A program made the translations under genes and the position numbers. A stretch of DNA of 64,000 nucleotides from Octopus vulgaris (Eukaryota). The stretch covers positions 49,414,001 to 49,478,000 of the forward strand of contig OX597821.1 of the NCBI GenBank assembly GCA_951406725.2, written 5' to 3'. Below, piece after piece: positions 1 through 64,000 of the stretch (its first letter is position 1; every line of letters starts with the position of its first letter). The notes beneath the pieces were generated by a model, which saw only the letters and a program-made list of their open reading frames with translations, made no database searches and was not told where the DNA came from.

Positions 1-2309
1 CAGTCAGTTGGTTGGAAGTTTCCAGATGGAATGAGGTGGATAAATCCAAGTGGTGTGGTTGCTAATCAGAAATTTGGTTGGTTGGTTGAGATAGTTATAT
101 ACTATTCAACAATAGTATGGTGACCCTTTTTAGTTTTGTTTTTTTTTATATTGATTATTATTGTTGATAACACAATGTCAATGACTGACAGGTTAGTACC
201 ATAGATTGGATGGTCAAGCCAAGGAGAATTTTGGTTTACTGTACGAAAACAATGAAAAGAAATCCCCATTACTAACTGTGTTATGGCCTGAAGTTTGATT
301 TACATATTTTTAATTTCAATTAATTATTCATGAGTTTTATGGTCATTCAAGTGATAACAATGTTTTGTCATGGACATGATATCTGGTTGACCTCTTATAA
401 CACTGCTAAACAAACAACAGTAGTCTGACCAGATTTAATTATATTTAAGAATGGAAACAATAATCTAACTAAACATTTTCAGTGAAAACTTTCTTGGAAT
501 GTTCCAGTTTTTTTTTATCTAAAAGCCATAATATTTAATATACACACCTTTACATGCAAATATTTATGCTTACTCACACATATATAGGTACAGACATATC
601 TACACACCACACAAATAAATGTGCCTCTGTATGTGTGTGTGTGTGTGTGTGTGTGTGCATGCGTGCGCGCATGTGTGTTTGTGTGTGTGTGTATGTATGT
701 ATGTATATATATACACACACACATTTTGAATTTGTCTTTGGCATATTTTAAAACCCAAAATATTTTCTATAATACAATATTTCAATTTTTATTTTCCAGC
801 TATCACCTTAAAATGCCTTGTTGTTTTTATTTATTTTAAGACTGCAGTTTACTAAACTACATTTTACGGTTTTAAACTAAAATAATTTAAGCATTTCTAA
901 AACGGAATGCTTAATAGGTAGGTTTTTATAGTCTTATCCACTATTAGTGAGAAGGTTTTTATCTAAATTGTCCAGCTTTTAAAGTCTTGAACACAGGACA
1001 ACTAGAACTGACTTCTACTAAAGGAAAACAATGATCTACAGCTTTCATTTTATTTCATTGAAATTAGCCAGAGTATAGCTTTTATAAAACTTAATCCTTT
1101 ATTTCACAGCAAACTGTAGTAAAGTGAATATGGCTGGCATTTCTTAGATCACTTTGTAATCTTCTAAAATGATCAGAAACTAAATGGTTCTTCAAGACTG
1201 CTGTCATAAAGGTTTTAAACATATGTTTCAAAGATCCCACAGAAATATTATTATGTATTAACATACCAAAACATATGGTCTGATGTTGAAAAGTCAGCCC
1301 TTTTATTTTTATCTCACATCCTCCCATTCTGTTTGTTTTGATACCACTGTTCCTGTGGTTAAAGAAATGATGTGCATAATAAGTGTGGGGGGAGGGGCTT
1401 TAGGCCCCTTGAGAATATAGTTGTTTGCTCAACTGTTATAACAACGATATATTTAACCAGTGTTGTTTTCTAGAACACACATTGTTATTTCTAATCAAAA
1501 CTCTTCCAGTTTGTACAGTAGACACTAATCCTTTGTTATCCTTTTCAAAGTCTATCAAATACTTCTCAGAAGATGAAAAAAAAAATTGAGATGTTTAAAA
1601 TGATTTAAACGATAGATACATACAACAAATTTTTGCCAAATACTTTTTTCATATATTTGAAAAATATGATAGCAACTTGATATTTTTGTTTACAACTGTC
1701 GTTATTGTTGTGTACTGTGAGCTCTGACATTTTGTAAGTCAGGGGAAATTTACATACAATCTTCTATTTTTAAAATGTTTTAATACTATCCAGATATTTC
1801 ACAAAAGAATAATTTTTAATACCTTTATATATTACTGAATATAATTAACTGTCATAATATCTTTGCTGCTAATTAAGGTTTCCAAGCTGATTATTACTGC
1901 CGGTTTCAAATTTTCCTATAAACCTCTGTAATTAAACAAATATGAAATAAAACTTAATTGTTTTCCTCAATGATTGTAATTTGATCATTACTGCATAATT
2001 AAGTCCAAATGATTTTAAGATATATTTTTCAGATTTTTCATTCTCACCCATCTACCCAACTTTTTTTTTCTGTTGACCTAGTGTTTATATCTATATCTAG
2101 TACACTTAGCATTTTGATGGTCAAGCTACAAAACTATCAACTTAACGTTGCATCTCCTTTCGATCTGTCATATTTTTCCAGCAAGAAAGTTGCATGCTTA
2201 CTCATTCTTGTATTATAAAAATTTATGAAAATAAATTTTAAATTGTTCTTTTTTTTCTTTTTCACTTAAAATATACATTTTTATAGTCTTTTTTAAAAAT
2301 GTCTATGTC

Positions 2310-3130
2310 ACAGCTGCTTGATTTTATGTGGTATGGTGTTTGTTATGAAGTAAGTGCAACCAAGTCTAATTCGTTTTTTGAAGAGAGTTTGTGTCCATGG
2401 TAGATGAACTCAGAAACTTTGCTTTACTGGTTTGCCATATATTGAAAGGTTGATATGCAGATTAGATTTGTAACAAGATGAGAGTTTCAGGAACACTTGA
2501 GGGGTGTCTGGTCTTAACTTGTCACATACAATAGTCGAAGAAAAGGAACCAAAAATCCGGCTGTCATCAATAACAATAAATAGCACTTTATTCTTCGGGT
2601 TCACTGGTAAAGTATATACATATATATTTCTTAAGGGTGAACCGGCAGCTAAGTCCACAGGACTGTACACAAATGTCCACTCGGGTGAGCCAAGAAGATA
2701 CGGTCTCCGTTCCCGCTTCGAAGAGAGCTTCTCTATGCGTAGGGTTTTCCCTGAGAGAAGTTTTAGTCACATCCACTCCTTAGGGCTGCTCTTCCAAACA
2801 AAAAGATTTAGCGGAGACGCTTTCAGGTTGCAGTTCCTGCGCATGCGCATGAGGGAACTTCCGGCGGCCTACCAGAGGTAATCCAATTCTGTGCATGCGC
2901 AATGAAACTTCCACAGTAGCGTCACTACAGATTTGTCTGTTGTCATGGATTCTGTTTTTGATACATTGATAGGAAGTCTGGCTTCTGCAGCATGTTTAGC
3001 AAGAGAGTCAACAAAAGACTGTAAGTCCTGACAGGATTCATTTATTGCAGAAATATCATTTGGGCAGCTGAGATTGGAGAGGAGGTGGCTGCTTATTGAG
3101 AATCCAGATGGACATTCATTTTCAGTTTTA
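2310..3130 (-). mobile_element. Degenerate LINE reverse-transcriptase fragment interrupted by the solo LTR
   Basis: Minus-strand ...LSCPNDISAINESCQDLQSFVDSLAKHAAEARLPINVSKTESMTTDK resumes as SNLHINLSIYGKPVKQ(V)SEFIYHG once the LTR is removed. Decayed YADD/INxxKT/FxYLG region. Confidence 0.65.
2469..2929 (-). mobile_element. Solo LTR (Gypsy-like by 4-bp TSD)
   Basis: TGTA...TACA termini flanked by GATT on both sides (2465-2468, 2930-2933). GC-richer than flanks. TATA-like tract then AATAAA on the minus strand. Confidence 0.8.
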
Positions 3131-3154
3131 GAAAGTTGCAGTAATTACAATACT

Positions 3155-3420
3155 CATGTGTAAAAAATTCGAGTGAGGTCGTTGCCAGTACCGCCTAACT
3201 GGCCCATGTGTAAAAATTTGAGTGAGATCCTTGCCAGTACCGCCTGACTGACCCCCATGCCAGTGGCACGTGAAAGCACCCACTACACTCTCGGAGTGGT
3301 TGGCGTTAGGAAGGGCATCCAGCTGTAGAAACTCTGCCAGATCAAGACTGGAGCTTGGTGCCAGCCCACAGTCAAACCGTCCAACCCATGCTCGCATGGA
3401 AAGCGGACGTTAAACAATGA
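3155..3420 (+). mobile_element. 3' UTR/tail of the RTE-like LINE family (SINE-like fragment)
   Basis: GGCACGTGAAAGCACCCACTACACTCTCGGAGTGGTTGGCGTTAGGAAGGGCATCCAGC...GGACGTTAAAC closely matches 42082-42270. Confidence 0.8.
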
Positions 3421-4371
3421 AGAGTACAGCTGAAAGTATATCTCCTTGCTTCACTCCTTTTAAGGTATTGATAGATCTGGAGGTGCCAATATCAGTTTTG
3501 ATGAAGGCCTTTGAATTATTGTGAGTTTTAGTAAATTTATGTCTCTCTCATTGACTCTACAACACCTGTGTTCTTCCAGTAGTTTTAAATGGGCTCCTGT
3601 TACACTACAGAAACTGGAAGTCTTTCAGAATCATGTAATCTGACTTAATACTAACACTAAACTCTCAGACCATGTCAGGATTGAAGACCTAAGATGAATA
3701 ACCAAATTACCATTAATCACCTCTGTCATCAAAAAGTACTGGAACTGCTTGGCCATACTAAGTGAATGGCTTACAGCATCAACAAGACCTATTTGGAAGA
3801 CATAATGGAAAGAGAAACAGAGGTTGACAACCTAAGAGATTGAATATTGTGGAGGCAACTATCTCGTGTTAGTGCACAAGCAGAGATAATGAGAAGTGAG
3901 TGGGTCCCAGCTGCTCAAGTTTGTAAGAAAAGACCCCAGCATACCAGAAAATAAGTCAATGGTTCTCATATGATCATTGCAATAATAATAATAATAATAT
4001 AAACACCTACCTGTGGTACAGTCCACCTAACTGTAAACAGATATCATAAGAACCAGCTACTCACTCCAAACAAGGACAGAAATATCTGTAACATAACATT
4101 GTTAGCTACCAAAGACTGTGTTGAGGGCACGTAGCACCACTAATAACATCATCATCATCATTTTGACAGCCACTTTTCCATGCTTGCATGGGTCAGGTAG
4201 GATTTGTTGAGGCTCATTTTTTTGCAGTTGAAGGCCTTTCCTGTCACCCACTCTCACCTCTTTCCAAGCTAGGTAATGTTTCCCATGGCTACACATGTTT
4301 TTCTTGGAAGACTGGAAATGAACAACATCACTTGTATCACACACTATCTAGACAAGGAGACAAGCAAACAC

Positions 4372-4760
4372 ATAGCTGGGTGGTAAGAAGTTTGCTTCCC
4401 AACTACATGGTTCCAGGTTCAGTTCTACTACATGGCACCTTGGGCAAGTGTCTTCTACTAGAGCTGTAGGCCAACCAAAACCTCATGGTAGGTGAATTTC
4501 ATAGATGGAAACTGAAAGAAACCATTCATATATGTATGTGTGTCTTTGTGTTTGTGTTTGTCCCCAACCATTACTTAACAACTGGTGTTGGTATGTTTAT
4601 GTCCCTATAACTAAGAAGTACAGCAAAGGAGACTGACTGAATAAGTAGCAGGCGTAAAAGATAGTAAGTACTAGGGTTGATTCATTTGACTAAAATTTTT
4701 CAAGGTACTGTTCTAGAATGGCTGCAGTCTAATGACTTGAGACAAGTAAAAGATAAAAGT
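4372..4760 (+). mobile_element. tRNA-derived CORE-like SINE (octopus OR-type by recall). Other copies near 4785-4935(-), 12352-12480(-), 23465-23640(+), 36790-36930(+), 43848-44002(-), 60725-60860(-)
   Basis: GGTAAGAAGTTTGCTTCCCAAC...GGTTCAGT...GGCACCTTGGGCAAGTGTCTTCTACTA...GATGGAAACTGAAAGAA recurs through the window. Confidence 0.75.
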
Positions 4761-5289
4761 TATATATACATATACACACGACTAGTTTTTCAGCTTCCAT
4801 CTTCCAAATTCACTCACAAGGCTCTAGTTTATCCAGGGCTATAGTAAAAGGTACTTGACTAAAGAGTTGCATGATAGAACTGAACCTGAAACCACAAGGT
4901 CGAGAAGCAAGCTTCTTAACCACACAGCCACTCCTATAGTTAGTTTCATTAGTTTAAAGCCCATTTTTCTATGGTATTAGGAGTTCAATGAATACATTTT
5001 ACAATCCAATGTAGCTTATCTGTCACTAACCCTTACTTCTTTGTCAAGTAGTGGACTTTTTATTTCACATCTTTGCTATGGGATGATAATTTTTTCTGAT
5101 GAGGACTGTCAATAAGGATACTGTCTCACACACACATCAATTCCAATTCAACAATGATCTGCCTATTTCTGAAACTCCTTTACAAATGTTAGATTCTGGT
5201 CAAGAGTTATTGTACATATGTTACTGTGTTTGAAGAGCCAAGTACAGCACCTTTATTATCTAGTGTTTTTGTAAAACTTGTATTAATTA

Positions 5290-8200
5290 CTAGCATTATG
5301 ACCCGTCGTTGCCGGGTCATAGTGCTAGTGCATGTATATATGTGTATATATATGTGTACATATTACATGTACATCTATATATATACATCTACACATAAAA
5401 TACAAAGTTATATCTTGATATCACTAGTGATAACAATGCTCAAAATATATAACAGACTGGAATTGTAGGCCCGTCTCTTGCAATTTCGATCAATTGTATC
5501 TTGTCCTCCCTCTTGTATAGAAGTGTGGCTACAATCCAGCCTACCTCTACTTCTGGGGGGACATTTTTAATTTTTATCCAGGACGTCCTACATCCCAGAT
5601 ATAAAGGTAAAAATAAAATATTTCCACTTTGCAAGGTTCGAGTCGAGTACTCCCTTGCATGCTCCGTTGACTCGAACCTTGCTTCTATTGTGGTGAATTT
5701 ACTGCCTCTGGTTAGATATCTTTCATAGTTACACCATGGGGAGTGTCATTGGCAAAATATTTTTTTAACTTTTTGCCTAGGGCGAGCCCACAGCAATATC
5801 ATATCTTCTCCACTACGATTCCCTAAAACTTGAGAACTACACAACTAATTTCATTCAAATTTTAAACATGCTTTACTTAGGGTCCATGTAGTTTCATGGC
5901 CTAAAATAAAGTTCAACTTCTTGCCTAGGGCAAGCCCATAGCAATATCATATCTTCTCCACTATTTCAGTATTACGTGTTAAAAGTGAAACAAAAACATT
6001 TCTCTATTTTATGTCAGATACCTTCACTTTAACAATAAAAATTAGAGATAATATTAACAATTAAATTATATGTAGTAAGTAATAATTAAAATCAAACTAA
6101 AGTATAATATAATCGTAACATAACAAAAGTAAAAATAGCAATTGGTATAAAATTGCATCAATGACTTGAACTTGAATAAGTGGTTTCACATGAATGGGAA
6201 TAAGTTAAAAATAAAATTAGCGTGCAGAAATGGAATAGTCCAGATGGAGCTGTACACATACCGTTTACCACAGCTTTTACATTAGATTATCTGCTAATTA
6301 GCTAGCATTAAGTATCTATATGAAGTTTGGCTGTATGTAATGTCTGTTTTCTCGAACAGCTGCTTCTACTGAGTACTGCTTTTGGTTTATTTCTTATACA
6401 TAAAGGACAATAGCTTCAACTGTGTACTGCTTTTTGATTCACCGTAAGGTTTGTTGTTATTATTACTGTTTAACTATTGTTATCATGTTTGTTGGTTCCC
6501 CATAAGGGAAACATTGTTGTGTTGCGTTTGTTAAATAATTGTAAACTGTAACCCTCCCACTTTGGGAGAAGGAGCTTTGGTTATTGTTTAAAAATTGAAT
6601 TGTGTCCTTGTTTGGGGAAATTGACAATATTTTCACCTCCAAGGGCTAAAATGTCTTGAGCAAAGGCTGCAGACATGCTATCACCAAGCAAGTGCACACG
6701 CATGTTTGTGCTTAGGCTTAAGGTCCTAACCTGGAGCCACAACATGCATGACTTAAGGCATGCGCGCACTTCATCAGCCTGGCTCCCTTTAGGGATGACA
6801 GGAAGAATTTGCCGGAAATCTCCTGAAACAATAGAGTTACACCACCTATAGAAGCTGTAGAATCCCTGATGCCTTTCAGTGACTAGTCCAGTGCCTCAAG
6901 GGCACCCTTATTGGTCATTGTGCATTCATCCCATACAGTGAGACGGCACTGTCTAAGAACTTCAGCTTCCTCTGAATTTTTGCTAATGTTGCAAGTAGGA
7001 ACCTCAGCCCTCACCAAATGTAAAGGTAGCTTGAATGCTGAGTGCACCGTCCTACCTCCTGGCAATAATGTAGCAGCAATTCTCGAAGAAGCAATGGCTA
7101 GTGCAATTTGTTTCTCACGATGAATCTTAGCAAGTATTGTGTTACAAAGGATTTGCCGCTACTTCTAGCAGCATCAAGGTAAAAAATGCCGCCCGCCTGT
7201 TTTTCAACAGCACTGATGACAATTTTGTACACCAGCCTCTGATCAGGGAGCAATTTCGGTTCATTTACTCTCAGGTACTCTGCAAGGCCATCAGCGTCAT
7301 ACGAGAACTCCAGAAGTAACTTTGGTGGGAGTGTGTTAACATCCTATTGCAATGAGGATGGCAAACCAAATGTGTTCAATGCTGCCCCACCCATTTTGAG
7401 TAGGGCATCCTCGATTTCAATCAGCGTATTATTGTAGATCAGGTTATTGTATCCAATGTCAGCATTAGGGCACTGTTGCTTTGCCAGTCATCATTTACCT
7501 TAACCACCGAGAAAGTAAAATTACGTACAGAGGATTTCATAAACAGAAATGAATGGAAAGAAGGTTTCAGATTAAATTTTTAGATTAACACTTGCACGAT
7601 TTTCACTAAGAAATAAAATCGTATTTTTTGCGTGGAATCAACTACCTTGGCCTCCTAATATGCTACAAAACCGTTTTTGTGGTTCAAAAAACATGTGTGG
7701 TGGAAGCCTCGGAAATTTCACCCCCCATACCCATTGATCTTTTCACCATCTATTTTTCGATGTACGTGGATGTGCTACAAACCAACCCTTTTTGTGGTCT
7801 GAGAAACAGGGTGGAGTGTGGTGGAGCCTTGGAAATTTTACTCATTTATATTGTTTCACTGACAAATTGTTACCTACCTCTTTTTTTCTATGTTGTTAAA
7901 TAAATGGATTCTCAACAAAACACTTTTTTCCTCGGTGTAAAATAAAAACAAAACTCTTTCGCACCCAAAGTGATGTGCGTGTGAGAGGGCAGGGGAGAAA
8001 GATGAATGATTTAAAATAAATAAATATATTTTAATTGTTGTGTGAGAAAGTATATATAATTTGATTATAAAATATAGTGTCTTTCAAAAACATCCTGAAT
8101 TTGAATACTATATCTCGTGTTTAAGAAAAAAAAAACATTTTACATTTTTATTTTTTGGTGAACGCTGTCACTCTCTCTCTCTCCCTCACACACACACATC

Positions 8201-8483
8201 AACACAACTTCTCTCTCTCCCTCACACACACATTTTCACTTCTCTATAGCAAGAAGGGACTTAACTCATGTTAGCAAACTTCAAAATTGGTAAAAGTTAA
8301 GGTTGAAAATCGACTTATACCACTACCTGCGGGTGCCTTGGGAAAAATAATTTGATGAAAATACAGCTAGGATCGTGACGAATGTCCTCCTAAAATTGGA
8401 GCAGCATGCATGCTAATTTGTGGACGTGCATAAATTATATTCACATACACACACAAACACATCCTGTCTTTTATATATACAGA
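5290..8483 (-). mobile_element. Helitron (degenerate) with Pif1 helicase remnant
   Basis: On the minus strand: 5' A|TCTGTATATATAAAA at 8483, and 3' hairpin plus CTAG|T at 5290. Internal 6600-7480 encodes GGRTVHSAFKLPL, VWDECTM, SGDFRQILPVI and LSTNMRV, with frameshifts. Confidence 0.85.
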
Positions 8484-8549
8484 TAATTGCAGTCTTGCAG
8501 GTCCCTAGTAAAAAAAAATACTGCAATCAGATGAAATGAGCAAAGGGAA

Positions 8550-10300
8550 GTTAATGCTACCCCTTCTACACAGTAAGGGTACTCCAATACATGTTGCCAA
8601 CAATATCAGTGATAGCTGGTAGGAGTGAGATGGCTTTCAATTTTGTTGACTGTGGGCTGAGGAGAGAGGGGTAATAGTGATCAGTTGTAGAAGAACAAAC
8701 TATGTAGAACTAATGATAGCTGAGACACAGCTGGAACAGCAAGTAAATTGTGGTGGATTACATTGCTGAAGATGTTGGCACAATGATCAGAATGACCATA
8801 ATTAGGTGGTGGAAGGGAGTTTGGAATGGATAGTGCAGTGAATACATAGACAATAAATGGAGACCCCAGAGGTAACAAAAAGCAAAGCAAAGCATAAAAG
8901 GACTTCCATATAGAATTTAATGTTAAGATATTAACCATGAAATGGAGAGCTTTCAGAATTAAAAAATGTGAGGAGTTCCTATGAGAATATGTTCATGGAT
9001 GGAGTAAATGCTGAGTTTCAAAATGAGATGACAAGATTGTTAAGTGGGGTATACATTGAAGAGGAAAAATGAAAATTGGAGTTTTGCTATTGATGGTAGA
9101 CAATTGTTGAACTTTATGGAGTTGAACTGTTACATAACATGTCACACAGGTAATGATGTAACCCACTGGGACCATGCAAACATAGAGAGAGAAGATGGAG
9201 GCAGCTACTGTTCCATGTGGCTAAAATGTTGTCGAACTAACAACTGGAAAGCTACAAAGGTAAAGTTTACTGCCTGATCAGAGCAGACTTTAGGCTGCAT
9301 CATGTGCCAAAGATAATGACAACATTCTTACAGATAATCTTAAGAAAGATGAAGTGGAGAAGCTATTAGTTTTAATATTGATGTCATTCTGCTAGATGAA
9401 ATGATTGTCAGTGAATGAGGAGACAGGTCACCTCAAGAACCACAGTTTAATCACAGAATCATTAGAAGTACCAGGCCAGTGTTGTGATTTAGAACAAAAT
9501 GGGAGAATTTATCTTGTTGAGAGAGAACATGATCCTGTAGGTGAATGAATGGGTTAAGTAAGCAGAAACTTAACTGGACAGTGCTTCATATATGTAACTA
9601 TAATAGAAGATTAGAGTAGGTTGGGGCATGATCAATATGTTATAAGGTTTTGTCGAGGGGGCACAGTATTGGAGGTGTAGTTGGTGCATGCTAGAAGCAG
9701 GAAAAGGATATGACATGACATGATGCAAGCAACATAGTGATGGATGCTGTTTTGGAGATGAGTGTGTCAAGGTGGATGATACAGTTTGGCTAACAAGGGC
9801 AAGCAATGCTATGCATATCAATATAGATGAACTAGAAGCATTGATGAAGAGTTTCAATTTAGCTCTGATGTTTGGTTTGTGAGACATGAAAGTCAAGACT
9901 GATTCAGCTACAGTTTTGTTGGTGTCCAATCTATGATAATGGAAAAGAAGGTGAACTGAACATAATAATGCTCATTAAGCATTGTTTGAGGATTCTAAGG
10001 GAACAGATTGATGAGTTTGACTTACAACTGAGATTAAGTTTGGTGCTCCCAGAGAAAAACAAGGTAGACATTTTATCTAGAGTAAGAGAGTAAGAAAGAC
10101 ATGGTTAAAGGTGTTGGAGAATTTAGAGAGAGAGATTGCTGCTGTGTGCATTTTGCGTGACAAGGACCTGAAGGAATTACATAGCGCATGCATCACATAC
10201 AGGAAGGGGACAGAACCCTGTTCCTGGCCAGGTTAACACAGAAAGCCATCTAGAAGGTAAGGAGAAAGTGCAACCAGTACCAATCTATGCCAAGATGCAC
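8550..10300 (-). mobile_element. Highly decayed LINE-like sequence
   Basis: Purine-skewed block with faint RT-like residues. Part of it (9335-9470) is repeated at 10710-10833. Confidence 0.3.
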
Positions 10301-11200
10301 AATAAATGAAAAGTCATGATGACTTTTCATTTATTTTAGTTTCCATCAACTGAATCCATTCACAAAATCTTTGGCTGGTCTGGGGTCATAGCACCTGCCC
10401 AAGGAGCTGTACAGTAAAAGTTATGTTCATGAACCTTTCCAGGGTCTCTGAAACTAAAGAAAGTTATTTTCAGATCAGGTCTCTGGTTTGAAAACTTGCC
10501 AAGTCATGGTGTCAAACTGGATGATGTGTTAAGCCTACCAATCTAAAAACATAAACACTTCTAACAGGCTTCAAAATTTTCTACAAATTCCAAATACAAT
10601 CTTTGTTTGACCCAAGGCTATGTCTGAAGATACTTACCCAATGTGTCATACAGTGAAATTGAGCCCAAAACCACATAGTGCCAAAGATAATGGCAAGCAA
10701 TACTGCAAACAATCTTAAGAAAGGTGAATAGGATGATAGAAACCATGAGTTTTGTAGATGAAATGATGGTATCAGTGAAAGAGGGGACAGGTCACCTTAA
10801 AAGTAATAGTTTAATCACAGAATCATTAGAAGTGATTTACTACACAGCCATCCCTACTTACTGAACCCTTGTACATATTTCAGACCATTCACAAGTTTTT
10901 CTTTTACTTTCTGAATAATCAAACATCTAATGGTCACAGTCCCACATCCTGACTCAGGACCAAATGGCATCATTAATCCAGTATGGCTGGAATTTGTCCG
11001 GAAAGTACAATATATTTGAATTAAAAATAGAGAACTGAGTTGGATTAATATCACAATATCTGTTATAAGGTATAACTTCAAATGCTGGTTATGTTTTGTA
11101 TGTTGGAGATGTTTTAAATTTTATTTCAGCATTTTTAGAAACACATCCTGTAAGAATCAACTTATTTGCAATGAAATTCTTCACTATTTGAAAACAAGAG

Positions 11201-12067
11201 GACAGATCCTGTTGTCTACAGCTCTTTCCTGCAATCAGACCTGGACACAATGCAGCAATGGATCACAGACTGGCAACTGAAACTGGCTGTGGACAAGTGT
11301 AACACCATGCATTTTGGGAGAAAAAACCCTGCGTCCACATACTCCCTCCACAACACTGATATCAAGAAATCCTCTTGCGAGCATGACCTAGGCATCACTG
11401 TCAGCAGTGATTTGCGTTGGACAAAGCATATCTCTAAAATTGTCAAGAAGGCCGAGGGTGTCTTGGCATCACTCAGCAAGACTTTTGTTAGCCGCTCTCC
11501 AGCCATCTATTTAAAACTGTATACAGCTATGGTACGACCACACTTGGAATTCGCATCATCAGTTTGGAACCCCTATCTCGCTCAGAACATTGACCTCCTG
11601 GAATCTGTCCAGAGACGTGCAACCAAACGCATACCCTCCATCAGACACCTACCATATTCTGAGCGCCTTGTTTCCCTGGGCATGGATTCACTGAAGCTCC
11701 GGCGTCTGGCGACGCACTTGGTAAACACCCACAAAGTTATCAACCACCTCACCAACAACAACACTGAACACCTTTTTGATCTCCATGTGTCTAACACACG
11801 TGGACATGCCTACAAAGTCAGAAAACAACACAGCTCCCATGACTTTCGGAAACATTTTTTCACGCTCAGAGTTGCTGAAGCATGGAATAAACTGCCTGCG
11901 TCAGTTGTTGACTGCCATGACACTGCATCCTTTAAGGCCCTCATGCTTTCCGAAATCCGCCGAAACTACACCTGATTATATATACACTTTAGATGAGTTG
12001 TAGTGCACCTGAGCCCTGTACACAATGTTTTATTATTATTATTATTATTATCATTATTATTATTATT
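11201..12067 (+). mobile_element. 5'-truncated CR1/L2-group LINE 3' end, apparently young
   Basis: Open 241-aa ORF (DLGI, LYTAMVRPHLEFASSVWNPY, RGHAYKV, FFTLRVAEAWNKLP), short 3' UTR, (ATT)n tail, AAGAG duplicated at 11196-11200 and 12068-12072. Confidence 0.9.
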
Positions 12068-13299
12068 AAGAGTCCCAGATTGATTGTTCTTGCAATATCT
12101 ATTTAAAATAAAATTTGTTCGTTTTTACGACTATTTTTCCATGGTAGCATAGATTAAACAAATATATTACTGGGGCATTATTTTACAGCAATGTCCTTCC
12201 ATTTTCTAACACTCATCTGTTTTCACGTATCTCTTATTCCACATAGCTTCCAAGGTACAAAATTAACGAACGCTTGTACGTTAACGACTTTTGGAGAAAT
12301 GCAAATGCAGACAAACGCACGCACACGCATACATACGTATGTACAACAGTCTTCTTTTAGTTTCCATCAACCGAATCCATTCACAAAATCTTTGGCTGGT
12401 CTGGGGTTATAGCACCTGTCCAAAGAGCTGAACCTGAGGCCATGTGGTTGCAAAGGGAAATTCTTAAACACACACACCCATGTCTTAAAAGTACAAAACA
12501 CAGGTGATAGAGAACTATGGCCAACCAATCAAATAGTTAGTAGTTCCCACCTCACCACAGGTTACATTTATATCTGTCTTCGTCACTTTACCCTACCTCA
12601 ACCTCTCAATCAACCGCAATAATTCCGTATTTATGTTGTCCCAAAATCTTTTTAAAGAAGTACTGTAGTGTATCTCCTTGGTTGATGTTTTGCAGGAATG
12701 TGCATGTCTTGGATTTGTTATTCCATTTCTAGCCGTTCCCTTACTGTTTACTTTCGTAAATTGCGTTCTTTTTCTATTGAACGAATATATTTGTATTATA
12801 AAACTGTTTCATATCGGTTATCAAATTTCTCGGTATGTCTAAGCTGTCCCAAATAACAACCTAAGAATTTACCACTACAATTATTATTGCAGCTGAATAA
12901 TATTTAACACTAGATAACTGTTTTTTAAAACTTTTTTTTTTAACTGTGGCACCCTTCAAATCTAATTTAGCTTCTCCCGACACCCACGATTAATTTTCCC
13001 CTAGAAATATATATTACCAATGTTCCAGTTATATTATCTGCTAGTATCATATATCAGAGAGCTGACAGGATAAACACAATGTTGTCCACACATGAACAAT
13101 GATATTATTTGTTAAAACCTTTGCACTATTAGCTGTGTGACCTTACGTTGCTGAAGTCAATGTGGGAGCAATTATTTTCATAAATAATACGTGTTAGTTT
13201 AATTATTTCAAAATATGGATTTTTGCGTACACTTCATAGAAAATGATATAGCATATTTTAAAATTGATTATTTCAAATTCTCTAAAATATAGTTTATGC

Positions 13300-13721
13300 T
13301 TGATATTAGTTTTAAAATCGCTGAAACATCGTCGAATAAAAAGCTGTAACATAAATTCTCCCCCGAAAGCCTCGTTTGCAATTCAGTTCCATGTGAGAAG
13401 GATTTCCTCCACCGGTTGACTGTCTGCTGTTGTTGCTTCATGTCGTCTTATTTCAAGTCCAGCTCAACACTGTTCTAGTCGTCATTTACAAATATTTATC
13501 CAGGCAAAAACCAAGATGTATTCTAAACAAGTTATATAACCGTTGTTGTCTGTTTATTGCGAAGGAAGTTGCTGGCTGTTCGAAACTGTCCCCTTAAACC
13601 GTTTCTCATCCTAAAAAAACTAATTCTTTATTTACTTTAAAAAAAACAAAGTTTGTGTTTTTTTTTAATTTAAAAAAATAACTTTCAGTTAAACTTCAGC
13701 GGATATTTACATACAAGAAAT
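13300..13721 (+). promoter_or_regulatory. Probable NCLN promoter/5' UTR region
   Basis: Repeat-free and relatively CpG-retaining sequence immediately upstream of the ATG. The TSS cannot be placed from sequence. Confidence 0.4.
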
Positions 13722-13893
13722 ATGTTCGACGAGGCAGGGGAAGTTTTTGAAATGTTTCGGAACAATTTTCCGATGACTTTTATCTGTTTTGTACCTCTAT
13801 TGATCCTCATGTCGCCTGTGATTCCAGCCCGGGCAGCACATGAGTTCGCTGTCTACAGGATGCACCAATATGATCTACACGGCACTGCTTACG
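13722..13893 (+). CDS. NCLN: Nicalin coding exon 1 (signal-peptide-like N-terminus)
   Basis: MFDEAGEVFEMFRNNFPMTFICFVPLLILMSPVIPARAAHEFAVYRMHQYDLHGTAY matches the nicalin N-terminus (AAHEFxVYRMQQYDL). Donor G|GTAAGC, phase 1. Confidence 0.95.
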
Positions 13894-14130
13894 GTAAGCA
13901 TTTTCACTCGTTTTCTCCCTCACCAACTAATAACACCGTTATCATGTCCACAGTTTCTTCCATGGCCAACAAGGAGCGGCCCACTAGACTCATTTGAATG
14001 TATATGTTTATGAAAATTATATATTCATGTTCCCTATTAATTACGATATATATAAACACAATCAATTACCTTTTACTAGAATTCCATTTCCTTCTCTGTT
14101 TGTCTGTCTGTCTCTCACTCTCTCTTTCTC

Positions 14131-14172
<42 letters not shown>

Positions 14173-14179
14173 GGTGGGG

Positions 14180-15106
14180 CAAAATGAGGTATTTTTACTG
14201 CATTTTTGACTTCGAGACAATATTTTGGTTTTTTTTTTTTGCAAATGTTCACTACCTTACAAAATCTATATCAGTTAAGCAAATGATTTTCTTTAAATGC
14301 ATTAAAAGCATAATAACAATCTGATAAACTTTTTCAGAAAATTATCGCCGTTCTCTTTGAGCATATATATATATACAAGACAAAGTTGGCTGGAGCAAAG
14401 TAAGCTAACACAAGGTAAATTTGCCGCTTCAGTTCTCTAGAAAACAGACTCACATCAGTATCTATTCCTAGACATCAGAAAGAAGAGAAATACAAAAAAA
14501 AAAAAAATTAAATATCTAGGTCAGATGAAAGAGGACCAGGGGAAAATAGCACATGATATGAAATTAACGAAACTCGACTAAAGAAAAAAACTGATAAGAT
14601 ATTATCTATAACTTCTTCACGATCTGCTGGAGTGTCCTCTTCGTGATCTATTTAGTCATTAATGCAGTTAAAGAGAAATTATTGAAATTAGATATTACTC
14701 ATTTTACCCCGTTTTAGACATATTTTTAAAATCTGAAAATGATCAAATTAGACATTAGTGTTGGGGGAAAATTTGATTTGGAATCCAACAGAGAAAAGAT
14801 TATTGATTTTTAAACACCAAAAATTATCCAGATATTTTATTAGCAACCTCAATTACAACCGGGTCAAAGTTGAAGAAAAATTTCTTGAAATAAAAAGAGG
14901 ATCTGCCACCTATGTTTCAGACTCTTAACTTCAACAGCAACAACTATGTTGACGAATTTTCACTCCTTAGATGCTGATACAGTACGAAATGATTATACAA
15001 TACTTGCAATGTTATGATTTCAAACAGGCAAGGAGAGAATATCGAGAAATCAGAGGTTACTTATTTTGCCCCGGTTACTAACCCTCACCTCTCTCCCTGT
15101 GTGTAC

Positions 15107-15150
<44 letters not shown>

Positions 15151-16850
15151 ATGTATATATATATATGTATGTATGTATGTATTCTGTTATGTAGAATTCA
15201 TATTCATGAACAGCCAGAATATATATATATATCCACACACAAAAAGATATCGAGTAATAAATAGTTCAGTTAACGAATTAACGCCATACTTATACAAGTG
15301 TCGGTGGTTAATATAATGATCTTCACCCGTGAACCAAAAAAAAAAAAAAAAAAGACCCAGCCTACTGGGTGTTAACTATATAGAATACGAATATGAAAAA
15401 AAAAAAAAAAAAAATTGCGCTAACGACCCTGTGGGTTGGCGGGGAGAGGACTTTCGGAAAATTCACAAGATCCGATTTTTCCGTAAAATTTTTCGGTAAA
15501 ATGGATATATATTGATTTTTTTTTTTTTTTACGGAATCCCACGTTCAGAATCGGTGAATCCGATTCTGAAAAGAAAAATTTTTTAAATTTCAATTCCTCC
15601 CCACCTCTCTTCATTTTTCATTCTTTCCGGAATTTTTTCTTTTTTTACGTAGAAAAATACGAAGATTACGATTCTGAAAAAAAATTTGTTTGTAAAGTTT
15701 AAATTTTTCAAGAAAAAAAAAATATATATATATTACCCCCAGACCTTCAAGCAGGCTATCCACATGCTAGAAATAACAGCCAAATCTCACAAAACTGCGA
15801 TAACATAATATAATCAATCTACTCACCTTTCTGCAAAGATCGGATCTTGTGAATCTTCTGAAAGTCCTCCCCCCACCCCCAGGGTCGTTAGCGCAATTTT
15901 TTTGTTCACGGGTGATCTTTATATTAACCATAAATACGCTTCAAATGATGTAGATTGCAATTATATCAGAATTTGTAGTGAAAGATTTTTCCGGGTGTGG
16001 GGTGAGGAGTTTCGGAAAATTTTACACGAGTCGGTTTTGTTTCCTCATAACTTTCAGAAAGACGGCTCATATTTTAATGAAGTTTTCTGCAAATACCTTT
16101 TTAGAGTGTTTAAATTACGATTATATCGGAATTAATTACGAAAAAAAAAAAAAAAATTAGTTGTCTCGTACACATGCATTCTGACACATCGCATATCTAC
16201 AAAATACAACTTGAAATTTAGAAAAAAAAAATTGTGATGCATGTTAAGTATGTGTACGAGTCCACCATATTTTTTTTTTTTTTTTTTTTTTTAATATTAA
16301 ATTCCGATAGAATTGTAATCTACACACTCTGAAAGGTAATTGTAGGGAACTTCAAAAAAAAAAAAAAAATAGGTCTGTGTGCAGCAAAATGAGATGTTTT
16401 TGACTTTGGGACAAAATATATATTTCTTAGAGATGTTCACTACTTTTCGAAAACTATATCAGTCAAGCAAAAGGCCTTCCCTAAATGCATTAAAAGCATT
16501 ATAACATAATCTGATCCCTATTTCAGAAAAATGATCGCCCTTTCTCTTTGAGCATGAAGGAATATGAGTAAGACAAGATAATGTAAATTTGCCGTTTCAG
16601 TTCTCCAGAAAACAGACTCATTACACGTCGATGTCCATCCCTAGACATCGGAAAGATCAGAAATGCGGGTTGGGGGTGGGGGAAGATATCTCGGTCAAAT
16701 GAAAAAGGCTCAGGGGAAAATGGCACATGATTTGAAATTAAGGAAACTCGACCAAAAGAAAAAAAATCAACGTAAAATATTACCTTCTTCACGATCTGCT
16801 GGATTGTCCACTTCGTGGTCTATTTACTCACTATGCAGCAGTTGAGAAGT
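14180..16850. repeat. Compound repeat: ~470-bp diverged direct repeats (14180-14670, 16385-16850) enclosing ~70-bp inverted repeats (15411-15480, 15834-15903)
   Basis: Shared blocks such as AAATGTTCACTAC, TAAATGCATTAAAAGCAT, GTAAATTTGCCG..CAGTTCTC.AGAAAACAGACTCA, and AAAATTGCGCTAACGACCCTG versus CAGGGTCGTTAGCGCAATTTT. Confidence 0.75.
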
Positions 16851-18239
16851 TATTGCTCGTTTTTACTATAAAAAAAACATTATGTTAATATTTAACAAGA
16901 TCGTTGGTTTTTCAGAAGTTTCTCAGGTTAAATGACACAAATACCAAAAAAAAAAAAAAAAAAATAATAATAATAATAATGATAAAATAACATTGACACT
17001 GAACACATCTTTTCTATATATTGTGGTAAATATTAATTCATTTCGTGTTAAGAATATATTACACGAGATATATCGTTTTTATCAAAAACTAGGGTTTACC
17101 TCTACTATTTTCTACCCGACAAATATTCCTTTATTCCTCCTCTTTTATGCTTACATCTTTTCGATATTTCCGTCATTTGATTAAACTATCTGCTCAACCG
17201 GCATCATCGATTACTTCAGTAATAATCGTTTTCTTTTAACGGTATTACTTTTTTTTTTTTTATACCTTAGAGTATTTGTGCAGAAATTAAAGTCACTCCC
17301 ACTATCAGAGGATATAATAGACATTTTAAACTGATGCCGGTAACGCGAACTACTTGACATGTTGATTTCATCTACCTTACATAACAGGCAAAATATCCCT
17401 CATATCACTCTCCGCGATTTTATGGAGCATCTGCGCAGGCCGTAGACGCAGTCTCTTCCTCCGGATAAAATCATTTTAAAAAAATGTTCTGGCGAATCGA
17501 AAGAGTGTCAACGTTCTTTTTGATTTTGAGACAGTTGAGTGTGAGTGATTTGAAAGGATTTGGCTGCTGTTTCTAGCGGGTAGCGCGACCACTTGTTTTC
17601 TGTCGTTGCGTTGTTGCATCAGATATTCTGTGCGCGCACGTGTGTATGTGTGTATAATCTACACGTCTGTACATAAATGTTCGTTACTACAAAAATAAAA
17701 CTTACAATATCGTTAATTCAATACAACAAAGTTTTAACCCTCATATAAGCATGCCAACGTGTATTGAGTTCTCTTTTCTTCATACATGCACACACGTTTA
17801 TATAGTATGTGTATGTGTCTAAGTATGTTTGGATAAACACCACATTGTAGTATCTGAATAATTATGTGAGCTTAAATAGTAAAATGTATATATGCATAAG
17901 GAGAAAAAACTAGTTAGGAATTGTGCATGGTATACCCAGTGCAGTGAGCTGACAGAGACTACAAAGGAAAACATTGTTTAGACAGATGTACAGAAATAGT
18001 TAGCTGTAAGAGTACATTTTAATTCTATTAAATGCTAACATTAATTGCTAGTAGTGGCAGCTTCTGTCACTTAGATGGAGGTGGGTATTATGAAATCAAT
18101 TGAAACTAGTGGAACACATGTAGTGACTTTTGTTCACAAGAAATACTTTCATCAAGGGCAAAGCAATTTGTGTGATATTGCAGGGTAGCAATGAATGGGT
18201 AAAGGCTGGGTAGAAACGAGGCAAACATGCCTTGCTGGA

Positions 18240-18985
18240 TCATCATCATCATCATCGATTAACGTCCGCTTTCCATGCTAGCATGGGTTGGACGATTTGA
18301 CTAAAGTCTGGCGGACCAGACGGCTGCACCAGACTCCAATCTGATCAGGCAGAGTTTCTACAGCTGGATGCCCTTCCTAACTCCAAACACACCGAGAGTG
18401 TAGTGGGTGCTTTTACATGCCACTGGCACGAGGGCCAGTCAGGCGGTACTGGCAGTGGCCATGCTCAACTGCTAGGGTGTGGCACTTTTTCACATAGCTA
18501 CACACATCCATTCTTGCCACATGGCCATACCAGCGCAGTCATCTCTCTTGCACACATCTGATACTTCTTAGGTCCAACTTTTCTCTCAAGGTACTAACAC
18601 TCTGTCGAGTATGCACACTGACATTACACATCCATCGGAGCATACTGGTTTCATTCCTTGCAAGCTTACGCATGTCCTCAGCGGTCACAGCCCATGTTTC
18701 ACTGCCATGTAGCATGGCTGTTTGTACATATGCATCATACAGTCTACCTTTTACTCTGAGCAAGAGGCCCTTTGTCACCTGCAGAGGTAAGATCTCTCTG
18801 AACTTTGCCCATTCTACTCTTATTCTAGCAGCTACACTTTCAGCGCACCCTCCCTCGCTACTGACTTGGTCACCTAGGTAACGGAAACTATCAACTACTT
18901 CTAGTGTTTCTCCCTGGAATGTGTCGGAAGTTGTTCTCTGCACATGTTCAGTGTTTGTTGCTCCTGAGCATCTGCCACTAGCGTG
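18240..18985 (-). mobile_element. RTE-like LINE 3' fragment (internally deleted)
   Basis: LEVVDSFRYLGDQVSS...AMLHGSETWAV...LRWMCNV plus the family 3' UTR and (CAT)n tail. Confidence 0.9.
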
Positions 18986-19559
18986 TGCAAGGTGGTGGGC
19001 TGGCACAAATGTTAGCACACTGGGCGAAATGCTTAGTGGTATTTCGTCTGTCTTAACATTCTGAGTTCAAATTCAACCAAAGTCATCTTTGCCTTTCATC
19101 CTTTTGGGGTCGATAAATTAAGTATCAGTTTCATACTGGGGTTGATTTAATCGACTGCCCCCCTCCCCCAAAATTTCAGGCCTTGTGCTTGAAGTACAAA
19201 AGAACGTTGATGTGTGCGATGATGGCATACAGATGAGTTGAAAACAATGTATATGGAAGGTAGCAGTTGTAAGGTACAAGATGAAAATGTGTGGTGTATA
19301 TAGAAGATGAAGACAGTTAATCCAAGTGGAAGGGGCCTGTAGATGAAGAAGAAATAGTGAAGGCTGATTTTGGGATGCCAGCCCGACTAAAGAAAATGGC
19401 TGGAAACTGCAACGAGTGGCAAGATTCTACTCTGGAGAAGGATTGTTCCTCTCATGCAGTCATAGAAAAGCATAAAATGCCTATGATATACAAGGTGTTC
19501 AGGCTAAATTCGATGATTTTTTTTTTTATGTCTCCTTTTTTTCCGGAACAGCTTGATGT

Positions 19560-20110
19560 GTTGCTGAACAGTCAACAGCATTGAAGAGCATAAAGATTAC
19601 AGTTGTAATTGAGAAAGAGTTATGAGTTACTTGTATTATGATTTGTGCCAAGTATCAAAATGCTGACATTATGATTGCTGCTCAATGCTCTGTGACTACT
19701 GTAAAGGTTGTAAAATGTGATTTGGACAGTTGCAACAGACTACAAAGCTGTAGTCGACAAGAAAGGACAGCAGGCTTTCGGACTGTATCCGTACACTGGA
19801 ATTCAGCCAACAACTATAGGACAAAGTGATGAAAGATTCAAGCAAGGAATCCAGATTTTGGTGTGAGAGATGAGTGTTGGAGTCCCCTCCATGAAGCTGG
19901 TCATGAATGAGGACTTTTGCTATTACTCATACAAGAGGTACAAGGGACAAATTCTGACAACCAAGTCACAGGAGTACTGCTTGATGAAAGCAAGGCAGCT
20001 CTTGAAGAAGCTGAGTGAGGCTTCCTGTTATAGATAATATGATTCTGTATCATGGTGAAGTTGGTTTGTAATTCCTGCGTTTCCAAACTTATTGACTACC
20101 ATTTAACTTG
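19560..20110 (+). mobile_element. Decayed Tc1/mariner-like transposase N-terminal fragment
   Basis: Frameshifted HTH-region-like sequence (..ARDFGVxEMSV..LLHE..). Weak recognition only. Confidence 0.35.
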
Positions 20111-20189
20111 AAAGTCCATAATATCCCGGATTCTAAACATTCAATGTTGATACATATCTGATGTGTGTGTGTGTGCATTCCACTTTTCT

Positions 20190-20810
20190 GTCCCACTTCT
20201 TCTGGAGACTTCATGACCTCCAAAATGAAATGCCCAGCATCAAATGGACCATCATTGACAGAATGCCACCTTATTCACCAGGTGCCTGTAATTGCCAACT
20301 CTACCTCAATGAAAGACTACACATCTAACAACCTGCAGTATCCATCGAAAGGCATACTTCTGTTGTCACCAGAAGTATGCCTTTCTGTTGAACTTCAAAC
20401 CACTGGTTGCTGACAACCTGGTCATACCACCTTAGCATCAGGATACCATCACCGACTTCCAGGAGCAGGGTTGCCAACCACCAATCCCCAGTATCTGTGT
20501 AGTTTGACCCCCATGGCCTTGTACACCCACCAAACCCTTAATTCTGCCTTCACATATGAACTAATACACAAGCATCCACATGCATATATGCCTTCATGTC
20601 CACCCGCATACACACCCATACATCCCCAAGCAATGCCCACACACACTGCACACATAAACACTACACCACCCATGCCCCTTATATATACATATGTATTTGA
20701 GTATACATATATACTCACACACATGTATACATTTATGCGTATCTGTGCTTAATCATCATGTACATACATGTATATGTGTGTCTGTCTGTGTGTGTATATA
20801 TACTCTCTCT
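20190..20810 (+). mobile_element. Penelope-like element 3' remnant (GIY-YIG C-terminal region plus microsatellite-rich pLTR)
   Basis: Translation WRLHDLQNEMPSIKWTIIDRMPPYSPGACNCQLYLNERLHI fits the PLE pattern W.L...I.W.I...Y....C.LC..EK..I. Confidence 0.6.
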
Positions 20811-21499
20811 CCTAAATGTGAGATGCCATGTAACTTCTCTACAAGAACCTGCTCTACTCCAACCTCTTCCCTTATATTTTAACTGCCTTCTAGTTCATAG
20901 AGGCAACGTCCTCCCTCACTTGGTTTGTTGACTTGTGGGCTATATGGTGACCTCATTAGTATTAATGGCACATAAAAAGCACTCAGTACACACTGTAAAG
21001 TGGTTGGCATTAAGAAGAGCATCCAGCTCTAGAAGCCATATCCAAAACAGACACTGGAGTATGATATGGATCCTTGTCAAACCTTCCAACCTATGCTAAC
21101 ATGGAACATGGACTTAAATGATGATATGTGGATGACGTAGATGTGCACAACAAATCATATGTAACTTCTGTATTGAATCTTTCTCTAGGTTTGAAATTCA
21201 TAGGCAATAACAGATGCACATGGAAACCTGTTTTAGTTTTCACATTGTCTGATTAAATATTTGAAATGTTTTGCTCTGGGAACTCTGTCTCTGTTACGTG
21301 CAGGATAAATTTTGTATTTCTGTGTAGTTTTTAACAAAGTGGCAAGTGTGTTTTATTTCAAGGTTTCTCTTGTTTTGCTATGTCATTGAAGGTAAATCAA
21401 TTTATAAGTTAGAGGAACAGTAAAGATATTACAAGCTGAATCATTTCATGATTTGGTAAATCTCAAATAAATGATATGATGACAATAGAATCTTGCAGG

Positions 21500-22020
21500 G
21501 TTTGCTTTCATGATGGGAATTTTTTCTTCTAATCAGCTATGATATGTTATCAATATATTCCCTGGAGAGGTATAATCAACAGGAGTGAACTGAGAACCAA
21601 ACCCTGATGTACACTTTGTTACTATTCACTTTGTCCGACTTTGTCTCTGTATGGTTTATATGGCTCTCTGAAGTCATTCATTTATACTTGGTTTTCTTAG
21701 TGATTACCAGACTACAGAGTATGTTATTTTCTCAAAGGGCTTGTCCAGCTTAATCAATGTTAGGTATAGTAATTTGCTCTTAGTTTAGATCTTCTCTTGT
21801 AATTCTCTCACAAGGAAGAGAGTGTTAGTGGTACCTCATCTTGGCACAAATCTCAACTGCATCTCATCTAAGTTCTCTTTCTGAGTAGCCATTATTTTTT
21901 CTATTTCATAATCAATCTATGGTCTATTCTCTTTGGTATCTCTGTAGTTGCTTTCTTTTCACACCACTTCATTTGTTTGCCCCTGCAGCAATGGAAGATA
22001 ATGCCATATTAGTCATTAAG
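21500..22020 (-). mobile_element. Decayed RTE-like RT fragment
   Basis: Minus-strand VHQGLVLSSLLLII, homologous to VHQGSVLSSLLFII of the 40-kb copy. Confidence 0.6.
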
Positions 22021-22472
22021 AATGACCCCCCCCTCTCTCTCCTTCTTTCTCAGTATATATAGGTGTATATATGTATGTGTTATGTATATGTGTGTCTGCA
22101 CGTGTATATATGCATGCATTTATGCGTATATATATATATGTGTGTGTGTGTTTGTTTTTATCTGTATGTGTGTATATGTATTGCAGTATGTATTTATATA
22201 TAATCTTGAAGAATTTAGAATATATTACTTTCCTAGTATTTCATCAGATGACCTTTGTATTACTACAACATTGCCTTTCAGGGAACAGCTTTCCCTGAGC
22301 TACTACATTACATTCCACCTTATAGTATCTCACTAAGTTAGAGAGAAAACATGAAGTACATCACCAGCTTTAAAGCCTCTGTTTAATCCAGGTGTGGCAC
22401 CCAGTTATACAAGTATTTAAACCTTGTATTGAAGTATGTTCTAAATGGTCACAAACACCACAAGATCTTTAA

Positions 22473-22684
22473 CCCTTTAGCATTTAAACTGGCCTTATCC
22501 AGCCAAGATAATCTTCCTATTTTATCTTCAAGCCAGCCAGATCTGGCCTCTCACACTTACCTCACTATTATTCTAAAAATAAGCAATTACATCATTGAAA
22601 TCTCAAAGCTACAAGGTAATGCATGACTAATTTTTATCACTGTGAATAAATAAACATTGACAGAGAAATTTGAATGCTAAAGGG
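22473..22684. mobile_element. piggyBac-like MITE
   Basis: TTAA|CCCTTTAGCATTTA ... TGAATGCTAAAGGG|TTAA gives ~14-bp TIRs with a TTAA TSD. Confidence 0.85.
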
Positions 22685-23648
22685 TTAAAAATTGCTTGAA
22701 AGTCAGCCATGTAAGGAATCTGATTTCTGATATCAATAGAAATTAAAAGAACAACCTTCTGTTAGATAACCCTCACTAATCTAAATTTGGTCAGCATCAG
22801 CTCATACCTATTTTACAGCAGGAGCCTCTGCAAGAAGTTGATATATTGCACAATGTGGAGATGGCAGACAGTGAACTTAAACTTCTAATTTATGTGTTTT
22901 TAATAGCAGGTATGAACACAATATACATCTCCCTTTCACAGCATGTCTCAAGAAGAAAGCTGGCAGTACCACAAATGGTAAGATAGTATAAGTGTAAATA
23001 GTTTGGTTAATGGTGAATTCACTGAGCCATATTCTAAGTTAGTGAACTTCATCAATAAAACAAACTCATCTACCTAACTTTATTCAACCTACAAACTGAA
23101 TATACTTTATTACATAACAGGAACTTCTTTGAAACTCTTCAGTTGTTTTGGAAGTTCCGTGAAGTACAGTAAATATCCTATAAATATTTACAGATTTCCT
23201 TCTTGATCTTCATTTTAGCTGTTGATAGATATTTCACACGAGAAGTACTCACTATTGTTAAACAAATTTCTTTTTCTTGTTAGAATATAAAATTGTATCT
23301 GTCTATGTCTATTGAATATTTGACAAGCTATTGTCTTAGGACTGTGTATGTGTGTGTGTGTATATACACATACACATTTATATGGCTCTCACCTTATTTT
23401 ATTGTGATGTTCTTGCACTTATTTTTTATTCAACCTTTGCTGCATGCATGCACACACATATGTGCAGGTAGCTGTATGGTTAAGAAACTTGCTTCTCAAC
23501 CATGTTGTCTTGAGTTTGATCCCATTGCACAGCACTTTGAGTAAGTGTCTTTTACGTTTGTCCATAGCTGACCAAAGTCTTGCAAGTAGATTTAGTTGAC
23601 AGAAACAGAAAGAAGCCCATCATACATACACACATACATATATATACA

Positions 23649-24587
23649 CTAGCAGTAATACCTGTTGTTGATTGGGTAATTACTTTTACTCTTTCTCTGG
23701 AGCCACATTCAAAGTATTATTATATATATATATAATTTACTCCTCCTATATGTATTTTATAAGAGAAAAACATGTAATAATTGAAGTAGAAAAAAAATTA
23801 GTTTCATACATGAACTTTTGTTTCTTTATTATATGACAATAATGAGTTGTATGTGTTATTTTATTTATCAATACACTAATGGTAATTATATAATACACTT
23901 AATTTAAATAGGTAATTTACTCTCTTGAATGTAATGTGAGTAATGGCAAATTAAGTTATTGAAGTATTCATGTTGCATTAAGCGTGAATATTTTTTATAA
24001 ACAATATTATTTTTGTTTTATTTTGGGGTGCATAAGCAAAAAGATCAGCTGTTGGTCCCAAACGTGATGCTCCTATGTAATGTTGTCCAAGTGAAAAGCA
24101 ACTTTTAGTGTTTGGCCCTGATTTTTATTAATGCTCATGACAAAAGAAACTCAGATAGGAAACTGTAACCATTTAATTTGGAATGCGACATTAGATGGTA
24201 TAACTGGTATGCGAGGAATGAAGATGGCCTCACCTTTGCCCACAACCAGTGAGAATATTTGCCTCAGTGCAGTCTTGTGCCATTGCATAATTTTGGTTGA
24301 AACAAATTATGCAATAGCATAATAGGCACTATCATATAGAACAGTAGCTTTACAGAATCCAGGTCACTCATTATGTGAGTGAACATGCGATAGCACTGAA
24401 AAGGCAACAGGTGGAACACCCATTTGTCACGGTCTCTTTTGACGTTTCAATAGGCTGTATGCCCAAGGAGAATTGAAAGATTCAGTTTCGAATCTGAGCC
24501 AGGGTGAGGCTACTCTTACAGATTTGGTGTCTTTACTTTCATTTTGACAGACAAACAAACACAGAAATTCAATTTTATATATAGAGA
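23649..24587 (-). mobile_element. Short Helitron with Pif1 C-terminal remnant
   Basis: 5' A|TCTCTATATATAAAA (24587) and 3' degenerate hairpin plus CTAG|T (23649). Internal IPRIPVIPSNVAFQIKWLQFPI.VSFVMSINK.QGQTLK...FSLGQHYIGASR matches Pif1 motifs V/VI. Confidence 0.85.
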
Positions 24588-24590
24588 TAT

Positions 24591-24752
24591 AGGTGGAGGT
24601 GTAGCTGTATGGTAAGATGCTTGCTTCCCAACCACATGGTTCCAGGTTCAGTCTCACTGCATGGTACCTTGGGCAAGTGTCTTCTGCTATAGCCTCAGAC
24701 CAACCAAAGCCTTGTGAGTGGATTTTGTAGATGGAAACTGAAAGAAGCCTGT

Positions 24753-24806
<54 letters not shown>

Positions 24807-25000
24807 TATATGTTTGTCCCCCCACTATCACTTGATAACCGATGTTGGTGTGTTTACATCCCTGTAACTTAGCAGTTCAGCAAAAGGGACCAATAGAATA
24901 AGTACAAAGATTACAAAGAATAAGTCCTGGCGTTGATTTGTTCAACTAGAAAATGGTGCTCCAGCATGGCTGCAGTCAAATAGCTGAAACAAATAAAAGA
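24591..25000 (+). mobile_element. CORE-like tRNA SINE, full-length copy with (TA)n(CA)n middle
   Basis: Same family as 4372-4760. Confidence 0.75.
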
Positions 25001-25779
25001 ATATATGTGTGGTCTAGTGGTTCGGGTGTTACACTCATGATCACCAGATTGTTGGTTTGGTTTCCAGGTCGAGCAGATAGGTGAACGCTGGTGTGAGCTC
25101 AGAGAGGACATTTAGATTACAGAGTCCACACGCATAGTAATAGACAGATCGAGCCTCAATGGAAAACATGTATGGAACAATAATACCCCTAACCACACTG
25201 CACAACATGACAACTAAAGACAGAATGAGAGAAGGAAAAATAGTCATAGATACAAACATTATGATATAAAAACCCATATACACACAAAACACACATACAC
25301 ACACAAACACATGCACAGATAAGGATGTACACCACAGAAACAGCATGGACTAAAAAGAACAGGGAAGACGTGTAGGATGGAGAGTCACTGAAGAGGTTAC
25401 AGGATGTGTGACAGAAGATTTCAGACAAAGGACACTAAAATATGAATAATAATAAAGCTGAAGTGAAGAACAAGTATATAGTGCTTGTGGTTATTTGGCA
25501 ATATAAAAAAAAATTACCATCCCCAAATATAACAATATCTGTTTCAACATACAATTTCACATCAGGCTTCCAAAACAACAAAATATATATGTATGTATGT
25601 ATGTATGCATATGTACATACATATATGCATGTATGTATGTGTGTGTATGTATATGTATATATATATATATACCCTCATATATGTCGCCCTTGACTACTAC
25701 CAAATTTCTCCTGCATATTAAAGAAATAATCACCAGTCACATTGGAGGCATCCAGTTAAGCTTCAGAACAGCTCACCTT

Positions 25780-26510
25780 ACAACTCTGGCAAGACCTTGA
25801 GAAAGGAATTATTACTGGTTGCACAATTTCCCCCTTTCTTTTCATCATGGGAATGATTCTCTTCATATCAGCTGCTGATAATGAAACCCAAGGACCAACA
25901 ATGAAACCAGACAGCATTCATCACCCAATAAGGGGTTTCGTGGATGATATGGTAATAACTACAAATCATGTGGAGGCAGAAAGAATGCTGACTTCACATG
26001 AACACATGGCAACATGGGTTAGATTGAAGTTTAAGCCCAAAACAGTCTAGGAGTATGGTAATCAGAATGGGCAAAGTAACCAACAAAATCAAGCTATAAG
26101 TGTAAGGAGAGGCCATTCCATCACTAGTAGAAAATCCGATTATATGCCTTGGAAAGCTGTTTAACAATTCACTCTTGGACTGAAGCAATGTCATCAATAT
26201 TGTGAAGCAAGCAGAGGAGTAGCTGAGGAGGATTGAAAGATCAGGGCTTCCAGATAAACACAGGGCATGACTCTACCAACACTGACTGCTTCCAAGACTC
26301 ATATTGTTATTCATGTTGTATGGGATTCCAATGACAAGCATTGGAAAGGGTGGAGAGGAAGGTAAATAAATACTTTCGAAGGTGGCTAGGTGCTCCCCCA
26401 AGCTTCACTTCAATAGGTCTGTACGTAAGATCTGGACAGCTACAACTCCTGCTGTCATGTGTAGTGGAGGAATTTAAAGTAGCAAAATGTAATGTTGTAC
26501 TGATGTACAG
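25780..26510 (+). mobile_element. R2/Hero-like non-LTR RT fragment (pseudogenised)
   Basis: GIITGCTISPFLFIMGM, RGFVDDM, LKFKPK, ERKVNKYFRRWLGAPPSFTSIGLY...LQL...VVEEFKVAK. Confidence 0.65.
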
Positions 26511-27350
26511 GGTAAGGTCACTCCTCCAAACAGATGGCTCCCTCATGGGAAACCCAGTGAGGATAGGTGAAACTCTGAATGAACAATACAAAAGTGTCTT
26601 TACCCCGCTCTTATGGCACATGCAAGTTAGCAAACCTGTAGAATTCTTACTGCAATAGAAACTGAAAGGGAGGCAGAAAAAATTGACTACATCAATATCA
26701 AAGAAGAAGATATAATACTGGCAATAGATGTTGTGCATGCAAACTCAGCTCCTGGCCTCAATGGATTCCCAGTAATCCTCAAGTCATGTAAATGAGTCTT
26801 TGCAAAACCACTGCAGCTTCTTTGCAAATGGTAAGCTACTGGACAAACTGAAGTAAGGAATAATATGCCCTATTCATAAAGGAGGAAACAGCTGATGCTA
26901 CAACTATAGGCCTGTCTCTCTGAATTCGCATCTCAGCAAAGTCATGGAACAAATAGTCTGAAGGAAATTAATTGCATTCCTTGAAGAGAATGACTTGCTG
27001 ACTGACACCCAGCATGGTTTTCGACCTGGTAGATGCTGCCTGATACAACTCTTGCAGCATAATGACTGGGTGCTAAAGCAACTGCTCAACAACTCAAATG
27101 TGGACATGCTATACCTTACCATGGTATATGTTACAAGCTGCATAATTTTGGCATAGTTGGAAAACTTGGTGAATGGCTACATAACTTTCTAAAAGATAGA
27201 AGTCAGGTAGTGGTGACCAATGTGGCCACCTGAAAGGAAACACAAATAATGAGTGGTGTTCCACAGGGCACTTCTCAGACTTCTCAGCTGCTCAAGTAGT
27301 CACCCTTGCTAGCAATGCAGATTATACAAAAATCTCTCAGAGGATACAGA
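26511..27350 (+). mobile_element. CR1/Jockey-group LINE RT fragment, same family as 48.5-50.9 kb
   Basis: NYRPVSLNSHLSKVMEQIV, QHGFRPGRCC, SGVPQG with stops. Antisense-homologous to 48500-49020. Confidence 0.8.
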
Positions 27351-27749
27351 ATCCTGGAAGTTGTGAATCCTAGAAAGTGCAGTACTCAGAATGTTTTCTT
27401 CATGAGAAGGAGTAATCTTTATATATATAAAACTGAGAATCTGTCTGTCTGTCTGTGTGTTTCCCTAAATCTTGAGAACTACACAACCAATTTCATTCAA
27501 ATTTTACACATGCCTTACTTAGGGTCCAGGTGCAATTCACAAGACAAAGGTGATGGGTTGACTCCAATTTCATGGGTACCATTTACATGGCACCACAATA
27601 ACCATGCCTCTGATTTCACAGGTCTCATCTACATGATACTGGCATGGCCACACCTATGATTCCACTAGGCCTGATGAGTTCTGCAACTCAACTTGATTTC
27701 GAGCCGGGTCGTCTGCTGCTGGAGAGGACCGATCTGAGGACGCTAAAAG

Positions 27750-28030
27750 CTGTTCTTCACTCCTGCTCCAGAGCGTCGGCTGCGGGGTCATTCCGAAAAG
27801 CTCTACCTGTGACGATTTCATCTCAATCGAAGGAGAGGAGCTTTCTCCGTCCGGGTTGCGGATCCGTGGAACAAGCTGCCAGACGAGATGGTGAAGATGC
27901 CGACGACCGCTTTGTTCAAAGCCTCCCTGGACCTCAAGTGGCCTGAACTCTTTACATGAACACCACCCTGTATTTAACTCCATGTCCCCCTACATGGCCT
28001 TGCTATTTGCTTTTGAGCCAAATTAACTCT
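27750..28030 (+). mobile_element. GC-rich CR1-like LINE 3' end (different subfamily)
   Basis: LRGHSEKLYL*RFHLNRRRGAFSVRVADPWNKLPDEMV in the frame not shown by the ORF track. Confidence 0.75.
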
Positions 28031-28034
28031 CACA

Positions 28035-28685
28035 GCATAACACTGGAGGTCTCAGTCACTTTTTATCACCTCTGTGAGGCACAACATTCAAAGATCATGC
28101 TTCGCCACCTCATCTCATATCTTCCTGGGTCTATCTCTTCCACAGCTTCCCTCCACAGTTAGAGATCAGCACTTCTTTACACAGCTGTCCTTGTCCATAC
28201 GCATCACATGATCATACCAGCAGAGTTGTCTCTCTGGCACACTACCTCTGATGCCTCATGTCCAACTTTTCTCTCAATGGGAGAAAGAGAGTCTGCCGAA
28301 TACCGACCCAACAGAGGGACCAGCTATCTGAATTGACAGTACCTTGGTAAATAAAGCCTCTTCCACAGTTTCCCTCAACCGCTAGGGTGTGACACTTTTT
28401 CACACAGCTATCCTCATCCATTTGCACCACATCTGATGCTTCTTAGGGCCAACTTTTCTTCAAGGTACTTACACTGACATTAAACATCCAGCGGAGCATA
28501 CTGGCTTTATTCCTTGCAACCTTACGCATGTCCTCAGCAGTCACGGCCCATGTTTCACTGCCATGTAGCACGGCTATTCATACACATGCATCATACAGCC
28601 TACCTTTAATTCTGAGCGAGAGGCCCTTTGTCACCAGCAGAGGTAGGAGCTCTCTGAACTTTGCCCAAGCTATTCTTATTCTAAC
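28035..28685 (-). mobile_element. RTE-like LINE ORF C-terminal fragments
   Basis: Reverse complement of the 41260-41750 region (HGSETWAV, DEDSCVKKCH). Confidence 0.85.
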
Positions 28686-30679
28686 AGGTGTACAGGTTCA
28701 AGTTTCAGGCCGACATATTTCTGGCACTCAATGGATAATTTACATTATGTGAACATGTGTATACTCAAAATAATTCAATTTTAAGTTTCTTTTTTCTTAC
28801 TTGCAACAATCCTGCTATTTTATTATGATACCATTGTATGAAAAACAAGACATTGATGTGAATCTTATGTGAATCTTTACTTGATCTCTTATAGTGTTTA
28901 AAAGTTTTATAAAACCTCTGTCTGCATGTGGGTAATGATTCTGATTGGCAGTTAATTAAGTTATTTTGTTTATATAATAATATCTATAGCAATTCTTTTG
29001 TACAAAGACAGCAGATACAAGATTTATGTGTAAATGGTGTAACAGAGTCAATAATTGACCAGGATAATTTATAGTTAACATTTTTTTGTTTGAATTTATG
29101 TACATATGTAGCCAATGAAGTTGTGTTACTTGTTATATTCGGTTTAAATGAATGTATATGTGCTAAAAATCTTTGTTGAAAGTTAATAGAGCTCCCTATA
29201 TATATATATATATATCATACTGTGTAAGTTAGCAGTTTTTGTAACAGTGCACTTATATATAACGTTGAACCTTCTACATTTGCCTTCTATTATTATTATT
29301 TCTTAAACTATATTTATTGTATACACACATGCATACACACATATAGAGATACACACACACTTATTTAAAGGACACAATGCATATCTCTAAGTGCTACTAA
29401 TAATTTCATATGTTGAGAAATATCTCAAACATATTCTTCAGGTACAAACCATGCATAACGAACTAAAAAAGTTAGAAACACGAAAAAAAAAAAAACTGAA
29501 AAGGCAGCATATAGGAAACCCAGAAGGTAAAAAAATGGAAAACTAGAACACAAAAACTAAAATGTTAAAAGTAAAAAGGAAATGAGAGTTATTCTCCTTA
29601 GACCTTAAATTATGAGGCTGGGAAAATATTAACAAGTAATTTTGGAATAGGTGGAATTTTGCTGTTCTTCAAAATATCTTAATATCTCATGTCCAACTTT
29701 TCTCTCAACTTGCTTGCAACCACTGAAAATTTCTGACCTAGATGTTAGGAATTTTGTTTTGTTTTTGTTGAATTTTCTATCACAGAACCGTACATTATAT
29801 ATGCATACAAACCTTGAAAGTACAACTGATACCACATCACAACTATCTTTTTCTCTTCCCAGCCGAGGTAGCCATATATCTCCCCTTCAGCAAAACACTT
29901 TTTCCTGTCCCTCTATCATTCTTTAGCCTCTCAACACCTGACATAAAACTGCCTGTCCCTCTCCTACACATCCACTCGTTTGAGAAATCCTGACTTCCAA
30001 GTTATTTAGTTACCTTATTAGTACTGGTGTCATGAAAAACACATGGTACACTTTGTAAAGTGATTGGTGTTAGGAAGGGCATCCAGCCATAGATACCATG
30101 CCAAAGCAGACAGCAGAGCACAACACAGTCTTGCTCCCGTCTAACCCTGTTGAACCATCCAGGCAGTGCCAGCATGAAGACAGACATTAAATAATAATGA
30201 TGAACAGATTATTCGAGTAGAATTCTTAAAAGTTGAGTAAACTAACAGTTTCACAAAAGTATTGCTTGTTTTTGTTACTGAACCCCAAGTCACTCTTGCT
30301 CAGGTACTCTTAAAATCATAGGTGTTCTTACTTACACCTTTTGTTCAACCATGATGTATTTAAGGTGACTTTACCCCTTTAAAATGATATGGTTTAATTT
30401 GAGAGATATAAAGTTTGAATGTATGTAAAAGAGGTTTTTATGATTGTACTTAAACATAAATACTGCTTACAGATAACTTTCTCTGACTATACTTAGGTAT
30501 GTAAGGTAGGTGTGTGTGTGTATATCTTGTTAATTATATCATAAATACTTTCAAAAATAAAACTATTGATTTTACATTTTGTAATTTACTGCAGTCCTTG
30601 TTGATCTATTATTTTTAGTATGGTTTAATCTGCAGCTTATCTCTATGTAAATCTGCTTTGGATTAGAAATGAACTGTTT

Positions 30680-31145
30680 ATGTACCTCTGTTGGCAACCA
30701 AAGGTCTCTCTCTCTCTCTCTCTCTGAGTGAAAGAAAGATTGTATGATGCATGTGTATGAACAGCAGTGTTACATGGGCTCTTAATGCTGAGAGGATGCG
30801 AAGACCAAAGAGGAATAAAACTTAGCATGCTTCATAAGATGTGCAGTGTCAGTGTACATGTGCAGCAGAGCGCTAGTGTGTTAAGAGAAAAGTTAGGCAT
30901 AAGAGGAATTAAATGCAGTATGCAGGAGAGAAGAATGCACTGGTTTGGTCATGTGATGCATATGGATGTGGACAGTTGCATAAAGAAGTGTTGATAAAGT
31001 GGATGGAACTCATGGAAGAGGAAGACTCTGGAAGACAAAGCATGAAGTACTGAAAGCCAATCTCAAGACACTGAGCCTTGTGAAGGCAATGACAAAGGAC
31101 CAAGATATCTGGCACCTTGCTGTACTCAAGAAGACCCATTCACCA
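30680..31145 (+). mobile_element. RTE-like LINE fragment (older)
   Basis: LREKLGIRGIKCSMQERRMHWFGHVMHMD. Confidence 0.8.
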
Positions 31146-33124
31146 CAGCAGAATTGATATCCTAAACTATCTTGGTTAATGCTTAACTGTGAGGGGCTCT
31201 GCCCCAAGCTCACCTGCATCCTCTCTGTCTTGTCAACCATTTCCCCACCACCTTTCATCTTTTAACAGCCATCACTTCTCTATCATTTGAGAGCAAAATA
31301 GGTGCATATTACATCCTCCCCTTTTCTCAGTTACCTCCCCCACCCCAAACCATTTCTGTTTCCCATTATCATCTTACAGTGGTCTCCACCTATCACCTCC
31401 TTTCTGTACCTTCTCTCCCCTGTGTTTTCCATCATTACCACCTTGCATGTCAGCTATCACCCTCAATGTCTTTGCATACCCACTCTTCATCGTTTGCTTC
31501 AGTCACCTTTAACCTGCCCACCAACTCAGTCCAAGCTGCTGTATATCATCACTTATTCTTACCACCCCCCAATGTCCCTTGAGAGCATGTCCCAACACAT
31601 CTTCACCATCTCTCTCTTTACCTTGCTCTTTGTTTCATTTGTGCACTTTGTTATTCTGTTTCATTTGACTCTTTATCTTGCAACTTGCTTGGTGACTATG
31701 TGCACCATAAAAAGCACCCACTACACTCTGTAAAGCAATTGGTGTTAGGAAGGGCTTTTAGTGAGGGACTCATCTTAGTTGAACTGTAGGTACCAAACAT
31801 CAAGCAAAGATGTATTTTGTCTGGAGTTTTAACTTTATCACGTGAAAGAAGTGTGTGTGGTGTATATCATCCTTAAAAGCTGTTTGATTCTAAAATTAGA
31901 TTGGCTTTGGTGTCTTCTACTACAGATTGTGGAGAAGGCTATGATGACATTGAAGAAAAGAGAACCTTAAAGATAGGGTTTCAGTCTGTTATTTCAATGA
32001 AGAAACTATTTAGGGAAGTATGAGAAATGAGTTATTTTGAAAATTATGATTGACAAAGAATGAAAGGCATTACTTTTCAAAAGAGTAATGGTTTATGTTA
32101 CAGTTTTCTGGTTCAACTAAATGATTGTGGTATTTCGCTAGTACACCTCCCCCCACACACATACACACAAATGGTAGGACTTTACTGCAGTATTTAGCTA
32201 TTATACCCCTCACAAATGATTGGACTGTTCTGTACAATTTAGCTAATTTCCCTCTTCACAAATGATAAGACTTTACTGTAGTTTTACAAAATAACTCTGC
32301 ACCCCCATATGACTCTCATCTTCTCTACCCCCACGGCCCATCATATGCTCACCTAACTCAATCCATGCTCTTTCACAGGTTTCAACTAGATTTTTGTCTT
32401 ATTTGTTCTGATGTTGCTTACATATCCTCAACTTGTTGTGTATATGCTAATAATACACACACACACACTCTCTCTCTCTCTCTCTCTCTCTCTCTTGCTC
32501 TCTCATGTGTGAGGCAATGTTCTTGTTTTATATAAATAAAACCTGCTGATATAATTTGGTCAACTTGCCTTTCTTTTGCTTGTCACAATGTATATTAACT
32601 ACTGTAGTATGAAAAGAATAATAATGAGCGATTAACCGCAGATGATTTTTAAAATGAGAATATCTAAAATAAAATCCTTCAATGAATATCATTAGACCTT
32701 TTGGTTTTCTCTTCTCTTAAATTCCAATCTTCTGTTTGTAATCCTGTTGTTTTAGATCGATGTATAGAAAGAATTATGTTGTGAGAATTTACAAAAAAAA
32801 AAACAAAAGACGAAGACGGGTGTGTAAACAACAAACATGTATTAGTTTAATGCTCGGGAAGTGAGAAAGTCTTTTATGTTTCGAGCCTACGCTCTTCGAC
32901 AGAAAGGAACACAGAAATAAACAGGAAGTGAGAGAGAAAATAAAAAAGGTTTAGTCACTAGCGATCTATCATGGTGAATTATGTATATATGTAAGTATAC
33001 TGTAAAGTGTTAAAATGTATGTATAATCTCTTAGTATAATAATGAGTGCTTTCTTTTTATATATTTCGTTTTTGCATTTGGTTTGCAAGATTCTTTATAT
33101 GAGTTCGTGTGTTGAAGCATATTC

Positions 33125-33398
33125 TGTTGTGTCTGGGGAGAGTCATTTTCTTTTTTGTACCTTATAATGTAACACACTCACCGGTAAAATTTCCACTTAT
33201 TTCTTATTTTTATTTTCCTAAAATTTTCATTGCATCTTGCAACCTTTCCATTAGTCTTGAGTCAAGACTATACTGAAAAGGTTGCAAGATGCAACGAAAA
33301 TTTTAGGAAAATAAAAATAAGAAAAAAGTGGAAATTTTACCGGTGAGTGTGTTACATTATAAGGTACAAAAAGAAAATGACTCTCCCCAGACACAACA
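33125..33398. repeat. ~270-bp near-perfect palindrome (Penelope-type inverted pLTR junction)
   Basis: TGTTGTGTCTGGGGAGAGTCATTTTC...TAGTCTTGA G TCAAGACTA...GAAAATGACTCTCCCCAGACACAACA, with ~135-bp arms and few mismatches. Confidence 0.9.
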
Positions 33399-36300
33399 TT
33401 GTATATATATATATATATAAGCTGGAGTGAAAGGTGAAGATAGAGGAGATAAATGGCAAAGAGAGTGTTGTATGAATGAGAAAGGAAAGGGTGATAGATG
33501 AATAACAATGGAAGGAGTGAAAAAGCCAATAAACAGCGTTTGAAGTGTGAGTATATGTATGTGTAAAAGAGAGGTAAGTTTGTGTGCATGTGTGTGTGTG
33601 TGTGTGTGTGTACAATGGAAATGGGATAGTAATGTTCAACACTGAAAATGTGTGAGTATATATGTGTATGTGTGTGTACAAGAGAACTATGTGAAACTTT
33701 ACATATACATATAAAGTGAAAAAAATCGGAAAAATAATTCAGAATCCTTGTCCAGTACCTGATTGATCCCAAAATCTAATCAATTTGTGCCAGTCACAAG
33801 GCCAAACATCTCTGGAAGTTTCATCCGAATCCATCCAGCGGTTCTTGAGATATCTTGTCTATGGACAGACAAACAAACACAACTGAAAATATCTTTACCT
33901 TGGGTTGTGTTATTTATTTATAACAAAGGTAAATCATTGAATTAGTTAATGTAAAATATATGCAGAAACCAGCCCATAAAGACACCAATTCATTTCACAT
34001 ATGTACATCCAGTCTTTATCAGGATTTGTGTGTGAGTGAAAATGCCATGTTAGCATTGGTGGGTATATTGATGGGTTATTATCTTTATATAATGTATGAA
34101 GGATAAGTCAACTTGGCAGGGCTCATCTCTGTTCAGATTGTTGATCAAGGTTAAATGCCTCAACCAGATGTCCAGACTAAATCACAAGCCATCCATCCAC
34201 CCATCTACAACAGTCACACATAATCCTCCATTAATACCTATTACTACTACTTAATTGAGATAAAAGAATAGTTACCCTTTATTTTTCTGCAATATGTATT
34301 TAAGTGCATAGTTAGGGATACCTCAGTTTAAGTGCATCGTTAGGGATACTTCTGTTTAAATACATAGTAAGGTGTACCTCTACCACTATAGTTTTCAACT
34401 TCTTTGACTTTGGGGTCAACTGGCGAGCAAATATAAAATTCTTGATGCATATCACAAAGTTAAAATGTAGAAAAATACACAAGTTATTATTTATTTCATA
34501 TTATTGATGCTGTAATGATGTATTAACATGTGAAACATTAGTTTCATGTCCTATGATTGTGTTTTATGCTGGTATTTATGTACAATAGATTCTAATTTCC
34601 TTTTATATGTAAATCCCATTTTACATATGAATATGTTGAATGGTTTTTTTTAGCTAGTGTTAGATGTTCTGTATGCTAATGCAAAACTTTCCAGTGATAG
34701 TTCCTCATATTTGATTTTTAGTCTACAATCATTGGATATAAAAGCCAATTTTCTTTAGATAATTTCAGATAAACTTCAGCTGGAATTATCACAAAAGGAT
34801 TTTGAATTATGACAGACAATAACAATAGTCCTCTTTAGGGCCAATAATTATTGAAACTGTACCAAACTCAGGTGAGGTGCCCAATGGACTATTCTCTCAC
34901 ATCTGGGATGGTGTAGCTGCACACACTGGTATCCTAAACCATATCCAGAAAAGAGCTATTCATTGAATTGGCATAAATTAGGCATGTTCTGGCTTGCAGA
35001 TTAAGGAGTGATGCTTATTAGTCTAGGAGGTTAGTGTTAGCTAGTCAGTATGGGCATGAATGATGAACAATGAAATAATAATAAAATGAGAGTAGCCTGA
35101 AGAAAGGGGAGTAGTGGCTAGCAGCATGGTAAAGCCAAATTTCAGGACACCATACTCAGCATCCACTTTCTCTTGATGGGGACTCAGCTGACAACAAGGG
35201 ATGCTGTCTGCATTCTTAGCTCCTCAATCCTCTCAAAAGCCATAACAGAGTGCCCGGAGACCAACACGTGTGGACTTGTCCAGGATGACTGAGACATTAA
35301 CATACACTGAAGAATTGCTTTGTTCTGTCTAAGCTCCTTTCTTGCTACACAGTGCACCATGTCACCCTCTCAGAGACCGCCTTACTGATTTTGATAATAC
35401 CATCTGGCGCTGTGCTAAATTGGACAGGTATATCACTGTCCATTCTTAGTTTGTGCTGGTTGCTGTTAAGATGTTAGGTGTTCTCAAACCCTGTACTACT
35501 GATTTCCTCTACAAAATTGAGATATCAGCAGCCCATCTGAGAAATGTGCCCTGCAAGGTGGAGTGGCTGCTGCAGTAAGTATTGCTGGCCATTCTCCACA
35601 CCAATGACATTGCAGTCATAACCACGGGGTGTGGCTGAATTCACCATTTGTTCCTCGTTGTGTGGCCCATTGCCCCCTCACCCCCACTTTCTACTGTTTT
35701 ACTCCCCATTTTTTTTTCTTTTCCTTTTTTATCTTTTTTTTTTGTTTCCTTGTATTTAAATGATACAATTTAGAATGTGATCTGTTCTATCAAAGTACAA
35801 TTATTTATTCATGTCAATAATCCCTTTATTAAATACATACACACCAGCCAGCCAGCCAGCCAAGCTGTATCATTTAAATGACTTGGTACAGGTGTACAGA
35901 ACATACACAATGGTGTGTGTGTGAGTGTGTGCTTGCGCACATAGACAACTGATTTTGTAGCTCAGTGTGAGATGGGATTAAAGAATATTGAATTAGAAAG
36001 TCAAGGGTAAGCTGATAGTTGAAAGTCTACTCCCCCTAATCTGCAAGCTGTCTACTGAGTGAAAGCATCTTTTTAGCATTGCTTCCATACCACCAGCTTT
36101 CCCCTTCTCTCCTCCCCTGTTTACGAAACTATTTTAGCAGATAACAGCCTAGTCTGAATATTTTCTCAAGGGCTGTTTTTAAGAGACTTTTCTATTTAAA
36201 TCCCTAGTGGTGGTAAGTAAGGTGTTACTCTGTTGCCCACCACACATCATCTCTAAATATAACCATTCTCTATGTCTCTATTGTACTGTGTATTCTGTCG

Positions 36301-37552
36301 ACGTTGCATCTACACGCATGTAATAACAAAAATACTGTTGGTAGTGATTGTAGTATTACTACTACTTTCTCTGAATTTCTAAAGTGAAACACTGGACAAG
36401 TTTTATGATATCTATAAAATGTTGGGTTGAAACCTATTTACTATCTCTTGATATTACAGTGTAATAATCAAAGACAGAAGGAAATAGAGATGGAAGCTGT
36501 GGAAGAATGGATAGAGCTTCAAATAAGCTACCTTGTGGTGTTTATGGAGGGTAGAATTGGTAGAGCACCAAACTAGATGCTTTGTGGTGTTTATGGAAGG
36601 TAAAAGCACTTGATAAGGCACCTAGTAATATTTTTGTTCTGAATTGAAGTCTTGCTCAGATCCTTCCTAGCCTTTCATGATTCCTTTTCAAGGTTTATAA
36701 AAGAAGTCCTGAGTCAATAAAAGGTAGTGCTCTTGCATGGCCTACACCCTAATGACTGAAGTTAGTAAAAGAACACAGAAAAGACTGGTGCATGTATGGT
36801 TGTGTGCCGAAGAAGTTTGCTTCACAGCTACTTGGCTTGTGGTTCAGTCTTATTGTATAGCACCTCAGGCAAGTGTCTTCTATCATTAACATTATGAATA
36901 AAATTTGGTAGATTGAAACTGTGGAAATCCTTCGGAAGGACTATTTTTTGGTGTTGGGTTTTAGTCTTAATCTTTTGTCTGATTCAGTATCAATGCCACC
37001 TGGCTTTTGAGTGACTCTAGTGGAGCCTTCCCTCTGTTCCAAATACCAAGACCAAATCTCTAAGCTTCCCTTCTTCTAACTAAGTCATTAAAACAAACAG
37101 CTGTTTAATGAAAATCTGGAAAGATTTTGAAATGTTTATTGTTATCTTAATTTTATTGCTGTCAAATTGACAACAGGTTCTGTCACATGTCGCTCTCCTT
37201 TGCCAAAAAGTGATATTATTTGAAATACGACTAATATGGTACCATCACATCACTAAAGACCCAGCACTGCTAACAGTAATTGACACTTTTGTACAGTAAA
37301 CTATCTTTCGTTTTCGTAATTTAAGAAGTGGGTAGTTCTGATAGAAAAATAAAAGAAAAAATAGTTCTGCAACAATATTTTAAAGAATTTATTCTAAAGG
37401 GTTGTTGCTATTTAGCCCCAGATCATCCTTGTCAAGCAGACCCCTAATTAATGTCCTCCAACCTTTTTTTATTCAAACAATTTACTTTACACTTTATTCA
37501 GTTAGTCTTCTTTTCTAATAGTTATGCTCAGTGTTAACTGAGCATCGACATA

Positions 37553-37570
37553 CGTACACACATACACACA

Positions 37571-37604
<34 letters not shown>

Positions 37605-37670
37605 CATACATACATACATACATACATACATACACACACACACATACATACATACATACATACATACATA
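37553..37670. repeat. (TACA)n microsatellite, one of many (CA/TA/TACA) tracts (e.g. 570-722, 15098-15182)
   Basis: Direct reading. Confidence 0.95.
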
Positions 37671-38476
37671 GTGCTACAGCTTATCGATCAGATAAACTGG
37701 AGCAAGCAAAGTTATGCGCTACATGTGGTACGTATAAGGTTTGAACTTCTAACAAGTCAATTAGTAATCTAGTACTTCTGTAACTTCATGGCCATTCTCA
37801 AAATAGCAGAATACTGAAACAAAAATATGAGATTTGATTAAATTTTGTTTTTAAATAAATGATAATTTTTCCTTGTTCTGATTCAGTCATGAATATTTAA
37901 GAAACTGAAATCAGTAGTGGGGAACGAGTGAAATGGACATAATATTGTTTTTCAATTCCATAAAACATGGCAATGAAATAAAAGTAAAATGTCTCATGGT
38001 TGCCATCTATAAGTTGAGCTTTGTTTCTAGAAATTGTAAACCGCTGATGCACTGGTCTGATACTGAAGGAATGTCTATTGTTAAACTGAGTCTAATATTT
38101 CAAATAGTCCTTATATTCTTAATCCCTACTCTGTCTGTTACTGTGGTCTGTAGACTGACCCTTTGAGCTTATAGTTAATAACATTTATCAACATGGATTA
38201 CATGATCCTTCATATTTCAATATTTTCATTATTAAGTAAGCCCCCGCCTCCTCCATTTTTTTAATAAATAGTATTCCGTTACTATGGCAGACTGTGTGTG
38301 TGTGTTTTTTTATCAAGCTGTTAAGAATGTATGCATATTTTTGTGTGTAAGAAATTTGTTCAACAGTCATGAAGATCTGAGTTTGTTTTCACTGTACCTT
38401 GACTGAAACCAATAAAAGAATAGACTGGCTGTTCTGACTAAGATTTGTAAAGTATTTTTGTATTTTTATATTGTAG

Positions 38477-38667
38477 GATGTCGCAGTTCATTTGTAAACA
38501 TGGAGGCTAGATCTGTTGATGCTAAGATGCTAACTCGTCGTTGTATCATAGTACGACTTCGGGAGCTGACGGTGGTTAGCTACAGAAAGCTAGTAAGCCA
38601 GAATGTGGGTGCTGTGTTGGTTCTTCTACCCGACAACTTCACAAACATCACTGTTGAGGAGAAAGAG
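38477..38667 (+). CDS. NCLN: Nicalin exon 2
   Basis: TTGTAG acceptor; (G)CRSSFVNMEARSVDAKMLTRRCIIVRL...GAVLVLLP...EEKE; donor GAG|GTCAGT, phase 0. Intron 1 is 24.6 kb. Confidence 0.95.
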
Positions 38668-39572
38668 GTCAGTATTGATTAATTGTCTTTACTTTATCAT
38701 ATCAATCAAGGCAATAGAATGATCCAGAATTAATTAATGTTAATCTGATACTGAACAATCATGATCCAGTTCTAATTACTTATGGTTGTGACTTGGTATT
38801 CATCAGTTCTGATTCAGTTATGAGTATTCCCAAGATTTCAAGGGTTTGTTTCCTAGTTTAGTTCAAGAAGATATGGTATAAATCTCCTCATAAATAAGAC
38901 ACTGATATATTACAGATAATACTCACATGATCTGGAACCTATTTCTCACAGGTGAACCTAGGAAATCTAGACAAGACAAAAAAAAAAAATTGTTTGGAAA
39001 CTATGAAATATCCTTTCATACTGTTTGACAGGACTTAATGAGTTGGAGGACTCTGCTTTGACATGATTTCTATGGCTAGGTATTCTTTCTAATACCATCC
39101 ACTTTACAGAGTATACAGGGTGCAGTTTTCATGACACCAACACAAGTGAAAATTACCTTGAGCACAAAGGGCCTAAAGTATTCCCTGTAGCTAAAGGAGA
39201 GTAAATGTGAGACAGTGTAATGATTCTGAGTAGGTTAGGAAGGGTAAAAAAGCAAGATGAGAGGAATGGATTTATAATTGTGGTAAGTGGAGAGAGTAAC
39301 CGAGTATATACAAATTAGAATAAAGAGTATTATGGGGAGAAGAGAAAGGATTAGGATCAGGGGTTATTGAGAAAAGGGGAGAGAGAGTGGGAAGGGTGAT
39401 AATTGGTTGCAGTGGATTTTAATTTACAGTCTAACTATTTGCTGATAATTGCTAGTGGTTTGGCATTGATTTATAGTAATCTAGTGCTAGTTGGTACTAA
39501 TCTAGTAGTATCTCAGTTATGAGGATTTAAGGATAATATTCATCTAAATAGTCTTTTTTTTGTTTTTTACAG

Positions 39573-39717
39573 CGGCTGTATGGCTTGGAAAGGGACCTTC
39601 TCTTGGAAGAAACTAATGTCCCTGTATTCTTTGCCTATGAGAGTGAAGCCCTCTCCAATATTTACATAGATGTGAAGCATTTGTCAACTGGGGATCAGGC
39701 ACCAAGTGCTCTAGAAG
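39573..39717 (+). CDS. NCLN: Nicalin exon 3 (absent from ORF track)
   Basis: T-rich tract plus TACAG acceptor; RLYGLERDLLLEETNVPVFFAYESEALSNIYIDVKHLSTGDQAPSALE; donor G|GTGAGT, phase 1. Confidence 0.93.
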
Positions 39718-40029
39718 GTGAGTTGATGAGCTAGTGAACATTTTTTTTATAAATCTCATATTTTCCCTCCAGGTGTGTTCTTAATATCACTCACAGAACA
39801 TTTTAATCAGTAATTCAATAAAAAATTAGCCTACTGTTTACTAGCAGTTTCTTCAAATATTGATAAAGGGCAAAGTTAATTACATTGAGTCTGATTACTT
39901 GCCTACTCACTACGTTATCTATGGGCCAATGAGGAATGGCAAATAAGAACTGAGGTATTTCAGATTGCAAGATTGCAAGACAGTGTGTGAGAGAAAATTG
40001 TGATGTCACAGGAGAGAAATGTGTTCAAA

Positions 40030-42276
40030 TGGATGATCGTGCACTTGCTTTTAGTGATTCTGAAAAGAAAGAGGCTTGGAGAAGCCATTATGAAAGACTG
40101 CTGAATGCAGAGAATGAATGGGAGGAAGAGATGTTGACCCAGTAGAGGGACCAGCTATTCCAATAGACAGCTCCCTAGTAGATAAAGCAATTAAGGGTAT
40201 GAAGCCAGGAAAAAACCCTGGCCCATCAGGAATCACTGTTGAAATGCTTAAAACATCTGGTGGTGTGGGCTATGGCATAGTCACCCACATTGTAAACCAG
40301 GTAGTACATGACGGAGTCATACCCAATGACTGGCGTAGCAGCACCATAGTTAACTGCTACAAGGGTAATAGTGATGCTCTAGATAGGAATAACTACAGGG
40401 GTATTAAACTGCTGGATCAGGTGATGAAGGTCACAGAGAGGGTCATAGTCCATCTCATTAGGGAGAGAGTTTACTTAGATGAGATGCAGTTCGGTTTTGT
40501 TCCGGGTAGAAGCACCACTGATGCCATATTCCTGGTTCGACAACTGCAGGAGAAATACCTAGCTAAAGATAAACCCCTCTACTTAGCTTTTGTGGACTTG
40601 GAGAAAGCCTTTGACAGGGTCCCCCGATCCCTTATCTTGTGGGCATTGCGGAAACTGGAGATTGACGAATGGTTGATACGGGCTCTACAGTCCCTATACA
40701 GAGAGGCCGTTAGCAAGGTTAGGATCGGCAATGAGTATAGTGAAGAATTCCAGGAAGAAGTAGGGGTCCACCAAGGTTCAGTCCTTAGTTCCCTTCTATT
40801 CATCATAGTCCTCCAGGCAATAACAGTGGAATTCAAGACGGGTTGCCCCTGGGAGCTGCTCTATGCTGATGACCTGGCCCTCATAGCAGAATCACTACCG
40901 GAACTAGAAAAGAAACTTCGGGTGTGGAAGCTAGGTTTAGAATCAAAAGGCCTTTCCTCACACACACCATCAGGTAGGTGGCCCTGCTCGATCTGTAGAA
41001 AAGGTGTAAGTAGAAACTCCATAAGATGTACCCAGTTTAAGCTATGGACGCATAAGAGGTGCAGCAACATCAAAGGAAAATTAACCAAGATGATAGCTTT
41101 CGTATGCAGCAGATGCACAGGGACAATAGACACCACAGATACTCAGAAAACAGATTCCATCACACTCCAGGGGAAGAAACTAGAAGTAGTTGATAGTTTC
41201 CGCTACCTGTGTGACCAAGTTAGTAGTGGAGGTGGATGCTCAGAGAGTGTCACCACTAGAATACGAATAGCCTGGGCAAAGTTTAGAAAGCTTCTACCCC
41301 TACTGGTGACAAAGGGTCTCTCGCTCAGAGTGAAAGGTAGATTGTACGATACATGTGTGCGAACTGCCATGCTTCACGGTAGTGAAACATGGGCTGTGAC
41401 TACAGAGGACATGCGTAGGCTTGAAAGAAATAAAGCTAGCATGATCCGCTGGATGTGTAATGTCAGTGTGCACACACAACAGTGTAAGCGCCCTGAGAGA
41501 AATGCTGGACATAAGAAGCATCAGATGTGGTGTGCAAGAGAGACGTTTGTGGTGGTATGGTCATATACTGCAGATGGATGAGGAGAGATATGTGAAGAAG
41601 TGCCACTCCCAAACAGTTGAAGGTACTCGGGGGAGAGGTAGATCCAGGAAGACATGAGATGAGGTGGTTAAGCATGACCTTCGAACGTTGGGCCTCACAG
41701 AGGCAATGACAAAAGACTGAGATCTCTGGAGATATGCTGTGACTGCAAAGACCCGACAAATAATGTGAGTTCATGGCTGTTTCCTGCACCAGTTTTGCAT
41801 AGCCCAAACCCATCCAAAGTACCTTGGATTGCAGAACGACCTACTGTGCTTACCTTGGATCGTAGGGCGACCTGCTGTGCTTGAGGAGACCTATTGAGTC
41901 AAGTACATCAACATCAACATCAAAATAAATATCAAATGGAAATTGTAGTTGTGATACCTGTGCTGGTGGCACGTAAAAAAGCACCATCCGAACGTGGCCG
42001 ATACCAGCACCGCCTTGACTGGCTTCTGTGCTGATGGCACGTAAAAAGCACCAACTGATCGTGGCCACTGCCAGCCTCCCCTGGCACCTGGCACATAAAA
42101 AGCACCCACTACACTCACAGAGTGGTTGGCATTAGGAAGGGCGTCCAGCTGTAGAAACACTGCCAGATCAGACTGGAGCCTGGTGCAGCCTCCTGGCTTC
42201 CAAGACCCCAGTCAAACCGTCCAACCCGTGCTAGCATGGAAAACAGACGTTAAATGATGATGATGATAATAATAAT
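40030..42276 (+). mobile_element. RTE-clade LINE, 5'-truncated, with RT, embedded PHD-like finger, long 3' UTR and (TGA)n tail
   Basis: 487-aa ORF 40118-41581: NYRGIKLL, QFGFVPGRST, FVDLEKAFD, GVHQGSVLS, LLYADD, FRYL, HGSETW. It has a frameshift near 41485 and lacks the NxxKT segment. Confidence 0.93.
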
Positions 42277-42539
42277 TTTATGTGCCATCAGGGCAATGGA
42301 CGAGAGAGACAATACAAAGACAGACATAGTGTGGGGGTTTACATACAATGAAATGATAAAAGAAAAAAGTAGAAAGTATATATGGCATACAATAAAACAA
42401 AAAAGAGAAGTATACATAATATACAACAGTTAAAAAAAATAACATGGGCCAACAAAAAAATCATTTTCTCTGTTGTCAAAAAATTTGAACTTGAACTAAG
42501 TTTTTTGACAGACTGAATCCCAAAATGACACATTTATTA

Positions 42540-43420
42540 CCATCACGTTAAGATTTTAAGATATTGGATCCATAGAATTTTATTGTTTTTGCAATAAAGC
42601 AGCTTATGAGGAACAAGGTATAAAATAGAAACAGACAGAAATTGGTTTTTCTTCAAAACCAGAATGTTTTCTTAAAATTCTTCTGAAAAACTAGTAAAAA
42701 TCTTGAAATTTCTACAGACAAATTACATCATTGTTTATACCTAATTTCTCTTTCGGATAATTTTCTTGAGTGCTGAACATCAGGAAGATCATGAGGCAAG
42801 TTTCAGCAGTAGTCCACCATCACATGATACTTTTGTTCTGTTGATGAAAACATACTCGCTGTTTTGTCGCAAAGATTTTCAGGGAATTTATCAAAGTGGC
42901 TGTGGAGACAGTGCAGCTTTATGCTCACAGTGAATGCATGGTCTGTCTTTATCCAGAACTTTAACAAACTGTTTCATAATGCCAAGTTTGATATGGAGTG
43001 GAAGTAGGATGGTTTTTTCCAGTTGAACTAAAGGCTCTTCAACCACATTAAAAGTCCCTGGAACTAATATTTACTGCAGTCATTCTTTGATCACCCAATG
43101 TTTTTCCCTGGCTCTGTTGTCCCACATACATAAAATATTGACCAACTTTAAGCCTACACATATCATCATCTGATGATTATGGTACTTAATTTTCTCTAGC
43201 ACTGCTTTCACAAGATTTGTAGAGTGAGCAGTTGGAACAGAAACCAATATATTTCCATTATGAAGCAGAACAGATTTCATATTCCTTTTCGGGCTATCAC
43301 TAAAAAAGGTATCAGTCACTTGCATCATATTCTGTGAATCCCATTCTCTGAAGCAGTCCCTCAATGTTTGTGCAATATACTAAATCATTCTTTTCTGTGA
43401 AGAAAAGAAAACAATTCAGC
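42540..43420 (-). mobile_element. Internally deleted DNA transposon, probably CMC/Chapaev3-like
   Basis: HNGN...SVP.AHS, LCMWDNRAREKHW, LLPLHIKLGIMKQFVK and SIKLHCLHSHFDKFPENL..FHQ motifs. Superfamily assignment is from recall. Confidence 0.6.
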
Positions 43421-44385
43421 ATTCCTAGCAACAGGAATGGCAACCAGCTGTAGAACAATACTTTAACACATTTTCATCTAACCTATGGAAAAACAGATGT
43501 AAAAGAACGAAGTACCTTTCAAGTAACAGACTGGAGTTCTATTGTGTATTGACATGTTATTGCCCCAACAGTAATGTCTAGATATACCACAGTATTGCCA
43601 CACATCATCAATCACCATCATTGATTAATGTCCACTTTTGCATTCTTATAAAGGTCAGATGGAATTTGTTGTGGCAGACTTTCTACAGCTGAATGTTCTT
43701 CTTGACACTAACCCTCATCTATTTCCAAACAAGGTAGTATTTCTCCATGGGTCAGACATGTTTTTACTGAAGACTGGAAACAAAGGACATTGTTTGATGG
43801 TGACACTCATCTACAATTTTCATACAGTGTCAAGATATAACATATGTGATGGGCTTCTTTCAGTTTCAATCTACCAAATTCACTTACAAGACTTTAGTCA
43901 ACCTAGGGCAATAACGAAAAATACTTGTTGAAGTTGCCATGCTGTGGGATTAAACTTGAGACTACATGGTTGAGAAGCAAGCTTCTTAACCACACAGCCA
44001 CTCCATTAGCTTAAAATTACAAAATAATGATAGTGGAGGCAAGGTGAGCTTAGAGGTGTCTGATTCAAATTCATTTTAAGTATTGTGTACATTTCATCCT
44101 TTCTATAATGTATAGACTTCAGATGATATAGGAATGTTTGCTATCTTCTGTCAGCTATTTAACATCAGGGAACTTGAGCTAAAAGCTGTTGATCATTAGA
44201 ACTTGGTTTTACATAATAAGATTTAGAAAATAGAAGTTTTAAAGTTTTAAAATAGAATACGAAACTATATTACAAATGTGTTAAGGTATAAAATGAATTA
44301 TTATTGAATTAAAAAGTAGAAAAAAAACAACTTTTTCAACAGTATCTGAATTGTCTTAATTTCATTTCTTTAATTTTTTACCTAG

Positions 44386-44480
44386 CCTTGTTAAGTGCTG
44401 CTTCAGCAAATGGTTTCCAGATGGTGGTTAGTGGAGCTCAGGCTAAAGCTCTCCCAGATTTTCAAATCACTAACATTCAG
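44386..44480 (+). CDS. NCLN: Nicalin exon 4
   Basis: CCTAG acceptor; (A)LLSAASANGFQMVVSGAQAKALPDFQITNIQ; donor CAG|GTATAG, phase 0. Confidence 0.93.
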
Positions 44481-45348
44481 GTATAGAAATATAACCCTTC
44501 TTACTCTTCTACTGCTTCCTGTTATTGTAGTGCTGCAGCACCACCATCACTTTTGTTTCTGTTTTTTTTCCTTTTATGTTGTTTATTAATGATATTTTTT
44601 GAATACCATTATTATTGTTCTTATGTCTATTTTCTCTTGGTGACATGGATTGGACAGGGCTTTTTAAGGCTGAATGTACTTTTTGATGCTTGCCTTTTCA
44701 GTCATCTCTAAAGACATATGGGAATACTGTGTACATACTCAAGAAACAAGAATGCATGCAGTATAGCCAATTGTACTCCACTACACACACACACACACAA
44801 ACACAAAATAAATGACAAGGGAAGAAGAAATTAGGAGATGAACTATATGATGCAATGCACTCATGACTGAGTGCTTGTGTATGACCTTATAGCTTTATTG
44901 GACTGTCAAGAATTGAATGTAATTTTATTTAGAAAAGTATATATATTTAAGGAAAAGATCACTGGTAAAAAATATAAAAATGTCAGAAATGGAGTATAGA
45001 GTTAGAAGGGTAAAGCTACTCCCAGAAATATGTAGATTTGGATAATTTTGTGTATATATATGTGTATGCAGATAGGCATAAGATAAAACCCTATATAAAT
45101 AACTATTTTATATACACACATAAAACATAGAGACAGAACATGTTTGTTAAAACACATTGTACATATGACTGGTCATAATAACCCAGACAGAAAAAGAGGA
45201 TGGAGACAGATAGAAAGTGACAGAATCCAAAAGCCAGAGAAAGGGAAATCAAAAGCCATTTAGGAATGTGTAAAACTGTCTACATAAGGATTCTAGTCAG
45301 ACTGACAACTAAGAGGCTAGTCCAATGGCAAGCAAGTTCTTGGTATAA

Positions 45349-45582
45349 GGCGGCGAGCTGGCAGAAGCGTTAGCAGGCCGGGCGAAATGCGTAGCCGTAT
45401 TTCATCTGCCGCCACATTCAGAGTTCAAATTCCGCCGAGGTCGACTTTGCCTTTCATCCTTTCGGGGTCGATAAATTAAGTACCAGTTACGCACTGGGGT
45501 CGATATAATCGACTTAATCCGTTTGTCTGTTCTTATTTGTCCTCTCTGTGTTTAGCCCCTTGTGGGTAGTAAAGAAATAGGT
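45349..45582 (+). mobile_element. tRNA-derived SINE with Meta-like central domain. Other copies near 19000-19205, 51375-51580, 61785-61975, 63176-63340, 63531-63670
   Basis: A-box-like TGGCAGAAGCGTTAG, B-box GAGTTCAAATTC, and the conserved GCCTTTCATCCTTTCGGGGTCGATAAATTAAGTACCAG. Confidence 0.75.
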
Positions 45583-45685
45583 ATATTGATACAAAGTGTA
45601 TACACATAGAGAGAGAAAGCATGCTGGTATACATATATATTCACATACATATATATATATATATATATATAATTTATATAGAAGG

Positions 45686-45736
45686 AGCTTCTACAGGACT
45701 AGAACTGTTTCATTCAAGAGAAATCTTCAGGAAGCT
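45686..45736 (-). ncRNA. Type I hammerhead ribozyme motif (identical mirror copy)
   Basis: Exact reverse complement of 47773-47823. Confidence 0.75.
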
Positions 45737-46241
45737 AGTTAACAAGAATTGTATTGGCATTTATACATTAAGGCAGGTTTAAAGGGGTGTTGGTGGGGGA
45801 CTTTTTTGGGGTAGGCATAGCGCAAAATGTTTTAGGTAAATGAGATTCTCACTTATACCTATGCACATATGTATACATATATACACACGCATACAAACCT
45901 ATATACATATACATATACACATACATACACACACATATATGTACATATATATACACAATAAATATAAATATACACACATACACGTACACCTACATACAAA
46001 TACATACATGTATATATATATATACATATATATATATATTCACATATATATACACACATATATATATATATATACATATATACATACACATATATACACA
46101 CATACACACATAAACATATATATACACACATACACATACATACATATACACACATACACATACATACGTATACATACATACATACATCCATACATACATA
46201 CATTTATACACATACACACACCCACATACATACATATATAC

Positions 46242-46273
<32 letters not shown>

Positions 46274-46610
46274 TCATACACACACACATACATATACATA
46301 CAAATATACGCACACACATACACGCACATACACATGTACATGCGTACCCATACACACACGCGCGCATCCATATATACACATAAGTACACACATGCGTAAA
46401 AGTATACATATATCTATGCTTACACACATACACACACACACACGCGCCTCCTTATATTCATACTTACATGCATACTCAAAAAATAAGTAAATAGTAAAAT
46501 ATATATACGCGCAGTTATTCATACATGCATACTCAAAAATTAAATAATAAATATTAAGTATATGTACGTGCAGTTACCTATTATATAGACGGATACATAC
46601 ATATAAACTT

Positions 46611-46663
<53 letters not shown>

Positions 46664-47772
46664 TACATACATATATACACATATATATACATATACACAT
46701 ATACATATATATATAGGTATAAGTGAGAATCTCCTTATTTACCTGAATCTCCTTATTTATGTAGGTGTACGTGTATGTGTGTGTATTTATATTTATTGGT
46801 GTATATGTATAGACTAGCCTTCTAAGAGTGTAGACATGAATCTGTAGGTACGCGTACGTATGTGTATATACGTGAATGTATGTAGATGTATGTATGTATG
46901 AATATAACGCGTGCGTGCGTATATGCGTATGAGTGTACGAATGAGTGAGTGTACGTGCTAAAGAGTGTGCGTGAGTGAATGAGTGCTTGTTTTCCAGTAG
47001 ACAGATAAATGGACTGGCTGTCATAGCCAAGATGTTTGTGACCAAGCAGCCAAAGATAACAAAAGTAATAAACGAAGATAATAAAATTAAAATTAGGGAA
47101 TGGGTCTGTATTTGTATGTGTATATATATATGTGTGTATGTGTAGGTATGCATAGGTACACATATGTATATATATATATATATATGTATGTATATGTATG
47201 TGTGTGTATATATGTGTGTATGTGTATATATGTGTATATAGGGACTAGTGTGCTGTGTGCGCATGTGTGTGTGTGGATTTGTGTGTGTATGCGTGTATGT
47301 GAGTATGTGTGTGTATGTGTATATATATTTTTCTGTGTGTATATGCATGTGTGGTCGTGTGTGTATATATACATGTGTGTATACGTGTATGCATGTGAGT
47401 GTGTGTATGTATACATATATGTGTATGTGTAGATATGTATATGTATGTGTAAGTGTATATATATGTACATATATGTGTGTGTATGTATGTGTATATGTAT
47501 ATGTATATAGGTTTGTATGCGTGTGTATATATGTATACATATGTGCATAGGTATAAGTGAGAATCTCCTTATTTACCTAAAACTCTATTCCCCTTTTTTT
47601 ATATATATATTTTTTTATTTTTTTATTTATTCTTCTATCTAATTTAACACTGACTCCTTGACCACTCCCCCAAGTATGATATTTTGCGCTATGCCTACCC
47701 CAAAAAAGTCCCCCACCAACACCCCTTTAAACCTGCCTAAATGTATAAATGCCAATACAATTCTTGTTAACT

Positions 47773-47823
47773 AGCTTCCTGAAGATTTCTCTTGAATGAA
47801 ACAGTTCTAGTCCTGTAGAAGCT
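47773..47823 (+). ncRNA. Type I hammerhead ribozyme motif
   Basis: AGCTTC-CTGAAGA-T TTC tctt GAA T-GAA-ACAG ttctagtc CTGT-A-GAAGCT: 6-bp stem I, core CUGANGA/GAAA, 4-bp stem III, GUA triplet. Confidence 0.75.
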
Positions 47824-47977
47824 CCTTCTATATAATAAATTAATTTTACTCTGCTATGTATTGAGTACCTTATTTACTGTGGTTAACCCCGAATCAACCC
47901 GGGACCTATATATATATATATATATATACACATACATACATACACACACATAGATATATACTCACACACACATATAC

Positions 47978-48480
47978 AGGGTGCATCAGTTTTTTTAGGT
48001 CATTTGTATGAATTTAGAAAAAGATGCATAGCTCATCAAATAAAACGTATTTGAAAACAAATTGTTACAAGTAATCTTAAGAATTCTTTTATCTTGCCTG
48101 TTCATTGAATCCATTGTTAGCATCAATGACTACTTCAATATGGGGTGAGAAATGCCCAAACCAGATGATTTTTTATCTATTTTGAATATAATGCTGGTTA
48201 TGGCAGACTTGAGAGATTGTATGGTGTTATAGGAGTGTTGACTGACCTCTCTCTTGACCAACAACCCATACATAATAGTCCATTGGATTGAGGTCTGGTG
48301 AGCTAGGAGGCCATGCGTCTGAGAGAACATGATCATGAAGATTGGTACACATCCATGCTTGGGTTGTCCTAGCCTTATGCAACAGCACAGAATCTTGTTG
48401 GAAGACATATGGTCTTCTGTTGCATACTCTGTCCATCCAGGACCTCACAACTTTCTCCATCACCTCTGTGGCTCCATTGG
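47978..48480 (-). mobile_element. Tc1/mariner-superfamily transposase C-terminal fragment
   Basis: YVFQQDS...WPPSSPDLNPMDYYVW; TA|CAGGGGTG terminus near 47976. Confidence 0.85.
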
Positions 48481-48489
48481 CTACAACTG

Positions 48490-50940
48490 TCTGACTATGC
48501 CAAGATCACACAGCTTGTGACATATCATACCATGCTCAATTTTACCAAAGTCTTTTGCAAGGTCAATATATGTCACAGGCTATTCGTTCCATGACTTTGC
48601 TGGTGTGTGAGGTCAGAGAAAAAGCCATATAGTTTTTACCTTCTACTGTGCTTCATCTTTATGGATAGGGCATACTATTCTCTCCTTCAATTCCTCTAGG
48701 AGCTTAACACTTGCAAGGATGTTCTTTAAGAAAGAGCTGCAGTGGTTTTGCTAGGACTCATTTGCATGATTTGAGAAAGATTGCTGGAAATCCATCAGGG
48801 CCAGCAGCTGAGTTTGTCTACCTCATGGCCAGTATTACATTTTCTTCTTTGATGTCAGTGTAATATATTTTTACAGCCTCTCTTGTTACAAGTGTAGTGG
48901 CAAAGAACTCCACTGGTTTGTTCACTTGCCTGTGTCCTAACAGGGTAGTGAAGACACTTTTGAACTGTTTATTCAGTATTTCACGTATCCTCATTGGGTT
49001 TCCTGTGAGGGAGCCATCCTTTTATAACTCGATTTTCTTTATCTGCTCTCTCTTTTTCATGGGATTGGTGCAGACTTTTCTCAGTCTCCATCATTGTTGT
49101 TTTCAAGCAGGTCTTTTCAGTATTTTGGAAATGTTTATTTTAGCGGTTTGCAGTCTTTGTCTGTTGTCTCATGAATTTTCCTCTCCCTCAGGATCTCATT
49201 CTTGTATGTGTTGGCACAGATTTGTAGCATATGGCTTGCATTATGGACATGAAATGTTTAAATTTCATGTTGATGTGTGGTGTGGCAAGATGTTTAGACC
49301 AATACTGTTTGAGGATTTCTTTCTGAATCAATTTCCAGTTTGCTTTATGAAAGTTCAGACTGGAGTAATTTCAGGAGCTTTATATAGGTTGTATGTCTGC
49401 AGCTTCTGTTGGTCCATACATAGTCACCTCTATCATATTGTGATCTGAGACTAATGTCAGTGTCACTTGCATGTTATGGATAATATGCGTATTGTTTGTG
49501 AAGCAGAGATCCAGTATATTATTTGCCCTAATTGGTTGGAGCACAATTTGTTCAATGAATAAAGCATTGGTAAGCTTGAGCAGCGGCTCCACCTGTGCAT
49601 TTCGGTTATGTGTTATTCCTGGGAATGTGAGACACTTGGGCCATCCCACACTGGGGAAGTTGAAGTCACTTCCAAGAAATACACTGATGTGTTGTTCCAA
49701 TTTGGTGAGAACTTCAATTGTGAACTTCTATTGTGAGGCAGTCTTCAAACTTGCTTGTGTTATTTGAAGCATCCAGTGGGTGATATGTAGTACATATAAC
49801 AATATCAAGTTGTCTTGTATATAATTTGAGTGTCACATACTGAATTTGAATATAACAACAGGATCTACAGCATGAGATCCTCACAGATGCATACTGCAAC
49901 TCCACCATGGTTCCTTTCTCTTCTGTCAGTTCATAATTCAACATACTCCAGTACCTCCTATATCAGGTCTATGATGCGTTTCCATGAGTGCTATACACAG
50001 AGCTTGATTGCATACAATAAGGTCTCTCAGAAAAGAGATTTTTGTTTCTTTCAGGTGCAACAGATATCTGATATTCAGTAGAAATATTAGTGTGATGCAT
50101 GTGCTGGTGTTAGTGGTGGCCATCTTGTATCTATCAACTGTGGTGGCATTCGTATGGTGATGGGTGTGGTTCCAAGTCTGTGTTTGACATAGCCAGATCA
50201 GCTGCTGCACAATCTTTTGTGCTATGTATAAAAAAGATTTTTGTTCAGCTGTTGCCCTTTTCACATGTGTGTGAAGCTGGTTGTTTGAAGTAGCACACAC
50301 TATGCCTACATATCATCTTTTAGGGGCATACAGTGAGTGATTTCTTCTTTGGTGCTTCTCTTTTGTGCTTCTTCTGGAAAGAAGTTCTAGTCCAGGCCCA
50401 TGCAGGTTTGGCAGCGCTTTGGATGTGCAAAATGGCAGTTTGCACCATTGTCTCTATGTCAGTAGTTTTCTTGCAGGTAAAATCTGCATATTTTGCCACT
50501 TTTGTATCTCCTATTTCTTTTTCCCACAATGTTGGTCTTCTTTTGTGCTCCAAAGTTTGTTTTTTCTTTTATTTTGGAGGTTTCACTTGAAACTCCATGT
50601 AGGGGCAGCCCGGGTTTTTTGTCACGTTTTATCTTGGGGGATTTACTTTTTTTTTCTTTTACTTTTTCTTGTTGCTCTTGGTTGTTTCTGGAAGCTTTTG
50701 TTTTGTTTTGTTTTCAATTTGTTTTTGTGTACATTTTTCAGCCCCTCATTTCTCTGACTGTCTACAGTGGTGGTGGAGGAAGGGCCAGTGTCATTGATGT
50801 TCCCTTCTTTTGAAGGCCTTTTGATCATAGCTTTGGCTTTTATCTTTTGAGGGTTTACTGGGCCAAGGAGACTTTTCTTTTTCATGTCACCGTCTCTATC
50901 ATTGTTATCCTTGCTGCAATTATTTCCCAGAACGGCATCT
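48490..50940 (-). mobile_element. 5' part of a CR1/Jockey-group LINE: CCCH zinc-finger ORF1, AP endonuclease and start of RT (pseudogenised)
   Basis: IALMETH, DFNFPSVGW, PIRANNILDLCFTN, SDHNMI (APE motifs); upstream CRFY...NCHFAHPKRC; antisense to NCLN, ending ~120 bp before exon 5. Confidence 0.85.
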
Positions 50941-51066
50941 AAGATGTTGATGTGTGCTTATAATCATTTTTAGTGCCAAATTTTGATGTCTTTGTTCACT
51001 CATTTCCTGTCTTTCTTGATGCCTAAATGTGATGTTGTTATTGTTATTGTTCTCCTCCTTTTACAG

Positions 51067-51150
51067 GGTCGGTTGGCAGGGTACGGTATTGAAGAACAGT
51101 TGCCCAGTGTCATCATAGTTGCTCATTATGATTCTATGGGTATTGCACCA
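51067..51150 (+). CDS. NCLN: Nicalin exon 5 (M28 peptidase-like fold, AHYD motif)
   Basis: TTACAG acceptor; GRLAGYGIEEQLPSVIIVAHYDSMGIAP; donor CCA|GTAAGT, phase 0. Confidence 0.95.
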
Positions 51151-52326
51151 GTAAGTACACCCTAACTATTTTCATTGTCATTATTTTTGCTTTTATCTGT
51201 AACATTGTATTTTCATTTTAGTGTAGTTGCTGTTTATGATTGTCCTGATTTCTGATCGAAGGTGTTCTATTCATGACCATGTATATGTATTTACAAAATT
51301 GTGTTCACGTTTATACGAATGTCTAGATACAAATATTTTGTTGTCAATATTTTTACATATTGTAAGACAGTAAACTATTGGGATTGTTAGCACACCAGGC
51401 AAAATGCTTGGCAGCATTTCGTCTATCTTTACATTCTGAGTTCAAATCAATTGCAGTCAACTTAACCTTTCATCCTTTCAGGGTCAATAAAATAAGTACC
51501 AATTGAGCACTGGGGGGCAATGGAATTGATTTACCCCCTCCCCTGAAATTGCTAGCCTTGTGCCAAAATTTGAAACCAATATTCTTACATATTGTCTTGT
51601 AATTTACTTAATACCTACAGCCTACATTTTGTATATTTGCACAGCACATACCCAGGTAAGGTGTGATTTAGCTCCTATATCTAGTGGGTTAAATGACCTC
51701 AAAGTGGTTGCCCTGCTGGCTTGTGTTGTGTAATAAATGTTTGATATTTTCTAAACCAGTTATTAATTTAATAGATTTGTTCCACTTCATTGAGCAAGCC
51801 AGTCAATTATATGGGAACTTGCTTTGCAGCTGTTTTTATAGTTGTTGTACTGAGTAGTAACAGCTGGAACAATGGTTTGAAATAGTACATTGCTGTACTA
51901 TTGAACTGTACTTTTTCTGACAATTTACTCCATGTATCTGGTACGACATGCAAGTAGTAACATCACTAGATGTTGTCATTTCTGTGTTGTACCACACATG
52001 AATAGCAACATTACTAGATGTTGTTGCTACTGTCTGGTACCATACAGAAGTAGGAATATCACTAAGTGTTGTTATCTTCGTTGTATCACATATAAATAGC
52101 AACACTAGATGTTCTCTTTGTCAACATTATTGTTCCATGCTTTACCTGACTGTCTGAAGTTTACAACACAATGTCAATATAACTTCCCATCTACCATTCT
52201 CTCTCTCTCTCTCCACAATATTTTTGATTCTATATCCAGTTTACCTATCAAATTTTAAAACTCAAATATGAAATAAAGTGAATTTACTCCAACTTTGCCT
52301 TATTGCTTTAATATTTTACCTTTCAG

Positions 52327-52430
52327 GGTTTGTCTGAAGGAGCTGATTCCAATGGAAGTGGAGTAGTTACGCTTCTTGAATTGGCTCGTCTTTTCTCCAA
52401 ACTTTACACCAATTCTCGAACACATGCAAA
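52327..52430 (+). CDS. NCLN: Nicalin exon 6 (GADSNGSG motif), followed by a U12-type donor
   Basis: TTTCAG acceptor; GLSEGADSNGSGVVTLLELARLFSKLYTNSRTHA(K); donor AA|GTATCCTTTT, phase 2. Confidence 0.95.
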
Positions 52431-54560
52431 GTATCCTTTTCTGTATATTGGAGTTGACACAATGTTTCATTCTCAACAGTATGGTCAGCATCAGTCTGCT
52501 TATGTGTGAAGTGCACCATCTTACTGTGTTTTACTGTTATCATGTCCTCTTTTTGGTACTGGCATGTTTTAAATGGGTTGTTACAGTTTGTCATTATTCA
52601 GAGTTACTGTCCGAGATACAACAAGAACATGTCTCACTCCCATGTTTCCCATTTTAGCATGGTTTTTACAATTGGATGCTTTTTTCTCATACCAACTAAT
52701 TTACAATGTGTACTGGGTGTATTTTAATCATGGCACCAGTACTAGTGAAGTTGTCTTCTCAGTTTAATGCACTCTTCTATATATATTTCTATATTTTACG
52801 CAAAGGGCATCTCTAGGTACACAAAAGTAGCCCAACTAAGAACCCAAGCAACATGACAGTTCTCAGCTTTCATTGGTTTTTATCAGTGAAATCGATATGT
52901 GTGAAATTTACTTACCTTCCTCAATATGATGTAAGATGATGAACAAAACAACCAATAATACTGCAATGTGTATATAGTAACAAGATTAAAGTGTCTATAG
53001 TTACGGGATTACAGTGTGTATATAGTAGCAAGACTACAATGTATGATGAGGAATCAAAAGTTATCCATACTTTCGCCATAACATACTTTTATTATCATTA
53101 CACTGCTTACACTGTAAAGCCAGAAAGAAAAATGACGCAATCAGGCTCAAACTTCTATCACATGACCAGAATAGTACCAACTATAAGCACACGTGCACAG
53201 AAGGCAGTATGACAATAATAAAGATATGTTATGGTGGAAGTGCAGATAATTTGACTTCCCTTCGTGTCTATGCTAACAAGGTCACACTGTATATATTATT
53301 AACAAGATTACAGTGTACATAGTAACAAGATTATTGTGTTTTTAGTGACAGGACTACAGTGTATCTATTGTAGCAAGACTACAGTATGTCTGTAGTTACA
53401 AGGTTACAGTTTGTTTATAGTAACAAGGTTGCAGTGTAACTATAGTAACAAGACTACAGTGTGTGTGTGTGTGTGTATCATGATGCAGTGCTTGGGCCCA
53501 TTGAATCCTGTCAAACCACCAACCTATGCCTTTATGGAAACATGGACATTAAATGTTAATGATTTATATATATAAAACACTGTGAACTAAACAACATTAA
53601 ACCATGTATATACAAGACACACTGATCTAAACAATAACAGTACGGTATGTATAAATAAATCACTAGACTCCTGCTGTCTTAGTCCACCTCGGAGTGTTGT
53701 CTTTCAGTAGTTCTCATTTATGATTCACATCCCACAGAGTCTACTTTGACCTCATAAGAATAAAAATTATACTGTTCTTCTTGGTTAATGTTCTGTATGT
53801 ATATAGTACAATGCTAGGGACATAATAAAACATAAAAAAATAAATAAAAGAGGCACATTGGCTGAAATCCATTTCTTTTGAACAGTGGTAGGCTGGTGGT
53901 GCTATTGAATTAGTTATACAATAACACCCACCCTTACCTTGTAAGTGTCAGTGGGTTTTTTTTTTTCTTTGAAAGAAAGATGGAGTTTTTCCTTATATTT
54001 TTATATTTCCCTGTATTAGAAATCAGTTGGTATTAACCTTTTTGTTACCATATTTCTGTTGAAATACATTGATTTTGTTTCAATTAAAATATAAAGTAAT
54101 AAAAGAATTTATTAAAATAACTAATAATTAATTTAGTCTTTGGAACATAAATTTACTGAGTAGTAACAGCTGGAGCAATGGTTTGAAATAGCCCAATGTT
54201 GTGCCATTGAACTGTTCTTTTTCTGACAATTTACTCCATGTGACTGGTACGACATACAAGTAGTAACATCACTAGATGTTGTCATTACTGTATTGTACCA
54301 CACATGAATAGCAACATTACTAGATGTTGTTGCTACTGTCTGGTACCATATGGAAGTAGGAATATCACTAGATGTTGTGTTACAGAAACAGGAGTGGTAT
54401 CAAGCAGACTTGTATTAAAAGAGATAAAGAACATTTCACAAAGATATCTTGATAAAATGTGATTGTTAGTAAAAGCTAGGCTTTTGAGGTTTTCTTTTTG
54501 TAATTTTGAGTTTATTATGTTGCTTTAATCATTACCATATATTCCTTGATCAAGCAATAG
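52431..54560 (+). other. U12-type (minor spliceosome) GT-AG intron of NCLN
   Basis: 5' site GTATCCTTT. Branch sequence TTCCTTGAT at 54542-54550, 10 nt before the end of the terminal TAG. No polypyrimidine tract. Splicing restores the nicalin frame (AA+A = Lys). Confidence 0.93.
52965..53462. repeat. Degenerate ~25-30-bp minisatellite (TATAGTAACAAGATTACAGTGT) in two clusters
   Basis: About 3 units at 52965-53045 and about 7 units at 53270-53462. Confidence 0.8.
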
Positions 54561-54649
54561 ATATAATTTGGTGTTTTTATTGACTGGTGGTGGGAAATTT
54601 AACTACCAGGGGACTAAACGCTGGATTGAAGACAGTCTTGAATCAACTG
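54561..54649 (+). CDS. NCLN: Nicalin exon 7
   Basis: YNLVFLLTGGGKFNYQGTKRWIEDSLEST contains the conserved nicalin GGGKFNYQGTKRW; donor G|GTAAGT, phase 1. Confidence 0.95.
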
Positions 54650-54844
54650 GTAAGTTACATACATAAACATAGGTAATTTATACTGTCCTTGTTTGTCCCC
54701 TCTGTCTTTAGCCCCTTGTGGGTAATAAAGAAATAGGTAGTAATAACGGATATTCTTATTCCTTAGATGGTTATTCCAATCGCTAACTCTACTTACCTTA
54801 TATATATACATACATACATACATACATACAGATATGTTGATGCA

Positions 54845-55550
54845 AACATACAGTCTGCCTTTCATTCTGAGGATGAGGCCCTTTGTTACCAACAGAGTTA
54901 GGAGCTCTCTGATCTTTGCCCCATCTATTTTTATTCTCGCAACTACACTCTCAGAGCATCCACCTCCACAACTGACTTGGTCACCTAGATAACAGAGGCT
55001 ATTAACTACCTCTAGCTTACCCACCTTGCATTTGATGGAGTACATTTGTAGTGTTTATTGTACCTGTGCACCTTTCATACACAAAAACTATTTCCTTGTT
55101 AACCTTCCTTTGATATTGCTGCACCTCTTATGTGTCCATAGCTTACACTGAGTACATCTTATGGAGTATCTACCTACGCCTTTTCTACAGATCAAGCAGG
55201 GCCATCTATCTCAAGGAATTTGTAATTTGTCTGCTTTCTTACTTACTAAGACTTTGGTTTTTGCTGGATTAACTCTAATGCCATTCGATTCTAGACCTTG
55301 CTTCCACACCTCAAATTTCTTCTCTAGTTCTGGAAATCATTCAGCTATGAGAACAAGGCCATCAGTATAGAGGGGCAGCCCATCCTTAATTCCTCTGTTA
55401 TTGCCTGGAGGACTATGATGAACAAGAGGAGCTGAGGACTGATCCTTGGTGAACCCCTACTTATAACCTAAATGCATCACTATTCTCGCTGCCAGCCCTC
55501 ACCTTCTGACAGCATCCCTGCACATGCTTTGTACAGCTCTCACCAACCAC
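54845..55550 (-). mobile_element. RTE-like LINE RT/PHD fragment
   Basis: Minus strand GVHQGSVL, LYTDG, RVNPAKTKVLV, WPCLICRKGV...RCTQCKLWTHKRC, LEVVNSLCYLG. Confidence 0.88.
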
Positions 55551-56087
55551 TAGCATGGAAAGCAGACGTTAAACGATGATGATGATGATGATGATGAAAG
55601 CAAAGGACCACTGATGCAGTCACAGGAGTGTGACGAGAGAACTCTGGCCGAAATAAGATTAAGCTTAATGTAAAAAATAAATAACGCTGAAGCAAAGTAA
55701 CACCAAATATATAGTGCGTGTGTTTTTATTGGCTAAACTGGCAAAATGACCATTCCTAAATACAACAATATCTGTTTCAACACACGATTTCACATCAAAA
55801 ATCTTGCAAAACAAATATATAAATGTAACATATATATTTATAAGATGATCAAATAACAATGTGGAGGTGGAAAACTGGAATAAGCACAGCCTGTTTTCAA
55901 TTGTCCTTATTTCCCACACACCACCTTATCATCACCTCTCTCTTTCTCTGTCTAGTAAGTTTTTCTCTATCTTTCTCTCTCACTCTGTCTCATTCTGGTA
56001 TCCACTAGATATGTTCAGACACATTAAACACATGGGGATGGTGAACATCCACATTAATGATATATATTCTAATATTATTTATTTCAG

Positions 56088-56212
56088 ATAACAACCAGTT
56101 AACAGATGTGGCCTATGTGCTATGTCTTGATACCATTGGCACTGGTAACACTTTGAACTTACATGTATCTAAACCACCCCGAGAAGATAGTGCTGGTGGA
56201 ATTTTCTTAAAA
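56088..56212 (+). CDS. NCLN: Nicalin exon 8
   Basis: TTTCAG acceptor; (D)NNQLTDVAYVLCLDTIGTGNTLNLHVSKPPREDSAGGIFLK; donor AAA|GTAGGT, phase 0. Confidence 0.95.
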
Positions 56213-56546
56213 GTAGGTAGTTTTTTTTTATCTGTTCGTACACTAAATTTGCAAGGAATCTTTAAATCTCTTAAATTATTATTTACATTGTTTGATGACT
56301 TTTCTGGAATTGAATACAAAACATATTGCTGTGCACATTTGTTGGTATAATGGATTGGGAAAAGAAAATTATGTGTTCATCAGTGCAAGCATGAGTCCAG
56401 GATTGTTTCACAACTATGTGTTAGATCTTGTGTTCATAGATACTGTAGAGAAACCTGTGTGTGTTTATTTTAAAATGTGTCTGTGTTTCTTTAGACATCT
56501 TGATATTGACACTGCTTGAGCAGTAGTTATGGTTGTGTCCTGCATA

Positions 56547-57325
56547 CATGGTCTGATCAATAAGTATCCGGACTGTTGCCATAGTAGCGAAACTAAAGCA
56601 AGAAGAGTGAAGCTGCTTGGCACAGATTGAACTCTGCTGTGCATACATACTAAGTTTTAACGTTCTAGCTCACTTTCCCGGTTTATAGCAGTGCTTGGAA
56701 GGGACATGTGTAGCTTGTGATCATCACATTGACCATGATAGAAATTTGAAGCGAGAATCTGCATCAAATTTTGCCAAAAGAGGCCTATGCAAAGTTTTCA
56801 AAAAGTTTTCATCATTCTCAATGCAATCCAGATCTTGTACTACTGAAACCCAAGTGTCTTCTTGGTCAGTTGAAAGTAGTTTTGGCACAAACTTGGCAGA
56901 CATGTGTCTCATACTCAAATCTTCAGTGATAGTGGACTGAACTGAACTGTAACTAATCTGCACATCCTCTGATTACTCATGAATGGTTATTCGACGATTT
57001 CCTCTTTCAGCTGCACGCACATCTGCGATGTTTTTCTCAGTTCTGCTGGTTGCAGATCTCCCAGAACGTTCATCAATATCAGCATCTTTTAGGCCATCTT
57101 GGAAATGTCTGAACCACTCGTACACTTGTGTGCAACTTATACATTCTTCTCCATACACTTTGCGTAGGCCTCTGAGCAGGTATTGCCATGACAACTTCCT
57201 ACCAAGCACTGCTGTAAACAGCGGAAGTGAGCTAAATTATTAAAACTTAGTGCACATGCACAGCGGAGCTCAAGGGGAATTTTTGCAAAGTGGCAACAGT
57301 CCAGATACTTATTGATCAGACCTCC
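56547..57325 (-). mobile_element. Internally deleted mariner element
   Basis: TA TSDs. ~33-bp TIRs GGTCTGATCAATAAGTATCCGGACTGTTGCC / GGCAACAGTCCAGATACTTATTGATCAGACC. Transposase N-terminus VYEWFRHFQDG...DERSGR, MRHMSAKFVPKLL. Confidence 0.92.
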
Positions 57326-57603
57326 TAACAAGAAGTCTAGTAGGTACCTTCAACATATCTTCAGCATGTGAAGATATGGGATCAAGCACTTTATTTGAGG
57401 AAGAGTATCCAGTTGGAGAATACTGCCTCAAGAAATATTTTCTTATGCCAACATGGGAAATGTAGACATTAAAATTATTTGTATTTGTAGTGAGTAGGTT
57501 TATGGCTGTCCTTTTTTTGTGGCAACTCTGCAAATTTCATTTTCTTTTGATTTTTTTTCCCCCCTCAACACCACACTTTATTCTTAAATTCTCTCTATAC
57601 CAG

Positions 57604-57794
57604 AATTTAGAAGAAATTACCAAAAAATTTTTCCCTGATGTGCAATTTAAGATGATACACAAAAAAATCAACTTGGCTGAGGACACTTTAGCCTGGGAAC
57701 ATGAGAGATTCAGCATAAAGAGACTGCCAGCATTCAGTCTTTCCCGACTGGATACACACAAGACAACAGAGAGGGCAACTGTTCTCGATGTTAG
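57604..57794 (+). CDS. NCLN: Nicalin exon 9
   Basis: ACCAG acceptor; [47 protein letters not shown]...VLDV; donor AG|GTAAGT, phase 2. Confidence 0.95.
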
Positions 57795-59378
57795 GTAAGT
57801 AGAAAATTTGTGCATGGCTCTCTCTTTCACCTCTTTCACAGAACCAATGATGAATATTTTAATTAAACAGCATACAATGATAGTAGTGCTAATGTTTAAT
57901 CCAATTATGATAATCTGACCACTGTACCATAACCTAACCAGGATATCTTAATCCAGCTCTAACCCCCCTGACTTTTATCCTACTAATATAACTCAAACAT
58001 ACTTACCCTAACTTTTGTACAATAGCTCAATTTATAAGCTAATCCAACATTGATGGTTGGATATAATACTTGTTTAATAACAACAATCATCTTCATGATT
58101 AGTGTCAAAAAAGGCAAAAAAAACCCTTCAACTGGGAAGGAGTAATAGTATTGATGGGGGAGATGGCTTTGTGCCTGTTGAGAGGGACAGAGATAGGCAT
58201 CTTGCTGTAGATACATGGATGCCCCAGTTGGAAAGGAAAGGAGAATGAGATAGAGAGTAAGATAAGGAGACTAATAGTGCAGAGATGATAGCGAACGTTA
58301 GTAGGAATATACCTTTGAGAGGCTTTGGAGGTGGTAAGATTAGGCAAAGTGATATAGAGGTTTTGGGTGGGCAGGTTAGAGGTGCCTGTAGCAAATGATG
58401 GAGAGAAACCTAGGTGAGGTTCGAGGGCAGGGGTTGCAGTAGATATGTGAGGGCATTGAGGGTGACAGCAGAGAAGCGAGATGTTAATGATGGAGAACAG
58501 TACAGAGGGAACAAGGCACAGAAATGTGATTGGTGAAGACAGTAATGAGAATTGGAAGTGGTTCTGAGAAGTGAAAGGTGTTAGGAGATGATATGTGGAA
58601 TGGGGAAGGATGACAGGGAAAAGAGGATGGTTGTGGGGCAGAACCCCTCATGGACATGCATTACTAGGGTGGTTTTTAGAATATCGATTTTGCTGTGGTG
58701 AGTGAGTGCCAAATAGACTCAGTGTCTTGAGATCGGCCTACAATACTTAATTTTGCTTGAGAAAAAAAAATGGTCTTACCTAATCAAAACCTGAAACACT
58801 GGGGAGTTAAAATAATGAATTGAAATAATAAGTTTTAGCAAATCAAAACAATGCAAATTGTTTTGAAGATTTAGCAAATGCTAAATAGATTACTGTTAAT
58901 AAGCTGTCTGTTTATACATATGAAACATTTTTCGTCTAATTGATGTCACGATGGCTTGTGCAAAAAATGCTGAAATTTTACGATTTTTGAAAAATCAATG
59001 CTGACTAAAAATTAATTCCAAGTGCGTAAGTGACCACATGGACATAAGCCTCACATATGTGTTAAGTTTTATCAAGGTCTGTTGGATAGTCTTGGAGGAG
59101 TTAAAGTAACAAACACACAAACTTTCCATTTATTATTATAGATATATCTAACCTCCCTATTTCTATCTGTCTTAGCTGCTATTTCCTACAATGTAGTTAG
59201 CCTTCTTTCTTGCCCACTTCCATCTGGAGACCTATATAAACCTGTCTTGCCTATGTGGTGCCTAAATTTTTACACTGCTTGCTGTTATCCTGCACCACAT
59301 ATGTCCCCCTAAGCTAAGAAAATCTCTCTTCTTTTAATTCCATCATTCATCTAATAATACTAATCTAATTTTAAACAA

Positions 59379-59552
59379 ACTTTCATATCGCTTGCTTAAT
59401 TTTACGATATTCCCTCTTGTAGTGTTTTATTCACAATGTCTTATCATATTTTGTTAGTTTACAATAACTTTCATATCGCTTGCTTTAATTTTAGAATATC
59501 CCTCATGTAGTGTATTATTCATGATGTCTTTCCATATTTTGTTTGTTTGCAA
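59379..59552. repeat. Tandem duplication, two ~88-bp units
   Basis: ACTTTCATATCGCTTGCTT...GTAGTGT.TTATTCA..ATGTCTT..CATATTTTGTT.GTTT occurs twice. Confidence 0.85.
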
Positions 59553-59587
59553 TTTCATTTCTCCATGGTCAAGTCTTTCCTTCTGTT

Positions 59588-59623
<36 letters not shown>

Positions 59624-59780
59624 GTTATTTTCCTGCAATCCAGTTACCCACTTTTTCCTTGTTTCCTTATTTTGTGTTTGAGTGACTGACTGACCTCCCT
59701 GTTTCTTCATGATGCACCCACCCAAATCCACCCCCACCACTTATACTTGAAATCTCCTATTACACCAGTAACCTCCCCTT

Positions 59781-59814
<34 letters not shown>

Positions 59815-59949
59815 GCATGTATATATGTATGTATATATTTATGTGTATAAATATATACTCTATTACTTTTTTACTCATTTCAACCATGCAGCTGTAGTCA
59901 CGCAGGAGCACCACTGTTTTTCTGATTTCCTCAGTCTGGGGGTGTTTCA

Positions 59950-60600
59950 CATCATCACTCCTGTATGTGCCTTTGTCCCAGCTGTTGGTCTATTTGGTGT
60001 ATAAGGGAGTTTGATTATGTTGCCTTCGCCTGCACATCATGTTGGGCTATTGGTTCATGTACTATTGTGGCGAGGAGGATGTCTGGTTCCTTTTTGAAAA
60101 CATCTACTTCCATCTTATGCAGATTTCTTAATTTTTGTGGCAGGGCATTGAAGAGTTGTGGGCCTTTGAACCATAGACTATTGCAGTACCTGATCCTGAA
60201 TTTAGACAAAGTGGATTGTATCTTTGGTACAATACAATGGTGGCCAGTTCTGGCATTTGTATAACACTTGATGCTGAAATTAGGTACTAGCCCTTCTAGA
60301 GTTTTCCATAAGTAGATTGTTACATACTTGGCATGCCTTTGCTCCAGGGAGTAAAATTGCAGTTTTCTCAGCCTATTCCTGTAGCTCATCCACTGCCATT
60401 TCAATTTCTTTAATGTATGGTGTTGGACTGCTTCAGGCTCCACTATTAGTATGGTACTATGTGGTGACCATAACTGGGAGCAGTATTCCAGGCAGCTGAG
60501 AACAAATTTCCTCCACAGGGTCAACATTGTTTCTTGGTTTCTAGTCTTAAAGAACCTTAGTATCCATCCTGCCAGTTGTCTGCACTTGTGTGGGAGTAAA
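59950..60600 (-). mobile_element. LINE ORF2 C-terminal fragment (CR1/Jockey-group)
   Basis: GWILRFFKTR, LEYCSQLWSP, YSLEQR, GPQLFNALP. Confidence 0.85.
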
Positions 60601-61431
60601 CTATAATCCAAATAATAAGACAAAGAAATCCTTTAACACTTCTTGAATGATTTGCATGAAAGTTGTAGTAAAAGGTTTTTTTGTCTTCTTATTTAGATTA
60701 TATACACACATATATACATAATATATGACAGGCTTCTTTCAGATTCCGTTTACCAAGTCCACTCTTAAAGCTTTGGTTGGCCTAGGGCCATACAATGGGA
60801 CTTGACCTGAATCCATGTGCTTGGGAAGCAAATTTCTTACCACACAGCCACACCTGCACCTAAACACTGTTCAATAATCCAGTATTAGGAGATGCAACAC
60901 TGTTTAACAAAAGCTATAATTATATTAACAATAAGAGGATACTGCTCAGAGATGTCACTATCAATCAGTTGAACATTTCATGAGAATGCTTTGTTGATTT
61001 TGAATCTTGTCATAAGAAGCCCAGAAGGAAAATATTTTTTAAAAAGTCAGACAATTTTATCAACTCTCCCATGCACACATGCATGCAACATATTGATAAA
61101 GAAAACAAACCAGTGATAGAGACTATATGGCTGCACACCCAGCTAGTAATAACAGCAAACCACCCTCAAATCACTTCTTACCATCTTAAAAAGGGGTAAA
61201 ATGCATCAAATAATATAGTCCAAGGTACAAATATCTGTAAAAAGATGAGATGGTCAAAGTTTGAATGTGTGCATAACTTCAGAATTTACTATTTTCTATA
61301 TGAAGTTAATGGAAAAGTATAATATTTAAAACAGCCACCTATTGCCTCTCTTTTCATCATACAGTACATATCTTCCGTTTACCATCACTGCTAATCATTA
61401 TTGAACAATCTTTTTTTTTTTTTATGTTTAG

Positions 61432-61549
61432 GTCTCGAGTTGATACCAGCGTACTCAGCCGTAATATACAAATAATAGCTGAAGCACTTGCTCGTCATAT
61501 TTATAATTTGACAAACCAAGGCCAGTTTCGTTTGTTTACAGATGGTCTG
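61432..61549 (+). CDS. NCLN: Nicalin exon 10 (gene continues beyond window)
   Basis: Poly-T plus TTTAG acceptor; (R)SRVDTSVLSRNIQIIAEALARHIYNLTNQGQFRLFTDGL; donor CTG|GTAAAT. No stop codon or C-terminal TM segment seen in the window. Confidence 0.93.
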
Positions 61550-62089
61550 GTAAATATCTTTTTTTAACCTTGTTATTATTAGAATGTAAAATTTTAAATA
61601 CTCGTTTTTTTTTTTTTTCATGAATCTTATATGATACTGTTGGCGTAGAACTGTAGGAACTTGTAAGTTGACTAAGTGATATTGATAATCGTTATTATTA
61701 TTTGAAATGTCATGGATGTTAGAATTGGTTCAGTGTCAGATTAGTTCATTTACTGACAATGATATTTATTATTATTGCAGTAATGAGCTTATAGAATTGT
61801 TAGTGTATCAGACAAAATGCTTAGCTTTTCCCTAGTTTCATACATTTTGAGCTTAAATATTGCCTTTCATCCTTTTGGGGTCTATAAAATAAAGTACCAG
61901 TCAGTACAGGGTGTGATGTAATCAAGTTGTCCTATCCTTTTCCAAATTTCTGACTTTGTGCCAGAATTAACAAAGAACTATTATTGTTACTATTAATAAG
62001 GTAGTGAGCTGGCAGTCATTAGCATATTTAAGAAGGTGATAGCATTTCTTCCAGCTCTTTACATTCTGAGGGTTAATGTTTACAAGTAC

Positions 62090-63140
62090 ACCGGCACAAA
62101 AAATTGACCTTTTTTTTTTTTAAAAAAAAAATTTTCAGTGGATTCCTATGTTTTTGATGATGGAGATTCTGAATATGCCAAAAACCATTTTTTCAAAATT
62201 TTGAATTCCCCCCTCCCCACCTTAAATTTAAAAATTTTAATTTTTCGAATTTTTTTTTCTATTGACATGGAAACATGGAAATTAAGAATATGGAAGAAAA
62301 AAAAATTCATTTCAAATTTTCTGTGAGGAAACTCCAAAATTGATTCATACGCCCCTCACCACTTCATCCCGCTGTCTAAAAGTGAAAATGAACAGCTTGT
62401 GTGAGTGTGTGTCAATGAACAGAGAAAATATGCTAGAAATAACAGCCAAATCTCACATAAACGGACCCCTCCACCCCTTTAGATAGAAAATTGTTTTTAT
62501 GGAATCCCACGTTTTTGGTTATGGAGATTCCAATTCTGAAAAATATTGTTTGTAAAATTTCAATTTTTCAAGAAAAAAAGGAATTATCTCCAACCCCTTC
62601 TCTTGCACAAACTATCTTGAAGCCTATTGGTCCTGAATCAAAAGACAGTTGAAGCATATCACTGGATCATCGGGCAATACGAAATGGTCTTGTGTCGATG
62701 AATCTATGTATCAAGAAATGTATGGATTTAGGGCGAAGAAAAATTTTCAGAATTTCTATACATTTCTCAAACACATTGCCGAAGTTTATCCCCACTAAAT
62801 TCCAACAGTTGTAAAAAAAATTAACACTTTCATTTCACTTTGTCATATAACTGCGGGATATTACTCTGAAAGAAATCTTTGCAGAAAGGTGAGTAGATAG
62901 ATTACATATTTCTTTCATTATGTTATCACAGTTTTGTGAGATTTGGCTGTTATTTCTAGCATATTTTCTGTGTTCATTAGCACGTGCACAAAAACACACA
63001 AGCCGTTCATTTTCACTTTTAGACAGCGGGATGGACTGGTGAGGAGTGTATGAATCAATTTTGGAGTTTCCTCACAGAAAATTTGAAATGAATTCTTTTT
63101 TTCCCCCATATTCTTAATCTCCATATTTCCCCAAAGTTGG
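62090..63140. repeat. Foldback-like element with ~190-bp internal inverted repeats; same family as 15.4-15.9 kb
   Basis: 62270-62457 versus reverse complement 62935-63127. GCTAGAAATAACAGCCAAATCTCACA and TCTACTCACCTTTCTGCAAAGAT are shared with 15765-15840. Confidence 0.75.
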
Positions 63141-63764
63141 AAAGAGGTGACTAGTAAGTGATTGATTATTATTATGGTGGTGAGCTGGCAGCATTCTATT
63201 TTGAGATCAAATCCCTCCAAGGTAGACTTTACCATTCGTCCTTTTAGGGCTGATGAAATAAGTACCAGTTGCACACCGGGGTCAAAATAATTGACTACCA
63301 CCCACCCCAAAATTTTAGGCGTTGTGCCTACAGTAGAAAGGCCCCCCCCCCCCCCACTTTCTACTGTAGGTACAAAGCCTGAAATTTTTGGAGCTGGGAC
63401 TAGTTTAATTAAATTGACCCCCCCCCACCAATGCTCAATCAATAAAATAAGTACCAGTTAAGCACTAGGGCCAATATAATCGGCATCCCCAGCCCTCAAA
63501 ACAGCTGGTTTTGTGCCAAAATAAATTATTAAGGCAGCAAGCTGACAGAATTGTAAGCACACTGGGCAAAATGCTTAGTGGCATTTCATCTATTTTTGTT
63601 TTCTGAGTTCAAATTCCACCAAGGTTGACTTTGCCTTTCATCTTTTCAGGGTTGTTAAAATACCAGTTGAACACTTCCTGTTCCTCCAAAATTGCTCGAT
63701 TTGAAATTAATAATTATTATTTTGTAACACAGTATGGATATAAAATGCTGATTTTTTTTGTTTT

Positions 63765-64000
63765 AATAATAATAATAATAATAATAATTGTGTACAGTGC
63801 TCAGGTGCACTACAACTCATCTAAAGTGTATATATAATCAGGTGAAGTTTCGGCGGATTTCGGAAAGCATGAGGGCCTTAAAAGATGCAGTGTCATGGCA
63901 GTCAACAACTGACGCAGGCAGTTTATTCCATGCTTCAGCAACTCTGAGTGTGAAAAAATGTTTCCGAAAGTCATGGGAGCTGTATTGTTTTCTGACTTTG
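63765..64000 (-). mobile_element. Second copy of the same CR1-like LINE 3' end (runs off window)
   Basis: Near-identical reverse complement of ~11815-12067, including the (AAT)n tail. Confidence 0.9.

Follow-up and report, generated by a model that had tools for sequence, protein, structure and literature searches.

The window analyzed here, a 64-kb stretch of Octopus vulgaris DNA, carries the gene for nicalin (NCLN), ten exons of which mapped to the + strand by match to the Octopus sinensis nicalin P0001, one of them with 100% identity. The last base of coding exon 4 is 44480, and exon 5 begins near 51067 (+ strand). An insertion of ~2.2 kb lies between these coding exons and carries a hammerhead ribozyme motif in each arm; since nicalin is on the + strand, the right motif is in sense to the gene. 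The exon matches thereby confirmed the proposal of an earlier sequence-only reading that the + copy sits in sense inside NCLN intron 4. The features of the locus are:

44481..51066, + strand: coding intron 4 of nicalin, the host of the insertion
45649..45670: left (TA)n target run
about 45672..47906: whole insertion, two head-to-head halves with their 3' ends outward, between (TA)n runs
45672..46712, - strand: left half, a 5'-truncated inverted copy with the short 3' end (equivalent to 47840-47842)
45686..45736, - strand: type I hammerhead motif, left copy, antisense to nicalin
46703..46757: inversion junction, with the polarity flip at 46712/46713 inside an AT run
46713..47906, + strand: right half, with the family's long 3' end
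47773..47823, + strand: type I hammerhead motif, right copy, in sense to nicalin, with the cut predicted after 47817
47814..47832, + strand: predicted 8-bp lock hairpin, spanning the cut site plus the 3' strand of stem I (probability 0.74-0.97)
47841..47906, + strand: 66-nt tail, at the right end only; family contigs cover the tail and then TA
47907..47928: right (TA)n target run

Other repeats were observed elsewhere in the window. The same intron holds, outside the element, fragments of a DDE_3 transposase (48133-48505(-)) and a LINE endonuclease (49383-49727(-)). Two 214-bp inverted copies of a LINE-type RT fragment, 97.7% identical, lie inside and beside nicalin (11813-12026 and 63787-64000). 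At 33125-33398 there is a 277-bp palindrome that is 94.6% self-complementary, with a TA run adjoining on its right, in which no hammerhead core was seen. A second, unrelated hammerhead-like motif at 29390-29445(-) comprises a core, a stem II hairpin of ~12 bp and GAAA, with a 4-nt spacer, a 3-bp stem I and a TA run ~180 nt downstream; from its letters, it looks like a decayed minimal PLE hammerhead.

The same 51-nt motif occupies 47773-47823(+) and 45736-45686(-), and on sequence comparison the two copies were identical, as had been reported for both ends of the element in opposite orientation. The motif parses as a 6-bp stem I, the core CUGAAGA, GAAA and then UH in that order (as in the type I core rule CUGANGA/GAAA/UH), and a stem II made up of a U-U and then 3 bp under a tetraloop. 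Stem III has 4 bp (A15.1-U16.1 plus 3 bp) and an 8-nt loop containing CUAG. All three helices are formable, with 6, 3 and 4 bp; the open helix I makes the motif type I, and the closing pair G10.1-C11.1, which is common in hammerheads but not universal, is absent from stem II, with the U-U in its place. The cleavage triplet is GUA, with the cut predicted after 47817, and the descriptor parse supported this type I assignment and cut as originally read.

An Rfam search and a motif descriptor had been named as checks on the motif, and both were run. The two 51-mers were the sole matches to the type I hammerhead descriptor within the 64-kb window. Its strict form (6 Watson-Crick pairs in stem I and 3 in stem III) matched in 0 of 400 block-wise dinucleotide shuffles of the window, and its loose form gave 0.225 matches per shuffled window. 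The analytic expectation of the motif was 4e-4 per window, or 1.5e-5 when stem II was included. The hammerhead motif is far beyond chance. The Rfam check gave no Hammerhead_1 match at E up to 5 for the window or up to 10 for a 201-nt stretch; the motif represents a hammerhead build that Rfam misses. By eye, stem I might also be lengthened distally by 6 bp beyond an internal loop (47764-47769 / 47833-47838), a pairing that a common family variant at 47833 and the left arm's 3-nt gap would break.

The boundaries of the element differed from those first proposed. Family contigs cover 47836-47904, and this stretch therefore belongs to the family, so the insertion runs from ~45672 to 47906 and the earlier extent of 45676..47835 fell 71 nt short on the right. 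TA runs of 22-23 nt abut 45672 and 47906, and with TA on both flanks a target-site duplication is unreadable; further TA runs lie inside the element (46248-46273 and 46621-46652). The tail ends 3 nt past a 4-bp hairpin with an A/C-rich loop at 47888-47903 (predicted probability ~0.8). The hammerhead is 17-19 nt from the short 3' end and 83 nt from the long one.

The arms, first put at ~150 bp, share 285 nt (115+13+151+6) with one mismatch, the left arm having gaps of 3, 97 and 3 nt relative to the right. The 97 nt of the right half absent from the left half are 47584-47680; as a spliced intron this gap was rejected, there being no GT-AG reading on either strand. CA/GT strand polarity flips at 46712/46713, and at the junction 47547-47578 recurs as an exact 32-nt copy, along with another short duplication. 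A 25-nt exact match joins the halves (45972-45996 to 46758-46782). The sequence suggests that the left half, having skipped ~650 nt (46799-47452) where there is an 8-nt microhomology, extends beyond the right half by ~700 nt on the 5' side, although the skip is one reading, a global alignment having put the 25-nt piece elsewhere. This gap was also considered as a spliced intron and rejected: it can be slid to GT-AG, with poor signals, at the 8-nt microhomology. The two interiors are alike over 47 nt (79%), a likeness that beats a shuffle, but one that ignores repeat structure. Together, the two halves hold more than 1.8 kb of non-coding sequence 5' of the motif.

The near-identity of the arms, and with it the recent look of the insertion, was upheld. 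One mismatch in 270 nt of arms corresponds to ~0.5 million years (0.01-2.9) on the scale of PMC13282606, an age that conversion between the arms would make look younger. The interior proved non-coding, as had been thought. Pfam gave no match to RT or GIY-YIG for the element, nor for the 45 intron frames scanned out of 76, the set being without overlapping microsatellite frames and some short frames; the only matches in these 45 were the DDE and LINE endonuclease fragments, both outside the element. The sole coding-like inner piece, 46975-47112, had no homologue in the searches made. The lack of RT and GIY-YIG in this copy is as expected for a truncated or non-autonomous one.

To place the insertion within a family, we turned to public assemblies. 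Of 24 listed runs, 20 contain 75-96% of the words of 47632-47904; they come from nine studies under four organism labels, and 12 of the 20 are typed as RNA by guess only. Contigs were aligned to the 273-nt end stretch in four runs, giving 13,235 contigs in X2, 662 in X4 (a run of 40.6 million letters), 58 in X8 and 6 in X18, a depth that does not equal copy number. In X2, 310 contigs extend past the ends of this stretch. Among the 20 of 63 groups of loose ends listed, those behind 47840 run into (AT)n in 20 X2, 2 X4 and 2 X8 contigs, those behind 47844 in 11 X2 contigs, and those after the tail in 2 X4 contigs. These 3' ends match the locus, 47840/47844 being the end of the left arm and the end after the tail that of the right arm. 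It is a very large family with two shared 3' ends that run into (AT)n.

The largest of the 20 of 63 groups listed has its loose ends before 47773, where stem I begins (25 X2 and 3 X8 contigs). The X2 consensus of this group (agreement 0.66) is, by eye, the reverse complement of the 5' part of the motif in 25 of 30 letters, and the group is read here as a putative palindromic head-to-head junction at stem I, whose far letters are backed by few contigs. A head-to-tail unit of 62 nt appears in a single X2 contig, where 47834 is linked back to 47773; among 13,961 contigs, this was the one tandem joint. Of the 16 variable sites listed, the 51-mer contains two, one being the free core position N7 and the other a loop III base, whose variant lengthens the palindrome from 4 to 6 nt. 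Constrained sites were variable at 0 of 38 against 16 of 235 others (Fisher p = 0.14, not significant), and no compensatory stem changes were seen among the copies at the variable sites derived from contigs. At 47702, the two arms have the letter that is rarer in the family, the other one making up 73-77% of depth in DNA-type runs.

Together, these data indicated that the locus holds a real hammerhead motif in a textbook insertion of a Penelope-like element (PLE). The PLE assignment of the sequence-only reading stood, and was strengthened by the tail, the TA targets, the shared 3' ends and the large family; the retrozyme reading offered alongside it found no support at the locus because there is no head-to-tail array. 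The features shared with EN+ PLEs are a hammerhead near the 3' end, a head-to-head, 5'-truncated inverted copy, a tail at one end and shared ends in (TA)n. In published PLE insertions, which are TA-biased, a copy is often joined to an inverted, 5'-truncated one and has a tail on one side; the hammerhead is near the 3' end, and within microsatellites a target-site duplication cannot be read (PMC8557442). Palindromes at inverted junctions, and the capture of spacers, have been described (PMC3846280). A purified lizard PLE protein nicks and extends both strands of AT-rich DNA, with two internal RT start sites that define the tail and an uncut RNA as template (PMC11167929). We consider it very probable that a large octopus PLE family, which may belong to the Hydra clade, gave rise to the insertion recently, in one retrotransposition event; the ribozyme is predicted to be off in host RNA.

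Based on these precedents, we propose that a PLE RT/GIY-YIG protein encoded elsewhere would have nicked both strands of a TA microsatellite, and that two cDNAs would have been primed on the element RNA, one from the long 3' start with the tail, giving the right half, and one from the short start, giving the left half. Both cDNAs would have stopped early, switched template several times and been joined at the AT run at 46712/46713. Both ends lie 3' of the predicted cut site and the motif is intact, indicating that the RNA that was copied had not been cut there.

It is possible, though doubtful, that the family is a dedicated non-coding one of ~1.9 kb (a SINE-like or retrozyme-like PLE satellite) mobilised in trans, and not a set of truncated autonomous copies. 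Such a family shares the PLE mechanism and differs solely in its status. It would account for the missing ORF, the length of non-coding sequence 5' of the motif, the size of the family and the X2 contig with the 62-nt unit 47834 to 47773, and animal retrozymes are reported to derive from pLTRs (10.64898/2026.07.22.740005). The locus has no tandem array, however, the single tandem joint stands among nearly fourteen thousand contigs, and the interior may represent a long UTR or host DNA that was captured, as described for spacers (PMC3846280). A more specific version, which we think unlikely, has the family as non-coding satellites of a Hydra-type PLE with a gated hammerhead, kept off in host RNA by the 8-bp hairpin at the cut site and, for inverted pairs, by the antisense twin as well, and folding and cutting as a dimer when the RNA starts at the edge of stem I. 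If true, this gating would explain the persistence of many intronic ribozyme copies and the copies beginning at stem I; introns would then be expected to show a shortage of solo sense copies, but none of inverted pairs.

The near-identical inverted arms, TA flanks, lack of an ORF and silence of Rfam would also suit a DNA transposon of foldback or MITE type, bounded by long terminal inverted repeats and targeted to TA, in which the hammerhead match arose by chance; at 1.5e-5 per window, a few chance matches are expected over ~250,000 windows. We regard this as highly improbable, given that the ends are asymmetric, the right one reaching 66 nt beyond the inverted match, that the family has two alternative 3' ends into (AT)n, and that the left arm has internal deletions. 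In addition, the loose ends cluster at the first base of stem I (in the 25 X2 and 3 X8 contigs among the 20 of 63 groups listed), the variants listed avoid the core and stems (16 sites, p = 0.14), and the layout is that of Hydra-clade hammerheads. It is also quite improbable that two members of the family inserted independently and came to lie back to back at a single TA-rich site. The interiors do differ, TA runs also occur inside the element and three gaps separate the arms; against this, both arms carry the rarer letter at 47702 and are identical over 115 nt of low-complexity sequence, and an inverted pair is the usual product of a single PLE event (PMC8557442, PMC3846280).

To consider what a PLE insertion of this kind would do in host RNA, folds were predicted. 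In the isolated 51-mer, the predicted pair probabilities were 0.93 for stem I, 0.37-0.54 for stem III and 0.04-0.06 for stem II, and the active fold lay within about 1.2-1.4 kcal/mol of the minimum. With flanks, the predicted probability of stem I fell to ~0.01, and a CUAG 5' of the motif was predicted to pair with loop III. The lock hairpin, after which the short 3' end follows, is complete 9 nt past the motif; before it is made, the predicted cost of the active fold is 1.2-1.3 kcal/mol. Two copies are predicted to co-fold as a dimer through stems I and III and the palindrome (-27 vs -17 kcal/mol). In nicalin-sense RNA, the left arm is predicted to pair with all 51 nt of the motif; the predicted penalty for imposing the active fold is then 99 kcal/mol, compared with 5-7 when the twin arm is absent.

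In a read-through transcript of the head-to-head pair, the antisense arm would be made first and would pair over the sense ribozyme, with the local hairpin over the cut site as a second lock. The ribozyme would fold best in RNA with little flank, probably as a dimer through the CUAG loop. The sequence-only reading had left it between cutting of the nicalin pre-mRNA and masking by the antisense twin; masking is predicted by a wide margin, and cutting is unlikely because folding predicts that the ribozyme is off in this context. That the sense ribozyme cuts this pre-mRNA and regulates, or is co-opted by, the gene draws on the orientation of the right copy and on the small predicted cost of the active fold before the lock hairpin is transcribed, but we hold the prospect to be very remote, in view of the predicted pairing with the left arm and its penalty, the early completion of the lock, the young look of the insertion and the slowness of PLE hammerheads in vitro (PMC4209133). 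For nicalin, the insertion is most likely a passenger, predicted to form a long double-stranded stem in the pre-mRNA. As a separate observation, a possible 3' splice site lies at 47760-47775, ending at the second base of helix I, with a donor-like GTGAG word ~220 nt upstream; one X8 contig, and also one X2 contig, has a match that starts at 47775, and D. virilis Penelope has a 3' splice site at the start of helix I (PMC4209133).

No description of this octopus family or of twin masking was found in the literature searched, a search that did not extend to Repbase, Dfam and the curated O. vulgaris library. PLEs make up 6.83% of the O. vulgaris genome, with 190 PLE families and 329 recent Penelope insertions (PMC13282606), and the repeat library of that study probably contains this family. 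An octopus PLE hammerhead of other sequence is given in the supplement of Craig et al. (PMC8557442), and 235 Rfam hammerhead matches are reported for the giant squid (PMC6962438). The locus is in this respect ordinary, PLEs being abundant in O. vulgaris and their ends carrying hammerheads. Its value is as a clean, young, high-copy test case for the open question of the role of PLE hammerheads, with an uncut ribozyme inside each 3' end, a lock hairpin predicted to cover the cut site, and numerous family contigs starting at stem I.

The short stem II and its U-U, which the sequence-only reading had singled out, are present as described, but they are no defect or oddity, because 14 of 25 published Hydra-clade PLE hammerheads carry U-U at the base of stem II (PMC8557442). 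By sequence, it is a known natural variant. The 14 families come from three host species, 11 of them from one. A family-specific pattern scan gave no match in metagenome contigs and none in viral contigs, and the prokaryote pattern matches were rejected as hammerheads, all nine being without type I or type III stems. A looser metagenome scan (core plus stem II) gave six matches, none of this octopus family: four unrelated type III hammerheads, one weak candidate and one that was none. The four type III motifs (L010 4001-4026, L011 209-234, L012 4001-4026 and L015 4001-4026) have a 3-bp stem II closed by U-U; their 7-bp stems I, which the looser pattern did not demand, are paired despite their different sequences. 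Rfam matched none of the four at E up to 1; in L015, a weak Hammerhead_1 match was also obtained at a second site, 2995-3038, which lies between ORFs. Lunse et al. reportedly described dimeric PLE hammerheads, and the build of our motif may already be listed by them.

The minimal PLE hammerheads of Cervera and de la Pena (2014) resemble the octopus motif in being type I, with a palindrome in helix III and a predicted dimer. In contrast to them, the octopus motif combines a short helix II with a complete helix III of 4 bp, and it is without the G10.1-C11.1 pair and the 6-8 bp helix II of that set (PMC4209133); no U-U row was seen by eye in part 2/3 of the supplement. The non-LTR retrozyme HHR_Amex2 of axolotl shares the type I hammerhead, the U-U at the base of helix II, the non-coding character and the high copy number, and its monomer reaches 22% cleavage within an hour, the dimer cleaving better. 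Non-LTR retrozymes, however, form head-to-tail units of ~300 nt and circular RNA, whereas the octopus locus has inverted halves of ~1.1 kb and no array (PMC7229834).

Likenesses were also found to generic EN+ PLEs, which share the head-to-head halves, the tail at one end, the two 3' ends, the AT-rich target and a hammerhead that is intact in the DNA copy (PMC3846280, PMC8557442, PMC11167929). The octopus element differs in its tail of 66 nt, instead of the usual 30-40, and in having no readable target-site duplication, and Poseidon_Ac and Adineta Pen2a have an ORF start in the hammerhead or tail, of which there is none in the octopus element. The long end, after a small hairpin with an A/C-rich loop, recalls the start site of the lizard PLE (PMC11167929), as a resemblance only.

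Given a PLE, we lean slightly toward the Hydra clade, with Neptune, whose PLEs are also TA-biased (PMC8557442), as the main alternative. The Hydra clade is defined by the RT/EN motifs RWK and DKT and a CxCX5C linker, and by the lack of CCHH (PMC8557442). A Hydra family is present in Octopus bimaculoides; its published hammerhead, Hydra-1_oBim, is of other sequence than the motif here, and two exact words of the octopus family were absent from the Craig et al. supplement in an exact-word search. The motif was compared by eye with the Hydra-clade hammerheads of their File S2. It differs from these in its 8-nt loop III with a central palindrome (1-3 nt in all 25 listed families), and the element differs in being without an ORF and in having more than 1 kb of microsatellite-rich non-coding DNA 5' of the motif. 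In other respects, it has the usual build of the clade together with its (TA)n insertion: a type I hammerhead close to the 3' end, a U-U base, a stem II of 3-4 bp with a tetraloop, a 4-bp stem III (ACAG/CUGU in 4 of the 25 families), a (TA)n target, preferred by 26 of 27 Hydra-clade families, and an inverted 5'-truncated copy, as known from one family (PMC8557442).
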